Assembly (NCBI GenBank): GCA_964477745.1
Contig: CAYZEI010000002.1
Span: 5,054-69,053, forward strand
DNA from: an uncultured Candidatus Saccharibacteria bacterium
GTDB lineage: Bacteria > Patescibacteriota > Doudnabacteria > UBA920
Direction of reading: 5' to 3'
DNA: 64,000 nt
Made by a program: the position numbers and the translations under genes. Of the stretch, positions 1 to 64,000 are shown piece by piece. Numbering within the stretch: the first letter of the stretch is position 1; every line of letters starts with the position of its first letter. The notes beneath the pieces were generated by a model that searched no databases, was not told the DNA's origin, and worked only from the letters and a program-made list of their open reading frames with translations.

Positions 1-82
1 TGTAGCATTCGGGATACCGATTTACAACGGGCTGGAGCATGCGGTTCGAACTCGTAGGCAAAAAAGGAGATAGGAGGGGACA

Positions 83-190
83 ATGAGTCCTTGGCTACTG
101 TTGCTGATAGTTATACCGTTGCTCTGGATCTTCGGCAGAGCAGCCATCAGGAACGGAAGACCCGGTCGCCGATGGGCCGGACTCAAATAA
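83..190 (+). CDS. Small hydrophobic peptide (35 aa, MSPWLLLLIVIPLLWIFGRAAIRNGRPGRRWAGLK) in GC-rich islet; not in the ORF track (<60 aa).
   Basis: ATG at 83 preceded by AAGGAGATAGGAGGGG. Single TM-like hydrophobic stretch. Terminator hairpin follows. Local GC is visibly higher than the adjacent dnaE. Confidence 0.3.
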   Translation: MSPWLLLLIVIPLLWIFGRAAIRNGRPGRRWAGLK

Positions 191-223
191 CAGGAGGCCC
201 CTATGACCTCCAACAACAAACCG

Positions 224-266
224 CCGTGACGGGATCGACCCCCTTCACGGCGCTCACTTTTTTATG
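224..266 (+). terminator. Rho-independent terminator (ccgtgacggg...cccttcacgg + T-run)
   Basis: Inverted repeat followed by a TTTTTTAT run. Confidence 0.5.
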
Positions 267-321
267 GTTCGTGTTTGTATTTGTTCCTGTCTGTGTTTCC
301 TATAAGCTAAAACCTAAAAGC

Positions 322-3300
322 TCACGCCACGTCTATCATTACCACTTCCGGTAACTCGCGAAGTTCAGTCATAAGCTCATTGCTCATTCCCACTTGGGTT
401 TGAGTTTTTATTTTTTTAGCCGCCCGGCCGGAACCCACGGACAAAAATACTTGCACGTTGCCCGGATGTTTTTCTAAAATTGATTTTATTTTATTTAACG
501 CCTCCATACTGGCCAAACTGGTCATATGCAAAATAATTTGCTTATTTTTTTCCATTTCGGTAAGTGCCATGCCGTACAATTCGTCGTTCGGCAGTTCTTT
601 AATATCTTCAGCAATTAATTTAAATTCTTCATCTTTGTCTGACAGGCGCCCGGAGACCTGGACAATTTTGTCATCCAATAAATAGGGCAAGGCTTTTTCC
701 ATTACTTTAGGGAACACCAAAACTTCCACACTGCCGGTTAAATCCGCCAAGGTAAAAAAAGCCATTGGGTCATTTTTCCGTGTTAGGGTTCTTTTAAGCT
801 TGGTTACCAATCCACCCATAACCACATTTGCTCCCAGCTCGTCTAAATTCAAACTTTTTACTGAGCGCATATTTCCTAAAACTTTACGATGCACGTCCAA
901 CGGATGAGCAGACACATACATCCCCAAATGTTCTTTTTCCCAGAGCAACATTTCTTCTTTGGTGGCCGGGTCAGATGGTCTTAACTTTAATTGCGCCTTA
1001 AGCATAGACGCACCAAACAACGAACTTTGTCCGTTACTTATGCTTCGGGAATTTTCACGAACAAATTCCAGAACTTCTTCGGTATTATTTAATAACTGGC
1101 CGCGTTCGCCAAAAGCATCCAATGCTCCTGCTTTAGAAAGTGCTTCCCATGACCGTTTGTTAAAACTTTTGGTGTAAGCACGGGTCAAAAAATCTTCTAA
1201 AGAGCTAAACGGCGTTGACTTTTTATCAGTAGATTCTAACGCTTCTGCGTTTCCATCTTCAATCTTAAATCTTACATCAATAATCTGTCTTATAACATCC
1301 GAGCCTAAATTTTTAATGGCGTTTAAGCCAAAGCGAATAGTTTTTTCGTCCACAACGGTAAAATCTCCCAGAGATTCATTAACATCCGGTGGCAGTACGG
1401 CAATCCCTAAGGCTTTACAGTCTTCCACTGCTTCGTAAATTTTATCTTCATCGCCGGATTCCGCAGTCATTAAAGCGGCCATAAACTCCACCGGATAGTT
1501 AGCCTTCATATACGCGGTCTGGTAAGACACCACGGAATAACTGGCCGAATGTGCTTTGTTAAAACCGTAAGCCGCAAATGGTTCAATCCACGCCCACACG
1601 TCTTCGGCTTTTTTAAAAGTCCACTTGGAAGTTTCCGGACAGCCTTGAATAAATTTCATTTTTTGCTTGGCCATTTCTTCCGGAATCTTTTTACCGACCG
1701 CTTTTCTAAACTTGTCCACTTCTTCCCAAGTGTAACCGGCCAAGTCGTGAGCAATGGTAAGCAGGTCATCCTGATAAACTAAAATTCCATATGTACGTCG
1801 GAGAATTTTTTCAAAAGCCGGATCAAAATAAGAAATTAAGCTGGGATTATGTTTGCGCTTAATATACTCGTCTATAAATTGCATCGGACCAGGGCGATAC
1901 AAAGCAATCATAGCCATAATATCAAAAATACTGGACGGCTGAAGTTCTTTTAAGTGCCGAGTCATTCCCGAAGATCCCAATTGGAAAACCCCAAAGGTTA
2001 AACCCTCGGACAATAATTTAAATGTTTTTGGGTCAGGGTGGGGGAGATTGTAAATATCAATCTTTGTGTTGTGGCGTTTTTGGACAATATTTACGGCATT
2101 TTCCAAAATAGATAAGTTGCGAATGCCCAATAAGTCCAATTTGACCACACCAATAGCATGTGAAGAAGCATTAACATCTAACGCGTACATGTCGTACTGG
2201 GTAATAATTCTTTCTCCGTCCGGTTCTTTTTGCAAAGGGGAGTAATCAGTTAACGCTGTCGGGGTAATAACAATTCCCGCGGCGTGAACAGAAGCGTGTC
2301 GCGCGCACCCTTCTAATTTTTTGGCAATGGTTAAAATGCGGTTGGTCTCCGGATCATGCTCGGCAATTTCTTTTAACTCCGCATTCATTTCTATGGCTTT
2401 GTCCAAAGTCATTTGGAAACCTTGCTTGCCCAGCGGAATCATTTTGGCAATTTGATCACACTTGGAATAGGCCACACCCAAAGCCCGGCCGACATCGCGC
2501 ACCGCGGCGCGTGCCATCATGGTTCCGAAAGTAATAATTTGCGCCACTTTTTCTTTACCGAATTTTTGGGTAATGTAGGCGATGGCTTCATCACGACGGT
2601 TATCCGCAATGTCCAAATCAATATCCGGCGGGGTCGGCCGATGCATAGTCAAAAAACGTTCAAACGGTAATTCATAGTAAAGCGGATCCACATTGGTTAT
2701 CCCCAAAATGCGCCCGACAATACTTCCGGCAGCAGATCCTCTGGTGTTGGTAATTGCCCCAATACTGTGAGCCCCTTCCACCACGTCGGCTACCATTAAA
2801 AAGTAAGTATCAAAACCTTTTTTACAAATAATATTTAATTCGTAATCTATCCTTTCCTTAATGGCATCGGGGATGACACCGTTTTGTCCGTACAAAGGCA
2901 ATGCCTTTTCATAAGTAATCTTTACCAAGTATTCGGCTGTGGTGAACCCTTCGGGAATTTCCACTTGCGGAAAATACCGCTGGTCAATTTTAATTTCCAA
3001 ATTGCACATACCCGCCACTTTTTGGGTATTCTCCACGGCTTCGGGAATATCAGAAAATAATTCCATCATCCGCTCCGGGGATTTCAAAGACAAATCGTAA
3101 GCGCGCATGTCCAAACGGTCGGCGTCGTTAACCGTTCGCCCGGTACCAATACAAACCAGCAAATCCTGGGCTTCAAAATCTTCCGGATATATATAGTGAC
3201 AATCCGCCGTGGCCACCACAGGTAAACTGTTGGCTTTAGCCAAGGCAATTAATTTATTATTTAATTCTTCTTCTTTAGGATCGGGCGTGCGACTGTTGCG

Positions 3301-3825
3301 TTGAATTTCAATAAACAATCTGCCACCGCTAAACATGGCCAAATATTTTTCCAAAACAACTTGGGCTTCAGCCTGGGGCCGATTCATTACCGCGCGGGCG
3401 ATTTCGCCTCGCTGACAGCCGGAAAGACATATTAGTCCTTCGCTATGCTGGGCTAAAAAGTCCGTATCAATTCTGGGTTTATAGTAAAAGCCATCTAAGT
3501 GACCGGCAGTGGTAATTTGAATTAAATTTTTATAACCGATTTCATTTTGAGCCAGAAGGGTTAAATGAAAATAATCTGAATCCGTTTTCCCTTCTTTGTC
3601 AGCCATCCCGCGAGGGGAGATGTAGGCTTCAAGGCCAATTATGGGTTTAATTTTTTGTTCCCGACATTTATTATAAAATTCAATGGTTCCGTACATGGTC
3701 CCATGGTCGGTAATGGCCAAACTGTCCATACCTAACTCCTTGGCCCGCTCAACCAGCGGGTCAATTTTGGACAAACCGTCCAATAAGGAATAATGACTAT
3801 GGCAATGTAGGTGAGTAAAGTTCAT
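322..3825 (-). CDS. dnaE: DNA polymerase III alpha subunit
   Basis: 1167 aa. N-terminal PHP domain (HLHCHSHYSLLDG...ITDHG). Polymerase core motifs along the full length. Confidence 0.95.
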   Translation of the reverse strand: MNFTHLHCHSHYSLLDGLSKIDPLVERAKELGMDSLAITDHGTMYGTIEFYNKCREQKIKPIIGLEAYISPRGMADKEGKTDSDYFHLTLLAQNEIGYKNLIQITTAGHLDGFYYKPRIDTDFLAQHSEGLICLSGCQRGEIARAVMNRPQAEAQVVLEKYLAMFSGGRLFIEIQRNSRTPDPKEEELNNKLIALAKANSLPVVATADCHYIYPEDFEAQDLLVCIGTGRTVNDADRLDMRAYDLSLKSPERMMELFSDIPEAVENTQKVAGMCNLEIKIDQRYFPQVEIPEGFTTAEYLVKITYEKALPLYGQNGVIPDAIKERIDYELNIICKKGFDTYFLMVADVVEGAHSIGAITNTRGSAAGSIVGRILGITNVDPLYYELPFERFLTMHRPTPPDIDLDIADNRRDEAIAYITQKFGKEKVAQIITFGTMMARAAVRDVGRALGVAYSKCDQIAKMIPLGKQGFQMTLDKAIEMNAELKEIAEHDPETNRILTIAKKLEGCARHASVHAAGIVITPTALTDYSPLQKEPDGERIITQYDMYALDVNASSHAIGVVKLDLLGIRNLSILENAVNIVQKRHNTKIDIYNLPHPDPKTFKLLSEGLTFGVFQLGSSGMTRHLKELQPSSIFDIMAMIALYRPGPMQFIDEYIKRKHNPSLISYFDPAFEKILRRTYGILVYQDDLLTIAHDLAGYTWEEVDKFRKAVGKKIPEEMAKQKMKFIQGCPETSKWTFKKAEDVWAWIEPFAAYGFNKAHSASYSVVSYQTAYMKANYPVEFMAALMTAESGDEDKIYEAVEDCKALGIAVLPPDVNESLGDFTVVDEKTIRFGLNAIKNLGSDVIRQIIDVRFKIEDGNAEALESTDKKSTPFSSLEDFLTRAYTKSFNKRSWEALSKAGALDAFGERGQLLNNTEEVLEFVRENSRSISNGQSSLFGASMLKAQLKLRPSDPATKEEMLLWEKEHLGMYVSAHPLDVHRKVLGNMRSVKSLNLDELGANVVMGGLVTKLKRTLTRKNDPMAFFTLADLTGSVEVLVFPKVMEKALPYLLDDKIVQVSGRLSDKDEEFKLIAEDIKELPNDELYGMALTEMEKNKQIILHMTSLASMEALNKIKSILEKHPGNVQVFLSVGSGRAAKKIKTQTQVGMSNELMTELRELPEVVMIDVA

Positions 3826-3946
3826 TGGACAGAATTAAGTAAAATTGACCAAAATTGCTTCAGAATTGACTGAAAATTTTGGCAGGGTGGGATAATGATA
3901 ATATTTCAACCAATTCCTATCTAGCATACCAAAAAATCACAAGTTT

Positions 3947-3955
3947 TGCTATAAT
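3947..3955 (+). promoter_or_regulatory. Extended -10 promoter element (TGcTATAAT) upstream of the 3982 gene
   Basis: TGnTATAAT match about 27 nt upstream of the start codon. Confidence 0.35.
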
Positions 3956-3981
3956 CTAATTATCTTATCTTAAACAAAAAT

Positions 3982-4845
3982 ATGCCCCTTTTAAAAGAAA
4001 AAATAGAGCTAGGTATTGAAGAGACGGAATTTCAAACACAAAAGTTTTTTGGTTCCATGAATCCTTTTTTTCGCTGGATGTTAATATTGGGAATCCTGGC
4101 AATTATTCCGTCATATTTCATAGCCAAATCTGTGTCACAAAAAATTTGGTCAGCTCGATATCAGCAAGGAGCCGTTGTGGCCAAGCCAAGCTTTACGGAT
4201 GCAAAACCTCCAAAAATTTCTAACGTCACCTTAACTAGCTTGGGGGACAACCTGTACTCGGCAGTGGTACAAATTACCAACGAGAATTTGGACTTGTCCG
4301 CCAATAATATTCCTTTTAATTTTAATTTTTATAACTCACAAAAACAACTTCTGTATTCCTATACCGATAAACTCTATTTGTTGCCCGACCAGAAAAAATA
4401 TCTCATCGCTCCAAGATTCTCTACCACCGAACAGATTTCCTTTGCGGAGCTAAAATTTACCCAAGATCCAAAATGGCAAAAACGCCTTAGTCTTCCTCAA
4501 GTAAAATTAACCGCATCTACCCCAAACAGCTACGACCAAATATCTCCTCAGGCATTTGTCTTGGAAGGAAGCTTTGTAAATAACAGTGTTTACACGTTAA
4601 AAGAAGTCAGGTTAAATTTTGTGCTGTATGATGCCTCTAAAAAAATTATTGGGGCAAGTCGGCGCGACGAATTTACGGTGGCGCCGTTTGAAAGAAGAAG
4701 CTACAAACAACTTTGGCCAAATTTAAGCGCACCGACTTTAAGCAAAGCCGAAGTAACGGTAGAAACAAACACCCTGGACTCAAATAATATTTCTGTTATT
4801 AACATCCCGATTACCCCCGCGTCAGACTTAAGTCGACCAAAATAA
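3982..4845 (+). CDS. Hypothetical membrane-anchored protein (one N-terminal TM)
   Basis: 287-aa ORF with an N-terminal hydrophobic helix and no recognised domain. Confidence 0.5.
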   Translation: MPLLKEKIELGIEETEFQTQKFFGSMNPFFRWMLILGILAIIPSYFIAKSVSQKIWSARYQQGAVVAKPSFTDAKPPKISNVTLTSLGDNLYSAVVQITNENLDLSANNIPFNFNFYNSQKQLLYSYTDKLYLLPDQKKYLIAPRFSTTEQISFAELKFTQDPKWQKRLSLPQVKLTASTPNSYDQISPQAFVLEGSFVNNSVYTLKEVRLNFVLYDASKKIIGASRRDEFTVAPFERRSYKQLWPNLSAPTLSKAEVTVETNTLDSNNISVINIPITPASDLSRPK

Positions 4846-4857
4846 CCTACAATTTTT

Positions 4858-5964
4858 GTGCCTATGTTTATTTTTTTAAAACGTTTTAGACATTTTGATA
4901 TTCCTTTGCTCGCCACCACTCTACTTCTGTCACTGGCGGGCATTGCTATTTTATACAGCACCACTTTGTCAGAAAACAGCAATTCACTGTTTTACCGCCA
5001 AGTCCTAATTTTGGTCGCCGGTTTATCCGCCTCGTTATTTTTAAGCGTTTTGGATTATCACACTCTGGCAAAAGCAAACCGAATTATTTACGTTGTCTTT
5101 GTACTTTTGCTGGTTTATTTGGAAATTTTCGGTACCGTAATTCGCGGAGGAACGCGCTGGTTGGATTTAGGATTCTTTCGTTTTCAGCCGGCGGAGTTTG
5201 TTAAGTTGGTAGTAATTTTTGGTCTGGCCAGATTACTTTATTTAAAACGCGGGCAAATAAATTCCCTCAGCACTTTAGTTTGGTCTTTTGCATACGCATT
5301 GGTTCCGGCGGGCTTGGTGATTTTAGAACCCGATTTAGGTTCGGCCATTATTATTTTAGGCTTATGGTTAGGGATTATTTTACTAAGCCCGATTAAAAAA
5401 AAGTTTTTGGCCATTATGTTTATTTCCTTTTTGGTCGTGGCCGGACTTGGCTGGAAGTTCTTTTTAAAAGATTTCCAGAAAGACCGAATAATGGTATTTA
5501 TAGACCCGACCTTAGACCCACGCGGTAAAGGTTATAACGTGCGCCAAGCCACAATTGCGGTAGGGAGCGGGCAATTTACCGGCCGGGGCTTAGGCAAAGG
5601 CGTGCAAAGCCAACATAAATTTTTACCGGAACGACAAACAGATTTTATTTTCGCAGCCGGTAGTGAAGAGATTGGGTTTTTAGGATCTTTTTCTTTGCTG
5701 GGATTATATTTCTTTTTATTTTTTCGCATTTTAAAAGTTATGAAAAAAGCCAAGGACGACTTGGGAATGTATATTGCCGGCGGAGTTTTATTCTTATTTT
5801 TTGGCCACGTAATTATTAATATCGGCATGAACATCGGCCTTTTGCCGGTAACTGGCATTCCATTGCCATTCGTCAGCGCCGGTGGCAGTTCACTAATTGT
5901 AAGCTTAATGGCTCTAGGTGTTGTACAAAATATTGCGGTGCAATCCAAAGCTTTGCGGTTTTAA
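4858..5964 (+). CDS. ftsW: SEDS-family peptidoglycan glycosyltransferase (FtsW/RodA)
   Basis: Polytopic membrane protein with FtsW/RodA-like motifs (GSGQFTGRGLGKG, PERQTDFIFAAGSEEIGFLGS, IPLPFVSAGGSS). Confidence 0.85.
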   Translation: MPMFIFLKRFRHFDIPLLATTLLLSLAGIAILYSTTLSENSNSLFYRQVLILVAGLSASLFLSVLDYHTLAKANRIIYVVFVLLLVYLEIFGTVIRGGTRWLDLGFFRFQPAEFVKLVVIFGLARLLYLKRGQINSLSTLVWSFAYALVPAGLVILEPDLGSAIIILGLWLGIILLSPIKKKFLAIMFISFLVVAGLGWKFFLKDFQKDRIMVFIDPTLDPRGKGYNVRQATIAVGSGQFTGRGLGKGVQSQHKFLPERQTDFIFAAGSEEIGFLGSFSLLGLYFFLFFRILKVMKKAKDDLGMYIAGGVLFLFFGHVIINIGMNIGLLPVTGIPLPFVSAGGSSLIVSLMALGVVQNIAVQSKALRF

Positions 5965-5987
5965 TTCATATCTGATAAAATTATATT

Positions 5988-6377
5988 ATGGATAACAACT
6001 CACCCTCCAAAAATGGAAAAAATCAGGATTTTAAGAAAATTGTGGAATGGCTGGGTATTATTTTAAAGTGTCCCATCTGCTCCGCAAAATATGACTTGGG
6101 TAAAACCCAGGTTATTGAAAGTGAGCAAGATGACGCTTATAACGAAGCCAGAATTTTAATACATTCCGATTGCGTTAAATGTAAAAGCTCAGTAATGTTT
6201 AATGTCGAAATTCGTGGTCCGGAAGTCTTCAGTGTGGGCGTGGTAACCGATTTAACCGGCAAAGACAGTGCAAAGTTTAAAAAACTTGCGCCGATCCATG
6301 TAAATGAAATTATCGGCATGCATAAAGAACTAAAAACTTTTAAAGGCGACTTTATTACCGCGCTTACACAAAAATAG
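5988..6377 (+). CDS. Hypothetical small protein with two CxxC pairs (zinc-ribbon-like)
   Basis: CPICS...CVKCK. Confidence 0.45.
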   Translation: MDNNSPSKNGKNQDFKKIVEWLGIILKCPICSAKYDLGKTQVIESEQDDAYNEARILIHSDCVKCKSSVMFNVEIRGPEVFSVGVVTDLTGKDSAKFKKLAPIHVNEIIGMHKELKTFKGDFITALTQK

Positions 6378-6400
6378 TACATTTAGACTAATAACTTTTA

Positions 6401-6433
6401 ACCCTTGCCAAGGCAGGGGTTTTTTGTTATAAT
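6401..6433 (+). promoter_or_regulatory. Terminator hairpin fused to a promoter (-35 TTGCCA, 17-nt spacer, TGtTATAAT) for rplY
   Basis: The cccttgcc/ggcagggg stem plus T-run overlaps a sigma70-like extended -10. Confidence 0.5.
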
Positions 6434-6504
6434 CTATAAACAAATTAAGATTTTTGAGTACCCTGAGATTGTCGAAGGGGATGGGAAAATCAACAAGGAA
6501 TCAA

Positions 6505-7191
6505 ATGGATAAACTGCAAATCAAAGCCACACTTAGAGACCTAAAAACCTCCAAGCCTGAAAAGTTAAGAAAAGAAGGACGTCTTCCGGGAGTACTTTAC
6601 GGCAACAAAGTGCAAAACGTTAACTTGACTGTGGACGCCAGAGAATTCGACAAATTACTTAAGAAAGCCGGCGAAAGCACTATTATAGAATTAGTCACCG
6701 ATGACGGTAAAACCCACCCGACACTAATTCACGACGTACAAAATCACTATTTAACCTCCGCACCTACTCACGTTGACTTCTATGAAGTTAGCATGACCAA
6801 AAAATTAAAAGCGACTGTCGCTTTGGAATTTGTTGGTGAATCACAAGCTGTAAAAGCCCTTGGTGGAATTTTGGTTAAGGCTTTGTCCGAAGTTGAAGTT
6901 GAATGTTTACCGGTAGACTTACCTCATAACATTGTTGTGTCTTTGGATGTCTTAAAAACACTTCACGATACAATTCATGTCAAAGATCTTCCAGTACCCG
7001 CAAAAGTTAAAATTATAACCGAACCAACCGAATTGGTTATTAAAGTTCAGCCTCCTCGAGAAGTGGAAACTGAATTATCTACCCCGGTTGTTGAAGATGT
7101 CAGCAAAGTTGAAGGCGCCGCCGAAGATAAACCGGTTGCAACAGCAGACGGCAAAGCAGATGCAAAAGCCAAACCGGAAGCAAAAAAGTAA
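6505..7191 (+). CDS. rplY: 50S ribosomal protein L25 / general stress protein Ctc
   Basis: MDKLQIKATLR...GRLPGVLYG motif. Lys/Ala-rich C-terminal tail. Start chosen at the internal ATG with an AAGGA SD (the track ORF starts at 6454). Confidence 0.85.
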   Translation: MDKLQIKATLRDLKTSKPEKLRKEGRLPGVLYGNKVQNVNLTVDAREFDKLLKKAGESTIIELVTDDGKTHPTLIHDVQNHYLTSAPTHVDFYEVSMTKKLKATVALEFVGESQAVKALGGILVKALSEVEVECLPVDLPHNIVVSLDVLKTLHDTIHVKDLPVPAKVKIITEPTELVIKVQPPREVETELSTPVVEDVSKVEGAAEDKPVATADGKADAKAKPEAKK

Positions 7192-7205
7192 TTTAAACTT
7201 TTTAA

Positions 7206-7241
7206 CCCCGTCCCGACTAGTCGGGACGGGGTTATTTTTTT
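7206..7241 (+). terminator. Rho-independent terminator, perfect 26-bp palindrome (ccccgtcccgACTAGTcgggacgggg) + T-run
   Basis: Perfect inverted repeat followed by TTATTTTTTT. Confidence 0.8.
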
Positions 7242-7266
7242 CTCAATAACTTGTTATACTTAATTT

Positions 7267-8148
7267 ATGAAAGTTGATAAAAAATTCCTTGGCCCGGCAA
7301 TATTTGCCATAATTATTTTACTAGGCGCATCTCTGCACCAATATTTTTACAATCAAAAAGTACTCAAAGAAATTGAGTACCAAAAAGCGGGGGACACGGC
7401 CTATCAATATTTAATTACTCCGAAAGATACCGCCGAACTACCGCAAACTACCGGACAAAATGTTAAATTGCCTATATTAATGTACCACCATGTCGGCCCA
7501 CTACCGGACAAACCGAGCGCTTTGCGACGCGATTTAACAGTTTCTACGGAAGATTTTGAAGCGCAGGTAAAATGGCTCGCGGACAACGGATATCACAGCA
7601 TCAAATTAAAAGAGTTCTACGAATATTCTTTAGGCAGATTCACCTTGCCAACAAAGCCGATTGTTTTTACCTTTGACGACGGCTACCAAGACGTCTTTTC
7701 TTACGCCGCCCCGATTTTAAAAAAGTACGGCTTTGTGGGGAGCTTTGCAATAATTACGCAATTCCCCAGCACACAAAACGGGGACAATACTTATGCCTCC
7801 TGGCAAGAGATTGCCACCGCTTACTTGGCCGGGAATGAAATTGTTTCTCATACCCAAAATCATTTTGACGGAAGTAACAAGAAATACTCAGCGGACTTTA
7901 TCCAAAAAAATCTCTGCAACTCAAAAACAGACATAAAGGAACACTTGGGTTTTGAAAGTAATATTTTAATATACCCTTACGGCCATTACACCACTCAATA
8001 CATAACGGAAGCAAAAAACTGCGGGTTTGACTTAGGCCTAACTGTACACGCCGGCAGTAAAATAAATTTGGATAACCTAATGGAAATTCCACGCCTCAGA
8101 ATTCACGGCAATCAAAATTTTGAAAAATTTAAACGACTTCTCCCATAA
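7267..8148 (+). CDS. Polysaccharide deacetylase (NodB-homology domain)
   Basis: TFDDGYQD motif and His motifs. N-terminal TM. Confidence 0.75.
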   Translation: MKVDKKFLGPAIFAIIILLGASLHQYFYNQKVLKEIEYQKAGDTAYQYLITPKDTAELPQTTGQNVKLPILMYHHVGPLPDKPSALRRDLTVSTEDFEAQVKWLADNGYHSIKLKEFYEYSLGRFTLPTKPIVFTFDDGYQDVFSYAAPILKKYGFVGSFAIITQFPSTQNGDNTYASWQEIATAYLAGNEIVSHTQNHFDGSNKKYSADFIQKNLCNSKTDIKEHLGFESNILIYPYGHYTTQYITEAKNCGFDLGLTVHAGSKINLDNLMEIPRLRIHGNQNFEKFKRLLP

Positions 8149-8150
8149 GA

Positions 8151-8190
8151 AAACCCACTATAATACGATATAGTATTATAGTGGGTTTTA
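8151..8190. terminator. Bidirectional terminator hairpin between convergent genes (cccactataatac-gatata-gtattatagtggg)
   Basis: 13-bp perfect stem flanked by A- and T-runs. Confidence 0.6.
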
Positions 8191-9027
8191 AAAAGTTATT
8201 TCCGCAAAACGCCAGAGGTTGTTAAAGTCTTTGTGAAATTTTATTTTTGCTTTCGGTAAGTATTTAATTACGTAATTAATTACGTATTTTTTTGTTTTTG
8301 GATCAATTTCTAAAAATACTACTTTCGGCATATGGGGGAGAGCGGATATTTGTTTTAATAAACGCTCATAAATGTCGAAGTCCTTGACCCGGTCAACCAA
8401 CGCGCCCTTAGGTTCCCATCTTAAATTTTTAAATCTTAAATCATAAATCTTCCTCGGCACATACGGCAAATTTGCCACAATTATATCCGGAACAAATTTA
8501 ATGTTTTTCAACAAATCGCTTTTTACAAACTTCACTTTTACTTTGTGAATTTTCGCGTTCTGTTTCGCCACCGCCAAAGCTTTCGCAGAAATGTCAGATG
8601 CGATATATTGGAGATTTAAGATTGGAGATTGGAGATTTTCGAACTGCTTGGCAATTGAAATTATAATGCATCCCGAACCCGTGCCAACATCCAAAATCCT
8701 AATTGGCTGTTTATAATCTTTAAATTTTAAATCTTTCAATCTTTCAATTAAATACTCCGTCTCCGGACGGGGGATTAGCACATTCTTATTTACCTTAAAC
8801 CGCAAGCCGTAAAAATCTTTATACCCCAAAATATAAGCCATCGGCTCACCCTTTTGCCTTCGCCTAATCATACTTGTCAGCTTGTTTCCTTGTATCCTTG
8901 TCAGCTTATACTCCGGATTCATAAACAAAAACTCCTTAGGCTTTTTCAGAACAAAAGCCAAAAGGAGCTCAATTTCAATTGAATGATATTTTGCTAAAAC
9001 TCCTTTGATAGTCGGGGTTGATTTCAT
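8188..9027 (-). CDS. prmC: Release factor glutamine N5-methyltransferase
   Basis: SAM motif ILDVGTGSGCI. Catalytic NPPY variant (NLPY). Confidence 0.85.
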   Translation of the reverse strand: MKSTPTIKGVLAKYHSIEIELLLAFVLKKPKEFLFMNPEYKLTRIQGNKLTSMIRRRQKGEPMAYILGYKDFYGLRFKVNKNVLIPRPETEYLIERLKDLKFKDYKQPIRILDVGTGSGCIIISIAKQFENLQSPILNLQYIASDISAKALAVAKQNAKIHKVKVKFVKSDLLKNIKFVPDIIVANLPYVPRKIYDLRFKNLRWEPKGALVDRVKDFDIYERLLKQISALPHMPKVVFLEIDPKTKKYVINYVIKYLPKAKIKFHKDFNNLWRFAEITF

Positions 9028-9073
9028 ACGCTTAATGTGTTATTATAAAAGGCTTCTGAAGGAGGAAGCATGA

Positions 9074-9433
9074 ATGATAACAGTTGCAGTTTCTCAGGTT
9101 ACCGTGACCAAAGTAGACACGGGGGATGGGATATTCTACACAATATCGGAGAACAACTTCGGATCTTTGCATCACGTCTCGTTCTTCGAAGTAGGTCTTT
9201 GCCGGATTCTAAACAAGTTGGAGCAATTCCTGAAATATGACGAGTACGATGTCCCGCCGACAGAAGAAGTCCAGCTAGGTGAGATGATAGGCTTTGTGAA
9301 AATTTGGCAGCTGACTGGTACCAAGCGGAGTATTTCACTAACCAAAAAGCAAATCACAGAACTTCTCATTTGGCTTGTCGACACAGACAACCTTCGAAAA
9401 AGCACCACTGGATGGTGTATCGTCAACAACTGA
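9074..9433 (+). CDS. Hypothetical protein (119 aa) in GC-rich islet inserted between prmC and prfA
   Basis: Strong SD (GAAGGAGGAAGC) 9 nt upstream. GC-rich codons. No recognised domain. Confidence 0.45.
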   Translation: MITVAVSQVTVTKVDTGDGIFYTISENNFGSLHHVSFFEVGLCRILNKLEQFLKYDEYDVPPTEEVQLGEMIGFVKIWQLTGTKRSISLTKKQITELLIWLVDTDNLRKSTTGWCIVNN

Positions 9434-9453
9434 GAGTACTCAGACCTAAAAAC

Positions 9454-9490
9454 AGGGCGGCCGCCACGCGAGCCGCCCTTTCGATTTTAT
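9454..9490 (+). terminator. Hairpin terminator (agggcggc...gccgccct)
   Basis: GC-rich 8-bp stem followed by a T-rich tract. Confidence 0.55.
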
Positions 9491-9529
9491 AAAGTTCGAA
9501 GTCTTTCAATCATTGAATCTTTAAATCTT

Positions 9530-10597
9530 TCAATTCTTTAACGCTTCTTTTTTTGCTTCTAAATCAGCTTTCTTTAAGGCATCTGTAATGAGGTCAAACT
9601 TACCTTCCATAATCAAATTAATCTGGTTGAAGTTTTGGTTTATACGGTGGTCAGTTACGCGGTCTTGGGGGAAGTTGTAGGTACGGATTTTTTCACTTCT
9701 GTCGCCGGTACCAATTTGGCCTTTAGTTAAACTGCGAATTTTTTTGTCTTCAATTTCCTGATAATGTGCGGCCACACGAGCGCGAATAACCGCCAAGGCC
9801 TTTTCCCGGTTTTGCGCCTGACTGCGTTCGTCCTGACACTGAGCCGTGATACCGGTAGGAATGTGTAAAATGCGAATAGCGCTGTAAGTTGTGTTAACCG
9901 ACTGTCCGCCGTGACCGGAAGAAGTGGTGGCTTCCATTTTTAAATCTTTCGGGTCTATGCTGTAATCTTTTTCTTCCAGTTCCGGCAAAACCGCCACAGT
10001 CACAGTGGAAGTATGTACCCGTCCCGACTTTTCGGTATCCGGCACGCGCTGGACACGATGCACGCCACTTTCAAACTTAAACTTGGAGTAAGGACCTTCG
10101 GCTCCGCCTTTTCCATGAATTTCAAAAATTACTTCCTTAAAACCGCCGGCGTCTGAGCGGGAGGAGGACATAATATAGGGTTTAAACTTATTTTCTTCGG
10201 CAAACTTGCCGTAGGCGCGAAAAATCTCCGCGGCAAAAAGCGTGGATTCGTCCCCACCGGCTCCGGCGCGAATTTCTATAATACAGTTTTTGTCATCGTT
10301 TGGGTCTTTAGGCAGTAAGGCGTCTTCGATTTCAGATTTGAGATTTATGATTTCAGATTCCAAGCGACGACCTTCGTCTAAAGCCATAGATTTAATTTCC
10401 GGATCCGGATCGATCAATAGTTTTTTATTCTCATCCAATTCTTTAATCTTTAAACCATAATTTTCAATCTTGCTTGCCACCGGCGCCAATTCCGACTGTC
10501 TTTTGCCCAATTTGGCCATATCAAAAGTACCGCCCGAAGACATTTGCTCCGTGAGGCTGGCGTATTCATCTAAGATTTTTTGAAATCCTGGTTCCAT
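9530..10597 (-). CDS. prfA: Peptide chain release factor 1
   Basis: GGQ motif (SGHGGQSVNTT). RF1-type tripeptide region QRVPDTEKSGRVHTS. Confidence 0.95.
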   Translation of the reverse strand: MEPGFQKILDEYASLTEQMSSGGTFDMAKLGKRQSELAPVASKIENYGLKIKELDENKKLLIDPDPEIKSMALDEGRRLESEIINLKSEIEDALLPKDPNDDKNCIIEIRAGAGGDESTLFAAEIFRAYGKFAEENKFKPYIMSSSRSDAGGFKEVIFEIHGKGGAEGPYSKFKFESGVHRVQRVPDTEKSGRVHTSTVTVAVLPELEEKDYSIDPKDLKMEATTSSGHGGQSVNTTYSAIRILHIPTGITAQCQDERSQAQNREKALAVIRARVAAHYQEIEDKKIRSLTKGQIGTGDRSEKIRTYNFPQDRVTDHRINQNFNQINLIMEGKFDLITDALKKADLEAKKEALKN

Positions 10598-10629
10598 ATA
10601 TTTAGTTACTTGGGAAATAGAGAACTAGA

Positions 10630-10725
10630 AAAATAGTGAGTTAGAAAATTAGAGGATTAGATTTTCTCACTCTCTGTATCTCTAATTCTCTGTATTTCTT
10701 GCCTTGTTCATTCTAACATAAAACC
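10630..10725. repeat. Imperfect long palindrome in the prfA 5' region (purine-rich arm gagaa/tagaaa units mirrored by ctcact.../ttctct...)
   Basis: An inverted-repeat arrangement is visible on direct reading. Confidence 0.35.
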
Positions 10726-10770
10726 ACCCCAAACAAAACGTCAGGATGGTCTTATTAAAGTTTTATTAAA

Positions 10771-11034
10771 CTACTTTTTCGGGGTGCGGGCTTTTCTGAC
10801 TTTCTTCACTTTTACATCGGCTTTAATTTGCACCGCGGTGGCACTGCGTTTTTTAAACTTATCAACGTTTCCGGCCGCATCCAATAATTTCTGCTTACCG
10901 GTATAAAATGGGTGGCAAGAACTGCAGATTTCAGTATGTAAGGCGGTGGAAGTGGAGCCTGTTACAAAAGCATTACCGCAAGCGCAGGTAACTTTAGCAT
11001 CGGCGTGATATTGTGGGTGGATGTCTTTTTTCAT
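10771..11034 (-). CDS. rpmE: 50S ribosomal protein L31 with Lys-rich C-terminal extension
   Basis: [10 protein letters not shown]...CxC...C motifs. Confidence 0.9.
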
Positions 11035-11243
11035 TGGATTTAAATATTTTAAATTAATTTCTATATAATTTCAGCAATTTCGATATTATCAAAGCCGGAT
11101 GGAATAAGCTTTGCGAAACTTCAGAAACTTTCAATACCATTATTTCTTATGATATCTACATTATTTTACCGTCTCTTGCCAAAAAAGTCAAGGCCTGTTA
11201 TAATAAGCGGACTAATTAATAAACATATTCCGCATCACTTTCT

Positions 11244-11312
11244 GTCCCGATAGGCCCGTGGGCCAAATATCGGGATCGACGGAATAGAAGCATCCCGATT
11301 TATCGGGATAAG
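11244..11312 (+). promoter_or_regulatory. Structured rpsB leader with alternating tcccgata / tatcggga stems (alternative hairpins)
   Basis: The same 8-mer and its complement recur four times, allowing mutually exclusive pairings. S2 autoregulation via its 5'UTR is known in other bacteria. Confidence 0.35.
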
Positions 11313-11321
11313 AAAGGTTTT

Positions 11322-12041
11322 ATGAAAGACGTAACTCTTTTAGAGTTGCTCAAAAGCGGAGCGCATTTCGGACACACCACCTCCAGGTGGAACCCAAAAA
11401 TGAAACCGTATATTTTTACGGTTCGCAACAACATCCATATTTTGGATTTGGAAAAGACCAAAAAAGCCTTGTTAAAAGCGGCTAAGTTCGCGGCGGAAAT
11501 TTCCAGCCGTGGCGGTACCGTGTTATTTGTCGGAACCAAGCGCCAAACCAAAGAATTGGTGAAAAAAGCAGCCGAGGCTTGCGGTAGCCCGTATGTAAAT
11601 GTCCGCTGGTTGGGTGGTACTTTCACTAATGCCAAAACAATCCAAAAGACCATTCGCAAAATGGAAAAATTGGAAAACATGAAGCAAACCGGGGAATTGG
11701 CCAGTCACTATACCAAAAAGGAACGCTTAATGGTAGAAAGAGAAATCGAAAAGTTAAAGAAACTTTTTGAAGGTATCCAAAATATGAAAAAGCTTCCGGA
11801 TGCCATTTTTGTTACCGACGTTAAGCATGATGACATTGCTATTAAGGAAGCTCAAAAGAGCAAAGTCAAAATTATCGGCCTTGTGGACACCAACAGCAAC
11901 CCAGAAGGAGTCGACTATATGATTCCTTGCAACGACGACGCCACCAAAGCGGTTGAATTAGTCTGCTCAGTTATTTCCGAAGCTATTTCCGAAAGCCGAC
12001 AAACTCAAACTTTGGTAAAAGACAGCCAGCCAATAAAATAA
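11322..12041 (+). CDS. rpsB: 30S ribosomal protein S2
   Basis: LLKSGAHFGH...RWNPKM signature. Confidence 0.95.
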   Translation: MKDVTLLELLKSGAHFGHTTSRWNPKMKPYIFTVRNNIHILDLEKTKKALLKAAKFAAEISSRGGTVLFVGTKRQTKELVKKAAEACGSPYVNVRWLGGTFTNAKTIQKTIRKMEKLENMKQTGELASHYTKKERLMVEREIEKLKKLFEGIQNMKKLPDAIFVTDVKHDDIAIKEAQKSKVKIIGLVDTNSNPEGVDYMIPCNDDATKAVELVCSVISEAISESRQTQTLVKDSQPIK

Positions 12042-12145
12042 TAGTCCAAAATAGAATTATTAAGAACTAAATCCTAAAACTGAACAATAATCAAATTTAA
12101 AATTTGTTTAGAAATTAGGAATTAGATATTAGAAATTAAACCTAT

Positions 12146-12727
12146 ATGTCTAACGACTTACTAAAAGAGCTCCGCGAACTGACCGGAGCAGGAATGTTGG
12201 AAATTAAACAAGCTCTAACGGAAACCGGAAACGACAAAGAAAAAACCATTGAACTGTTACGCAAAAAAGGCGCACTTAAAGTGGGGAAAAAAGCCGACCG
12301 TATTGCCAATGAGGGTTTAATTGAAACTTATATCCATCCGGGAAATCGTGTTGGTGTACTTATTGAAGTTAACTGCGAAACTGACTTCGTCGCCAGAACC
12401 GATGACTTTAAGAACCTGGCCAAAGATTTAGCCTTACACATCGCCGCCGCAAACCCTCTTTACGTAACTTCAGCGGAAATTCCGGCCGAAGTTGTGGAAA
12501 AAGAAAAGGAAATTTACAAAGAACAGGTTAAAGGTAAACCGGCCGAAGTTGTGGAAAAAATTCTGGAAGGAAAAATCGCCAAATATTACGAAGAAGCTTG
12601 CCTAATGGATCAGCCGTATGCAAAGAATCCGGACTTAAAAATTCGCGAGGTGCTGGCTGAAGCTGTGGCAAAAATGGGTGAGAAGATTGAGGTTAAAAGG
12701 TTTGCAAGATTTGTATTAGGTAATTAA
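12146..12727 (+). CDS. tsf: Elongation factor Ts (short form)
   Basis: LRELTGAGMLEIKQAL...LRKKG N-terminal UBA-like motif. Confidence 0.9.
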   Translation: MSNDLLKELRELTGAGMLEIKQALTETGNDKEKTIELLRKKGALKVGKKADRIANEGLIETYIHPGNRVGVLIEVNCETDFVARTDDFKNLAKDLALHIAAANPLYVTSAEIPAEVVEKEKEIYKEQVKGKPAEVVEKILEGKIAKYYEEACLMDQPYAKNPDLKIREVLAEAVAKMGEKIEVKRFARFVLGN

Positions 12728-12809
12728 TAAAAATAATTGACCATAATTTAAATAATTGACATAATTAGAGAGTGGTTTACATATGTCGATTTTGTTCAAT
12801 TATTAAATT

Positions 12810-13655
12810 TTGCCAATTACTTTGTCTTACCAAATTATTCCAAACATTGTATTTATATTTTCCGTTCTTGGGATTTTGTTAATGGTCCTTAGGCGCTTAC
12901 CGGAGGCCGTTACCAGCAACAGCCAAGACACAAAGGAACCCTCGGCAGACAAAAAACTGCTGGCAAAGGGATTACCGGCGGAAGCTTTTTCCAAGGTAAA
13001 GACCAATGTGCAATTCTGGATAAAGAAAACCTGGATTTTTATTTTGGAAGCCAAAGATTTAAAACCGCATGCCGCTGCCGGATACCGAATGAAAAAGATT
13101 TTCAGCCGTTCTAAGCCACCGGAAAAAAAATCTCCTCCTGCGCCGATTACCACTCACGAAGTAAAAAATGAGCAGTACTACTTGTACATGATTAAACTGC
13201 AACCCAAACATTTGGAGCACTATGATGCATTGGGAAAATTTTATCTTGAGCAAGGGAGCTTGGAAGATGCCAGAGATATTTATCAATATTTAGCCAGCCA
13301 TCAACCAACCAGCCCCGATTTTCAGGCCAGACTCGCTTACTGTTATTACCAGACCAAACAATTTGAAAAGGCAGCCGAACATTATCAAAAATCTTTAGCC
13401 CTTGATTCAACTCAGCCAAACCGCTATTATAACCTAGGTCTAAGTTTGGAAGCTGGAGGGAAGTTTCCGGATGCGGTCAAAAGTTTTGAACAAGCCATTG
13501 GCTTAGAACCAAAAAACAGCAAGTACTATTTAAGTCTTAGTAATACTTATGCTAAAATGGGGGATACCCAAAAAGCCAAGGAGTTACTACTTGAAGCGCA
13601 AAGTTCTGACCCGGACAATGAGTTAATAAAGTCCAAACTAACTAAATACACATAA
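12810..13655 (+). CDS. TPR-repeat protein with N-terminal TM
   Basis: Several 34-residue TPR-like repeats (YYNLGLSLEAGGKF..., YYLSLSNTYAKMG...). Confidence 0.65.
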   Translation: MPITLSYQIIPNIVFIFSVLGILLMVLRRLPEAVTSNSQDTKEPSADKKLLAKGLPAEAFSKVKTNVQFWIKKTWIFILEAKDLKPHAAAGYRMKKIFSRSKPPEKKSPPAPITTHEVKNEQYYLYMIKLQPKHLEHYDALGKFYLEQGSLEDARDIYQYLASHQPTSPDFQARLAYCYYQTKQFEKAAEHYQKSLALDSTQPNRYYNLGLSLEAGGKFPDAVKSFEQAIGLEPKNSKYYLSLSNTYAKMGDTQKAKELLLEAQSSDPDNELIKSKLTKYT

Positions 13656-13681
13656 ACCTGCCCACTTTGGGCAGGCTATAC

Positions 13682-13757
13682 GCCCACTTAGCTCATTTGG
13701 CAGAGCAGCTCCATGGTAAGGAGCAGGTGATCAGTTCGAATCTGATAGTGGGCTCCA
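13682..13757 (+). tRNA. tRNA-Thr (anticodon GGT), CCA encoded
   Basis: Cloverleaf folded by hand: acceptor gcccact/agtgggc; anticodon loop atGGTaa; T-loop ttcgaat. Confidence 0.85.
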
Positions 13758-13763
13758 GATTAA

Positions 13764-13797
13764 AACACCGCACAAATTTGTGCGGTGTTTTAAATTT
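13764..13797 (+). terminator. Terminator (aacaccgcacAAATTTgtgcggtgtt + T-run)
   Basis: Perfect palindrome with a T-run. Confidence 0.7.
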
Positions 13798-13824
13798 AAC
13801 ATATTACACTCTTCAGTGGTAAAT

Positions 13825-13856
13825 AAAAAAACTTTCAGAAATCTGAAAGTTTTTTT
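13825..13856. terminator. Bidirectional terminator (A-run-ctttcag-aaat-ctgaaag-T-run) downstream of tRNA-Tyr
   Basis: Perfect 7-bp stem flanked by A6/T7 runs. Confidence 0.6.
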
Positions 13857-13857
13857 A

Positions 13858-13943
13858 TGGTGGGCAGGACAGGATTCGAACCTGTGAAGGCATAAGCCAA
13901 CTGATTTACAGTCAGTCGCGTTTGACCGCTTCGCTACCTGCCC
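13858..13943 (-). tRNA. tRNA-Tyr (anticodon GTA), long variable arm, CCA encoded
   Basis: Reverse complement folds with acceptor gggcagg/cctgccc, anticodon loop ctGTAaa and T-loop ttcgaat. Confidence 0.85.
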
Positions 13944-14129
13944 AAACGCTTCAATATATTATCATTTTTTTAACCATTTGGTCAATAAGCGACATTTAAA
14001 AAAATTACCTAAAGCCTTTACACAACCCCAAATAAATGATATTATTTAATGTTTCCAACTTGTAGGAGGAAACAAACTCCGCTACCGAGAGGGTAGCAAA
14101 GTCAGACGTGATGTTTGAGGAGTGTAAAT

Positions 14130-14555
14130 ATGCCAGTAACAGGCAAGTCCGAAGTCCATGCCCTGCAATACGCAGCGTGCATGTTTATGAACATTCTAGA
14201 CCAGGTACTGTGGTGCCGCCTTGATGGCGGGGAGCCGAATGAGAAAGGTCTCAACATCGAAGTGTCCCCGGGGAAGACCAAAAACGATTTCAAAGTTTTA
14301 ATCCATCCGGTAGGGTGGCCTCAGGAATCTAACATCCACAGCAGGTTTTCGGGCAATGACAAGATCGGATGGCACTTTTGGGAAGCCACTATCGATGCAC
14401 TGCATTTAATGCAAGACGGAAAACAGTTCAACGTTTTCTTCCAGATGAATACCGCCGCATGCTGGAAGAGACCGACATTCCACTGTTTTACGAATGGAGG
14501 AGCAGCCTTTTTTAAACAGGCGGCTTTCGAGGCTGGGTTCACCGTAGAGGACTGA
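14130..14555 (+). CDS. Hypothetical protein (141 aa) in GC-rich islet next to the tRNA pair
   Basis: ATG at 14130 with GAGGAG SD 7 nt upstream (the track ORF starts at TTG 14115). No recognised domain. Confidence 0.45.
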   Translation: MPVTGKSEVHALQYAACMFMNILDQVLWCRLDGGEPNEKGLNIEVSPGKTKNDFKVLIHPVGWPQESNIHSRFSGNDKIGWHFWEATIDALHLMQDGKQFNVFFQMNTAACWKRPTFHCFTNGGAAFFKQAAFEAGFTVED

Positions 14556-14687
14556 GTTACCACAATCCATTCGGCAGGCATTGCCGGAACGTCTCGACAT
14601 GATCGGGATAAGACCTACGTCCGAGGGTTAAATCGGACATCTTTCCAAGTTTGTTTACATTAGTAAATTTAGAAAGATAAATCTTGT

Positions 14688-14762
14688 TTAAACACCTCAA
14701 CCATCGGTTGAGGTGTTTAAATATCTAACCCCACTTCGATACGTCGACGTATCGAAGTGGGG
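14688..14762 (+). terminator. Two consecutive hairpins (aaacacctcaacc...ggttgaggtgttt; 34-bp perfect palindrome ccccacttcgatacGTCGACgtatcgaagtgggg)
   Basis: Perfect inverted repeats on direct reading. Confidence 0.5.
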
Positions 14763-14793
14763 CAGGGAACTGAAATAGGTTATACTACAAATA

Positions 14794-15573
14794 ATGCACA
14801 AACAAATTTACAATACATATAAACCAGTAGGACTAACTCCACTACAAGCTTTGGAGGCTTTTAGAAAACAGGCGAAACTGCCGGCGGGTTTAAAAATGTC
14901 TTATGCCGGGAGACTGGACCCGTTGGCTGAAGGGGTGCTAATTTTAATTTGCGGGGATAAATTAAAAGAAAAGGATAAATTTTTAAAGCTAAACAAAACT
15001 TACCAAGCACAAATTCTTTTTGGCGTCGCCACGGATACGTTTGACTTGATGGGGAAAATTTTAAAAGTTGATGCGAATTTACCCCCGGTTGATAAAATAA
15101 AAAAAATGGTAAAAAATTTAGTCGGAAATATTATTTTACCTATCCCGCCGTATTCTTCCGTGCCAATAAACGGCAAGCCCAGTTTTATGTATGCCAGGGC
15201 AGGGGATTTAAGTTTAAAAAATATACAAAGCCGGGAAATGAAAATTTTAAAAATTACTCTTGAGGGTTATGAAAATATATCGGCTCATATGGTTTTAAAA
15301 TCCGCTCAACAAAAAATTAACAAAGTTAGCGGGGATTTTAGGCAAAAAGAAATTTTAAAACTTTGGAAACAAAAGGCGCCCGGCAAATTTGTGAATTTTA
15401 AAATTCTAAAATTAAAAATAAATTGTGCCAGCGGAACCTACATTCGCTCCATAGCACACCAATTAGGCACACAACTAAACTGTCCGGCTTTACTTTACCA
15501 CCTAACCCGCCAAAAAGTCGGCCGCTACAATATCAAATCATCCATAAAACTTAAAAACACCGCTTCAATCTGA
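14794..15573 (+). CDS. truB: tRNA pseudouridine(55) synthase
   Basis: GRLDPLAEGVL catalytic Asp motif. Confidence 0.85.
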   Translation: MHKQIYNTYKPVGLTPLQALEAFRKQAKLPAGLKMSYAGRLDPLAEGVLILICGDKLKEKDKFLKLNKTYQAQILFGVATDTFDLMGKILKVDANLPPVDKIKKMVKNLVGNIILPIPPYSSVPINGKPSFMYARAGDLSLKNIQSREMKILKITLEGYENISAHMVLKSAQQKINKVSGDFRQKEILKLWKQKAPGKFVNFKILKLKINCASGTYIRSIAHQLGTQLNCPALLYHLTRQKVGRYNIKSSIKLKNTASI

Positions 15574-15587
15574 AGCGGTGTTTTTTT
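15554..15587 (+). terminator. Terminator (aacaccgcttcaatctgaagcggtgtt + T7) overlapping the truB 3' end
   Basis: Hairpin plus T-run. Confidence 0.7.
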
Positions 15588-15635
15588 GACATTTGAAATT
15601 TGGATTTTGACATTCCAATTCCGCAACGGAATTGG

Positions 15636-16886
15636 CTACGTTCCTTCCTGCCAGCTCGACAAATACTTTTTCTGAGCCGGAGTCAGAGTATCAATCTTTA
15701 CTCCCATGGCTTCCAATTTTAATTTAGACACGCGTTCGTCAATTTCTTTTGGCACATCGTAAACTTGAGCGTGCATATTTTTGTAATTTTTAGACAACCA
15801 TAAGCAGGTTAAGGCTTGGTCGGCAAAAGACATATCCATAACCGCACTTGGATGACCTTCGGCTGCAGCCAAGTTCATAAGGCGTCCTTCGGCAATCAAG
15901 AATAAATTTCTTCCATTTGGCATAGTATATTCTTCCACTTGGTCGCGAACAGTGCGGTGAGATTTGGCCAATTTTTGCATATCCTTTTGGTTTATCTCAA
16001 CATTAAAGTGCCCGCTATTGCCCAAAATTGCCCCGTCCTTCATTAATTTCATATGTTGGGCGGTAATAACGTCCTTGTCTCCTGTGGCAGTTAAAAATAC
16101 GTCGCCAATCTTGGCCGCGTCTACCATTTTCATAACTTCAAAACCGTCCATGGCCGCTTTAAGTGCCGGCAAGGGGTCCACTTCGGTAACCACAACTCTG
16201 GCACCTAAACCCTTAGCGCGCAAAGCCATACCGCTTCCGCAGTAACCATATCCGGCTACTACAACAATTTTACCGGACAGTAAAACATTGGTCGCTCTCA
16301 GCAAACCATCCATAGTGCTTTGACCGGTTCCGTAATAGTTATCAAACATATGTTTGGTCGGAGTGTCATTAACCGCCACGATTGGATATTTAAGCGCGCC
16401 GTCTTTAGCCATGGCCTTAAGACGAATAACTCCGGTGGTGGTTTCTTCTTGTCCGGCAATTACGGTTTTTAATAATTCTTTGCGTTCGCTGTGAATTAAA
16501 GAAATTAAATCCGCACCGTCGTCTATGGTAATGTGCGGTTTAAAATCCAAAGTTTTATTTAAACACATGTAATAATCTTTGTTGGAAATTCCTTTCCAGG
16601 CAAAAACATTTATTCCGTCTTCCACCAAAGCTGCAGCGACGTCGTCCTGAGTAGATAGGGGATTACTGCAACACAAAACCACTTCCGCGCCACCGGCGGC
16701 AATAGCCTTGGCCAAAACCGCGGTCTCTTTGGTTACGTGCAAACACGCCGCAATGGTCATATTTTTAAACGGCTGGTTCTTTTTGAATTCTTGGGCAATT
16801 TTCCGCATAACCGGCATTTCGCGTTCGGCGAGCGTAATATTTATATGCCCCTGCTTGGCCAACTTCATGTCTTTTACTTTGTGCAT
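15636..16886 (-). CDS. ahcY: Adenosylhomocysteinase
   Basis: NAD-binding GYGYCGSG motif. Conserved SAHH blocks. Confidence 0.95.
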   Translation of the reverse strand: MHKVKDMKLAKQGHINITLAEREMPVMRKIAQEFKKNQPFKNMTIAACLHVTKETAVLAKAIAAGGAEVVLCCSNPLSTQDDVAAALVEDGINVFAWKGISNKDYYMCLNKTLDFKPHITIDDGADLISLIHSERKELLKTVIAGQEETTTGVIRLKAMAKDGALKYPIVAVNDTPTKHMFDNYYGTGQSTMDGLLRATNVLLSGKIVVVAGYGYCGSGMALRAKGLGARVVVTEVDPLPALKAAMDGFEVMKMVDAAKIGDVFLTATGDKDVITAQHMKLMKDGAILGNSGHFNVEINQKDMQKLAKSHRTVRDQVEEYTMPNGRNLFLIAEGRLMNLAAAEGHPSAVMDMSFADQALTCLWLSKNYKNMHAQVYDVPKEIDERVSKLKLEAMGVKIDTLTPAQKKYLSSWQEGT

Positions 16887-17051
16887 TTGTTTCCTTAAAA
16901 AGTTAATTTGTACCGGTTTATTATAGCAAAATTTTCATTCCTGACAAAGGCTCTGGAAACTTTTTCTTACATATGCTAAACTAGCTCAACTGAAATTTGC
17001 CCCTGACAAACCGGGGGTGGTATCAACAAACAAGAATAAGGAGTGAAGACA

Positions 17052-17390
17052 ATGGCTACACAGGCCACTGGTCAACAGGTTATTACCGGATTCATCGTCC
17101 GGCGGTGGAAAAATGAGTTCCTCTCCCGCAAGGGAGAATGGATTGAACAGCCTCAAGGGATAGTGTGTGCATTCGTGCACCAACTTGAAGAGATTCTGAA
17201 CATCGACAGGACAATCATCAACCAGGCACAGTACATGTACTTTGGGGAGTACTCCCCAGAGACTGGCTTTGCCAAATCCAGGAGCCTGCCGTTAGCGGTC
17301 CCAAAGGAATTCAGAAATTTCCAAGATGACCTGGCAGAGGCGGTACTGGAACAAATGACGGTCAACCTCAAGGCCACACAAACGCCATAG
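17052..17390 (+). CDS. Hypothetical protein (112 aa) in GC-rich islet
   Basis: ATG with AAGGAGTG SD (the track ORF starts at GTG 17043). About 50% GC by eye. Own terminator. Confidence 0.45.
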   Translation: MATQATGQQVITGFIVRRWKNEFLSRKGEWIEQPQGIVCAFVHQLEEILNIDRTIINQAQYMYFGEYSPETGFAKSRSLPLAVPKEFRNFQDDLAEAVLEQMTVNLKATQTP

Positions 17391-17435
17391 CGTCAACCGT
17401 CATCACAACCGGCTAACCACGCCCCTGAGCCCCAG

Positions 17436-17473
17436 CCCTCCCCGCACCACACGCGGGGAGGGTACTATTTTTT
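17436..17473 (+). terminator. Terminator (ccctccccgc...gcggggaggg + T-run)
   Basis: GC-rich 10-bp stem followed by TACTATTTTTT. Confidence 0.7.
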
Positions 17474-17539
17474 AAAGACTAGACTTTTTTAAGGTTTTAT
17501 GTCAAAATATATTGAGTTTGTTACCCCACTTATCTTATT

Positions 17540-17615
17540 GCCAGCTTAGCTCATCTGGTAGAGCAACGGTTTTGTAAACCGTAGGTGGTCGGTTCAAGTC
17601 CGACAGCTGGCTCCA
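17540..17615 (+). tRNA. tRNA-Thr (anticodon TGT), CCA encoded
   Basis: Acceptor gccagct/agctggc; anticodon loop ttTGTaa; T-loop ttcaagt. Confidence 0.85.
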
Positions 17616-17757
17616 CTACTTCGTCCCGATGAATTGGGACTACGAAGTGCGGGCATTACTTTCCATGTTGGGATCAATCATGGAATAAAAAAGATTTCTT
17701 TCGCCAAAGCAATCTTTTAATTTTTCAATTTTAAATCATTAAATTTTTAAATTACCT

Positions 17758-17913
17758 ATGTCCCAAGATCATTTGATAAACCTGGAATGTACAGTTTGCC
17801 ATAACTTAAATTACCAGACCAAAAAAAACAAGAAGAATACCGCCAAGCGCTTAGAACTTCAGAAGTTCTGCAAACAGTGCAAAAAGAAAGTCATGCACAA
17901 AGAAACAAAGTAA
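17758..17913 (+). CDS. rpmG: 50S ribosomal protein L33 (51 aa)
   Basis: Translation [51 protein letters not shown]. Cys-x2-Cys pairs typical of L33. Below the ORF-track size cutoff. Confidence 0.8.
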
Positions 17914-17991
17914 TATTATAGAAGCAAGAAAATTGAGTTGTGTATTAAGTAACCCTTGATTCTCGATTCTAGATTCTTGCTTCTATTTAAT

Positions 17992-18065
17992 AGGGGTTTG
18001 GTGAAGTGGTATCACAAAGGTCTCCAAAACCTTCGTCGTGGGTCCGATTCCCACAGCCCCTGCCA
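17992..18065 (+). tRNA. tRNA-Trp (anticodon CCA)
   Basis: Acceptor aggggtt/agcccct. Anticodon stem-loop aaggt-ctCCAaa-acctt resembles E. coli tRNA-Trp. The T-loop reads tccgatt (C at position 55), which is unusual. Confidence 0.75.
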
Positions 18066-18214
18066 CGTAAAATTCACTCGTCGGACTCGCTCATCACGTG
18101 GCATGCCCAACGAATACACAACTTCTACGAACGTGATAAAAAAATAAGAATTTTACGTGATCGCGTGCGACATAGTGAATCTATGGACTTTACGCGACAC
18201 GAAAATATAAAGCC

Positions 18215-18469
18215 ATGCACTACGTCTATCTTCTCGAATGCCAAGATGACAAATCCTGGTATATCGGCCAAACAGACGACCTCAAAGCTCGAGTGAAACG
18301 CCACAACGACGGTTCTGGCGCTCGCACTACCGCCCGTAAAGAAAATTGGAATGTAATTTACTTTGAAGCCTATACTGAAAAACTAGACGCTCTCGGAAGA
18401 GAAAAGTTCCTGAAAAGCGGTTCTGGGAGAGCATATCTCAAAAAACAACTTAGGCATTATCTAAATTAG
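18215..18469 (+). CDS. GIY-YIG nuclease family protein (UPF0213-like)
   Basis: YVYLLECQD..WYIGQTDDLKARVKRHN motif. Confidence 0.75.
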   Translation: MHYVYLLECQDDKSWYIGQTDDLKARVKRHNDGSGARTTARKENWNVIYFEAYTEKLDALGREKFLKSGSGRAYLKKQLRHYLN

Positions 18470-18475
18470 CCAAAG

Positions 18476-18528
18476 AAACTTCTCTATATTTAGAGGAGTT
18501 TTTTTGTTGAGGGCTGTGGGAATTGGAC
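18476..18528 (+). repeat. Repeat R copy 1: terminator hairpin (cttctcta-tatt-tagaggag + T7) plus conserved 25-nt tail (gttgagggctgtgggaattggac)
   Basis: About 85% identical to 19353..19405. Confidence 0.55.
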
Positions 18529-18534
18529 TAAAAG

Positions 18535-19269
18535 GTGTATAATGAAATTAAAATTATATTTTTTAAAAAGTTAATTTTTTCCAAAAATATGTGGATTTTT
18601 ACTGAGGAAGAAAAAAAGATAATTTCTTCAATCGTACAAAAAGGTAGGATTGAGCAGCAAAAAAATGAAAAATTTGCCATAATGGATTTTGGTAATTTTT
18701 ACAAACTTTTTTCAGATGAAGAAATCAACCTAATTCATAAATATATTGCTATAAACCCGGAGGAATTAAATTACAGACTTCCTTATCTTGGAATGACAGA
18801 AATCCCAAATGACTTAATACCAATTTCGGGGCAAGTTTATAAAAAAATGGGTAAACATCAAACTATTCCTTGTCAATTCCTTCCTAAAAAGACATTCGAA
18901 GCGTATGAGCTACTTAATGAAGCGATTGAAAAAGACATAAACAAAAAATTATTAATATTATACGGTTACCGGTCACCGGCAAGGCAAGTTTTTATGTTTT
19001 TTGATATTTTAGAACGTATATATAGTTTTGATTTTAGTAAAACCTTGCAAAGAGTTTGTTTTCCAGCTTATAGCGAACATGTTTACCCTTTGCGGCAGGC
19101 AATTGATTTTGTTACCCCAGAAGAAGGCACTGATAACTTTGACAAAACAGTTGAATACAGCTGGTTAAAAGTGAACTCGAAAAAATACAATTTTTTTGAG
19201 TCCTACCCCAAAAACAACCAACTAGGCATGATGTTTGAGCCTTGGCATTGGCACCATGAATTTTTTTAA
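18535..19269 (+). CDS. Peptidase M15-like (VanY/D-Ala-D-Ala carboxypeptidase-like) protein
   Basis: SEH...AID and EPWHWHH motifs resemble M15B zinc-peptidase signatures. The true start may be a later ATG. Confidence 0.55.
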   Translation: MYNEIKIIFFKKLIFSKNMWIFTEEEKKIISSIVQKGRIEQQKNEKFAIMDFGNFYKLFSDEEINLIHKYIAINPEELNYRLPYLGMTEIPNDLIPISGQVYKKMGKHQTIPCQFLPKKTFEAYELLNEAIEKDINKKLLILYGYRSPARQVFMFFDILERIYSFDFSKTLQRVCFPAYSEHVYPLRQAIDFVTPEEGTDNFDKTVEYSWLKVNSKKYNFFESYPKNNQLGMMFEPWHWHHEFF

Positions 19270-19282
19270 ATTTATTTAAGAG

Positions 19283-19382
19283 CTGGGATACGAATATAAT
19301 TATTCAATCCCTGAACCACAGTTCTAACATCCTTCACCACGTCCTGCCAGAAAAACTTCTCTTACGTTAGAGGAGTTTTTTT
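19283..19382 (+). ncRNA. Candidate small RNA or 3' module A1: TATAAT (19295-19300) followed by about 75 nt of conserved core ending in the R-type terminator
   Basis: Paralogous to 19985..20086. Shared blocks gaatataattatt, agttctaa, tcct..ac, tcctgcca.aaaaa. Confidence 0.3.
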
Positions 19383-19405
19383 GATGAGGACTGTGGGGGT
19401 TGAAC
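19353..19405 (+). repeat. Repeat R copy 2 (terminator + conserved tail)
   Basis: Direct repeat of 18476..18528. Confidence 0.55.
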
Positions 19406-19412
19406 TTTTTTA

Positions 19413-19444
19413 GTCTGGACAAATCCAGGCTTTTTTGATATACT
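19413..19444 (+). promoter_or_regulatory. Hairpin with T-run overlapping a sigma70-like promoter (-35 TGGACA, 17 nt, -10 TATACT) for the 19484 ORF
   Basis: Spacing and hexamers on direct reading. Confidence 0.4.
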
Positions 19445-19483
19445 TCGATGTTACTAAAGCAATACATTTTACAAGGAGTGTTA

Positions 19484-19924
19484 ATGCAGAAGCCTTTTTT
19501 TGTTCCGCGTATTCTCGGTGACGATGAGGATTTTCCTATTAGTCCCAACGACATCGATGTCACAAACGAATTTAACTTTGTAGGAGCGTTCGACGTTCCT
19601 GATTCAGACAACGACAACCCCAACGACAGATACAACAATCAGAAAATGAACGAGGGAGCCACAATCGTTGTCAATACTTGCCAGAAGCAGGGGCATTGGG
19701 GGCCGTGCAATCCCTATGAGCTGACTGGATTCCATGAGGAAGCCACATTCTCATTGACCACCTTCCTGAAAGGAAGGCATCAGTTTAACGGTCTCGTAAT
19801 TAGGGGGGAAGACGGTCTGTGGCGTGTTACGGATAAGTTTATCATTTACTGCTATATGGCCGCTCCCAAAATCCGTACCAAACCCCGCCAGCTCCCTCCC
19901 ACCGCAAATCAAATCGAAGGCTGA
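19484..19924 (+). CDS. Hypothetical protein (146 aa) in GC-rich islet
   Basis: ATG with AAGGAGTG SD 6 nt upstream. Asp/Asn-rich N-terminal region and Cys pairs. No recognised domain. Confidence 0.45.
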   Translation: MQKPFFVPRILGDDEDFPISPNDIDVTNEFNFVGAFDVPDSDNDNPNDRYNNQKMNEGATIVVNTCQKQGHWGPCNPYELTGFHEEATFSLTTFLKGRHQFNGLVIRGEDGLWRVTDKFIIYCYMAAPKIRTKPRQLPPTANQIEG

Positions 19925-19984
19925 ACAGCGACGCCGTCTGCGTACCTCCAGGGTACAAAGACGGCGTTTCTAGTTAGTTAAATT

Positions 19985-20086
19985 AAATTTGGTATATGAA
20001 TATAATTATTTCTGTTTTAATAATAGTTCTAAGATTCCTTACAACATCCTGCCATAAAAAACCATAGCTGATGTTATGGTTTTTTA
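19985..20086 (+). ncRNA. Candidate small RNA or 3' module A2 (TATAAT 20001-20006; terminator ccatagctgatgttatgg + T6)
   Basis: Paralogue of A1. Confidence 0.3.
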
Positions 20087-20119
20087 TGTTTAGAACCCAA
20101 AGTGCTATACTCAACATAT

Positions 20120-20365
20120 ATGAAAATTCAAGTCTTAGGTTCGGGTTGCGCTACTTGCAAAAAATTGTTTGAAATCACCAAAACCGCGGTCAAGGAAATG
20201 GGAATGACTGAGGAAGTGGAATATATTACCGACTTTCAACAAATCCTCAATATGGGCCTTATGTCCAGTCCGGTTTTGGCAGTGGACGACAAACCGGCTC
20301 TGGTTGGTTTTGTGCCGAACGTAGCGGAAATTAAAAAAGCGATTTTAAAAGCAAGTACAAAATAA
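20120..20365 (+). CDS. Thioredoxin-fold 'redox-active disulfide protein 2'-like small protein
   Basis: MKIQVLGSGCATCKKL CxxC motif. Typically partnered with a DUF318-type permease. Confidence 0.6.
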   Translation: MKIQVLGSGCATCKKLFEITKTAVKEMGMTEEVEYITDFQQILNMGLMSSPVLAVDDKPALVGFVPNVAEIKKAILKASTK

Positions 20366-21333
20366 TGAATCTATTTTACCCAATCCAATTATTTTCAGAC
20401 TGGCTGGCTTTTACGGTGTTTAAACTGGCGCCCAAAAGTTTAGCAGGGGAGGCAGTGAATTTTTTTATTTTTGATTCCATAAAAATATTTATTCTGCTGG
20501 CAGTAATTATTTTTATAGTTTCTATTATCCGTTCCTACCTACCGCCGGAAAAAATTCGGAATATTCTGGCTCACAAAAACCAATACACAGGCAATGTAAT
20601 AGCTTCTTTGCTTGGTATTGTAACGCCGTTTTGTTCCTGTTCAGCCATTCCTTTATTTTTAGGCTTTGTGCAAGCCGGAGTGCCTTTGGGCACAACTTTT
20701 TCTTTTTTAATTGCCTCACCAATGATAAACGAAGTGGCCTTAGTTTTGCTACTTGGACTTTTCGGTTGGAAAATCGCCGGCCTCTATATTATTAGCGGAC
20801 TTTTTATTGCCATTATTTCCGGAATAATAATTGGAAAATTAAAAGTAGAAAGCTTGGTTGAATCTTTTGTATATCAGAACACTGTACCGGGTAATGCAAG
20901 CCTACCCACACTGACAACAAAAGAAAGAATTGTTTACGCCCGCAATTATACTTTAGAAATTTTAAAAAAAGTTTGGCCATATATTTTAGTTGGTATTGGT
21001 GTAGGTGCTTGGATACATGGTTACGTACCCACTGACTTTTTGGCCAAATATGCGGGAAACGGTAAATGGTACGGCGTGCCTTTAGCTGTCTTAATTGGCA
21101 TTCCACTTTATTCCAATGCCGCCGGGGTAATCCCATTAGTTTCCGCACTCACTGAAAAAGGAGTCAGTATGGGCACCACCTTGGCTTTTATGATGTCCGT
21201 TACCGCGCTGTCCTTACCGGAATTTATGATCCTAAAAAAAGTTATGAAAACAAAACTCCTCTTTATTTTCGCCGGAATTGTTGCTATAGGGATTACACTA
21301 ACCGGATATTTGTTTAATTTTATTTTAAAATAA
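20365..21333 (+). CDS. Permease (YraQ/DUF318-like)
   Basis: Polytopic membrane protein with a CSCS motif. Start overlaps the upstream stop. Confidence 0.65.
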   Translation: MNLFYPIQLFSDWLAFTVFKLAPKSLAGEAVNFFIFDSIKIFILLAVIIFIVSIIRSYLPPEKIRNILAHKNQYTGNVIASLLGIVTPFCSCSAIPLFLGFVQAGVPLGTTFSFLIASPMINEVALVLLLGLFGWKIAGLYIISGLFIAIISGIIIGKLKVESLVESFVYQNTVPGNASLPTLTTKERIVYARNYTLEILKKVWPYILVGIGVGAWIHGYVPTDFLAKYAGNGKWYGVPLAVLIGIPLYSNAAGVIPLVSALTEKGVSMGTTLAFMMSVTALSLPEFMILKKVMKTKLLFIFAGIVAIGITLTGYLFNFILK

Positions 21334-21349
21334 CCATCTCCTGAACCTA

Positions 21350-21378
21350 TTTAAGCCCTTGATTTTTCAAGGGTTTTT
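21350..21378 (+). terminator. Terminator (cccttga-ttttt-caaggg + T6)
   Basis: Hairpin with T-run. TGtTATTATAAT follows. Confidence 0.6.
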
Positions 21379-21420
21379 TGTTATTATAATTTGTTAAATC
21401 GATCCAAAGGAGGATCAAAA

Positions 21421-21819
21421 GTGCCGTTTAAAAACTGCATAGTTCACACGGATATCACACCCGAAGGCACGAAAGTGCTTCGGGTAACCGGAAGGCTCGT
21501 CTGCCAAGCCGACAGGCATGAACTCAACAAGAATGCCGATCAGCTTGCGCCGAGAAAGGGCGCTGGAGGACAAACTTACATCATTGATTTGTTGGCGGTC
21601 AAAGCGATTGCCGAGCCTGGACTCACAGCACTCAAGTTCGCAACCAACCGGTTTGTCAGCTTCGGGAACAGAGTGGCAATCTGCGCCGAGAAAAAGCTCG
21701 TAATCCCTGAATGGTATGTGATACTCCCATTCAGCGTGCCGGTGTACCACTCCTTTCAGGAAGCAGTGGACTCACTCAATACCAAAACGGAGGTCACTGA
21801 TGGACGCCGTGGGGATTGA
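21421..21819 (+). CDS. STAS-domain (anti-sigma-factor-antagonist-like) protein in GC-rich islet
   Basis: GTG start with AAAGGAGGA SD. IIDLLAVKAIAEPGLTALKFA aligns with the SpoIIAA DLSGVTFMDSSGLGVL block. The Ser position is E/A, so it is non-phosphorylatable. Confidence 0.4.
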   Translation: MPFKNCIVHTDITPEGTKVLRVTGRLVCQADRHELNKNADQLAPRKGAGGQTYIIDLLAVKAIAEPGLTALKFATNRFVSFGNRVAICAEKKLVIPEWYVILPFSVPVYHSFQEAVDSLNTKTEVTDGRRGD

Positions 21820-22063
21820 GGTCATGCGCTTGATGGTGTTCATTCACCACAGTAGCTGGGCGGTTGCGGTGGTGGGCGTCGCTGGAGTATTATCGTTCTT
21901 GCTTGCAACTCGCACCCAAAATGCAACTCTTAGACGCACCATTTTCGCTATCAGTGCCGTCGCGATAACGTTCTTTATGGCAACAGGCTTGTCGGTTGGC
22001 CCAATGGACGACTGGCAACACCAGCACGGCACCTGCCTGCTTGAGTCCCTGAAAAAAAAGTGA
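21800..22063 (+). CDS. Small 2-TM membrane protein, translationally coupled to the STAS gene
   Basis: ATGs overlap (ACTGATGG). GGAGGT SD inside the upstream gene. Confidence 0.35.
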   Translation: MDAVGIEVMRLMVFIHHSSWAVAVVGVAGVLSFLLATRTQNATLRRTIFAISAVAITFFMATGLSVGPMDDWQHQHGTCLLESLKKK

Positions 22064-22136
22064 CCAAGCACGCAACACACCAAACTCGAGGCAGGGACGC
22101 ACAACGCGACCCCGCCTCTTAACATATATATAAAAA

Positions 22137-22532
22137 TTAGTTACAAGAAGAATATTCTCCCAAGCAAACCTTTTTACCGGATAATTGCAAATCTACCAAA
22201 CCCCCGGCGTTGCGAACGTTTGTAAAACCGTTTTTCTGCAATATTTGCATTGCCTGCCCGGCTCGGTTTCCACTACGACAATATAAAGCAATTGGAGCAT
22301 CTTTAGGCAAGTCCGGCAGTTGCCCTTGTTGTATTTTTGCTAAATCCAAATGCACCGCCCCATTTAAATGTTCAGTTTGCCATTCTTCATCTGTTCTAAC
22401 ATCCACAAAAATTTCCGCTTGGCTCAAGACTTGCTGGTTTACTGGGCTATTTTTTTCGCCCCCACGTAAAACAACCCCTCCAATTACTACGACAACCAAA
22501 ATAATTAACCCAATGATAATTTGTTTTTTCAT
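22137..22532 (-). CDS. Rhodanese-domain sulfurtransferase with N-terminal TM/signal
   Basis: Active-site loop YCRSGNRAG. Confidence 0.75.
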   Translation of the reverse strand: MKKQIIIGLIILVVVVIGGVVLRGGEKNSPVNQQVLSQAEIFVDVRTDEEWQTEHLNGAVHLDLAKIQQGQLPDLPKDAPIALYCRSGNRAGQAMQILQKNGFTNVRNAGGLVDLQLSGKKVCLGEYSSCN

Positions 22533-22596
22533 ATCTTTTTTAATTATTCTTAGAAATATTTAAATACCACTTGACAAGATTTTGTAGATTATATAT

Positions 22597-22618
22597 CATT
22601 CAAGTAATCACTTGAATG
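22597..22618 (+). promoter_or_regulatory. Candidate ArsR operator (cattcaagt-aatc-acttgaatg) in the divergent promoter region
   Basis: 9-4-9 inverted repeat immediately upstream of arsR, next to TTGACA. Confidence 0.45.
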
Positions 22619-22634
22619 TAATCTATCCTATATT

Positions 22635-22943
22635 ATGGATCAACTAAAAATAAAAAGCAAGTTGCTAACCCCGGACCTAACCAAAAAGGCCCGGCTATTA
22701 GAACTGGCGGGGGACGAGACCAGAATTCGGATTCTTTGCACTTTGTTTGAACATAACAATGTTTGCGTCTCTGACATCGCCAAAAGCTTAAAAATGAGCG
22801 TAGCAGCCGTTTCCCACCATTTACAGCTTATGCAAGAACACAAGCTAACATCATCCATCCGAGACGGAAAAAATATTTGCTATTCACTAAATAAAAATCC
22901 ATTAACAAAATATTTAAGGCAATTTATTTGCCATAAGGAGTAA
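22635..22943 (+). CDS. ArsR/SmtB-family transcriptional regulator
   Basis: Winged-HTH block RIRILCTL...VSDIAKSLKMSVAAVSHHLQLM. Confidence 0.8.
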   Translation: MDQLKIKSKLLTPDLTKKARLLELAGDETRIRILCTLFEHNNVCVSDIAKSLKMSVAAVSHHLQLMQEHKLTSSIRDGKNICYSLNKNPLTKYLRQFICHKE

Positions 22944-22947
22944 AAAT

Positions 22948-23184
22948 ATGTCTCAACACAATGTAACCATTTATTCTACCCCGACTTGTTCATACTGCAT
23001 TATGAGCAAAAATCTTTTTGATAAAATGGGCGTACAATATAAAGATATAGATGTCAGCAAAGACCATGCCGCGGCCATGGAAATGGTTAAAAAAAGTGGG
23101 CAAACCGGAGTGCCGGTAATAGATATAGACGGCAATATTCTTGTCGGTTACCAACCCGCTGCCTTTGACCAGTTATTAAAATAA
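22948..23184 (+). CDS. Glutaredoxin-like protein
   Basis: CSYC active site. Thioredoxin fold of about 78 aa. Confidence 0.8.
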   Translation: MSQHNVTIYSTPTCSYCIMSKNLFDKMGVQYKDIDVSKDHAAAMEMVKKSGQTGVPVIDIDGNILVGYQPAAFDQLLK

Positions 23185-23189
23185 ATTAC

Positions 23190-24089
23190 ATGAACACAAA
23201 AAATGAAGGTGCCCTGGATCGCCTAATCAGAATTCTTATTGGGGAAGTCCTACTGCTGTCCGGATTTTTCTGGCTTTGGGGCACTTGGCAAATTATTGCT
23301 TATGCTTTAGGCGTAGTTGCTGTATTTACCGCCTTTAGCGGATTTTGTTTGTTGTATAAACTTTTAGGAATATCCACAAATCAAAACCCTTTAGGAAAAG
23401 CCTCCAAAATTTTCAGTTTTGTTTTATATTTGTTAATAATCATTCTGCCTGTAGTTGGAAGCTACTATAGTAATTTCTTTACAAAAAAAATCTTTTTGGA
23501 AGATTACAGCAAAATGAATGAACCTTATAAGCAAACTTTGTTTTTTACCGGGCAGGACAAAAGACAAGAGTCTAAGGATAATTACCAAAAATTGGTTTTA
23601 GAGTTTGAAATTTTTTCTAAAAAATATTCTGCCTTTCACCCTTATATAATTAGAAAAGATGCTCAATTTAATAATGACTTGAAAAAAGTTTCGCAAACCA
23701 TAACCAAACTTTCCGACACAATAAACACCGGTAATTTAAAAGATGCCCACTTAACCCTGGAAACTGTGCGTCCGGTATTCCAAGATATTCTTAAACGCAA
23801 CAATTTTTCTATGCTTGCAGTGTCCTTGGTAGACTTTCATGATTCTATGGAAGTTGTTATAGCCGCAGCGGATAAAAAAGATTCAGCCGGGGTAATTTCT
23901 GCCTATGCTGATGCCGACGCCAAACTCAAAGCTGTAGAAGCGGAATCCAATGACAGCGAAATTCAAACCATTCGCCAAAAATTGGAAGAAACTTTAAGCT
24001 TAGCTAAAGAAGGAAAGGCCGACAGTCTTTCTGCCAAAGCCGGCGAACTCAAATCCGCCTTTGTAAAAGTCTACCTCAAAAGGGGATAA
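23190..24089 (+). CDS. Hypothetical membrane protein (N-terminal TMs, C-terminal soluble domain)
   Basis: ORF and hydropathy only. Confidence 0.5.
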   Translation: MNTKNEGALDRLIRILIGEVLLLSGFFWLWGTWQIIAYALGVVAVFTAFSGFCLLYKLLGISTNQNPLGKASKIFSFVLYLLIIILPVVGSYYSNFFTKKIFLEDYSKMNEPYKQTLFFTGQDKRQESKDNYQKLVLEFEIFSKKYSAFHPYIIRKDAQFNNDLKKVSQTITKLSDTINTGNLKDAHLTLETVRPVFQDILKRNNFSMLAVSLVDFHDSMEVVIAAADKKDSAGVISAYADADAKLKAVEAESNDSEIQTIRQKLEETLSLAKEGKADSLSAKAGELKSAFVKVYLKRG

Positions 24090-24114
24090 TCTTGTAATAA
24101 TTCTAAGGTAATAG

Positions 24115-24160
24115 TCAAAAACCTCCTGTATTTGCAGGAGGTTTTTTGGTATAATTAATT
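24115..24160 (+). promoter_or_regulatory. Terminator (aaacctcctg...caggaggttt + T6) fused to extended -10 (TGgTATAAT)
   Basis: On direct reading. Confidence 0.6.
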
Positions 24161-24163
24161 ATC

Positions 24164-24382
24164 ATGGAAAAACAAGGGAATCAGGGATTTGCTTTTATAG
24201 GGTTAATAATAACTTTAATAATTATAGTTATTTGGGCGTCTTTGACGTATAAAAATTCAAAGGATAAACAAAGCGTAATGAAAGCCGGCAGTAATGCTAT
24301 TGAGCAAACCAAGCAAAACAATGCTCGGCAATATGAAAACCAAATTGAAATCCAAAATAATTTAAATAGTATAGAAAATTAA
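24164..24382 (+). CDS. Small single-TM protein
   Basis: 72-aa ORF with a hydrophobic N-terminus. Confidence 0.4.
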   Translation: MEKQGNQGFAFIGLIITLIIIVIWASLTYKNSKDKQSVMKAGSNAIEQTKQNNARQYENQIEIQNNLNSIEN

Positions 24383-24383
24383 T

Positions 24384-25649
24384 ATGAAAACCAAACTCAC
24401 GGCCATTTTCTCTTTTGTCCTATTAAACTTTTTTGCTTTTGCCCAGTACGCTGTTGCCCGCGGTGGCGGAGGGGGTTCAAGCGGTGGCGGAGGGGGAGGA
24501 GGCGGGGGTGGTAGCAGTTTTAGTGTTCATACAACAGGTTCTTCCGGCTCTGGCTCAGGCAGTTTTAGTCCTTGGATGCTCTTGTTTCTAATTATTCCAG
24601 TCGCTGGGATAATTATAGCCTTTAAAAACAAACAGCGGCTTTTGGCTTTGGCCAAAATGAACGATGAAAACATTATCGCTAAAAATCATCTGGATAGAAA
24701 TGCTCTATATGCCGAGGTTGAGAATCTTTTCCAAAATTTCCAGAAAGCCTGGAGCGAATTTGATTTTAAAACTATTGAGCAGTTAGTCACTCCGGAATAT
24801 TACAAACGTATGGTGCTGGAACTTTCGGTGCTACAAAACGAAAACCGCGCCAACTTAATGAGTAACGTAATTGTGACGGAAATGTTTGTCATTGGTGAAG
24901 AGCAACCGGGCGAAACCACACAAAAACTTAACTTGCAAATTAGTGCCTCTGCGCATGACGTACTCCAAGACACAAAAAATAACAAAGCCCTATTTACCGA
25001 CAACAGCAGTTTTACCGAGTACTGGCACTTAGTGCAAACACCGGACAGAAGATGGGTCTTGGATTTTATTACCCAAGAAACGGAAGACCTTAATATGTTC
25101 GAAAAAGGCATTGCGGAATTTTCCCGGAAAAATAATTTTTACTATGATGCGGACTTTGGCTGGCTAATGATGCCGGACAAAGGCGTAATATTTAACAGAA
25201 CCAATTTTGGCAAAAGCGATATTAACAACCATGTAATTGGTTATTTCCGGGAAAAGATTGTGGAATTTTACACTTACATTCCGGACACCTATTCCAAGAA
25301 CCCGGAAAATTACCTTGTGGCCCAAGCTATTTTACCGAAAAGCTATAATAACATCTTAATAAAGAAAAAGAAGTTTTTAAGCATGCCGATTTGGGGCTTA
25401 AAAAAAATGTCTTTGGAAAGTGTGGACTTTAATAATAAATTTTCCATTTGGGCTCACGAAGAGGACCAAATTAATTCCTTGGAACTTTTAACCCCAAACT
25501 TCATGGAAAAAATTTACAACTTGCCGTTTGAACTCAACATTGAACTGGTCGGCAATACACTCTATTTTTACACCAAAGACAGGGGAGCAGACAACTACCC
25601 GCAAATGCTGGAAATAATTTCCTGGGCGTTTGATGAAATGAAAATGTAA
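24384..25649 (+). CDS. Membrane-anchored protein with Gly/Ser-rich linker and possible Tim44-like domain
   Basis: Signal peptide, (G)n(S)n tract, TM, then a DFKTIEQLVTPEYYKRMV... block. Confidence 0.45.
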   Translation: MKTKLTAIFSFVLLNFFAFAQYAVARGGGGGSSGGGGGGGGGGSSFSVHTTGSSGSGSGSFSPWMLLFLIIPVAGIIIAFKNKQRLLALAKMNDENIIAKNHLDRNALYAEVENLFQNFQKAWSEFDFKTIEQLVTPEYYKRMVLELSVLQNENRANLMSNVIVTEMFVIGEEQPGETTQKLNLQISASAHDVLQDTKNNKALFTDNSSFTEYWHLVQTPDRRWVLDFITQETEDLNMFEKGIAEFSRKNNFYYDADFGWLMMPDKGVIFNRTNFGKSDINNHVIGYFREKIVEFYTYIPDTYSKNPENYLVAQAILPKSYNNILIKKKKFLSMPIWGLKKMSLESVDFNNKFSIWAHEEDQINSLELLTPNFMEKIYNLPFELNIELVGNTLYFYTKDRGADNYPQMLEIISWAFDEMKM

Positions 25650-25663
25650 CAAAAAAACCCTCC

Positions 25664-25689
25664 GACATTCTGCAGAATATGAGAGTATT
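25664..25689 (+). repeat. 26-bp direct repeat copy 1 (gacATTCTGCAGAATATGagagtatt) containing a 12-bp perfect palindrome and the start codon of the HTH gene
   Basis: Identical to 25974..25999. Confidence 0.6.
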
Positions 25690-25975
25690 ATTTAAAAATA
25701 CTTTTATGCAAAAAACTTATAAACAACTAGAAAGATACTTTAAAGGCGTGGCAAACCACAGACGGATTGAGATTTTATTTTTGGTCAAAAAAACCATAAG
25801 CATTTCCTTAATCCAAATCTCCAACCAACTTGGTTGTAATTTTAAAACAATTTCCGAACATACAAGAAAATTAACCCAGGCCGGGTTATTAAACAAAAGA
25901 TATAATGGCAGGGAAGTATTTCACTCCCTATCACCCTATGGAAAAAAGTTTGTAGCATTCATTAAATCATTCTGA
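25679..25975 (+). CDS. Small winged-HTH (ArsR-like) transcriptional regulator
   Basis: NHRRIEILFLV...SLIQISNQLGCNFKTISEHTRKLTQAGLL. Confidence 0.55.
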   Translation: MRVLFKNTFMQKTYKQLERYFKGVANHRRIEILFLVKKTISISLIQISNQLGCNFKTISEHTRKLTQAGLLNKRYNGREVFHSLSPYGKKFVAFIKSF

Positions 25976-25999
25976 CATTCTGCAGAATATGAGAGTATT
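25974..25999 (+). repeat. 26-bp direct repeat copy 2, immediately upstream of gpmI
   Basis: Identical to copy 1, including the ATGagagta. Confidence 0.6.
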
Positions 26000-26002
26000 T
26001 TT

Positions 26003-27532
26003 ATGGACAAAAAACAACAAATTGCTTTAATAATTTTAGACGGTTGGGGGCATAGGGAAAGCACCCAGCATAATGCCATTGCCGAGGCAAAAACGCCTTT
26101 TTACGATGAGCTTTTAGCTAAATATCCACACACACTCATTAACGCTAGCCAAGAGCATGTGGGGTTACCGGCTGGGCAAATTGGCAACAGCGAAATTGGC
26201 CATATGACCATGGGTAGTGGCCGGGTATTAAACAGCGATCTGATAAAAATTTCTCAAGCGCTAACCGCCGGGGACTTTAAAAAAAATCCGGCTTTTGCCG
26301 AGCTGTTTAGCCACGTTAAAAAACATAATTCTACCTTGCATATTTTTGGTCTGGTTAGCCCGGGCGGAGTCCACAGCCATCAGGAACATTTACATGGGTT
26401 TTTAAAATCTGCAAAAGATGAGGGAATAGACAAAATTGCCATCCACGCCTTTACCGACGGCCGAGATGTGGCGCCAAAAAGTGGCGCAGAATATTTAAAA
26501 AATTTGGAAGTCTTAATTGAGGAACTGGGTGTGGGATACATCGCCACTATTTCCGGAAGATTTTTTGCTATGGACCGCGACAAAAATTGGCACCGCGTAG
26601 CTCAAGCCGAAGATGCCATCTTTCACGGTAAAGGCAAAACTATAAAAAATAAAAAGCCTTCGGAAATTGTTTCGGAATTATACAAAGAGGGGGTCATTGA
26701 CGAACTGCTGGAACCGGTAGTACTACTGGACGACAGTGGGCGCGACTATAAAGTGCAAAAAAATGACGGGATTTTCTTTTTTAATTTTCGTGCGGATCGC
26801 GCACGCCAGTTAAGTGAAAAAGTTTTAGAGCGAAAAACCAGTCACAACTTATGCTTTGTCACCTTAACTCAATACGACAAGACTTTTGAAAGTCTGGTAG
26901 CTTTTCCGCCGAACGATGCGGAGACCACGCTCTCTGCGGAAATATCCCAAGCCGGACTTTCGCAGTCACATATTGCGGAAACGGAAAAATATCCGCATGT
27001 AACATATTTTTTCAATGCCGGGCGCGAAGAACCCCATAAAAATGAGCGCCATATTTTAGTGGAAAGCCGGCGGGATATTAACACTCACGACCAAGCCCCG
27101 GAAATGCGTGCAAAGGAAATTGCGGACAAGGCCATAGAGCGCATTGAAGCAGGGGATGACTTTTTGGTTATTAACTTTGCCAATGCCGACATGGTTGGTC
27201 ACACGGCCAACAAACCGGCCATTATAATTGCCGTAGAGACCGTAGACCGAGAATTAAAACACGTAGTGGAAAAATTACTTAGCAAAAACGGGATTGCCAT
27301 AATTACCGCAGACCACGGCAACGCGGAAGTTAATGTAGACGAACTCACAGGCGAAAACCATACCGCCCACACCACAAGCCTCGTCCCATTCATCCTTGCC
27401 TCCAAGCTAGAAGCAATAAGCTATAAGCTATCAGCTACCTCCGGGTCTCTCGCCGATATCGCCCCCACCATTCTAGAACTCCTGCAAATAAAAAAACCCG
27501 TCCAAATGACGGGTAGAAGTCTTCTATCTTAA
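26003..27532 (+). CDS. gpmI: 2,3-bisphosphoglycerate-independent phosphoglycerate mutase
   Basis: 509 aa. ILDGWG...EIGHMTMGSGRVL metal-binding motifs. Confidence 0.95.
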   Translation: MDKKQQIALIILDGWGHRESTQHNAIAEAKTPFYDELLAKYPHTLINASQEHVGLPAGQIGNSEIGHMTMGSGRVLNSDLIKISQALTAGDFKKNPAFAELFSHVKKHNSTLHIFGLVSPGGVHSHQEHLHGFLKSAKDEGIDKIAIHAFTDGRDVAPKSGAEYLKNLEVLIEELGVGYIATISGRFFAMDRDKNWHRVAQAEDAIFHGKGKTIKNKKPSEIVSELYKEGVIDELLEPVVLLDDSGRDYKVQKNDGIFFFNFRADRARQLSEKVLERKTSHNLCFVTLTQYDKTFESLVAFPPNDAETTLSAEISQAGLSQSHIAETEKYPHVTYFFNAGREEPHKNERHILVESRRDINTHDQAPEMRAKEIADKAIERIEAGDDFLVINFANADMVGHTANKPAIIIAVETVDRELKHVVEKLLSKNGIAIITADHGNAEVNVDELTGENHTAHTTSLVPFILASKLEAISYKLSATSGSLADIAPTILELLQIKKPVQMTGRSLLS

Positions 27533-27706
27533 TTTAGTTTCTGTCCTGAACAAAGTCGAAGGGGAAAAGTTTGATTGTTTGATAAAAAAATGTCCGACCC
27601 GCAACAGTGGACACAAAACTTTGACTTGCGCCAAAGTGTTCTGTCTAGAATTAGACCGACGTTGGTCGGCTTTATTCATTTCACTGTTGCAGGTGGGTGG
27701 CTAGGA

Positions 27707-27910
27707 TCAGCCTTCTTCGACATCGGCTCCGACGGGCGCGTGGCCCCAGCGATCTGCGCCAGAACCAATGACTTTTGCTGGCGCCGCGGATGTGGCTGCC
27801 GTTTCTGAAACGGCAGGCTTAGCTGTTTGTGGTTGAACCGGCAAGGAGCCGGCGTCATCTGGACTGCCACCAGCCACGAAAGCTGGTCTTTTGCGATTAT
27901 GCATGCACAC
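27707..27910 (-). CDS. Ala/Pro/Gly-rich low-complexity small protein in GC-rich islet (coding uncertain)
   Basis: GTG start with AAGGAGGG SD 7 nt upstream. Competing ORFs lie in other frames and on the other strand. Several hairpins. Confidence 0.3.
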   Translation of the reverse strand: MCMHNRKRPAFVAGGSPDDAGSLPVQPQTAKPAVSETAATSAAPAKVIGSGADRWGHAPVGADVEEG

Positions 27911-28064
27911 GACGTGACCCTCCTTGGAACCTGCTATACTAAAGCTAATTTAAGGAAAATTTTGAGTTATGTCAATACCAAATTGACGAGAGATTTAAGA
28001 TTAGAAGTTTGAATAAAATAAAAAGTTTGTTATAATAAATTTAAATAATTTTAAAAATAAAAAT

Positions 28065-28562
28065 GTGGAAATAAAAAAAGCTAACCAATCGCAAGCCGGA
28101 TTTACTCTTTTGGAATTATTAGTGGTTATTGCCATTATTGGGCTATTGGCCGGGGTAGTCATGCTCGGCGTTAGCAGCGCCAGAGTTAAAGCTCGAGATG
28201 CCAAACGTTCCGGTGATATGCGCCAAATGATTACCGCGCTTGAACAGTACCATATTACACACGGAATTTACCCAACCGGTAGCGGTTCTATTGCCAGTGT
28301 AGGGAATGGAGCAAGCTTAGATGACCCCACGGCTATGGATTTTACCGTTGAACCGATGATCCCGAATTATATTCCTATGTTCCCTAAAGCACCCACCCCG
28401 GCAGACGGCAGTTGCCAAGGGACAAGTGGCAGGGGAGGAAATAATTATTGGTACGATGTTGATGACGATGGTTTTTCCTACACCATGACTTTCTGTTTAG
28501 GAAAAAACGTCAGTGACTGGTCCGAAGGAATTCGTTATGCCACTCCTGAGGGAGTGAGGTAA
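28065..28562 (+). CDS. Type IV pilin / pseudopilin (prepilin N-methylation domain)
   Basis: QAG|FTLLELLVVIAIIGLLAG class-III signal. Confidence 0.8.
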   Translation: MEIKKANQSQAGFTLLELLVVIAIIGLLAGVVMLGVSSARVKARDAKRSGDMRQMITALEQYHITHGIYPTGSGSIASVGNGASLDDPTAMDFTVEPMIPNYIPMFPKAPTPADGSCQGTSGRGGNNYWYDVDDDGFSYTMTFCLGKNVSDWSEGIRYATPEGVR

Positions 28563-28587
28563 AATAAACCTATATAAAAATCCTTGC

Positions 28588-28618
28588 GGTGTAACGCAAG
28601 GATTTTTTGTTATCGTTA
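28588..28618 (+). terminator. Terminator (aaatccttgcg-gtgtaa-cgcaaggattt + T)
   Basis: Hairpin plus T-run. Confidence 0.6.
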
Positions 28619-28790
28619 TAATTCTAGTATTGTTATTGCCTGCCACCCTTTACTTCACTCTTGCCTTATGTGCTTTACCCCAAGCGTACATAGATTTTAA
28701 AATTGGCTCCAGGGTTTTCCCATAAGCAGTGGGGGAGTATTCCACCTTGGGCAGAACGCTTTTATGTGAAAACTTTGTTATACTATACTA

Positions 28791-30005
28791 ATGAATCTGT
28801 TTACTAACCTCAAAACTCCAAAATTTATAATTTTGTTCACCGTGTTTGTGGACATTTTAGGATTGGGTATTGTTATTCCGGTATTACCTTTTTACATTAA
28901 GTCTTTCGGCGTGTCCGACTTTATTGTCACTGCCTTGTTTGCGGTTTTCTCATTATTCTCATTTATAAGCGCGCCATTTTTAGGTGCTTTGTCTGACCGT
29001 ATTGGCAGAAGACCGGTGCTAATTGCCAGCATTACCAGCACCGCAATCGGCTGGTTAATTTTTGCCGCAGCACGAACTGTACCGTTAATGTTTTTGGGCC
29101 GAATTATTGACGGTAGTGCTGCCGGAAATATTTCTACCGCTCAAAGTTACTTGGTGGATATTTCCAAAGATGCAAAAGAACGTTCTGCTAACTTAGGGCT
29201 AATCGGCGCGATGTTTGGTATTGGTTTAACTATTGGACCATTAATCGGCGGAACTTTAGGTTCTATTTCTCACACCCTGCCGTTTTGGGTGGTTGGGGGT
29301 TTAGCCGCTTTAAATGCGACCATGGCTTATTTTTGGCTTCCGGAAACTCATCATACCAGAGACACCAGCAAGCCCATTGAACTTAATCCAATGGCGCCAA
29401 TTATTCGAGCTACTAAAAACCCTAAGCTCTTGCCCGGATATATTTCTTGGTTTTTGTTCGGCTTGGCCGCAGCCAGTCAACAGGCTGTCTTCTCCTTATA
29501 TTTAAATCACGTTTTTGGCTTTAAAGAATTTGTTGCCGGATTATTTTTTACCTTTATCGGGATTGCCTTGTCTTTAAACCAGGCAATATTTATAAAACGG
29601 TTTTGGATAAAAAGATTCAAAGAACCACAACTAGAACTGTACATGATGTTGGTTTTTGCGGTGGGCTTCTTATTTATGGATATTAAATATTTAGCCTTCT
29701 TTATTTTTGGTGTACTATTGGTTACTATTGGCCAATCGGTCTTGCGTGTGGTTATGTCCAGCCAAATGGTTGGAGCCAGCTTGGGCCAGCAGGGAGAAAC
29801 TTTAGGAGTTATGACTTCGGTAATGTCTTTAAGTATGATTGTCGGTCCTCTTACTGCCGGTTGGTTGTTTATAAAAAATCCCAGTTTACCGTTTTTATTT
29901 AGCTCAATGGCCGTGGCGCTGGCATTTGTATTGATTTTGTTAAACAGAAAAAAACTCGCCGCGGAAAATGCAGACGAAAACACACCGACCAGTTTCTCAA
30001 TTTAA
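28791..30005 (+). CDS. MFS transporter
   Basis: 12 TM helices. GALSDRIGRRPVL motif A. Confidence 0.85.
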   Translation: MNLFTNLKTPKFIILFTVFVDILGLGIVIPVLPFYIKSFGVSDFIVTALFAVFSLFSFISAPFLGALSDRIGRRPVLIASITSTAIGWLIFAAARTVPLMFLGRIIDGSAAGNISTAQSYLVDISKDAKERSANLGLIGAMFGIGLTIGPLIGGTLGSISHTLPFWVVGGLAALNATMAYFWLPETHHTRDTSKPIELNPMAPIIRATKNPKLLPGYISWFLFGLAAASQQAVFSLYLNHVFGFKEFVAGLFFTFIGIALSLNQAIFIKRFWIKRFKEPQLELYMMLVFAVGFLFMDIKYLAFFIFGVLLVTIGQSVLRVVMSSQMVGASLGQQGETLGVMTSVMSLSMIVGPLTAGWLFIKNPSLPFLFSSMAVALAFVLILLNRKKLAAENADENTPTSFSI

Positions 30006-30010
30006 TTTGT

Positions 30011-30724
30011 ATGAAGATGTTACTACAACTAAAACGTGACATTCGTAAATTGGCCAATCCTGCAAAAGCTAAAGTTTTGGCCGGGTTTTTTAAAACTGGC
30101 CCCGGACAATACGGGGAAGGGGATATATTTTTAGGAATTACCTTGCCCTTACAGCGCCAGTTAGTTAAACAATACTGGCGGGATTTAACCTTGGCGGACG
30201 CTGAGAGCTTATTAAAATCTAAACTCCACGAAGAACGCCTAATCGCCCTTTTAATTTTAGTTAAAAAATTTACCACCTCTGAAATCTTTAATCAAAAATC
30301 CAAAATCTATAAGTTCTATCTCTCCCACACTAAATATATTAACAATTGGGACTTGGTAGATTTATCCGCCCAGAATATTGTAGGGGAATATCTAATCGAT
30401 AAAAATCGCAGCGTACTTTATAAACTTGCCAAATCTAAAAATCTCTGGGAACGACGCATTGCTATTTTGGCAACTTTAACTTTTATTAAAAATCGCGACC
30501 CGAAAGATTCTTTGGCAATTGCAAAAATTCTGCTCTCCGACCGGCACGATCTTATTCATAAAGCTGTCGGATGGATGCTTAGAGAAATAGGCAAACGTTG
30601 CAACGAAAAAACCCTCACGGATTTTCTGGATAAAAATGTATTAAAAATGCCCCGTACAACATTACGCTATGCCATTGAACGACTTCCGGAAAAAAATAGA
30701 CTCCACTATCTGCATCTAACATGA
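30011..30724 (+). CDS. DNA alkylation repair protein (AlkC/AlkD-like HEAT-repeat glycosylase family)
   Basis: Family-like blocks (WDLVD, LWERRIAI, IHKAVGWMLRE). Confidence 0.65.
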   Translation: MKMLLQLKRDIRKLANPAKAKVLAGFFKTGPGQYGEGDIFLGITLPLQRQLVKQYWRDLTLADAESLLKSKLHEERLIALLILVKKFTTSEIFNQKSKIYKFYLSHTKYINNWDLVDLSAQNIVGEYLIDKNRSVLYKLAKSKNLWERRIAILATLTFIKNRDPKDSLAIAKILLSDRHDLIHKAVGWMLREIGKRCNEKTLTDFLDKNVLKMPRTTLRYAIERLPEKNRLHYLHLT

Positions 30725-30727
30725 GTT

Positions 30728-30765
30728 ATTCTACGCGACTCTGTAATTACATAGTCGCGTAGAAT
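30728..30765. repeat. P-family 38-bp palindrome copy 1 (attctacgcgactctgtaattacaTagtcgcgtagaat, one mismatch) + T-run; probable terminator
   Basis: Homologous to 37853..37890 and 59076..59113. Confidence 0.6.
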
Positions 30766-30834
30766 TTTTTAAACTCAGGGCATCTTCGGGCAATTTTTGT
30801 TATAATACAAGCAAAGCCTTAAAGAAACTCCAAA

Positions 30835-31509
30835 ATGGACTACATTGCTGAAATTGCTAAAATTAAATTACCTTTTACCCCCGTTGATCTACCCTTTGTC
30901 AAACGGGTGTTTGATATTATTGTGAGTTTTTTTATTATCTGTCTCTTGTCACCGCTAATTGTGGTGATATTGGTCTTGTTCTATGTGGAAGAAATTTTTT
31001 TGGCTTCCAGCCGTGGCCCGCTATTTTATAAAGAAACCAGAATCTCCAAAGGTTTGCCATTTAAAGTTTTTAAATTCCGGATTTTCAAAACCACAGCCAG
31101 TGCCGGTTATTTAAAACAACACGGTATTATTCAAACCAAAGAACTGGAAGGGGACAATAAAAACATGACCCTCACCGGGCGATTGCTTAAACAAATCTAT
31201 ATGGATGAGCTCCCGCAAATTTATAATGTAATCAAAGGCGACATGACACTGGTGGGACCTCGTCCTTCCAATGAAGTGGTAACTTACGAAGACGGCATGG
31301 CAGGAAGGTTTCAGCGGTTTTTATTTAAAGGCGGTCTTACCGGCCCTTTCCAGGCACAAAAAGATTCCCCGACCAGACCAGTGCAAAGCGAGGCGGATAT
31401 TGAATATATTTTATTTTGTAAAAATAATCCCGGCTGGAAAATTATTTTAAAAGATCTGCACATAATTGGCCAAACAATTTTCACCGTACTGCGGGCTAAG
31501 GGGATATAA
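30835..31509 (+). CDS. Bacterial sugar transferase (polyprenyl-phosphate glycosyl-1-phosphate transferase family)
   Basis: FDIIVSFFII...PLFYKETRISKG...DELPQIYNVIKGDMTLVGPRP. Confidence 0.8.
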   Translation: MDYIAEIAKIKLPFTPVDLPFVKRVFDIIVSFFIICLLSPLIVVILVLFYVEEIFLASSRGPLFYKETRISKGLPFKVFKFRIFKTTASAGYLKQHGIIQTKELEGDNKNMTLTGRLLKQIYMDELPQIYNVIKGDMTLVGPRPSNEVVTYEDGMAGRFQRFLFKGGLTGPFQAQKDSPTRPVQSEADIEYILFCKNNPGWKIILKDLHIIGQTIFTVLRAKGI

Positions 31510-31527
31510 TTTTAAACCGATACTATA

Positions 31528-32655
31528 ATGGAACCATTAGCCAATAAAATTAGGCCCACTTCCTTAGAGACTTTTGTCGGGCAAAAACATTTGGTGGGCG
31601 AGGGCAAGCCCTTACGGCAGGCGATTGAAAATAAACACCTGTTTAGTTTTTTGTTTTGGGGTCCACCGGGAGTAGGAAAGACCACACTAGCCAGAATTTA
31701 TGCCAAAGCAGTTAATGCCGAATACCACGAGCTGTCCGCGGTGTCCGCCGGCAAAGACGACATTCGGGCAATTGTAGATAAACCAACCATGATGGGTCAG
31801 CCGAAAATTTTATTTTTGGACGAAATCCATCGCTTCAACAAAGCCCAACAGGATTTTTTATTACCTTACGTGGAATCGGGCAAACTCACTTTAATTGGCG
31901 CCACCACAGAAAATCCCAGTTTTGAAGTTATCCCGGCCCTACTTTCCCGCTGTCGAGTTTTTGTACTTAATGAACTTAGTAGTGACGAGGTAGGGGAAAT
32001 TATTAAACGATCAAAAGTCAAAATTACCAAAGAGGCCACTGCATGGCTTATTGCCCTGTCAAATGGTGATGCCAGACAAGCCCTGACTATGATAGATAAC
32101 TGTTTAAGTCTTTATGACAAACTAACCATTGAGAATTTAAAAAATACTTTACAATCAAAATTTTTACGGTACGATAAAAAAGGCGAGGAACATTACAATA
32201 TAATTTCCGCGTTTATAAAAAGCATGCGAGCCGGCCAAGCCAGTGCCGCTATGTATTATCTAGCCCGCATGGTGGAAGCAGGGGAGGACCCTAAATTTAT
32301 TGCCCGGAGAATGGTAGTTTTTTCCAGTGAAGATGTTGGGCTGGCCCAACCTACGGCCTTGGTGGTGGCTAACGCGGTTTTTGCCGCTTGCCTGCAAATT
32401 GGTTATCCGGAATGTGCTATAAACCTTGCTCACGGCGTGGCTTATTTAGCAAATTGCAAAAAAGATCGTAGCGCCTATAATGCTTTAAGATCCGCCCAGG
32501 AAGACGCAAAAAATTTAGGCAATTTGCCCGTGCCCTTGAAATTACGCAACGCTTCCACTAAACTAATGAAAGATTTAGGCTACGGTGAGGGTTACGAAAA
32601 ATACGATTCAGACGATTACCTCCCCAAAGAGCTTAAAGGTAAAAAATATTTTTAA
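31528..32655 (+). CDS. rarA: Replication-associated recombination protein A (AAA+ ATPase)
   Basis: Walker [10 protein letters not shown], Walker B FLDEIHRF. MgsA C-terminal domain. Confidence 0.9.
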
Positions 32656-32658
32656 ACT

Positions 32659-33096
32659 ATGGAAACCACCACAAATTTTGAAACTAATTTTCCTAACCCC
32701 GAAGCCGAGTCTGAACTTTTACGGATTGCCGGTGTTTTAGAAACTTTGGATCCAAAAAATAAAGACCACTACTTGGAAGTGTTAAAAAATACAGCGGTGG
32801 AAATTGAAAAAATTGTCAGACAAATTATTGACCACCCCATAGTTAAAGGCCATTACTCATATAACGGAATATTTTTTGAAAATAACAAAGAAATGATTCG
32901 CATTGAGGACGGACTTCACTTTTTAAAATCCATCACAACTTCTAAAGCCTTAGAACAAGCCTATAAGCTGGGGGGCGGAAGAGAAGGAGTTGCCGGACAA
33001 ATTGACAAGTTAAAAGGAGAATTGGACGAAGCTATTATCCAATTACAAAGCCTTTCTCTTATCCGCAAATTCGATAAATCAATTCCCCATGCCTAA
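32659..33096 (+). CDS. Hypothetical protein
   Basis: 145-aa ORF. Confidence 0.4.
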   Translation: METTTNFETNFPNPEAESELLRIAGVLETLDPKNKDHYLEVLKNTAVEIEKIVRQIIDHPIVKGHYSYNGIFFENNKEMIRIEDGLHFLKSITTSKALEQAYKLGGGREGVAGQIDKLKGELDEAIIQLQSLSLIRKFDKSIPHA

Positions 33097-33173
33097 TTTT
33101 CAGCCATTTAAGGAATAGCGACTACCGAGATTTAGCAAAGACAACAAATAAATTTGATTAAAATTATCTTTAC

Positions 33174-34043
33174 ATGCTCTCATTAAACACCAATCCACAA
33201 ACTCAACCCAAAAAGGATATCTTACATCAACAACTTATTCCACTTATTCTTACAGTTGTGGTTTTTTTGTTTTTGTGGGCAATTTTTTTTGTTGCCATTT
33301 TCGGACTGAATTTAATTCCGAATACTGACGACATTTCCCTTAAAATTAGGTGGTATGATGTGCTAATCGGAGGCACTATTTATTTAAAAACTTCCGTGGA
33401 TTTTGCTATTTTCATGGGCAGGCTTATGTCCAGCAATCCGGGCTGGAAAAATAGAATTGCCATAGAAATCGGCACAGCTTTGGGTAACGGACTTGGTACC
33501 ATTGTGGTATTAATAATATGGACATTCTTTAAAGAAGTTGAATGGCTGTTGGCAATAATGATCTTTATTGCTTCGATTGTGTTGTTTGAACTGGCATTTG
33601 CTTCGCTTGAACACTTTTCTAACTGGGAAGGCGAGGGCAAATTAAAACGCCTTACTTATTCCATAATAAACAACGGTTTAACATTTGCGGTAAAATTTAC
33701 TCAACCGATTACAAAAAAAATCCTCCCTGATTTAGGCGAAAAACTTAAGGGTAGCCAAGCGCTTCCGTGGAAAAAACTTTTATTCTTTTCCTTTAGCGTG
33801 CCCTTTATTTTAGGGCTAGATGATTTTGCCGGCTATGTGCCTTTATTTAATATTGTTAATGTATTCGGATTTTCCTTGGGGGTAATTGGAGCACACACCT
33901 TGTTAAATATTGCCTTGTTTATAAACCCCAGCGCTACTGTCAAAATTGTCCGAAATGAATGGGTGTCATTCATCGGCAGTCTTGCATTTATTGGCCTTGG
34001 TATTTGGGGATTAATTGAAGTTGTAAAAATAATCTTACACTAA
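33174..34043 (+). CDS. Hypothetical polytopic membrane protein
   Basis: Multiple TM helices. Confidence 0.45.
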   Translation: MLSLNTNPQTQPKKDILHQQLIPLILTVVVFLFLWAIFFVAIFGLNLIPNTDDISLKIRWYDVLIGGTIYLKTSVDFAIFMGRLMSSNPGWKNRIAIEIGTALGNGLGTIVVLIIWTFFKEVEWLLAIMIFIASIVLFELAFASLEHFSNWEGEGKLKRLTYSIINNGLTFAVKFTQPITKKILPDLGEKLKGSQALPWKKLLFFSFSVPFILGLDDFAGYVPLFNIVNVFGFSLGVIGAHTLLNIALFINPSATVKIVRNEWVSFIGSLAFIGLGIWGLIEVVKIILH

Positions 34044-35084
34044 ATGGATTTAGAGACTTTACTAAAACAGTACGACTACAAAATATCTCCACGTCGGATT
34101 GCTCAAAAACCAGCCAGCCCTCGCGACAGCGCGAGGCTTTTGGTATATCGGCAAAAAACTAAATCTTTAAGTTTTGATACATTTAAAAATATCGGTAAAT
34201 ACCTTCCACCTAACGCGTTGCTGGTATTTAACCAAACCAAAGTCGTACCCGCACGATTGCAAATTACCAAAACCACCGGCGGGAAAGCGGAAATACTTTA
34301 CATTAGCCACGATAAAAACCTCATTCAAGTCTTAAGTAACAGATATTTATCCATTGGTTCAAATATTCAACTCAGTCGCCAAGGTAAAAGCAATTTTTTG
34401 GTTGTTAAAAAAATTAAACAATTTTATTATCTTAAACCAAACTTTCCAACAAATAAAATAAAATCCATATTGGAGAAATATGGGCTTACTCCACTCCCGC
34501 CATATATTAAGCATTCTCCTTTAACCGAAAAACAAAAAAAAGAACAGTACCAAACCGTATTTGCCAAGGCGGGACTGTCCGTGGCAGCTCCTACGGCCAG
34601 CTTACATTTTACTAAAAATTTGATCGCCAAATTAAAAAAACAGGGGATTAGCATAAAATATGTAACCTTAAATGTAAATTTAGGAACCTTCGCACCCCTG
34701 CGGGAAGAAAATTTAGCGACCGGCAAACTTCATACTGAAAGTTATGAAATAGACAAAAAAACCGCAACTGAATTAAATTTAGCCCGCAAACAAAACCGCT
34801 CAATAATCGCCGCCGGCACAACAGTGGTAAGGACTTTGGAATCCGCATCTTTTAATGGAAAACTTAAAAACCTTTCCGGTAAAACCCAACTGTTTATTAA
34901 ACCCGGATTTAATTTTCAATTTACAACAGGGTTAATTACAAATTTCCATGTACCAAAATCCAGTTTACTCATGCTGGTGTCCGCCTTTGTCGGGAAAAAA
35001 ACTTTGTTTAATTTATATAAAAAGGCCCTTGCGAAAAAATTTAGATTTTTTTCTTTTGGTGATGGAATGCTGATTTTGCCTTAA
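34044..35084 (+). CDS. queA: S-adenosylmethionine:tRNA ribosyltransferase-isomerase
   Basis: YDYKISPRRIAQKPASPRDSARLLVY N-terminal signature. Confidence 0.9.
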   Translation: MDLETLLKQYDYKISPRRIAQKPASPRDSARLLVYRQKTKSLSFDTFKNIGKYLPPNALLVFNQTKVVPARLQITKTTGGKAEILYISHDKNLIQVLSNRYLSIGSNIQLSRQGKSNFLVVKKIKQFYYLKPNFPTNKIKSILEKYGLTPLPPYIKHSPLTEKQKKEQYQTVFAKAGLSVAAPTASLHFTKNLIAKLKKQGISIKYVTLNVNLGTFAPLREENLATGKLHTESYEIDKKTATELNLARKQNRSIIAAGTTVVRTLESASFNGKLKNLSGKTQLFIKPGFNFQFTTGLITNFHVPKSSLLMLVSAFVGKKTLFNLYKKALAKKFRFFSFGDGMLILP

Positions 35085-35311
35085 GGGCCTGTGGATATTT
35101 ATTTTTCTTTTTCTGCTGAATTTATTGTCGTTTAAAATCCGAAATTTGAAAAATCGCATAAATAAGACGGAATTATCCTATCAATTTCGTATTTTACTAT
35201 GAATAAGCCCTAACTCTCTTGACATGTTTTAAAAACCCTTGATTTTATTGGGTTTTTTAGTTAAGATTTAAACGTCTACACAAATTATTAAAAAAATGGA
35301 GACACAAAATT

Positions 35312-35584
35312 ATGACAAAGTCAGAAATTTTGCAGGCCTTAGCCGACAAGCTCGGTAAAACCCGCAAAGAAGTAAGCGAATTCATGGACGCCATGGTGGA
35401 AATGGCCTATGCCGTGACCAAAAAAGAAGGCGAATTTGTAATCCCAGGAATGGGCAAATTACAAAAGAAGCATCGCGATGCGAGAATGGGTCGCAACCCA
35501 GCCACTGGCGCCAGCATTTCAATTCCGGCCAAAACCGTTCTGAAATTCCGCGTAGCCAAAGCTGCCAAAGACGCCATCCTGTAA
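35312..35584 (+). CDS. hup: DNA-binding protein HU
   Basis: GRNPATGASISIPAK arm motif. Confidence 0.9.
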   Translation: MTKSEILQALADKLGKTRKEVSEFMDAMVEMAYAVTKKEGEFVIPGMGKLQKKHRDARMGRNPATGASISIPAKTVLKFRVAKAAKDAIL

Positions 35585-35598
35585 TTTATTACAAACTT

Positions 35599-35633
35599 AA
35601 ACCATCCCGCATAGTCGGGGTGGTTTTTTGTTT
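35599..35633 (+). terminator. Terminator (aaaccatcccg-catagt-cggggtggttt + T)
   Basis: 11-bp stem with one G-U pair. Confidence 0.6.
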
Positions 35634-35659
35634 TCCGAATTTTATGGTATAATATTCAA

Positions 35660-36100
35660 ATGAAAATACATCCAAGTAAAATATTTTTAGAAACAAAAAA
35701 ACAGTTTGAAATAGTGGATATTACCAGCCACGTGCAAAAGGCGGTTTTGGAATCCGGGATTAAAAACGGAATAGTGGTTGTATTTTGCCCGCATACCACC
35801 GCCGCAATTAGAGTTAATCATAATGAACCGCTACTACTTCAGGACATTATGAAAACCCTTTACCGCATAGTGCCCATAGATCAAAGCTATAGTCATGATT
35901 TATTTGAGGTCAGACAAAACGTGGCTCCAAATGAGCGAAGTAATGGCCATGCCCACGTGAAAGCTTTTTTACTTGGATCATCCGAAAATTTACCAATTGA
36001 AAAAGGGTCTCTTTCCATTGGCGCTAAACAAAGCGTGTTATTTATTGAACTGGACGGCGGAAGAAGCAGGGAAGTAAATTTACAAATTTTGGGAGAATAA
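35660..36100 (+). CDS. YjbQ/UPF0047 family protein
   Basis: FCPHTTAAI...HAHVKAFLLG family blocks. Upstream TGgTATAAT. Confidence 0.75.
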   Translation: MKIHPSKIFLETKKQFEIVDITSHVQKAVLESGIKNGIVVVFCPHTTAAIRVNHNEPLLLQDIMKTLYRIVPIDQSYSHDLFEVRQNVAPNERSNGHAHVKAFLLGSSENLPIEKGSLSIGAKQSVLFIELDGGRSREVNLQILGE

Positions 36101-36226
36101 CCAAAAATACTTTTTACCGGCGCATCGCGCACCGGTGCCCTATGAAATTTTAATAAATACTCTTAAGGATGGTCGGTCTTAAGAAATCTTCAGACAAAAA
36201 AATCAAAATAAATTAAAGAAAGGACT

Positions 36227-36913
36227 ATGATGGAATATACTACTTACCAATTAATGGTAGTCAACGCTTTGGGGGATTTGTACTCCAAAACAATAATCTA
36301 CCTGCCAAATATTCTTGCCGCGGTAATTGTTTTGGTTCTCGGTTGGATTTTGGCAATATTTTTAAGCAAGTTGGTTGTTAAAATTTTAGATGTAATTAAA
36401 GTTGATTCGCTTGCCAACCAGTTAGGAATGCAAAACTTGGGGCAAAAAATGGAAAAGAAACTTAGCCTATCCGCGCTTGGCGGTTGGCTGGTTAAATGGT
36501 TCTTCTTCATTGGAAGCATTATTGCCGCCACTGACATTTTAGGACTTCAGGCAATTTCAACTTTTCTATTTCAAGGAGTACTTAGCTATGCCGGGCAAGT
36601 GATTGTGGCAATGGCGATTTTACTTTTGGGTTTACTGGCTGCGAATTTCTTTTCCGGCATAGTAAATTCCGCAGTCAAAGCCAGCGGACTTCATAAAGGC
36701 GAGGCTTTGGGCGCATTAACCAAATGGGCGATTGTGGGATTCAGCGTGATTGCAGCGCTATCACAATTACAAATTGCTACCGCATTCTTACAGGACTTGT
36801 TCCGAGCCATTGTGGCCATGTTGGCCATTGCCGGCGGATTGGCTTTTGGTTTGGGCGGACAGGGCACAGCCAAACGAATCTTGGAAAGCGCGGAAGAAAC
36901 TTTAAAATCTTAA
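36227..36913 (+). CDS. Membrane protein with two 'conserved TM helix' repeats
   Basis: Internal duplication of an approximately 100-aa unit. Confidence 0.45.
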   Translation: MMEYTTYQLMVVNALGDLYSKTIIYLPNILAAVIVLVLGWILAIFLSKLVVKILDVIKVDSLANQLGMQNLGQKMEKKLSLSALGGWLVKWFFFIGSIIAATDILGLQAISTFLFQGVLSYAGQVIVAMAILLLGLLAANFFSGIVNSAVKASGLHKGEALGALTKWAIVGFSVIAALSQLQIATAFLQDLFRAIVAMLAIAGGLAFGLGGQGTAKRILESAEETLKS

Positions 36914-36938
36914 ACAATCGTAAAAAATACTGTATACT

Positions 36939-36979
36939 ATTCTCAGACTCCGCAAAATGCGGAGTCTGAGAATTTTTTT
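36939..36979 (+). terminator. Terminator (attctcagactccg-caaaat-gcggagtctgagaat + T7)
   Basis: Near-perfect palindrome. Confidence 0.7.
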
Positions 36980-37849
36980 ATGTCTATGATTAGAAAACTA
37001 CTTACAACTTTTATTTTAATCTTTATTGCTATTGGGCTATTAGGTATTTACTATGTTATAAAGCTCAAAAACACCCCAAAAACGGTTAAAACACCTGCCA
37101 AGGCTCAAGAGGTCACCTTGCGCTTTATTGAAGGCTGGAACACAACGCAGATTGCCTCATATTTGAATTTCTATGGGGATCGCCCGCAACTGGCGCATAT
37201 CGTAAACAGCGGGGATTTTTTGGTCGCCCAAAAAGAATTTTCCGTAAAAGATTACCCGCTTCTCGCATCCAAGCCGGAAAAAGCCGATCTGGAAGGTTTT
37301 TTGTTTCCGGACAGCTATCGCTTTTACCTTTCTGCACTAAGCCTTGCTTCCAGCACGCCTAAGGAAATTAGCAATACCATAATAAAAAAAATGCTGGATA
37401 ATTTTGCTTTAAAATTTACCCCTGAAATGCAGAAGCAAGCGGACAAACAAAAATTATCCGTTTATAAAATTATTACCTTAGCTTCGGTACTGGAAAAAGA
37501 AACCGGTGCCAGTTTAGCGGAAAAGAAAATTGTGGCCGGAATTTTTTATAACCGGTTAAAAATCGGCATGCCGTTGCAAAGTGATGCTACAGTAAATTAC
37601 GCCACCAAAAAAGATCTACCCAGCCCAACTGAGGCAGATACCAAAATTGACTCCCCGTACAACACTTATAAATACCCGGGACTGCCGATGGGGCCCATCT
37701 GTAACCCCTCTTTAAACTCCATAATTGCCGCGTTAGAGCCCGATAATACCGACTACCTGTATTTCCTCCATGACCAAAAAACCGGCCAAGCCTACTACGC
37801 CAAAACCTACGACGAGCACTTTGCTAACAAGTACAAATACTTAAAATAA
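36980..37849 (+). CDS. mltG: Endolytic murein transglycosylase (YceG-like)
   Basis: N-terminal TM. EGFLFPDSYRF signature. Confidence 0.85.
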   Translation: MSMIRKLLTTFILIFIAIGLLGIYYVIKLKNTPKTVKTPAKAQEVTLRFIEGWNTTQIASYLNFYGDRPQLAHIVNSGDFLVAQKEFSVKDYPLLASKPEKADLEGFLFPDSYRFYLSALSLASSTPKEISNTIIKKMLDNFALKFTPEMQKQADKQKLSVYKIITLASVLEKETGASLAEKKIVAGIFYNRLKIGMPLQSDATVNYATKKDLPSPTEADTKIDSPYNTYKYPGLPMGPICNPSLNSIIAALEPDNTDYLYFLHDQKTGQAYYAKTYDEHFANKYKYLK

Positions 37850-37852
37850 TAT

Positions 37853-37890
37853 ATTCTACGCGACTCTGTAATTACAGAGTCGCGTAGAAT
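37853..37890. repeat. P-family palindrome copy 2 (perfect 38-bp, centre TAATTA)
   Basis: attctacgcgactctgtaattacagagtcgcgtagaat. Confidence 0.6.
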
Positions 37891-37947
37891 CATTTATAGA
37901 CAAATAAAAAATGCACGAGCGTGCATTTTTTATTTTAAGAAAATAAT

Positions 37948-38874
37948 TTATTCTAATTTACTGCCAACAAAATTTTGGTAGCCGTTTAAGAATTCCAAAA
38001 TCGGACTTTCGTTTTTCCCTTCCAATTGTAATGAGCTGATTTGTAAAGCGGTGTTTTGTCCACAAACCAGAATTCCTTGTTCCAGCACTGTTCCTGGTGC
38101 ATTTTGTCCTACCGGCCAATCAACAGCCGGATAGCAACCGGTAACTTTTAATTTTTTCCCGTTCCACGTAGTCCAAATTCCCGGCCAAAGGTAGAAAGCG
38201 CGAAATTGATTATATATTTCCTGGGCGGTTTTATTCCAATCCACCTTCCCGTCATTTTTGGAAATAATATTGGTGTGACTAACGCCCGTTTCCACTTGGG
38301 GAAGGGGAGTGACTTTACCGGAAGTATAGTCTTGAACCACCCCACTGATAATTCTTGCGGACAACTTGGCAAGCTTGTCTGAAAGAGTAAAATAATTATC
38401 ATCCGGTTCAACGGCAATGATTTCTTGTGCAATGAGCGGGCCGGTATCCACTTGCTCATCAAGAACAAAAATACTGGTTCCGGAATGGCTGTCGCCGTTT
38501 AACAACGAGGCCTGAATCGGGGATGGTCCGCGATATTTGGGAAGCAAAGAAAAATGCACGTTAATAGTTTTATATGGGGGCAAATTTATAACTTCCAAAG
38601 GTAAAATCTTGCCGTAAGCCACAACCACAAAAATATCGGCATTTAAACCTTGAAGCAGACTTAAAAATTCAGGATTATTTTTTACCCGGTCGGGTTTATG
38701 CAGAGGGAGTTTTAAATCAACCGCCAATGCGGAAACCGGACTTTCCTGCAGTATTTGTTTTCTGCCCACTTTTACATCCGGGTTTGTTACCACGGCTAAA
38801 ATTTCGTGCTCTTTTTTTAAAGCTTCCAAAATGGGTAAGGCGACATTAGCAGTGCCAAAAAAAACAATACGCAT
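37948..38874 (-). CDS. fmt: Methionyl-tRNA formyltransferase
   Basis: MRIVFFGT start and SLLPKYRG motif. The upstream 17 codons of the track ORF overlap a palindromic element and are judged non-coding. Confidence 0.9.
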   Translation of the reverse strand: MRIVFFGTANVALPILEALKKEHEILAVVTNPDVKVGRKQILQESPVSALAVDLKLPLHKPDRVKNNPEFLSLLQGLNADIFVVVAYGKILPLEVINLPPYKTINVHFSLLPKYRGPSPIQASLLNGDSHSGTSIFVLDEQVDTGPLIAQEIIAVEPDDNYFTLSDKLAKLSARIISGVVQDYTSGKVTPLPQVETGVSHTNIISKNDGKVDWNKTAQEIYNQFRAFYLWPGIWTTWNGKKLKVTGCYPAVDWPVGQNAPGTVLEQGILVCGQNTALQISSLQLEGKNESPILEFLNGYQNFVGSKLE

Positions 38875-38875
38875 A

Positions 38876-38952
38876 TTAGCGATCCTAATCTCCGAATAGC
38901 ATCCGAATGTTCCGAATGGGCCCAATTCGGGGCATTCGGATATAATTCGTTG
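38876..38952. repeat. Imperfect long palindrome built from ccgaat / attcgg units
   Basis: atccgaatagcatccgaatgttccgaatgggcccaattcggggcattcggatataattcgttgtattcggat. Confidence 0.5.
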
Positions 38953-38964
38953 TATTCGGATCGG

Positions 38965-39528
38965 TTATGTTAATTCTTTCATTACTTTTCTTAAAATTTC
39001 CGCTTCCACGCGACAGTCCACCAGAGCATCATGCAGATTAACGGGCTTTTTTACTTTGAGCATCTTAAGCATTGATTCAATGCCAAAACCCGCAAAATTC
39101 TTTACGGAACTTAAACGGTTTTTTGCCGCGAGAAAAGGATAAAATAATCCCCAAAGTTCAAAATAATGATAATCAAACTTCCATTTTATTCCGGCCCGCT
39201 TATAACTTTCCAGTAAAAACCTTTTATCGTTGTACCCGACATAAAAAGCCTGAATAACATCATGACCAAAAGTGCGGTCAAACTTTTTTAACACTTGTTT
39301 TAACTCCGGCGCTCCTTTGAGCATTTCCAAAGTAATTTTATTTACTTTCATGGAAGCCTTATCGCGAGTCTTCCAACGCCGAGGTTTTACATAAGAAGTA
39401 AAAAACTTTTTTTCTTCTAAAGTTTTTTTGTCCAACAAGACCGCGGACAGTTGTAAAATTTCGTGTTTTCCAATATCAAACCCGCTAAACTCAGTGTCTA
39501 TTAATAAGATGTCTTTTTTGAAATTCAT
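38965..39528 (-). CDS. DEDDh 3'-5' exonuclease (DnaQ/oligoribonuclease-like), paralogue B
   Basis: Exo I IDTEFSGFD. Exo III HDALVDCRVEAE. Confidence 0.7.
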   Translation of the reverse strand: MNFKKDILLIDTEFSGFDIGKHEILQLSAVLLDKKTLEEKKFFTSYVKPRRWKTRDKASMKVNKITLEMLKGAPELKQVLKKFDRTFGHDVIQAFYVGYNDKRFLLESYKRAGIKWKFDYHYFELWGLFYPFLAAKNRLSSVKNFAGFGIESMLKMLKVKKPVNLHDALVDCRVEAEILRKVMKELT

Positions 39529-39532
39529 AGAT

Positions 39533-39614
39533 TTTACGAAATACGAACCTTTACGAACTTACGAATTTTCCCGCGAGCTTTGTTCGTAAGTTCGTAGGCA
39601 TTCGTACTTCGTAA
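39533..39614. repeat. 'acgaa' palindromic element copy 1 (tttacgaa..tacgaac..ttacgaa / ttcgtaagttcgta..ttcgtacttcgtaaa)
   Basis: Homologous to 40158..40232 and 56903..56985. Confidence 0.65.
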
Positions 39615-39618
39615 AAAA

Positions 39619-40155
39619 TTATACTTCTTTAATTATTCTTCTAAATATCTCCGCGTCCAGACGAACTTTTTCCATAGCATCGTGAGGGTTTTTTTGTTTT
39701 AATTTAAAATTATCCAAAAAGGTGTTAAAAGTTGGCATCTTTTTTAAACCGTAGTTTAGAGTATAAATATACCCCAAGGTCCACAACTGAACCACGTGCT
39801 CATCGTAGTCAAATGGAACTACGGCTCTTTTAAATGAGGCTTTCAAAAATAACAACTGTTGGAAGCTGTGAGTAGAAAGAAGTAAGTCGCGCCCGAACTT
39901 TTGGTGAAATTGCTTTATACAATCGTAAATTTTTGGACTTTTGCGCAAAATTTCCGGAGTAGTATTGAGTAATTTTGCGTGTGCGTTTACCACACTGTCT
40001 AAATAGCTGACTTTAATAAAACTGTTAAAATTATTCTTTTCCAGCAAATTATCCTTATCCAGCAGTACGGCTGAAAGTTGAATGACAGAATCTTTGTCAG
40101 GATCAGGGCCAGTTGTTTGAATTTCAAAAAATAGTAGGTCTTTTATAAATCTCAT
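39619..40155 (-). CDS. DEDDh 3'-5' exonuclease, paralogue A
   Basis: FFEIQTTGPDPDKD (Exo I). HDAMEKVRLDAE (Exo III). Confidence 0.7.
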   Translation of the reverse strand: MRFIKDLLFFEIQTTGPDPDKDSVIQLSAVLLDKDNLLEKNNFNSFIKVSYLDSVVNAHAKLLNTTPEILRKSPKIYDCIKQFHQKFGRDLLLSTHSFQQLLFLKASFKRAVVPFDYDEHVVQLWTLGYIYTLNYGLKKMPTFNTFLDNFKLKQKNPHDAMEKVRLDAEIFRRIIKEV

Positions 40156-40157
40156 AT

Positions 40158-40232
40158 TTTACGAAGTACTAACCTTTACGAACTTACGAATTTACACCCG
40201 AGCTCACTTCGTAAGTTCGTATGAATTCGTAC
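40158..40232. repeat. 'acgaa' palindromic element copy 2
   Basis: As above. The central 15-20 nt differ between copies. Confidence 0.65.
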
Positions 40233-40241
40233 TTCGTAAAA

Positions 40242-40745
40242 TCAAATTAATTTCTTTGCCTTCCAGTCCGCAACAATTTCTTCCCCTTGGGTGTATTTTT
40301 TTATAAGGTCAATAATTAAAATGCCGTTTATGTGGTCAATTTCATGCTGAGCTACGCGGGCAATCCAGCCGTCATCGGAAAATTTAACTTTTTTGCCGTC
40401 GGCGTTCCAAGCTTCAATAGTAACTTTTTTCGGCCTTCGGACAGTGCCATAAACATTCGGAATAGAAAGGCACCCCTCTTCCAAGTCTACCTTTTTTAAA
40501 CTGCGCGAAATAACTTTGGGATTATACAAAGCCATTAAGGGTACGCCGTTTTTTTCCAAGTTAATAACAATTAGCTTAAGAGATTTTCCTACCTGTGGAG
40601 CAGCCAAGCCAATACCGTCGGCATTGCGCACGGTGTCTATCATGTCTTTAGTTAATTTTTGAACTTCCTTGGACAACGGAAAAACCACCGGCTCAGTCGG
40701 GTTTCTTAAAAATTTATTTGGGAATTTTAAAATTGGTAAAATCAT
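40242..40745 (-). CDS. def: Peptide deformylase
   Basis: GIGLAAPQVG, EGCLSIP, HEIDHINGIL. Confidence 0.95.
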   Translation of the reverse strand: MILPILKFPNKFLRNPTEPVVFPLSKEVQKLTKDMIDTVRNADGIGLAAPQVGKSLKLIVINLEKNGVPLMALYNPKVISRSLKKVDLEEGCLSIPNVYGTVRRPKKVTIEAWNADGKKVKFSDDGWIARVAQHEIDHINGILIIDLIKKYTQGEEIVADWKAKKLI

Positions 40746-40792
40746 AGTAAATACAAGCTGGTCTTAAAATTTTACTGCCTTATGTTTGAACT

Positions 40793-41113
40793 TTAATCAT
40801 TTGAGCTTGGTTTGTCATTTGGAATTTGTAATTTGGATTTTATTTCTTGATTATTCTTCTTAATTAAATAGGCAAATAATCTGCCCGGGGTTTTGGCATT
40901 TTTATTTTCCATAATTTGTCCGGCTAACCCGCGCAAATAATTATGGTCATAAAGCACTGCCATTTTTAAATAAAACGCAAAGTGTTTTTTATCGTTCAGT
41001 TTGATGGATAACTCGTCGGCCAGTAAATGAATAGGGGAGTGCAAATGAGAATTCACTTTGGGTTTGTCCTGATTTTTGGCTTTAAATTTACCGATGTTTG
41101 CTATGGATTCCAT
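40793..41113 (-). CDS. Hypothetical protein, first gene of the def operon
   Basis: 106-aa ORF with no recognised domain. Confidence 0.4.
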   Translation of the reverse strand: MESIANIGKFKAKNQDKPKVNSHLHSPIHLLADELSIKLNDKKHFAFYLKMAVLYDHNYLRGLAGQIMENKNAKTPGRLFAYLIKKNNQEIKSKLQIPNDKPSSND

Positions 41114-41146
41114 ATAAGTGAATTATAACTTATTTTAACAAAATTT

Positions 41147-41188
41147 GGAAAAAATGAACCGGTGGAAGACTAATGAGTCCGCCACCGG
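41147..41188 (-). terminator. Terminator on the minus strand (ccggtgg...ccaccgg + T-run) ending the GC-rich islet gene
   Basis: 7-bp GC stem followed by TTCATTTTTTCC on the minus strand. Confidence 0.5.
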
Positions 41189-41214
41189 CAATAGACAACA
41201 CCAGAACCACACGA

Positions 41215-41601
41215 CTAGCTGGCGAGTCCTGTGACCAAGAGCTTGCCGTCTTCAATAACAGCGTTTTCCCGTGTAACGGCTTTTCCGGCCGGAGCCCCAT
41301 GTTTTGTGGTGGTGATGGTACACTTTGGCCCTGCGGACGATGGCCTCAGGTCGACTTCGATTTCTACTTTTACCCTAGGGCTGTCCATCGAAAAGACAAC
41401 CTTGTCCATACTCAGTTCGCAGGTCACCTCACAGCCATCACGAGATGACCAGATCTCTGAGATCTTTTCATCTGTGACTGTATGGGACATGTACCACGCT
41501 ACGGCATTTTCTGCCTTTTTGAGGTGGTTCCAGAACCGCATGAATTCTCCTGGGCGTGCCCAGTTAAGCCTTAGTGCGACCAATGTATCAAACATCTTCA
41601 T
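41215..41601 (-). CDS. Hypothetical protein (about 126 aa) in GC-rich islet
   Basis: AAAGAGGA SD. The true start is probably the second ATG (41595). No recognised domain. Confidence 0.45.
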   Translation of the reverse strand: MKMFDTLVALRLNWARPGEFMRFWNHLKKAENAVAWYMSHTVTDEKISEIWSSRDGCEVTCELSMDKVVFSMDSPRVKVEIEVDLRPSSAGPKCTITTTKHGAPAGKAVTRENAVIEDGKLLVTGLAS

Positions 41602-41725
41602 CCTCTTTCTTGTTTCGTAACAAAAAGATGTGCGATCGCTTGCGGTCGAACATCTTTTTATAACTTGTACAGTTTACCCTAAATTGGTTGATTTGTCAAG
41701 AGAAAACAGCTATAATTAAAGTATT

Positions 41726-43054
41726 ATGAGCAAAGTTTCAATAGCCGGACTAAAAATAGACGCGACTACAAAATCTGACTTTTTGAGCCAGATTCTTTTA
41801 CGCACTAAAGCTGGCCAAAAAACTTGGGTAACTACTCCGTATTCGGAATTTTTATATCACGCCCTGCGTGACAAACAATTATTAGAAACTCTAAACCAAG
41901 CAGACTTTGCAGTGGCCGATGGTATTGGAATTTTTTGGGCGAAAAAGTATTTAGAGATCCCTCTCACCACAAAAAATTTTTACGCCAAAATAATCCAAGC
42001 GCTGTGGCAAATGAACTATTCTCTATGGGCGATTATTTTTAACCCCAAATGGATTAAGTCAGCGTTACCCGAAAAAATTCCCGGAAGCGACTTGGTTTGG
42101 GACTTGGCTAATTTGGCGAGCAATAATAATCTTTCAATTTTTTTGCTTGGCGGGTTTGGCGACACGCCACAACTGGCCGCTGACAATTTAAAATTAAAAA
42201 ATCCAAAAATAAAAATTGCCGGGGTTAGTAACAAACACCCAGACGATCCTATTCTATACCAGACAATAAAAAAGGCCTCACCTGACATTCTTTTGGTAGC
42301 CTACGGACCAATTAAGCAGGAGCGCTGGATAGCCGAAAACTTACCAAATTTGCCTGTAAAACTGGCCATTGGCTTGGGTGGCACCTTTGACTACCTGGCC
42401 GGAAAAGTGCCTTTGCCACCCAAAATAATGCGCGCAATGGGTCTGGAATGGCTCTGGCGCCTATTTACCCAACCAAAGCGCATTGCCAGAATTTTTAATG
42501 CCACTTTTGGATTAATGTCAGAGATTTTCTTATGTAAACTTTTCCAATATTTACCATACAGAAAAAATGTCGTTTGTGTAATTATTAACAAGGACGGTCT
42601 GGTCTTTATTGCCCAACGGAATCCAAATAATAAAAAGACTCGTGATCGAATTGTAGAAAAAAATAAATACATAAACTACTGGCAGCTGCCTCAGGGTGGA
42701 ACCGGTAACGAAGAAATAATTATTGCGGCCAGGCGCGAGGCACAGGAAGAGACGGGAATAAAAAATTTAAACTTTATTAAAATTTCCAACGAGACTCATA
42801 ATTATGTTTTTAGCCCGTCATGGTTTAGACTTTACGATGATGAATACAAATATAAAGGCCAGACCCAAAATATTGTCTATTTTAAATTTACAGGTGAGGA
42901 CTCAGAAATTCATTTGGACAACAATGAGTTAATCAACTGGCGCTGGGTTGATGTAAATCAATTCAAAAATATCATCCATCCGGAACGCCAACTTCTAACA
43001 GAAATTGTGTTTGCCGATTTGAAGGAAATGCAAGAAAAAGCTATAATAAATTAA
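41726..43054 (+). CDS. WecG/TagA/CpsF-family (GT26) glycosyltransferase fused to a C-terminal NUDIX hydrolase domain
   Basis: N-terminal block AVADGIGIFWAKKYL. C-terminal Nudix box GGTGNEE...REAQEETGI. Promoter TTGATT-17-TATAAT upstream. Confidence 0.65.
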   Translation: MSKVSIAGLKIDATTKSDFLSQILLRTKAGQKTWVTTPYSEFLYHALRDKQLLETLNQADFAVADGIGIFWAKKYLEIPLTTKNFYAKIIQALWQMNYSLWAIIFNPKWIKSALPEKIPGSDLVWDLANLASNNNLSIFLLGGFGDTPQLAADNLKLKNPKIKIAGVSNKHPDDPILYQTIKKASPDILLVAYGPIKQERWIAENLPNLPVKLAIGLGGTFDYLAGKVPLPPKIMRAMGLEWLWRLFTQPKRIARIFNATFGLMSEIFLCKLFQYLPYRKNVVCVIINKDGLVFIAQRNPNNKKTRDRIVEKNKYINYWQLPQGGTGNEEIIIAARREAQEETGIKNLNFIKISNETHNYVFSPSWFRLYDDEYKYKGQTQNIVYFKFTGEDSEIHLDNNELINWRWVDVNQFKNIIHPERQLLTEIVFADLKEMQEKAIIN

Positions 43055-43103
43055 TTGACAAGAATGAACAAAATTGATCAGAATTGACCAAAATTATTAC
43101 ACC

Positions 43104-44609
43104 ATGAACACTATTAGAACAAGATTTGCGCCATCACCAACCGGCTTTGTGCATATTGGAAATATCCGTACTGCGTTGTTTGGTTATTTATTTGCCAAAC
43201 ATAGTAAAGGCAGTTTTATTTTGCGTATCGAAGATACTGATCGTGCCCGGTTAGTTGAAGGCGCGGTAGAAAACCTTCTTCGAGTTATGAAGCATCTTGG
43301 TATAAACCCTGATGAAGGATTTTATTTAGACGAAAATAACACTGTGCAAGAAAAAGGCGAATTCGGTCCATACTTACAATCTCAAAGACTATCTTTATAT
43401 CAAAAACACGCCCTAGAACTGATTGAAAAAAATAAAGCCTACTATTGCTATTGTAGTGAACAAAGATTAACTGATTTAAGAAAAGAGCAGGTCGCTTTAA
43501 AAAAACCCCCGATGTACGACATGTATTGTCGTAATTTAACTGCCGAACAAAGAGAGACCGAATCCAAACAATGCCGGTCGGAAGGCAGAAATCCGGTTAT
43601 ACGTTTTGCCATGCCTCAAGAAGGGCGCACAGAAGTTAATGATTTGATTTATGGGAAAATGAGTTATGAAAACAAACTTTTGGATGATCAAGTAATTTTA
43701 AAGTCGGACAGTTTTCCTACCTATCACCTTGCTGTAGTTGTTGACGACCACTACATGCAAATTTCCCATGTCACCAGAACCGAAGAATGGTTGCCATCAA
43801 CACCCAAACACGTACTGCTTTATGAGGCACTTGGATGGACTCCGCCAATCTTTGCTCACATGCCATTACTTCTAAATCCAGACAAATCCAAACTGTCCAA
43901 ACGCCAAGGCGATGTGGCAGTGGAAGATTTTTTAGCCAAAGGTTATTTAAAAGAAGCGTTAATAAATTTTGTGGCCTTTTTAGGCTGGAATCCAAAGACC
44001 ACACAAGAAATTTTCTCTTTGGAAGATTTAATTTCTCAGTTCAATTTGGAAAATGTAAACAAGAGCGGGGCAATTTTTGACATTAACAAACTGGATTGGA
44101 TTAACGGTCAATATATTCGCGCCAAAAATTCCGGAGAACTGGTTAATTTAGCTTTGCCGTATTGGCAGCAGCAGGGGATAAACACAGAAAGTTACCCGCG
44201 TGGTTTTTTAACCGCGATTTTGGAAGTGGAAAAATCCCGCCTAAAAACTTTATCGGAAATAGGAGAGAGAACCAAGTATTTTTTTGAACTGCCAAATTAT
44301 GATGCAAATCTTTTGACTTGGAAAAAGTCCACACCCGAAGATGCCAAAGCCAAGCTATTAGAAATTCATGACCTTCTGGCGCAAATGGACACTGAGGAAT
44401 TAAAAGAACAAAATAAACTGGAAGTCAAAATCAAATCCTTCATTTCGGATAAAAAATATGACACCGGTTCAGTTCTGTGGCCAATGCGCGCCGCTTTAAC
44501 CGGTATGCCGGCGAGTCCAAGTCCCTTTGAAGTAGTAAGTGTCTTAGCTCATGGACCGGGCAAAGATGAAATATTAAGACGATTAAAGTTAGCTGCAGAT
44601 AAAATTTAA
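43104..44609 (+). CDS. gltX: Glutamyl-tRNA synthetase
   Basis: PSPTGFVHIGN (HIGH). KLSKR (KMSKS). Confidence 0.95.
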   Translation: MNTIRTRFAPSPTGFVHIGNIRTALFGYLFAKHSKGSFILRIEDTDRARLVEGAVENLLRVMKHLGINPDEGFYLDENNTVQEKGEFGPYLQSQRLSLYQKHALELIEKNKAYYCYCSEQRLTDLRKEQVALKKPPMYDMYCRNLTAEQRETESKQCRSEGRNPVIRFAMPQEGRTEVNDLIYGKMSYENKLLDDQVILKSDSFPTYHLAVVVDDHYMQISHVTRTEEWLPSTPKHVLLYEALGWTPPIFAHMPLLLNPDKSKLSKRQGDVAVEDFLAKGYLKEALINFVAFLGWNPKTTQEIFSLEDLISQFNLENVNKSGAIFDINKLDWINGQYIRAKNSGELVNLALPYWQQQGINTESYPRGFLTAILEVEKSRLKTLSEIGERTKYFFELPNYDANLLTWKKSTPEDAKAKLLEIHDLLAQMDTEELKEQNKLEVKIKSFISDKKYDTGSVLWPMRAALTGMPASPSPFEVVSVLAHGPGKDEILRRLKLAADKI

Positions 44610-44627
44610 CTTTGTTCAAACACCGCC

Positions 44628-44670
44628 CGCCCAGTTCTTTGAATCAAAGAGCGGGGCGGGTTTTTTGGTC
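44628..44670 (+). terminator. Terminator (ccgcccgc...gcggggcggg + T6), then TGgTATAAT
   Basis: GC hairpin followed by a T-run. Confidence 0.7.
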
Positions 44671-44701
44671 AAAAGAACACATTTCTGGTATAATATAGTG
44701 G

Positions 44702-46009
44702 ATGTTCAATCCATTTGAAACCAAAACACAAAAGAAATTTGCTTTCGGGCTTATCTTTAGCCTTATTTTTGCTATGGGCGTTTCTTTTGTCCGCGCCGAT
44801 CAAACTGCGGAAGAATTAGCAGCCACCAAAACCGCCAATGAAAAGAAACTCCAGCAAATAAACCAGCAAATTAAAACTTACCAACAACAAATCGCCACCA
44901 CACAAGCCAAATCCAGCAGTTTAAAAAACGAGATTTTTATTTACGACAAGCAAATTATTTCCACGGAATTGCAAATCCAAGGAAAAGAAACGCAAATTAG
45001 CGACGCCAATTTACAAATTACCCAGCTGGAAGACTTAATTGCAAAAAAACTTAAGGAAATTGACGATAATAAAAAAGTTTTGGGCCAATTAATAGTTGAA
45101 CTCAAGCAATATGATGACCAGTATGCATTAAAAACTACGGTCGGTAGCGACAACCTGTCGGATTTTTTGGATCAGTTTCAATTTACCCAAAATCTGCAAA
45201 GCAAAATTTATCAATTGGTGCAAAAAATTAAAGACTTAAAAGCCAGGTTAGAAGGGCAAAAAAGAGATTTAGAAACCCAGGTTAAACAACTTGAAGAATT
45301 AAAAAACCAATTGGAGATTACAGAAAATTCTTTAAGCGCTGTGCGAGGTCAAAAACAATCTTTGCTTAATCAAACCAAAGGAATTGAAAAAAACTTTCAG
45401 AAACTACTTTCTTCCAGCAAAGCCGATGAAGAAAACTTACAAAAAGAAATCCAAGACTTGGACGCAAAAATCCGAGCCAAGCTCGGAAACAAATCCATTC
45501 CCGCGGCCAAAGGCGTTTTGGCCTGGCCTATGGACGGCATTAAAACCCAAAATTATGGGAACACCGGATTTACCGCTCTTGGGTATAACTTTCACAACGG
45601 CATAGACATAGCCGCACCGGCCGGCCAACCGATTTACGCCGCTGCTGACGGTGAAGTTTTATATACAGACAAAAGCGACGCCTCGTACGGCAATTGGGTA
45701 GCAATTAAACACAACATCAGTACTAAAAATGGCAGTAGTCAAATTATCACTCTGTACGCGCATTTTAGAAGCTTCAAAGTCTCTCCGGGTCAACAAGTTA
45801 AGCAAGGTGATGTAATCGGTTACGAAGGAAACACCGGCAACACCACCAAAAAATTGTACGGACCCGAACGTGGCTACCACATTCACTTTGGCGTTTACGA
45901 CGCTGAAGGATTTGGGGTAAGCACCGGAGCTTATACCAAAATTTACGGCAATTATAAAGTGCCTTACGGTTATACTTATAACCCGCTTAATTTTTTAGGT
46001 AGTAATTAA
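44702..46009 (+). CDS. Peptidase M23 (LytM/EnvC-like) with N-terminal coiled coil
   Basis: HNGIDIAAPAG...ITLYAH...HIHFGVY. Confidence 0.85.
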   Translation: MFNPFETKTQKKFAFGLIFSLIFAMGVSFVRADQTAEELAATKTANEKKLQQINQQIKTYQQQIATTQAKSSSLKNEIFIYDKQIISTELQIQGKETQISDANLQITQLEDLIAKKLKEIDDNKKVLGQLIVELKQYDDQYALKTTVGSDNLSDFLDQFQFTQNLQSKIYQLVQKIKDLKARLEGQKRDLETQVKQLEELKNQLEITENSLSAVRGQKQSLLNQTKGIEKNFQKLLSSSKADEENLQKEIQDLDAKIRAKLGNKSIPAAKGVLAWPMDGIKTQNYGNTGFTALGYNFHNGIDIAAPAGQPIYAAADGEVLYTDKSDASYGNWVAIKHNISTKNGSSQIITLYAHFRSFKVSPGQQVKQGDVIGYEGNTGNTTKKLYGPERGYHIHFGVYDAEGFGVSTGAYTKIYGNYKVPYGYTYNPLNFLGSN

Positions 46010-46023
46010 TTAATAAATATTTT

Positions 46024-46998
46024 ATGCCTAGTAAAATAAAAAAATACTTTTATATTTTGCTTCTCGTCGAATTAATAATCAGCTACATTCCAGCCCAGGT
46101 GTTTGCGGCGGAACAATATAATTACGCCTCTTCCGGTGTCTCATCACAAATAGAAGCCTACCTGTGTGCACCAAGTGCGGTTGATAAAAAATCGACAGAG
46201 ACTACAACTGGAACGGGCTGGCGCTTAGTGGATGGCGGATACCAACAATATGCCGCATCAAATAACGCAAACTCCGGGGATTTGTATAAATGCATTAACC
46301 AACTATATAAGTTCGCAATTATTCTTTCTGCTGTCATAGGTGTTTTCTTTTTAGTTATGGCAGGATACATTTATATGTCCGCCGACGGAAATCAAGAATC
46401 CGTGGACAAAGCAAAAAATATTTTAGTTACCACCATAACCAGCATGGTTGTATTAATGGCCGGATACTTGCTACTAAAAGCAATCAACCCCGATATAATC
46501 CAATTTAAATCTATTCAACCGCCAAGCGTACAGGTGAACACAGCTTCATGGGGCGAATTCAAACCACTTGTCGCTCCAAATGGAGATTTCATAGGAGTAG
46601 TTAATGGAGGTCAGTCATATAAAACTCTTGGAAAAAATGATGCTGAATTAATTACTAAAGCTGGATGCACTTTTCAAAACAATGATTTCAAAGTTCAAAT
46701 CAGCGGGATTCAAACAGATTTATTTAATGCTATTGTAGAAGTATGTAGAGCAGGAAGTGGAAATGGCAAAATTCAAATTTCATCTGTAACAGGTGGCGAT
46801 CATGCAAAAAATTCCTACCATTATAAATTCTGTGCCATTGATATGGCAGATGGAACCGGCACATTTAGAAACAACCCCGCGGGCAAAGCCGCTGAAGCAA
46901 AAGCAAAAAGTTTTGGAAATCTTTTAACAATCAACCCTGGAACGGATGCCGACAAAATAGATCACTTACATATTGACGCAAGAAGTAAATGTCCATAA
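46024..46998 (+). CDS. Secreted/membrane protein: signal peptide, VirB2/TrbC-like hydrophobic hairpin, C-terminal LAS-type (M15-like) zinc-peptidase-like domain
   Basis: SYHYKFCAID (H-x6-D) and DHLHID (HxH) motifs. Confidence 0.4.
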   Translation: MPSKIKKYFYILLLVELIISYIPAQVFAAEQYNYASSGVSSQIEAYLCAPSAVDKKSTETTTGTGWRLVDGGYQQYAASNNANSGDLYKCINQLYKFAIILSAVIGVFFLVMAGYIYMSADGNQESVDKAKNILVTTITSMVVLMAGYLLLKAINPDIIQFKSIQPPSVQVNTASWGEFKPLVAPNGDFIGVVNGGQSYKTLGKNDAELITKAGCTFQNNDFKVQISGIQTDLFNAIVEVCRAGSGNGKIQISSVTGGDHAKNSYHYKFCAIDMADGTGTFRNNPAGKAAEAKAKSFGNLLTINPGTDADKIDHLHIDARSKCP

Positions 46999-47006
46999 TT
47001 TAAATT

Positions 47007-47040
47007 AAAAAAGCCTCCACAATCTGCGGAGGCTTTTTTA
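47007..47040 (+). terminator. Terminator (aagcctccac-aatc-tgcggaggctt + T6)
   Basis: Hairpin plus T-run. Confidence 0.7.
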
Positions 47041-47412
47041 ATACACTTCTCCGGCTTAAGTTGCAATAGGGGAGACAGGGTCAATAATTTTCATATTTAA
47101 GGATACTAGTACTTTTTATACCATCTGTGAGTCAAACAAATAAAAGTATATCCTTAAATAACTCTTTCAAAAAAATATACTAGCTAATATTTTTTAATAC
47201 AGAAATTAAAATAAAAATACTTTGCGGAAAATAAAAAAATATTTTTATTTAAGTAGGGGAATTCTAAAACAACAAAAAGCCCACACAATGAGCTTTTCAA
47301 ACATAAGCTGTCGCATAAGATACATTGTGCGACATAGTAAATATTCCGTTTTGGCACTTCCCTTGCGTTTATAGGGGCTCAATTAGCCCGGACTGATTTA
47401 AAACAAAATTTA

Positions 47413-48675
47413 TTACTTATCGGTATATACTTTTCTTAAATCTGTAACTAGCTTTGGTAAAATTTTCAAAAGTTTTTTTAAATCATTCAATGTGGTACTT
47501 TTGCCCAAGCTAAACCTTACGCTACTTTTAGCCTCGCTTAGGGATCTACCTATGGCTAACAAGACATGAGAAGGCTCATTGGTGGCACAGGCGCTAGAAG
47601 TTGAGACGCTAAAGCCATAGGCGTCCAAATAAAGCAACAGTGCCTCCCCTTCTACTCCAAAAAAAGTAAAATTGATGTTATTGGGTAATTTATTTAATTT
47701 AATAAATTTATTATTTTTTATTTCATTTACTTTTAATTTACTATTATCAGCACCGTTTAAAAGTACATTAGGAATCAACTTAATTACTTGTTCGGTTAGA
47801 AACTTTTGTAATTTAAATAATCTGGCGTTTTCTTTATTGGCTTCTGCTTGCGCCAACTCAAAGGCCTTGGATAGACCAACTACCCCGGGAACGTTCTCTG
47901 TTCCGGCTCTTAAACCTTTTTCCTGCTCTCCACCATGCACAAACGGAGCAATTGGAGTTCCTATCCTCACATACAAAAATCCGGTCTGCTTGGGGCCGTA
48001 AATTTTGCTCCCATTAACTGACATTAAATCCACTCCGAGTTTTTCTACATTCAAGCTCGAGCTCCCGGAAGCCTGACAAGCATCGGTATGGAAAAATATT
48101 CGCGGTAAGTTATTTTTTATTCTTTCAATATTAATTCCTTTGAGCCACTTCCCTATTTCCTCAATTGGTTGTAGCGTACCGATTTCATTATTGGCATACA
48201 TTACGGAAATTAAAATAGTTTCCGGTCGCACCGAGGCTTTGAGTTTAGCTAAATCAATAAGGCCGAATTTATCTACTCCCACTAAACTGGTTTTATAGCC
48301 CTCCCCTTTTAGATAAGAAAAAGAATTTATTACACAATGATGTTCGATTGTGGAAGTAATTAAATGCGGTAGCCCGAGTTTGTGAGATTTACTGCTTTCG
48401 GCCATCTTTGCCATTCCAAGAATTGCCAAATTAACACTTTCCGTTCCCCCGGCGGTAAAAATAATCTCGGCCGGTTTAGCGCCGATAATTTTGGCAATGG
48501 CATTTCGTGAATTTTCCAAGGCCTCCTTAGCCTGCTTCCCATGGGAATGCAACGAAGATGGATTGCCAAATTTTTCACTTTCAAAAGGCGCCATAGCCTT
48601 TTTAACCCGCGGGTCAATTGGGGTGGTGGACGCGTAATCCAAGTAAATTAAATTTTTAGATTTCTTTTGATACAT
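47413..48675 (-). CDS. Cysteine desulfurase (NifS/IscS family, class V aminotransferase)
   Basis: LIYLDYASTTP and PLP-Lys SVNGSKIYGPKQTGFLYV. Start set at MYQKK; the upstream extension overlaps strong hairpins. Confidence 0.85.
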   Translation of the reverse strand: MYQKKSKNLIYLDYASTTPIDPRVKKAMAPFESEKFGNPSSLHSHGKQAKEALENSRNAIAKIIGAKPAEIIFTAGGTESVNLAILGMAKMAESSKSHKLGLPHLITSTIEHHCVINSFSYLKGEGYKTSLVGVDKFGLIDLAKLKASVRPETILISVMYANNEIGTLQPIEEIGKWLKGINIERIKNNLPRIFFHTDACQASGSSSLNVEKLGVDLMSVNGSKIYGPKQTGFLYVRIGTPIAPFVHGGEQEKGLRAGTENVPGVVGLSKAFELAQAEANKENARLFKLQKFLTEQVIKLIPNVLLNGADNSKLKVNEIKNNKFIKLNKLPNNINFTFFGVEGEALLLYLDAYGFSVSTSSACATNEPSHVLLAIGRSLSEAKSSVRFSLGKSTTLNDLKKLLKILPKLVTDLRKVYTDK

Positions 48676-48689
48676 AAATATTTTAAAAA

Positions 48690-49145
48690 TAACCGCCGTG
48701 AGGTAAAACCCCGCGGCGGAAGAAGGAAGCATACTCGGCATCTTCAGACCTTCTTCCGCCGTGCTTAAACTTTAAGCGTTAAAGCTGTCTCGGCCATACT
48801 ACAGCCGTTAAAACGACAACCCGACTTAAAGTCCGAGCTCTTAACAACGAGCGCTCGTCTTGTTAAGAGCTCTTATTAAAGAGCGTGTAGCGAATCAGAA
48901 GGAGGCTGGCAGTCTTCAATCCCCAAAGCTGTTACCCTTTGAAAAGAGACTACCACAGATTGCCTGTGGTTGCGGGAGCCGGTGTTAACGACTTGCCACA
49001 AACAACCCATTCCTCCTTCTGTCGCTAACTCACCAGGATTTCTCCTAGCGAGATAAAGCCTCTCAAAACCATGAACCCACCCGAAGAAGGAGGCGTTCAG
49101 GGAAATATAAGCGTGATGTCGTCGCCTATTCAAGAGGCCTGATTA
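48690..49145 (-). ncRNA. Candidate structured RNA gene (about 400-450 nt, GC-rich); leading guess RNase P RNA (rnpB)
   Basis: No credible ORF. Many long stems (e.g. gagctcttaacaa...ttgttaagagctc; cggcggaagaagg...ccttcttccgccg). A..AAGUCCGAGCUC / GAGCUCGGACUU segments resemble RNase P CR-I/CR-V. Bounded by terminators on both sides. Confidence 0.35.
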
Positions 49146-49164
49146 AAAATACTATACAATATAA

Positions 49165-49196
49165 AACAAAAAAAGTCAACCTATTTAAGGCTGACT
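49165..49196 (-). terminator. Terminator for the 49211..49624 gene (gtcagcc-ttaaatagg-ttgac + T7 on the minus strand)
   Basis: Hairpin plus T-run. Confidence 0.6.
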
Positions 49197-49210
49197 AATT
49201 TAAATTATTA

Positions 49211-49624
49211 TTACCTCTGAGATTTTACAAACCCTGCTGTCACCGCCTCCCCTTCCGTTTTAAAACATTGTTCCGGTTTTACAGTTTTATAAAATGCCCC
49301 GCCACTGACATGATAAATCTTTTTACCCCCGGACGAAATATTCCCTTTAACAATACAATCAGTGGCGGGAGTTGAACTAGCAACCACCACTGTCCCCTGC
49401 TGAGCCTCTTTTGCCGGAGCTACGGTTTCTTGTGTAATTGGTTTTTTATCTGAATTTGTGGTATAATTATTTTGTGACTTTATTTTTTCTCGGCGATATC
49501 CCCGCTCAAAACGACCGCTACCGAAACCGATAAAAAATACTAAAACAAAACACACAGATATAACTACCTGCTGTTTGTTTTCTTTTTTCTCTAACCAATC
49601 TTTAATTTCTTGATAAGAAAACAT
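49211..49624 (-). CDS. Small membrane-anchored protein with Cys-containing C-terminal domain
   Basis: N-terminal TM. C-terminal CIVKGNISSGGKKIYHVSGGAFYKT...CFKTEGEAVTAGF. Confidence 0.45.
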   Translation of the reverse strand: MFSYQEIKDWLEKKENKQQVVISVCFVLVFFIGFGSGRFERGYRREKIKSQNNYTTNSDKKPITQETVAPAKEAQQGTVVVASSTPATDCIVKGNISSGGKKIYHVSGGAFYKTVKPEQCFKTEGEAVTAGFVKSQR

Positions 49625-49657
49625 ACCCTAATATTATAGCACTTTTGTGAAATCTTT

Positions 49658-50992
49658 ATGAAATACGCATTTGTACTAGGCAGAGTTTATACCTTATCTA
49701 TAGCGGAATTAATTGCAGTTTTGGAAAAACCTGACCAAGCCTTAGGTTTAACCGGCACACCAACAAAGATTCTGGAGACTTCTCCGGAGATTTTAGTTAT
49801 AGAAACAGAAAACCCTCTGAATGCGGAAAAATTGCAAAAAAAATTAGGCGGGATGGTGAAAGTTTTAGAAGTGGTGGACATGGTAAAAAAACGAGAAGCC
49901 GAATCCGTCAACTTTGCATTAAAACATTACTTTAGACCGGGAATTTTAAAAAAACAATTTTTCAAAGACTATAAAGGTAAGGTGCAATTTGGCTTAAGCA
50001 TTTATCTTTTAGATATGGAACTCTTAAGACCACCGACTTCTACCGACAGGCAGGAGCGCGGTTCGTTTAACAGTATTTTTGCCGAACCAAAACGTATCGG
50101 CATGATGATAAAAAAAGGCCTAACCGAAACCGGTGCCAGCGTTAGATTGGTCTTGCCGGAATTTAATTCCTTATCTTTAGCTTCCGTAGTTGTCACCAAA
50201 AATCTTTTATTACAAAAGGGCGCGGAAATTTGTTTACTGGCCGGCAAAGACAGAGTCTACACGGCCAAAACTTTAGCCGTGCAAGATTTTGAAGACTATG
50301 GCCGACGCGACTACCAGCGCCCGGTACGGGATGAAAAACAAGGAATGATTCCACCCAAGGTGGCACAAATTATGTTAAATTTGTCCGGCTCCAAAGCCGG
50401 CGATACTGTCTTAGACCCTTTTTGTGGTATAGGCACAATCATACAAGAAGGAATTTTATTAGGTTACAAAATGCTAGGTAGTGATATTAATAAAAAGGCA
50501 ATCCACGGCAGTGAACAAAATTTAGAATGGTTCCGCAATCGCTACAAAATTTCCCCGGGCAAATATCATGTGGAAGTAGCCGATGCAAAAAAAGTTACCG
50601 GTTTACTGTCCGCCCAAAAAATCAATGCCGTTGTCACCGAAGGAACCTTAGGACCGATTTACGGCAAGTATCCCAAGCCAGAGGAAATTACCGCCAATTT
50701 TAATGATCTAACCAAACTTTATACCGCTTGCCTAGCGGAATTTGGGAAAATGTTGCCGTCAAAAGGGCGGGTGGTAATGTGTATTCCGGCATATAAAAAG
50801 ACCCGTGACATCTACGAAATGTTGCCCAGTCTTGACTTTATAGAGGCTTTAGGATATAATTTAGTGGATATTATTTCTCCCAGTTTGGCGAAAAAAATGA
50901 AATTTTTAAGGTTTTCAAACCGCGGAACCGCGATTTATGACCGCAAAGATCAAGTCGTCGCCAGAGAAATAGTCATCTTTGAAAAAATTTAA
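49658..50992 (+). CDS. Putative RNA (guanine-N2) methyltransferase, Trm11/RlmL-like (THUMP-like N-terminus + class I MTase)
   Basis: VLDPFCGIGTIIQEG motif I. Motif IV is non-canonical (VVTEGTLGP instead of D/NPPY). Confidence 0.5.
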   Translation: MKYAFVLGRVYTLSIAELIAVLEKPDQALGLTGTPTKILETSPEILVIETENPLNAEKLQKKLGGMVKVLEVVDMVKKREAESVNFALKHYFRPGILKKQFFKDYKGKVQFGLSIYLLDMELLRPPTSTDRQERGSFNSIFAEPKRIGMMIKKGLTETGASVRLVLPEFNSLSLASVVVTKNLLLQKGAEICLLAGKDRVYTAKTLAVQDFEDYGRRDYQRPVRDEKQGMIPPKVAQIMLNLSGSKAGDTVLDPFCGIGTIIQEGILLGYKMLGSDINKKAIHGSEQNLEWFRNRYKISPGKYHVEVADAKKVTGLLSAQKINAVVTEGTLGPIYGKYPKPEEITANFNDLTKLYTACLAEFGKMLPSKGRVVMCIPAYKKTRDIYEMLPSLDFIEALGYNLVDIISPSLAKKMKFLRFSNRGTAIYDRKDQVVAREIVIFEKI

Positions 50993-51058
50993 TTAGCGAA
51001 CTGTGAACGGCGATTTTAACTAATCGCTAATTACTATTCTCTATTCACTAGGAACCAA

Positions 51059-51343
51059 ATGGCTCATAAAAAAGCAGGCGGCAGTACAGCACTTGGCCGC
51101 GATTCAGTATCAAAACGCTTAGGCGTAAAAATCTTCGGTGACCAAGCCACTAAAAAAGGCCAGGTTTTAGTTAGACAAAAAGGTACCAAATACCACCCGG
51201 GCAAGAATGTCCAAATCGGTGGAGACTCCACTCTCTATGCCTTAACTGACGGAATGGTCAAATTCCAAAGCAAGATGGTTAAAAAATTCCACGGCAACTT
51301 AAAGAGAACCAGAATAGTCAATGTTGTCCCTGTAAAAAAATAA
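51059..51343 (+). CDS. rpmA: 50S ribosomal protein L27
   Basis: [10 protein letters not shown]...[11 protein letters not shown]. Confidence 0.95.
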
Positions 51344-51359
51344 TTCCCCTATTTTAAAA

Positions 51360-51391
51360 ATCCCCCCGATATTCATCGGGGGGATTTTTTG
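51360..51391. terminator. Bidirectional terminator (atccccccgat-attc-atcggggggat + T)
   Basis: Palindrome plus T-run. Confidence 0.7.
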
Positions 51392-51398
51392 ATGCTTT

Positions 51399-51653
51399 TT
51401 ATGTGTGTTTTATTTTTAACGCTAAAATCACAACGGCAAACAAAAAAGAGATTATGTTGGAAATGTAGATTGGGGGTTGCTTTAATAATAGCCCGTAAAT
51501 AACCCACAATAAAGTTCCGGAAATCAAAGTAGCATAAGTCCAAAAAGACAAATCGCCTGCACTTTTGGTTTTATATAATTTTAATGCTTGCGGTAAAAGG
51601 GAAACGGTTGTTAAAGTTGCCCCTAGCGTGCCGATAATTGCAATGTAATCCAT
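51399..51653 (-). CDS. SemiSWEET (PQ-loop/MtN3 family) sugar transporter
   Basis: 84 aa with 3 TMs. LPQALKLYKTKSAGDLS PQ-loop motif. Confidence 0.7.
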   Translation of the reverse strand: MDYIAIIGTLGATLTTVSLLPQALKLYKTKSAGDLSFWTYATLISGTLLWVIYGLLLKQPPIYISNIISFLFAVVILALKIKHT

Positions 51654-51656
51654 TAG

Positions 51657-53360
51657 TTATTTTATACCTTTCAACTTCACGACAGATTTCATAAACCCGG
51701 CAAATAGTGGGTGTGGGGACAACGGGCGGGATTGAAATTCCGGATGGAATTGACTGGCCACAAAATACGGATGATTTTTGAGTTCAATAATTTCCACCAA
51801 TTTACCGTCCGGTGTAGTACCGGAAATAACCAACCCGGCAGATTCTAATTTTTCCCGATACTCATTGTTAAATTCATAACGGTGGCGGTGGCGTTCGCTA
51901 ATTTTGGCCTTGCCGTTTTTGTTTATTAGTCCGGCGTCAAGGTAAGCTTTTTCGGTTACGGTTCCGCGAGTAATTACGCAGTCCCAAGACCCGAGACGCA
52001 TAGTTGCGCCGTATTCGCGATTCAATAATTTCTTTTCCTGGTCAGGCATAATGTGAATAACTTTATGCGGAGCGTCATCATCCACTTCGGTTGTATTGGC
52101 TCCTTTTAACTTTGCCACATTACGGGCAAATTCTATGCTGGCCATTTGCATACCATAACACAAACCCAAATATGGTACGTTATTTTCTCGCGCAAATTGA
52201 ATAGTTTGGATCATCCCCTCAGTTCCCCTACTGCCAAAGCCTCCCGGCACTACAATGCCGTCAAATTCTCCCAAAACAGCCTTAGCGCCCTTCTTTTCTA
52301 TATCTATACTAGAAACCCAGTGCAAATTAGTCTTGACCCCATTTAACCACGATGCGTGCTTAATGGCCTCCACAACCGAAATATAAACATCGGCCAATTT
52401 ATAGGCGCCGGTTTCATAATATTTTCCCACAACCCCTATGTTAACAACTTTTTTAGAAGAGCTGGACTTGGTAATTCTTGCTACCAAATTTTTCCATTCC
52501 TTAAATTCATTTTTCCTCGGCTTCATTTTGAACTTTTCCAAAATTTTGTCTGTAAACTTTTGTGCGTCAAAATTCAAAGGCACGCGGTAAATAGAATCGG
52601 CATTTGGCGCAGCAATAATATGTGTAGCCGGAATGTTACAAGTCCAGGCTAAAGTTTCTTTGCGTCTGTCGTCTACCGGTAATTCCGCTCTGGCTACCAA
52701 AAAGTCCGGCTGAATACCACTGGCAATAAGTAATTTAACCGAGGTCTGCGCCGGCTTGCTCTTCATTTCCCCAACACTTGGAGGGGTCGGCAAATAGGCC
52801 ACGTGAACATGGACCACATCGCGATTGTCGCGATACTTCATAATACGGTTCGCTTCCACAAACAAAATATTTTGGTACTCCCCGACTGTTCCGCCAATTT
52901 CCGCAATGACAAAATCTGCCTTTCTTTCTGAAGCAGCCAACTCAAGCCTACGAATAATTTCTTCCGGCACATGCATAGCCACTTCCACATCTTCACCGTC
53001 ATATTCAAAATTACGTTCTTTTTGGATTATATGCTGATACAGCTGGCCATTGGTTAAATAGTTGGAGCTGGTTAAATCCGTATTCATAAACCGCTCGTAG
53101 TTGCCCAAGTCCTGGTCGGTTTCCATACCATCCTTGGTCACAAACACTTCCCCGTGTTCCTGTGGACGAATTGTCCCGGCATCCACATTCAAATAGGCAT
53201 CCATTTTTACCGGTGCCACGCGGTACCCGCGAGATTCCAGCAAAAGAGCTAAAGATGCTGTTGTAACACCTTTACCGACAGAAGAAATAACTCCTCCGGA
53301 AACAAAAATAAACTTGGTATTCAACTTTTTGGCTTTGCGTGGTTTGATGTGGTAGGACAT
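51657..53360 (-). CDS. pyrG: CTP synthase
   Basis: FVSGGVISSVGKG. GATase GLCYGMQ. Confidence 0.95.
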   Translation of the reverse strand: MSYHIKPRKAKKLNTKFIFVSGGVISSVGKGVTTASLALLLESRGYRVAPVKMDAYLNVDAGTIRPQEHGEVFVTKDGMETDQDLGNYERFMNTDLTSSNYLTNGQLYQHIIQKERNFEYDGEDVEVAMHVPEEIIRRLELAASERKADFVIAEIGGTVGEYQNILFVEANRIMKYRDNRDVVHVHVAYLPTPPSVGEMKSKPAQTSVKLLIASGIQPDFLVARAELPVDDRRKETLAWTCNIPATHIIAAPNADSIYRVPLNFDAQKFTDKILEKFKMKPRKNEFKEWKNLVARITKSSSSKKVVNIGVVGKYYETGAYKLADVYISVVEAIKHASWLNGVKTNLHWVSSIDIEKKGAKAVLGEFDGIVVPGGFGSRGTEGMIQTIQFARENNVPYLGLCYGMQMASIEFARNVAKLKGANTTEVDDDAPHKVIHIMPDQEKKLLNREYGATMRLGSWDCVITRGTVTEKAYLDAGLINKNGKAKISERHRHRYEFNNEYREKLESAGLVISGTTPDGKLVEIIELKNHPYFVASQFHPEFQSRPLSPHPLFAGFMKSVVKLKGIK

Positions 53361-53372
53361 AGATTTTGAATT

Positions 53373-53404
53373 TTCCGCCAGAGGCGGATCCGCCTCTGGC
53401 GGAA
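53373..53404. terminator. 32-bp perfect palindrome (ttccgccagaggcGGATCCgcctctggcggaa) between convergently ending genes
   Basis: Perfect inverted repeat. Confidence 0.6.
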
Positions 53405-53436
53405 AGAATTAAGATTTAGGATTTAAGAAATTAAAA

Positions 53437-54510
53437 TTATTTTGTAAATTTAAAGGTTGAAAGTATTTTATTTATCAAAATATTGTCTTCATACAGCACC
53501 CCAACACCATCTGGACTGCTACCTTCGTTCACATAAGACTGAAAACCTATTCGTAATGTTTTATTTCCTAAAACGGTTTCTACTTCAGAAGACATCCAAG
53601 GGCCATCGCCGTTTCCATACATATAACCAATTTGGTCACCGACCTTGACTTGCTTTGCATCTTCTACAATACCTCCAAGATTTTCAATCTTTTTTGGGTC
53701 AAATTTTTTATTTAATACCTGCGTGCCAATCGTGTCAGGCCCCTTAGTCAATGCTATAAACCCTTCCGCAAGACCACTTTGCAAAACAAAATCTGCCGGA
53801 TGCATAAACTCAAACCCGTACTGCTCATTTGTATATGCTTGCCAGTTTGAGGTGTCAAGTGATTTTGTAAATTTAAAGGTTGAAAGAATCTTTTTAAACT
53901 CTTCTGGAATCAATGACTCGCTAGAAAATTGGAAAACTTGATTATCTTTAATAATAAATGCCGAGCCACTAATCCCTCTGCCTTCTGGTTCCAAATAATA
54001 TCCTCTAGTTCCATTAAAATCGATTGTTTCGGTCGTTTTGGAGGATACCAGAAAATCTCCTAAAGTTTTAAAGTTATTTCCATTTTTATTTAAAACAATA
54101 CCGGGGTCATTCTTAGAAACAGTTATCCAAATAGTTGACTCATACCCTTCCTCGGCCAATTGACATTTAGATGTCTTTTCACAAATAAAAATTAAGCCAT
54201 CTTTCTCTTGTTTTATTGTCCAATCAGTTGGGTAGTTAATTTCAAACCCATACTGGTCATTTTTATAAGTTATCCAATCTTTAATCTCTGAATCGCTTAT
54301 TTGCTGACTTGCTGATTTGCTGACCTCATGCTTCGGCAAACTATTTTGTGTCTCTTCGTAAATCTTTTGTCGATACTGATTGCTCCATACGGAAAACATT
54401 ACTAAAGTAATGCCGGAAAATAGAAAGACAAAAATAAACACCAAAGAAAGCATTTTTAGCTTTGGATTGGCTTCCCACATATCCGGTTTTGGTTCAAGAT
54501 TGTCTATCAT
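53437..54510 (-). CDS. Hypothetical N-terminally anchored protein with duplicated C-terminal module (ILSTFKFTK repeat)
   Basis: Internal repeat visible in both protein and DNA (tttgtaaatttaaaggttgaaag occurs twice). Confidence 0.45.
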   Translation of the reverse strand: MIDNLEPKPDMWEANPKLKMLSLVFIFVFLFSGITLVMFSVWSNQYRQKIYEETQNSLPKHEVSKSASQQISDSEIKDWITYKNDQYGFEINYPTDWTIKQEKDGLIFICEKTSKCQLAEEGYESTIWITVSKNDPGIVLNKNGNNFKTLGDFLVSSKTTETIDFNGTRGYYLEPEGRGISGSAFIIKDNQVFQFSSESLIPEEFKKILSTFKFTKSLDTSNWQAYTNEQYGFEFMHPADFVLQSGLAEGFIALTKGPDTIGTQVLNKKFDPKKIENLGGIVEDAKQVKVGDQIGYMYGNGDGPWMSSEVETVLGNKTLRIGFQSYVNEGSSPDGVGVLYEDNILINKILSTFKFTK

Positions 54511-54513
54511 AAA

Positions 54514-54960
54514 TTATTCTGCTTCTACATTAATCTTGGTTTCCGCCGTTATGCCGGAAGCCAGGCGGACTTTTACCGGGTGAAGTCCCAAAGTTTTAAT
54601 CACCCCGGAAATTTCAATTTGGCTCTTTTCCAATTCCAATCCCATCTTGCTATTTATGGCCGACAAAATATCTTTTTCATGGACACTGGAAAATACCTGA
54701 CCCTTTTCCCCAACTTTAATTTTGAAAGAAAAGGTTCGTTTTTCTATGTCGTTTTTTAAGGCCCGCAATTTCTCAGTTTCCTTTAATTTCTTTGTATGTG
54801 CTTCCTTTTGTTCTTTTGCCACTGTGGCTTGAATTTGTGGGGTAGCAATTTGTGCAAAACCTTTGGCAATTAAAAAATTCTTACCGTAGCCTTCGCTAAC
54901 GTCTTTAATCTCCCCTTTTTTGCCTGCTCCAGGTGCGTCTTTTGTAAATATAACTTTCAT
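54514..54960 (-). CDS. rplI: 50S ribosomal protein L9
   Basis: [30 protein letters not shown]. Confidence 0.9.
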
Positions 54961-54964
54961 AAAT

Positions 54965-55090
54965 TAAAGATACAAATTAACAAATGCACAAATAATACAA
55001 ATAACAACAAATTTTAAAACCAAGTATTTGTAGGCATTTGTATCATTTGTGTTTTTGTATATTCGTATTACATTTTGTTAAAAATAAAAA
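54965..55090. repeat. Imperfect long palindrome built from acaaat / atttgt units
   Basis: gatacaaattaacaaatgcacaaataatacaaata ... gtatttgtaggcatttgtatcatttgtg. Confidence 0.4.
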
Positions 55091-55239
55091 ACTCCCTTTT
55101 TCTTCCAAATTTCTAACTTTTTTGGAAGATTTATAAGAGAGTCCAGTGTCTTCTTTTTCCTACAAGCTACAAGCAAATAGCTATAAGCTAATAAGGGCTC
55201 TTTGTTAGTATACTTGAGAGAGAAAATATGTCAAATACC

Positions 55240-56157
55240 CTATATTTTTAAATACTTTCTCACAGCTAAGAAAGTCGAACCAATAGACAGTACCAAGGAC
55301 AACCCAAACAAAATTACTAGTAAGTAGGCATAATTAAATACGCTATTGTTATATAGACTGACGTTAGGACTTACATAATTGGTCACGGCCGGAATTATCT
55401 TGGTGAATACAGGAATAAACAACATCCCGGTAATTAAAGTAGAAAAAATACTATACATTAAACTTTCCATTAAAAAGGGCCCGCGAATATACCAATTAGT
55501 CGCTCCCACCAGACGCATAATTTCAACTTCTTCTTTGCGGTTATAAATTGTCAGGGTAATTGTGTTATAAATAACCAAAACCGCAATTAACGCAAACACC
55601 GCAAACAGTGCTAAACCAAAAGTAATAATAAACCCTAGCACTTTGGTTAACCGCTCAATTATAACCCGATTATCTTCATAATTTACCTTGTCCACAAAAT
55701 TGGTATATTTTTCCGACTGCATTTTTTCGGCCACGGCCGGATAATCTTCCAAGTTCACGGCTTTAATATGCAAAGTAGCGGGGAGTGGATTTTCGTTTAA
55801 CTCATTAAGTGATTGGGTAATTAGTTGGTCATCTTGGTGCTTAGCTTTAAAATCCTCAAAAGCCTGGACTGCGGAAACATAAACCACTTCTTTTACTTTA
55901 GGATCTTGAGAAATTTCAGTTTTAATAGTTTTAATTTGGTCTTCGGCTAATCCGATTTTAAAATACACGCTAATATCTACAGTGTTTTGAATTGTCTTAA
56001 TGGAGTAGTTGGTTAATACAAACAACAAAAACAAGGTAGAAAAAATTACCAAGGTTATGGTCATGACCATAGTGGCAGCCATAGACAACCATAAGTTACG
56101 AACAAAATTCGTAGCTCCGGTTTTTATGACTCGTAAAAATGAAATGGAATCAAACAT
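55240..56157 (-). CDS. ftsX: Cell division permease FtsX
   Basis: 4-TM FtsX topology downstream of ftsE. Confidence 0.8.
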   Translation of the reverse strand: MFDSISFLRVIKTGATNFVRNLWLSMAATMVMTITLVIFSTLFLLFVLTNYSIKTIQNTVDISVYFKIGLAEDQIKTIKTEISQDPKVKEVVYVSAVQAFEDFKAKHQDDQLITQSLNELNENPLPATLHIKAVNLEDYPAVAEKMQSEKYTNFVDKVNYEDNRVIIERLTKVLGFIITFGLALFAVFALIAVLVIYNTITLTIYNRKEEVEIMRLVGATNWYIRGPFLMESLMYSIFSTLITGMLFIPVFTKIIPAVTNYVSPNVSLYNNSVFNYAYLLVILFGLSLVLSIGSTFLAVRKYLKI

Positions 56158-56221
56158 AAAATAGGTGTTAGGTTTTAGCTTGTAGCTTCTAGGGTTAAAC
56201 CTAAAAGCTAGTAGCTATAAG

Positions 56222-56899
56222 CTAGAGCTTGTATTTTCCTTTTTGTTGTTCAATAGTAATTTTTCCGCCTTCAATAGTAATAACGCGCTTTTTAATTTTA
56301 TTTACTAAATCCGAGGCGTGAGTTGCTAAAATTACGGTTGTCCCCAGCTGGTTTATTTTCATTAGCAAATCTATGACTTCAGCGGCATTAACTTCGTCCA
56401 AATTTCCGGTAGGCTCGTCGGCAAGTAACAGTAATGGGCGGTGTGATAAGGCGCGGGCAATGGCTACGCGTTGTTTTTCTCCGCCGGACATTTCGTGAGG
56501 AAAACTGTCTTTTTTATGCAAAAGCCCGACTAAATCCAAAATTTTTGGCACTTCCAGCTTAATCTTATCTAACCTATGTCCACAAACTTCCATGGCAAAA
56601 GCCACGTTTTCAAACGCGGTACGTCTAGGTAGAAGTTTGATATCCTGAAAAACCATGCCGATTTTTCGGCGCAAATAAGGGAGGTCGGATTTTTTAACTT
56701 TTGTTATATCAACATCATCAATAAAAATTTTTCCGCCGTCTATCGCCTCTTCACGAATAATCAATTTCAAAAGAGTGGACTTGCCGGCGCCTGAAAGCCC
56801 CACAATCGAGACAAATTCTCCCCGATGCACCTGCAAATTAATGCCGTCTAAGGCACGTTGATGATTATATTTTTTTACAACATTTTCAAATTTGATCAT
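56222..56899 (-). CDS. ftsE: Cell division ATP-binding protein FtsE
   Basis: Walker A GLSGAGKST. ABC signature LSGGEKQR. Start set at MIKFENV. Confidence 0.9.
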   Translation of the reverse strand: MIKFENVVKKYNHQRALDGINLQVHRGEFVSIVGLSGAGKSTLLKLIIREEAIDGGKIFIDDVDITKVKKSDLPYLRRKIGMVFQDIKLLPRRTAFENVAFAMEVCGHRLDKIKLEVPKILDLVGLLHKKDSFPHEMSGGEKQRVAIARALSHRPLLLLADEPTGNLDEVNAAEVIDLLMKINQLGTTVILATHASDLVNKIKKRVITIEGGKITIEQQKGKYKL

Positions 56900-56902
56900 A
56901 AT

Positions 56903-56985
56903 CTTTACGAATACGAACATTTACGAACATACGAAATTAGCACTTGTATAAATTCGTAAGTTCGTATTAATTCGTACTTCGTAAA
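56903..56985. repeat. 'acgaa' palindromic element copy 3 (between prfB and ftsE)
   Basis: ctttacgaatacgaacatttacgaacatacgaaatt...aattcgtaagttcgtattaattcgtacttcgtaaaa. Confidence 0.65.
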
Positions 56986-57003
56986 ATCATTATACCAGAT
57001 TTT

Positions 57004-58098
57004 TTATCTTGTCGCGAAGAATTCCAAGTATTTTTCTACAAACTCATCTAATTCTCCGTTAAGCACGCTCTCGGGATCGGACATCTCAAGTGCCGTGCGA
57101 TGATCTTTAACCATCTTGTACGGATGCAAAACGTATGAGCGAATTTGATTCCCCCACTCCGCGGACTTAAACTCCCCGCGAATTTCCTGTTTTTCTTTTT
57201 GTAATTTTTCTTCTTCCAAAGTTTTCAATTTAGCCATTAAAATTTTCATGGCGATTTCCCGGTTCTGATGCTGACTGCGTTCATTTTGAATACTAACCTT
57301 TATGCCGGAAGGAATATGGGTAATTCGAATAGCAGAGTATGTGGTGTTTACAGACTGACCGCCATGACCGGAAGCGGTATTGGCTTCTATCTTTAAATCT
57401 TTGGGGTCAATTTTTAATTCTTCTTGTTCTTCTAAAAGTGGCAATAATTCTAATAGCGCAAAAGACGTTTCGCGGGTATGAGCGGGGTTAAAAGGACTCA
57501 AGCGCACCAAGCGATGTACCCCGGCTTCACTTTTAAATAAACCGTAAGCGTACGGCCCCTTTACTTCCACCACGCAAGTTTTTAATCCGCCTTGTTCCCC
57601 GCGTGAGAGTTCCAAAATTTCCGTGGTAAAACCTTTTTTGTCCGCGTAACGTAAAAACATGCGCAGGAGCATATCCGCCCAATCTTGCGCGTCCACTCCC
57701 CCGGCGCCGGAGTGTAAAGAAAATATGGCGTTGTGGTCGTCAAATTTTTTATTTAACAAAGCCACAAACCGATTTTTTTTGTACTTTTCTTCCAGCTCGC
57801 TAAATTGTTTTTTTAAATATTCTACGGTCTCTTCCGATTCATCCTGATTGGTTTTGACCAATTCCAAAGTCTCTTGGGTTTCTTTTTCTAAATTTATCCA
57901 AAAATCATAAAAGTTTTTTAATGCCTTGTATTCCTGAGAAACTTTTTGAGCGTGTGCATTGTCCGCCCAAAAATCCGGAGCTTGCATTAAATCGGCCAAC
58001 TCTAAAACCCGCTGTTGTTTTTGTTCCAACCGCAAATGGCCTTTTAAATCCGAAATTGCACTTAACAATTCGGCTAATTTTTTTTGTAATTCATTCAC
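57004..58098 (-). CDS. prfB: Peptide chain release factor 2 (single continuous ORF, no +1 frameshift site)
   Basis: SPF motif (RLSPFNPAHTRE). GGQ motif. Confidence 0.95.
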   Translation of the reverse strand: MNELQKKLAELLSAISDLKGHLRLEQKQQRVLELADLMQAPDFWADNAHAQKVSQEYKALKNFYDFWINLEKETQETLELVKTNQDESEETVEYLKKQFSELEEKYKKNRFVALLNKKFDDHNAIFSLHSGAGGVDAQDWADMLLRMFLRYADKKGFTTEILELSRGEQGGLKTCVVEVKGPYAYGLFKSEAGVHRLVRLSPFNPAHTRETSFALLELLPLLEEQEELKIDPKDLKIEANTASGHGGQSVNTTYSAIRITHIPSGIKVSIQNERSQHQNREIAMKILMAKLKTLEEEKLQKEKQEIRGEFKSAEWGNQIRSYVLHPYKMVKDHRTALEMSDPESVLNGELDEFVEKYLEFFATR

Positions 58099-58282
58099 AG
58101 GAAGATATTAAAAATAACTAGTTCATTATAACAGGAAAAATGCCGCATTATATACTAAATTGGACAAAATGTCAATACCCCCGCTTTTTAAAGGTATAGA
58201 CATTTTAGTGGTTTTTTGTAAAAATGTATGGTCAAGAGAAAATCACATCTCTTGAGAAAACCCCAAAGGAGGGGTAAATACA

Positions 58283-58489
58283 ATGGTTAATATACTTCGT
58301 GGTTTGCTGGGAGCCATAGCTGTCGAATTTGCACTAATTCCTGCTGTCGCAGGGTGGTGCCGAGGAGAGGGATGCGTCTCCAATACTTTCGGAGTAGGAT
58401 TACTCCACATTCTGGCAGTCGCCTGCCTAATTTGCGGAGCTGTCGCCACATTTTGGCCAGCGATCACCAGCCGTCAGAAACTGCGGTAA
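58283..58489 (+). CDS. Small hydrophobic/membrane peptide (68 aa) in GC-rich islet
   Basis: AAAGGAGGGG SD 8 nt upstream. Two hydrophobic segments. Confidence 0.4.
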   Translation: MVNILRGLLGAIAVEFALIPAVAGWCRGEGCVSNTFGVGLLHILAVACLICGAVATFWPAITSRQKLR

Positions 58490-58507
58490 ACACTACCGCA
58501 TACTCTC

Positions 58508-58538
58508 GCAGGGAACCCTGGTTCCCTGCTCTTTTTTA
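58508..58538 (+). terminator. Terminator (gcagggaacc-ctg-gttccctgc + T6), followed by two more hairpins (58550-58582, 58599-58617)
   Basis: On direct reading. Confidence 0.65.
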
Positions 58539-58592
58539 TATAAAATTTTGGCCGTGCTCCCCTTGTAAGAGTCACGGCCAGTGTCTGCGAGT

Positions 58593-59021
58593 CTATATGG
58601 CCACGTTGTAGTGGCCTAAGATGTATTCTATAAGCACCTCCTTCTGTGCCAGTTTGTGGTGTCCTTCCAGGTGTTTGATCCCCGAAAAAAGTAATATCCT
58701 GATTAACTGCTGGCGACTAACCCCGTAAGAACGGGACAGCTCGCCAAGTTTGCTAATCAAAGACGGACGACAGGGTATCTTCCCCTGGTGATGTGCCACA
58801 TCACTGTTCAATTCGTTTCCCGCTTGGAGCGGGAAATCAGGTTGGCGTTCTATCACGGATAGCATAACCTCAAGCAGAAATACTGTCTGCTCTACTAAAT
58901 GCCTACCGCTTTGCTCCGCCATCTCCGCAAGAAGATGGTGAAGCTCTTTTCCATATCCAAGGGACAGTTTTGCGGGCATGATTTGCCAGCGAACATATCC
59001 CGGGCTGTAGTATTCTACCAA
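58593..59021 (-). CDS. Putative tandem ribbon-helix-helix (CopG/Arc-like) DNA-binding protein in GC-rich islet
   Basis: KLSLGYGKELHHLLAEMAEQSGRHLVEQTVFLL and LISKLGELSRSYGVSRQQLIRILL both fit the RHH beta-alpha-alpha pattern. The true start may be the internal ATG (MPAKL). Confidence 0.35.
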   Translation of the reverse strand: MVEYYSPGYVRWQIMPAKLSLGYGKELHHLLAEMAEQSGRHLVEQTVFLLEVMLSVIERQPDFPLQAGNELNSDVAHHQGKIPCRPSLISKLGELSRSYGVSRQQLIRILLFSGIKHLEGHHKLAQKEVLIEYILGHYNVAI

Positions 59022-59045
59022 ATTTACGAGAAAAAATCCATACTT

Positions 59046-59165
59046 AAAAACCGCTCTGCGAGAGCGGTTTTTACTATTCTACAAGACTCTGTAATTACAG
59101 AGTCTTGTAGAATCCTTTAATAATATTCATGAGACATAAAATGCGCGGCCGCGCATTTTATGTCA
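59046..59165. repeat. Three consecutive palindromes downstream of folA: aaaaaccgctct-cgc-agagcggttttt; P-family copy 3 (59076..59113, attctacAAgactctgtaattacagagtcTTgtagaat); cataaaatgcGCGGCCGCgcattttatg
   Basis: P copy 3 differs from copies 1 and 2 by paired compensatory changes that keep perfect dyad symmetry. Confidence 0.6.
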
Positions 59166-59184
59166 GCTGGATAAAGGTTTAAAT

Positions 59185-59658
59185 TTAAATTTTTTCGTAG
59201 TCTACAAAAGTAAATCCGTCGTGCGGTTCTTCTTTAACTTTTTTCCAAATTTTTGAATCTATTTCCGGAAAATATACATCACCCTCATATTTTTTAGCAA
59301 TATGGGTAATAAATAATTTATCCACCCGGTTTATTAACTGTTTGTATATCATTGCACCACCGACCACGTAAGTCTCTTTATCCGCCAAATCTTTTAGCGC
59401 CTGTTCCAAATCCGCGTATAGCAAAACCCCTTCCGGGACTTTGTCTTCCGGATTATTGCTAATAACCACATTTAACCGGCCAGGAAAAGGTTTCTTTAAA
59501 ATATCCATAATGGATAAAAAAGTGTTCCGTCCCATAAGTACCGGCTTACCCATAGTAATTTCTTTAAACCGTTTTAAATCCTCGGGCAAATTCCAAGGCA
59601 GGCCGTTTTTTATTCCTATTACATTGTCTTGTGCCACCGCGGCAATAATTGAAAGCAT
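59185..59658 (-). CDS. folA: Dihydrofolate reductase
   Basis: IIAAVAQDNVIGIKNGLPW...LMGRNTF. Confidence 0.9.
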   Translation of the reverse strand: MLSIIAAVAQDNVIGIKNGLPWNLPEDLKRFKEITMGKPVLMGRNTFLSIMDILKKPFPGRLNVVISNNPEDKVPEGVLLYADLEQALKDLADKETYVVGGAMIYKQLINRVDKLFITHIAKKYEGDVYFPEIDSKIWKKVKEEPHDGFTFVDYEKI

Positions 59659-59697
59659 GTTTCTGATTCCTAAATGCTAAATGCTGTACGCTAAATA

Positions 59698-60510
59698 CTA
59701 AATGGCTATTGGCGCCTTAATCCCCGGATCCGGATTGTAATTTTCCAAAGTAAAATCTTCGTATTTAAAATCAAACAAGTTTTTTACTTCCGGGTTCAAT
59801 TTCATTGTCGGCAAAGCTTTTGGTTGGCGGGATAATTGCAAATTTACTTGCTCAAAATGGTTATTGTAAATGTGTGCATCGCCCAAAGTGTGCACAAATT
59901 CTCCGAGTTCCCTTCCGGTAACTTGCGCAATCATCATAGTCAAAAGCGCATAAGAGGCAATATTAAACGGCACACCCAAAAAAGTATCTGCTGACCGTTG
60001 ATAAAGTTGGCAGGACAATTTGTTGTTGGCTACGTAAAATTGAAACATGGTATGGCAAGGTGGTGGTGCGGTTTTTTTACCGGCAATTAAAGATTGCAAA
60101 TCCGCCACATTCCATCCCGAAACAATCATACGCCGGTTGTCCGGATTATTTTTAATTTGATCCAAAATGTAAGCAATTTGGTCAAAAGTTTCGCCGTTGT
60201 ACCCTTTCCAGGCTCGCCACTGTTTGCCGTAAACCGGACCCAAATCCCCATTTGCATCTGCCCATTCGTCCCAAATTGTCACCCCATGCTCATTTAACCA
60301 TTTTACGTTGGTGTCGCCTTTTAAAAACCACAGAAGTTCATAAATAATGGATTTTAAATGAATTTTTTTGGTAGTCATTAACGGAAAACCCTTGGCTAAG
60401 TCAAACCTCATTTGATAGCCAAAAATGGACTTCGTGCCTGTGCCGGTACGATCATGCTTCTGTGCACCATCGTCTAGTATTTTTTGTAAGAGATCTAAAT
60501 ATACTTTCAT
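59698..60510 (-). CDS. thyA: Thymidylate synthase
   Basis: HDRTGTGT...[11 protein letters not shown]. Confidence 0.95.
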
Positions 60511-60511
60511 A

Positions 60512-61246
60512 CTATTTTTGTGGTTTAATATCTTTTAAAGCTATTCTCCTAACCAGTTCCCAAACTTTGTTATGAACGTCTTCCGGTGACATTAATTCAC
60601 CGGCTTTCACGCATTCCACCAGCTTGGTATTAGGAAACAATTTGGCGATTTGTAAATAAACTTTTTCCGCATTTTTTAAATGATTTATATCCGCCTCGTG
60701 CAAATCCCGTTTTTTGCCGTTGGCGTATTCCCGCTGGTCAGAGGTTTTTTTGTCCACCAAACTTTGTGCCATTTCCGCCGGCATATGTAAAATTATATTT
60801 AAATCGGGCTTTGGGATATTAAAAATATTGTATTCCAAATTATCCAGCCATTTAAAATATTTTAACCGATCAATATCGTCGGCAATTTTTCCACCCTGGT
60901 GACCAGCATTGGCTGTTACATAACGGTTAGAAATAACAATTTTTCCGCTCTCAAGCCACTGGCGGATTTTGAAAGAAGCATCAAACCTATCAATTGCATA
61001 AAAAATAGACGCTGCTTCCGGCCCCACTTGTCCGTACTTGCCGTTTAAATATTCTTCAATTAACCCAGCGGACTTGGTACCATATTGCGGAAAGTCAGTC
61101 ATTTCCACATTGTATCCGGCCACTTTTAACTCTTCCAATAATAAATTGGTCTGGGTGGCCTTGCCACTACCATCAGTACCGTCAATTACAATGAACCGGC
61201 CTTTTTGGATCTCCTCCGCCTTTTTGGATTTTCCGAATTTTATCAT
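60512..61246 (-). CDS. tmk: Thymidylate kinase (long form)
   Basis: P-loop [14 protein letters not shown]-like region. Confidence 0.85.
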
Positions 61247-61268
61247 AGAGGTTCTAAAAAACTGATTA

Positions 61269-61826
61269 TTACTTACTTACTTCAGAAACTATTTCATCAA
61301 CTTTTTTATATAACTCGTCCAAGCTACCTACATTATCTATTCTAAAGTCCGCCTGCTTACCTAAGTCCGGAATCCCCGCTTCGGTGGGACCAGTCTCTTG
61401 GGTTTTAAAATTTTCAAAATCCATTACGCCGTCGTCATCTTTTTCTTTGCGGTTTTTATAGCGCTCAAAACGTAATTCCATTGGCGCGGTAACATAAATA
61501 ACTTTTGCACCCCAATTTTTTACCACTTCCAACTCATCCATTCTAATTCCATTAACCACAATAATTTTTTCCCAAGATTTATTGACCCTGTGCCCCAAAG
61601 CTTCCACTAAAACGTGAGGGCCAAAAATTTTTCTTAACGACAAGCCTAGATCAATCTCGTTTTTACGGGAAATCGGCATGTCTAAGTCTTCTAAAATGGC
61701 GTCTAGAATATGGGTAAAACGAAAATGGCCGGCGCCATATTTAGCCACCAAATAATTTGCCGTTGTATCCTTGCCTGCCAACTTTTCCCCAACAAGCCCA
61801 ATTATTATTTTTTTGTTGTCGTTCAT
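61269..61826 (-). CDS. Deoxynucleoside monophosphate kinase, phage T4 gp1-like
   Basis: IIGLVGEKLAGKDTTA P-loop and C-terminal DNVGSLDELYKKV, matching the T4 gp1 SGVKRSGKDTTA...NDGSLEELFSKI pattern. Confidence 0.6.
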   Translation of the reverse strand: MNDNKKIIIGLVGEKLAGKDTTANYLVAKYGAGHFRFTHILDAILEDLDMPISRKNEIDLGLSLRKIFGPHVLVEALGHRVNKSWEKIIVVNGIRMDELEVVKNWGAKVIYVTAPMELRFERYKNRKEKDDDGVMDFENFKTQETGPTEAGIPDLGKQADFRIDNVGSLDELYKKVDEIVSEVSK

Positions 61827-61865
61827 ATTGTTCCTTCCTAAAAGCTATAAGCTAAAACCTAACTC

Positions 61866-62306
61866 CTAACTTTTATACCCTCCGGTGCTCCCAATCCCTC
61901 CTCTGTCAGTATTTCGAGTCTCACTGCTCTCTTGCCACTCAGCTTGAGTTACCGGTAAAAATATTCCTTGCGCCAGTCTCTCCCCTTTTTTTACTTCCAC
62001 CGGCGCTTTGGTAAAATTATGCACAATAATATGAATTTCGTCATTGGGCCCCGCATAATCAGGATCTATTACTCCAATACCATTTGCCATCGCAAGTCCT
62101 TTTTTTAACGGTAGACTACTGCGAGCAGACACCAGTAAAAAATAACCACTGGGGGCGGCAATAACCAACCCGGTAGAAATTTTAGCAACCTCCCCGGCAG
62201 GGATAACAACATCTTGATTGGAGGCAATATCAAACCCGGCGGATTCTGTGGTGTGATATTTTGGCAATTCAATTGACGGGTCTAGTCGTTTGATTTTTAC
62301 ATTCAT
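61866..62306 (-). CDS. dut: dUTP diphosphatase
   Basis: SAGFDI...AGE and RSSL motifs. Confidence 0.9.
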   Translation of the reverse strand: MNVKIKRLDPSIELPKYHTTESAGFDIASNQDVVIPAGEVAKISTGLVIAAPSGYFLLVSARSSLPLKKGLAMANGIGVIDPDYAGPNDEIHIIVHNFTKAPVEVKKGERLAQGIFLPVTQAEWQESSETRNTDRGGIGSTGGYKS

Positions 62307-62309
62307 AAT

Positions 62310-62430
62310 TACAAGATACGGATTTACAGATTAATACAGATAATACTGATAATGCGGATACTGCACTGAAAGCACACTTGCACTAATCAGTATTATCCGT
62401 TTCATCCGTATTCAAATCAGTTTATCTGTA
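62310..62430. repeat. Imperfect long palindrome (atacggat/tacagat/tactgataa units mirrored)
   Basis: atacggatttacagattaatacagataatactgataatgcggatactgc...actaatcagtattatccgtttcatccgtattcaaatcagtttatctgtatca. Confidence 0.4.
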
Positions 62431-62985
62431 TCATATTTTAATTTTCTTTAAAACTTGATCCAAATTTTGATAAAGAGCTTCCTTGCTTCCTTCGTTAATT
62501 ATTGTCCAATCTGCCCGGGCTATGGGCCCTGCTTGGTGAAGGTTTTCTATTTGCGCTTTATCACGGGAAATTAAATCTGCCTCAGTAAGGGGTCTAATGG
62601 TACGTATTTTCATTCGTTCTGCCCGCGTTGGCAAAGAAGAATATATCGCGACCACTTTAAAATTTTCTCCAAATTCTTCTTTAATGGCCAAATATTCTTC
62701 CCAGGAATATAAACTTTCTAAAATTACGTTTGAGGATTTATATAATTCTTTAATTTTTGGAATACTTAAAATTGCCATTGAGGCCATGCCGTGCTTGGCT
62801 CTGAGTTCTTCCCTCACCGCTCGTTCATTGGCTTCGTTAACCGGCAAATTCCGCACCGCAACTTCATCCATTACCACCTGGCCAAAATAAACTTTGGGCC
62901 AGCCGGTTTTTTTCATTAAATATTCCGTACTTTCGGTCTTCCCCGCTCCGGCTAGACCGACAATGGCAAGAACAATATTGCTCAT
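62431..62985 (-). CDS. P-loop nucleoside/nucleotide kinase-like protein (CoaE/dNK-like)
   Basis: Walker A VGLAGAGKT. About 180 aa. Confidence 0.45.
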   Translation of the reverse strand: MSNIVLAIVGLAGAGKTESTEYLMKKTGWPKVYFGQVVMDEVAVRNLPVNEANERAVREELRAKHGMASMAILSIPKIKELYKSSNVILESLYSWEEYLAIKEEFGENFKVVAIYSSLPTRAERMKIRTIRPLTEADLISRDKAQIENLHQAGPIARADWTIINEGSKEALYQNLDQVLKKIKI

Positions 62986-62989
62986 AAAT

Positions 62990-63643
62990 CTATTTTAAAC
63001 CTTTCCATTCTTTATAAAATCTTTCAAGATATTTCTTCATAAACTCGTGCCTGCCAACAGCTAACTTTTTGGCTGTTTTGGTATTCATTCTATCCTTAAG
63101 CAACAAAAGTTTTTCGTAAAAGTGATTGATTGTTGCTGTAGGATTTTTAAAATATTCTTCCTTGGTCTTATGCATAACAGGCTTTTTATCCGGGTTGTGC
63201 ATTTGCAAATTTGCGTGCCCACCATATGCAAATGTTCTTCCGATCCCAATTGCGCCTATTGCGTCTAGCCTGTCAGCATCCTGCACAATTTTCCCCTCTA
63301 ACGTCCGCATTTCGGTCTTAACCCCTGCCCCTTTATACGACATCGTGAGCATTATTTCACAAACTTGGTCAATTATTTCTTTATTAACGCCGTGTTTTGC
63401 CAACAACTTCTTTGCAATTTTTGGTCCGACAGTATCATCACCGTTATTAAATTTCCAATCTGAAATATCATGCAAAAGAGATGCTAATTCTACCACCAAC
63501 ATATTTGCCGATTCTTTCCTGCCAATATGCCGGGCCATTTGCCAAACCCGATAAACATGCCACCAATCATGACCGGAAGATTCCCCATCTAATTTATTTC
63601 TGACCTCTTGTGATATTTGCTTAATTGTTTTCTGATTGTTCAC
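62990..63643 (-). CDS. HD-domain phosphohydrolase
   Basis: H...HD motif (WWHVYRV...LLHDISD). Confidence 0.75.
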   Translation of the reverse strand: MNNQKTIKQISQEVRNKLDGESSGHDWWHVYRVWQMARHIGRKESANMLVVELASLLHDISDWKFNNGDDTVGPKIAKKLLAKHGVNKEIIDQVCEIMLTMSYKGAGVKTEMRTLEGKIVQDADRLDAIGAIGIGRTFAYGGHANLQMHNPDKKPVMHKTKEEYFKNPTATINHFYEKLLLLKDRMNTKTAKKLAVGRHEFMKKYLERFYKEWKGLK

Positions 63644-63645
63644 GT

Positions 63646-64000
63646 TTACTCCCCTGACTTCATTTTTATCTCTCCCTGATTAATACGTTCCGGAATACTT
63701 TCGGAAAAAATTTGGACCAATTCCCCGTTCCAGTTTGGGTTCTCTTGATACACCTCAACCGACACTCCGGCTTCTTTTAACATATCAACCGCTTGCGGGT
63801 TACGATAAATTTTTCCCACCACGACTCTTTTTACTCCACAAGCGATTACATACTTAGCGCAATGAATACAGGGACTATACTTGGTATACATAGTGGAGCC
63901 ATTTGTGCTGGTGCCACCTTGTCTGGCCGCCTGAAGCAATGAGTTATGCTCTCCGTGAATGGTTCGCACGCAGTGGCCTTCTTCCAGCAAATGCCCAGAA
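63646..64000 (-). CDS. dCMP/CMP deaminase (zinc-binding), N-terminus beyond the window edge
   Basis: HAEHNSLLQA (HAE) and PCIHCAKYV (PCxxC) motifs. Confidence 0.75.
   Translation of the reverse strand, partial: SGHLLEEGHCVRTIHGEHNSLLQAARQGGTSTNGSTMYTKYSPCIHCAKYVIACGVKRVVVGKIYRNPQAVDMLKEAGVSVEVYQENPNWNGELVQIFSESIPERINQGEIKMKSGE

Follow-up and report, generated by a model that had tools for sequence, protein, structure and literature searches.

Two probably independent transcription units, a small membrane peptide cassette and a predicted double ribbon-helix-helix gene, between folA and prfB in uncultured Doudnabacteria

The window analyzed here is a 64,000-nucleotide stretch of DNA from an uncultured member of the Doudnabacteria (CPR), and the locus of interest is an islet between the housekeeping genes folA and prfB that consists of a gene for a small peptide and a second gene, here called X, with hairpins throughout. 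The GC content of the islet is 0.49–0.52 against ~0.40 around it, and the ~5 kb on either side hold housekeeping genes only, with the same neighbors (dCMP deaminase, dUTPase, tmk, thyA, folA, prfB, ftsE, ftsX, and rplI) in all of the lineages, ~10 of which were available for comparing X and the peptide cassette (relatives are given below as L numbers). The ABC ATPase near the islet is FtsE, paired with FtsX. A first-pass annotation had proposed that a 68-aa peptide is convergent with a protein of ~128 aa, and both proved to be genuine ORFs, as judged from coding signatures and conserved homologues. A structured non-coding RNA was rejected as the source of the GC-rich islet, given the clear codon-position bias in both ORFs; Rfam returned no match at E ≤ 1 in the islet except hairpin noise, and neither a tRNA nor a tmRNA was found there. 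The features of the locus, in window positions, are as follows.

58147–58175, minus strand: perfect consensus promoter (TTGACA-17-TATAAT, 12 of 12 positions), back-to-back with the peptide promoter
58197–58226, plus strand: promoter-like site of the peptide gene, -35 TAGACA and extended -10 TGTAAAAAT (consensus scan)
58232–58255, no strand assigned: inverted repeat TCAAGAGA-N8-TCTCTTGA with an 8-bp stem, at the predicted start of the peptide mRNA
58260–58275, plus strand: small stem ACCCC/GGGGU pairing part of the SD (58265–58274), from the minimum-free-energy fold
58283–58489, plus strand: peptide gene, 68-aa small membrane protein (from the ORF, SD, dN/dS, and divergent alleles)
58482–58500, plus strand: hairpin GCGGU-loop-ACCGC over the peptide stop codon (fold)
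58508–58539, plus strand: intrinsic terminator of the peptide gene, a 9-bp GC-rich stem (hairpin 58508–58529) followed by TCTTTTTTAT (terminator scan, z -4.4)
58549–58580, minus strand: terminator-like hairpin of X, followed on that strand by AAAATTTTAT (-20.9 kcal/mol, z -4.5)
58593–58979, minus strand: gene X, 128 aa, predicted single-chain double ribbon-helix-helix (RHH) with a C-terminal helix
58599–58616: stem within the 3' end of X (fold)
59012–59020, minus strand: putative extended -10 element (TGGTAGAAT) of the X promoter, read from the sequence
58500–59027, no strand assigned: recombination block from the X -10 element across the X terminator to the peptide terminator, 99.1% identical to L005
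59045–59073, minus strand: intrinsic terminator downstream of folA, bidirectional, with 13-bp perfect arms flanked by an A-run and a T-run (z -4.1)
59076–59113, no strand assigned: P-family 38-nt perfect palindrome, a REP-like intergenic element (z -7.3)
59124–59173, no strand assigned: lineage-specific palindrome with core CATAAAATGCGCGGCCGCGCATTTTATG (z -5.6)

The ORF of X amounts to 142 aa when counted from a TTG and to 128 aa from the ATG at 58979, and the shorter form is preferred because this ATG matches the N-termini of the homologues. Between the window and L001 the gene shows a dN/dS of 0.15, and third codon positions account for 27 of its 42 changes. The AF2 model of X, built from a shallow 15-sequence alignment, reached a pLDDT of 82 and a pTM of 0.80, and the model built from the single sequence was unusable (pLDDT 42). 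It places a strand at residues 3–8, helices at 11–24 and 28–45, a second strand at 65–70, helices at 72–85 and 89–104, and a final helix at 113–120, such that a strand followed by two helices occurs twice and the strands pair as an antiparallel ribbon, i.e., the RHH fold in tandem. The earlier suggestion that the two halves of the protein each fit the RHH pattern is hence carried forward as a tandem RHH predicted with good confidence, and the outcome that had been named as its refutation, a protein lacking this fold, is not what the model returned. At the level of sequence, the X of the window had no Pfam match at E ≤ 1, and none of the 15 X members exceeded the gathering threshold of the Pfam RHH families PF01402, PF03869, and PF05509; the best sub-threshold scores across these members were to PF01402 (RHH_1; E 0.011, one member), Arc (0.1, two members), and TraY (0.14, one member). 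Searching PHROGs gave a CopG-like family at E 0.027 (below threshold), a PDB sequence search with the single sequence gave noise only, and the X profile retrieved RelB from the PDB at E 0.84. The two halves align with each other in register, although not significantly (hhalign E 0.037, probability 1.4%). Since no curated RHH model reached its threshold, the assignment of the fold is based on one AF2 model. In Pfam, NCBIfam, PADLOC, and PHROGs, no model of a toxin, an antitoxin, or a defence system was hit above noise by either X or the peptide, and a PADLOC hit to REase_II at E 0.012 was discarded as spurious.

The same pseudo-dimer architecture as that predicted for X is found in F-plasmid TraY, DndE, AvtR, and VirC2. 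TraY (PDB 9f0x chain E) is a relaxosome accessory to which X is ~15% identical, with the Pfam TraY model unmatched; it is plasmid-borne, whereas X belongs to the chromosomal core of a CPR class, has no plasmid relatives, and lies in a locus devoid of oriT, relaxase, and transfer genes. DndE (PDB 5wtu, 7x4e, 4lrv) and VirC2 (2rh3) are natural single-chain double-RHH proteins that share 8–13% identity with X, but no dnd or vir genes lie near X, and nothing suggests for it the role of DndE, which binds nicked DNA within a modification complex. AvtR of the lipothrixvirus AFV6 (PDB 4hv0) is an archaeal virus protein and single-chain Arc (1u9p) an engineered one, and with neither does X share sequence or context. 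The type II antitoxins (RelB, ParD, MazE, CopG-type, TacA) possess one RHH, dimerise, and combine a toxin-binding tail with a co-transcribed cognate toxin, while X has a pair of RHH units, stands alone in most cases, and has no toxin from any known family beside it. The natural proteins with two RHH units in one chain are few (TraY, VirC2, DndE, and AvtR), and each of them is connected with mobile DNA, a virus, or DNA modification; X, by comparison, represents an unannotated double-RHH family that neither Pfam nor NCBIfam models, and it is core and syntenic across an entire CPR class.

Upstream of X, TTGGTAGAATACTACAGCCC is invariant in 6 of 6 aligned window-clade contigs (three lineages), and TGnTAAAAT occupies the same place elsewhere. 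Hairpins equivalent to the X terminator, although of other sequences, lie downstream of X in L011, L012, L014, L018, L021, L024, and L025, and a leader motif GCYCTGGC occurs 10–35 nt upstream of the X start in L011, L012, L014, L018, L024, and L025. X is a Doudnabacteria-specific and fast-evolving protein, and most likely a lineage-specific transcription factor whose DNA binding would be sequence-specific. As a monomer it could set its two-stranded β-ribbon into the major groove of DNA, and it probably regulates its own expression through the GCYCTGGC-type motif conserved at its start site. The family opens a way into the transcriptional control of unculturable organisms.

The peptide gene has an SD, AAAGGAGGGG, placed 9 nt upstream of its ATG, and its dN/dS against L001 is 0.22. 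Its hydropathy profile is that of a hydrophobic protein: a polar loop that contains Cys connects two hydrophobic stretches, and the C-terminus is basic. The first-pass annotation would have been undermined by a peptide ORF that is not conserved; the ORF is, however, open in four allele types that are 31–48% identical to that of the window. Twelve columns are invariant (M1, A11, E15, G24, C26, G28, C31, N34, G37, V38, A45, and R68), Glu15 lies inside helix 1, and the loop that links the helices follows the motif G-x-C-x-G-x(2-3)-C-x2-N-x2-G-V. Positive selection on the peptide was not supported (dN/dS ~0.4, with dS saturated). No match was found in Pfam, NCBIfam, or PADLOC, and PHROGs gave just a weak TciB-like hit at E 0.09. 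The peptide is best described as an orphan, predicted two-helix membrane protein, presumably a helical hairpin with a buried Glu, and by the positive-inside rule the C-x-G-x-x-C loop would face outward. Class II holins and pinholins, type I toxins, and small divisome-associated proteins such as YmgF resemble it in general build, with 65–70 aa that form two hydrophobic helices and end in a basic C-terminus, but the peptide has no sequence match to them in Pfam, NCBIfam, PHROGs, or PADLOC, and neither a lysin nor an antisense RNA was detected at its locus. Neither the invariant helix-1 Glu nor the Cys-containing loop motif is known from holin, type I toxin, or YmgF-like families.

The gene is part of a cassette of ~430 bp in which the ORF and its terminator are accompanied by an inverted repeat, invariant and located at the start site, and by the back-to-back consensus promoter; the flanks of the cassette are better conserved than the peptide coding sequence itself. 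Both elements of the peptide promoter are kept in L001, L005, L011, and L012, as is the consensus promoter, which is aimed at prfB in the window and at X in L011 and L012; in the window clade the cassette may also provide a strong promoter ahead of prfB. The inverted repeat is unique in the window (0.01 expected), and the 63-nt region around it folds with z -3.4. Its arms, TCAAGAG/CTCTTGA, are invariant with a spacer of 8–11 nt, and it was detected in 15 of 15 loci with the peptide gene and 0 of 10 loci without it; a 5' stem-loop and a binding site for a protein are both possible roles. The small stem over the SD is kept in L001 in a shifted register with changes on both sides; as it is not evident in L011 and L012, its significance is uncertain.

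That three terminator-like hairpins separate the two genes, as first proposed, was borne out, with z from -4.4 to -5.6 versus shuffles for those between the two stop codons (58482–58500, 58508–58529, and 58549–58580). The GCGGT/ACCGC arms of the hairpin over the peptide stop codon are kept in L001, L005, and L012, and the stem of the peptide terminator survives two-sided changes in L011 and L012 (GCAGGAGACC.GGTCTCCTGC). The three palindromes that had been reported between X and folA, including a P-family copy, are likewise real by the z values listed above, and all of the previously noted hairpins and palindromes fold far better than shuffled sequence. The stem of the folA terminator is preserved in L001 and L005 despite changes on both sides. 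The P-family pattern TTCTAC-NN-GACTCTGTAATTACAGAGTC-NN-GTAGAA occurs three times in the window (30729, 37854, and 59077; 0 expected), the other two copies starting 4–5 nt past stop codons; a copy at the same site was found in L018 and a compensated variant in L005. Its use as an operator of X was rejected, since the other copies directly follow unrelated stop codons. The palindrome closest to folA is present in L007 and absent in L005 and L001. These structures, taken to be REP-like palindromes and the terminators of the three genes (folA, X, and the peptide gene), may jointly insulate convergent transcription. The hairpins at 58232–58255, 58260–58275, and 58599–58616 add to those noted earlier.

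In 9 of 10 lineages, on contigs covering both flanks, the order is folA (tmk in L025), X, and prfB; the contig of L024 begins at X and that of L025 ends in prfB. X lies immediately upstream of prfB on every contig that reaches this flank. Its GC content exceeds that of the surroundings in every lineage (0.48–0.51), and a horizontally acquired island was rejected for X, as the gene is GC-rich throughout yet strictly syntenic. The cassette is carried by some lineages only: it lies downstream of X and convergent with it in the window clade, upstream of X and divergent in L011 and L012, and X occurs without any peptide gene in seven lineages (L014/15, L017, L018, L021/22, L023, L024, and L025). 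Homologous pairs in related genomes had been suggested as a check on the first-pass annotation, and the pairing turned out not to be constant. Relatives differ further in variable insertions beside the locus (L001 carries a GIY-YIG gene and L012 PDDEXK_3, and thyA is swapped in type).

Alleles of the two genes have also moved separately. Across the recombination block, 523 of 528 positions are identical between the window and L005, a sister lineage, compared with 86–89% in thyA, folA, prfB, and ftsE (binomial P ~1e-28) and 86–91% (about 88%) in housekeeping genes, while the peptide genes are only 60.8% identical and their proteins 50%. The same mosaic is present in four independent assemblies (L005, L006, L008, and L009), and an assembly chimera was rejected because each allele combination recurs in independent samples. 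The dS of the peptide gene against L005 (1.08) is above that of folA and prfB (0.66), which points to the import of an older allele. From these comparisons, X and peptide alleles appear to be exchanged separately among related genomes via homologous recombination. Searching the conserved DNA motif of the cassette against a metagenome contig collection recovered only an already-known contig and against a viral contig collection nothing, and tblastn against phages and plasmids as well as scans of viral contigs with both protein alignments revealed no relatives.

We consider it fairly probable that the islet consists of two independent monocistronic units between folA and prfB, rather than an operon or a paired module. 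From their separate promoter-like sites and terminators, X and the peptide gene are predicted never to be co-transcribed. The toxin/antitoxin logic of which the first-pass annotation had been reminded is not supported, in view of these separate signals, the lineages in which X stands alone, the switch of the cassette from one side of X to the other, a 99%-identical X block beside 50%-identical peptide alleles, and the lack of an above-noise match to any toxin or antitoxin model in the four databases. In terms of a type II system, which would be a same-strand, co-transcribed pair whose partners co-occur and co-vary, the genes here are convergent (divergent in L011 and L012), seven lineages are peptide-free, allele identities are mismatched, and the peptide matches no known toxin family in Pfam, NCBIfam, or PADLOC.

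One alternative would see a regulated membrane effector, in which X represses the peptide promoter through TCAAGAG-N8-11-CTCTTGA over the transcription start, and a peptide that is harmful or conditionally useful (a membrane-active protein that is holin-like, toxin-like, or a modulator of a membrane machine such as FtsEX) is freed once X is titrated or degraded; this would be a repressor-controlled, toxin-like arrangement and not a classical type II pair. The repeat is placed exactly where a repressor would block initiation, its arms are invariant across cassettes whose peptides share ~31–48% identity with that of the window, the cassette adjoins X in both arrangements, from lineages with ~83% identical PrfB, and the half-site CTCTTG is similar to GCTCTGGC, the motif of the X leader, with GCTCTTGC in the X leader of L017. 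We nevertheless regard this as rather unlikely: seven lineages retain X without cassette or inverted repeat, peptide alleles were swapped while X was unchanged, the predicted DNA-facing β-strand residues differ (K-S-G in the window-type X versus R-T-C or P-S-K in L011/L012) with the repeat identical, and a spacer varying from 8 to 11 nt suits an RNA stem-loop more than an operator of fixed geometry. A related and more doubtful proposal is that X and the cassette make up a chromosomal module not described before in CPR bacteria, in which a single-chain double-RHH repressor silences a fast-evolving, membrane-active peptide via the inverted repeat and peptide alleles are traded among strains through recombination in a conflict, or in which X promotes local cassette exchange as TraY and DndE assist nicking; if it were true, the conflict would be phage exclusion, competition between cells, or the interaction of these episymbionts with the host cell. 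An X that resembles TraY, DndE, or VirC2 in bending DNA or marking a nick or recombination site, and that thereby drives the exchange of cassettes, would fit the sharp edges of the allele replacement and the variable insertions in relatives (GIY-YIG in L001, PDDEXK_3 in L012, and thyA type). Such a DNA-processing accessory factor is highly improbable, however, considering that the loci examined hold no relaxase, Dnd, integrase, or transposase gene, that the edges of the block fall in conserved sequence, as ordinary homologous recombination would give, and that similarity inside the RHH superfamily does not predict partner proteins.

A type I toxin–antitoxin-like cassette would pair a peptide toxin with an antitoxin RNA, made either from the divergent promoter or by convergent read-through. 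The peptide is small and hydrophobic, its 5' UTR is structured, including the stem over the SD, and a perfect consensus promoter stands back-to-back with its own, which in L012 is followed within ~20 nt by a strong hairpin and a T-run that could end a short RNA; a convergent partner gene is moreover present in every arrangement, and read-through from it, which may occur, would be antisense to the peptide mRNA. Yet the duplex energies between divergent transcripts and peptide mRNA are no better than those of shuffles in five cassettes (z -0.4 to +1.2), Rfam gives no match at the locus, the promoter in the window and L011 just leads into prfB or X, terminators stand between the convergent genes, the SD stem is not kept in L011 or L012, and a hydrophobic peptide of 68 aa with two helices exceeds typical type I toxins, which are smaller, so that we deem this reading very unlikely. 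Least credible of all is a bacteriocin-immunity pair, as had been suggested before, or a phage remnant with the peptide as holin and X as an Arc/Mnt-like repressor. Class II holins and immunity proteins are of similar size, with two helices and a basic C-terminus, RHH repressors are common among phages, and there is the weak TciB-like match in PHROGs; but neither a bacteriocin precursor nor a C39-peptidase exporter of the peptidase-ABC type or modification genes lie adjacent, lysis-cassette context and holin family matches are absent, no endolysin or other phage or plasmid gene is nearby, phage, plasmid, and viral-contig collections hold no relatives, and X is a vertically syntenic core gene.

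The cassette adjoins X in both known arrangements, and the description as independent units possibly understates a functional link between them. In practical terms, a pair like this one should not be annotated as toxin-antitoxin from composition alone. The locus is a clean example of cassette-level recombination between CPR genomes ~12% diverged: a nearly identical 528-bp block adjoins a gene whose own allele has given way to one that appears to predate the split of the genomes themselves.

The islet between prfB and folA (beyond folA lie thyA and tmk) has a GC content of 0.49-0.52 versus ~0.40 in its surroundings, and a search for an Rfam family, tRNA or tmRNA as the source of this GC-rich stretch returned none that accounts for it. 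It holds two convergent open reading frames (ORFs), one for a 68-aa peptide and one for a protein that we call X, which is 128 aa long from the ATG at 58979, where its homologues begin. An identical 128-aa protein is recorded under Candidatus Doudnabacteria (CPR/Patescibacteria), which places the window in a genome of this group.

Features of the islet and its flanks
57004-58098, minus strand: prfB, with PCRF and RF-1 domains, one flank of the islet
58232-58255: inverted repeat on the 5' side of the peptide ORF
58260-58275: predicted stem partly occluding the Shine-Dalgarno (SD) sequence
58283-58489, plus strand: peptide ORF, 68 aa, preceded by the SD AAAGGAGGGG
58482-58500, 58508-58529 (plus T-run) and 58549-58580: hairpins between the two stop codons
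58593-59021, minus strand: X ORF, convergent with the peptide ORF, 142 aa counted from TTG
59045-59073, 59076-59113 and 59124-59173: palindromes between X and folA (z -4.1 to -7.3)
59185-59658, minus strand: folA (DHFR), the other flank

Both ORFs, proposed by the first-pass annotation, are genes as judged by dN/dS and homologues. The same arrangement is found in the sister lineage L001-L004 (L-numbers denote related loci from other assemblies), with protein identities of 89% for X and 91% for the peptide; in this comparison dN/dS is 0.15 for X, where 27 of the 42 changes fall at third positions, and for the peptide it is 0.22. The other reading frames give ratios above 0.6, apart from the antisense frame whose third codon positions coincide with those of the genes (0.17 and 0.27). 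The conservation of the peptide ORF, on which the annotation had made its proposal depend, extends to three further, far more divergent alleles in which it stays open (L005-type, 48% identity; L011, 33%; L012, 31%), with 12 invariant columns that include E15, G24, C26, G28, C31, N34, G37 and V38.

The three hairpins between the genes and the three palindromes before folA, all previously reported, are present and fold far better than dinucleotide shuffles. Some would terminate transcription of folA, X and the peptide gene, and compensatory changes back several of these terminators; the remainder would be REP-like palindromes. The P family, a copy of which had been placed near folA, is real: the window has three copies where zero are expected. 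Its members (consensus TTCTAC-NN-GACTCTGTAATTACAGAGTC-NN-GTAGAA) are perfect palindromes of 36-38 nt at 30729-30764, 37854-37889 and 59077-59112 of the window and at about 2835-2872 of L018; the NN pair co-varies (AA/TT vs GC/GC), two window copies start 4-5 nt past stop codons, and the site between folA and X also carries a copy in L018 and a compensated variant in L005. These appear to be clade repeats of a REP-like or terminator-like kind. The 50-nt palindrome at 59124-59173 (GC core with GCGGCCGC) is restricted to the window-type lineage, including L007, and L005 and L001 have other short sequences after folA at this place.

X has no match in Pfam or NCBIfam, and a weak CopG-like match in PHROGs (E 0.027). 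When 1.8 billion representatives were searched exhaustively with HMMER, only five relatives were credible, and a profile search of a larger collection extended the family to 15 clusters of 128-141 aa. A single-sequence structure model was useless (pLDDT 42); the AlphaFold2 model from the 15-sequence alignment reached a pLDDT of 82 and a pTM of 0.80, and consists of a strand (3-8), helices (11-24 and 28-45), a linker, a second strand (65-70), helices (72-85 and 89-104) and a further helix (113-120). Fold searches with this model matched permuted single-chain Arc (10.3), AvtR (8.3), DndE (8.1, 8.0), the ribbon-helix-helix (RHH) part of WYL1 and VirC2 (5.0), followed lower down by dozens of conventional RHH repressors and antitoxins, and the top eleven Foldseek matches were all TraY chains. 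According to published work (PMC12117103, PMC10853773), TraY and DndE are monomers in which a single chain supplies the complete RHH dimer and then a C-terminal helix; X is predicted to have this layout. The sequence-level evidence is weak but points in the same direction: the second half of the X profile aligns in register with the RelB RHH domain (E 0.84), RHH_1, Arc, TraY and ParD-like models give sub-threshold matches to some family members, and the two halves give an in-register, non-significant alignment with each other. Given the model, the TraY/DndE-like layout and these hints, we accept X as a predicted tandem RHH protein, well supported, as had been suggested for its two halves; it is a new sequence family with an already known fold and architecture. 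Elsewhere in the window, 7486-7647 has weak tblastn similarity to X (30% over 66 aa, E 0.21) and might be another RHH-type gene.

In the recovered lineages X lies immediately upstream of prfB (the L024 contig begins at X), and the gene before it is folA, or tmk in the short contig L025, within the order dCMP deaminase, kinases, dUTPase, tmk, thyA, folA, X, prfB, ftsE, ftsX, rplI. X evolves fast, being 45-50% identical where PrfB is ~80% identical. Homologous pairs in related genomes, which the first-pass annotation had suggested looking for, exist in the sister lineages, but many X loci stand alone: neither a peptide-like ORF nor the inverted repeat was found in the fetched DNA of the X-bearing L014/15, L017, L018, L021/22, L023, L024 and L025. 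L018 is a close relative (PrfB 95% and FtsE 97% identical), yet its X is just 37% identical and the peptide gene is missing, and L025, with the nearest outgroup X (65% identical), has X directly between tmk and prfB, likewise without it. L011 and L012 carry a homologue of the peptide gene, placed in the folA-X gap and divergent from X.

The two genes have also been exchanged separately. The window, L001 and L005 lineages (the window clade) are about equidistant in thyA, folA, prfB and ftsE (86-91% nucleotide identity, dS ~0.65), whereas in the block 59027-58500, which runs between the X -10 element and the peptide terminator, the window and L005 share 99.1% identity (523 of 528 positions; binomial P ~1e-28), and in the adjacent peptide gene only 60.8% (protein, 50%). 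At 1.08, the peptide dS is higher than the dS of the genomes, which indicates that the L005 allele was imported and is older, rather than having diverged in place; dN/dS of ~0.4 gave no signal of positive selection on the peptide in this comparison. An assembly artefact was ruled out as the source of the mosaic, since independent samples yielded each allele combination repeatedly. As a case of cassette recombination the mosaic is neat, though not unprecedented.

Alignment of the window, L001, L005, L011 and L012 delimits a ~430-bp cassette whose non-coding flanks are more conserved than its coding sequence. On the 3' side are an A/T stretch and a terminator, the stem of which changes from GGGAACC/GGTTCCC to GGAGACC/GGTCTCC through paired substitutions; on the 5' side are the SD, the inverted repeat TCAAGAG-N8-11-CTCTTGA (arms invariant, spacer variable), the extended -10 and the -35 of the peptide promoter and, back-to-back with it, a predicted outward promoter, a perfect TTGACA-17-TATAAT. 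The latter faces prfB in the window, X in L011, and a hairpin with T-run before X in L012. The cassette is always on the strand opposite the housekeeping genes, and from its positions in the window clade versus L011 and L012 it has been placed sometimes in the spacer before X and sometimes in the one after it; the window clade set against L025 looks like tmk/folA-X-terminator-(cassette)-prfB. The L012 hairpin (4897-4940), within ~20 nt of the outward promoter and before the X promoter, has a 14-bp GC-rich stem, is not present in the window, and could make a short RNA or be an attenuator or insulator.

The peptide itself is an orphan small membrane protein with two hydrophobic stretches, a Cys-containing loop between them and basic residues at the end, and would form a helical hairpin. 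The positive-inside rule would place both ends in the cytoplasm and the C-x-G-x-x-C loop on the outside. A conserved Glu within the membrane, together with His or Arg in helix 2, points to an ion-pair/proton-linked function or to a specific contact between helices of the peptide and of another membrane protein.

Two monocistronic units are the best-supported reading. X would be a pseudo-dimeric RHH protein working as a monomer, with its beta-ribbon inserted into the major groove, and its role would be that of a lineage-specific transcription factor. A motif of the GCYCTGGC type, 10-35 nt before the X start codon and just downstream of the -10 in six lineages (L011 4968, L012 4973, L014 4966, L018 2961, L024 69, L025 222; related CAGCCCGGG...GCTGGC in the window clade), is a candidate autoregulatory site or operator for X, or a 5'-UTR element.

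The toxin-antitoxin (TA) or bacteriocin-immunity logic first proposed for the islet is not supported, as X often occurs without the peptide gene and the alleles were swapped separately, unlike what is expected of a cognate pair. A type I TA reading fails a complementarity test, in which pairing between the divergent transcript and the peptide mRNA was no stronger than for shuffles in five cassettes, and for a bacteriocin-immunity pair or phage remnant neither a supporting neighbour at the examined loci nor a relative in phage, plasmid and viral collections was found. X might be a TraY/DndE-like DNA-processing factor, but partner genes are missing at the examined loci. The main rival reading has X repressing the cassette by way of the inverted repeat: the cassette adjoins X in both arrangements, the repeat arms are invariant and located exactly at the predicted start site, and CTCTTG resembles the X-leader motif. 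However, the cassette is missing beside most X genes, the predicted DNA-facing strand residues differ among X alleles that would need to read one repeat, and the spacer length varies, so we regard such control as unlikely in comparison with two monocistronic units.

Several further differences mark this region. ThyA of the window (59698-60510, 270 aa) is 99% identical among the three lineages of its clade, while all other relatives (L011, L012, L014, L018) have a 309-aa ThyA just 59-66% identical to it, L018 included despite its PrfB being 95% identical to that of the window, which suggests that thyA was replaced in the window clade. An insertion in the tmk-thyA gap of L001 (3818-4417), which neither the window nor L005 has, encodes a 95-aa GIY-YIG protein as well as a 90-aa ORF and may be of homing-endonuclease type, and L012 alone has a PDDEXK_3 nuclease-like ORF between ftsE and ftsX (7322-7780). 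In the window prfB is a single 364-codon ORF with the internal frameshift site absent. In relatives it starts 6-9 nt after the -10 element TGCTATAAT (L012 about 5480-5500, L014 about 5462-5481, L025 about 700-718), and its mRNA would therefore have little or no leader; prfB of the window clade (58099-58140 region) has a GTG start behind two promoter-like sites, the cassette consensus promoter and TGTTATAAT. L001 has ~75 extra nt directly before the prfB start (about 6900-6975), with inverted repeats CCCCGTTAGAAAT / ATTTCTAACGGGG at the ends and GTGAAC flanking both sides, which looks like a miniature inverted-repeat insertion.
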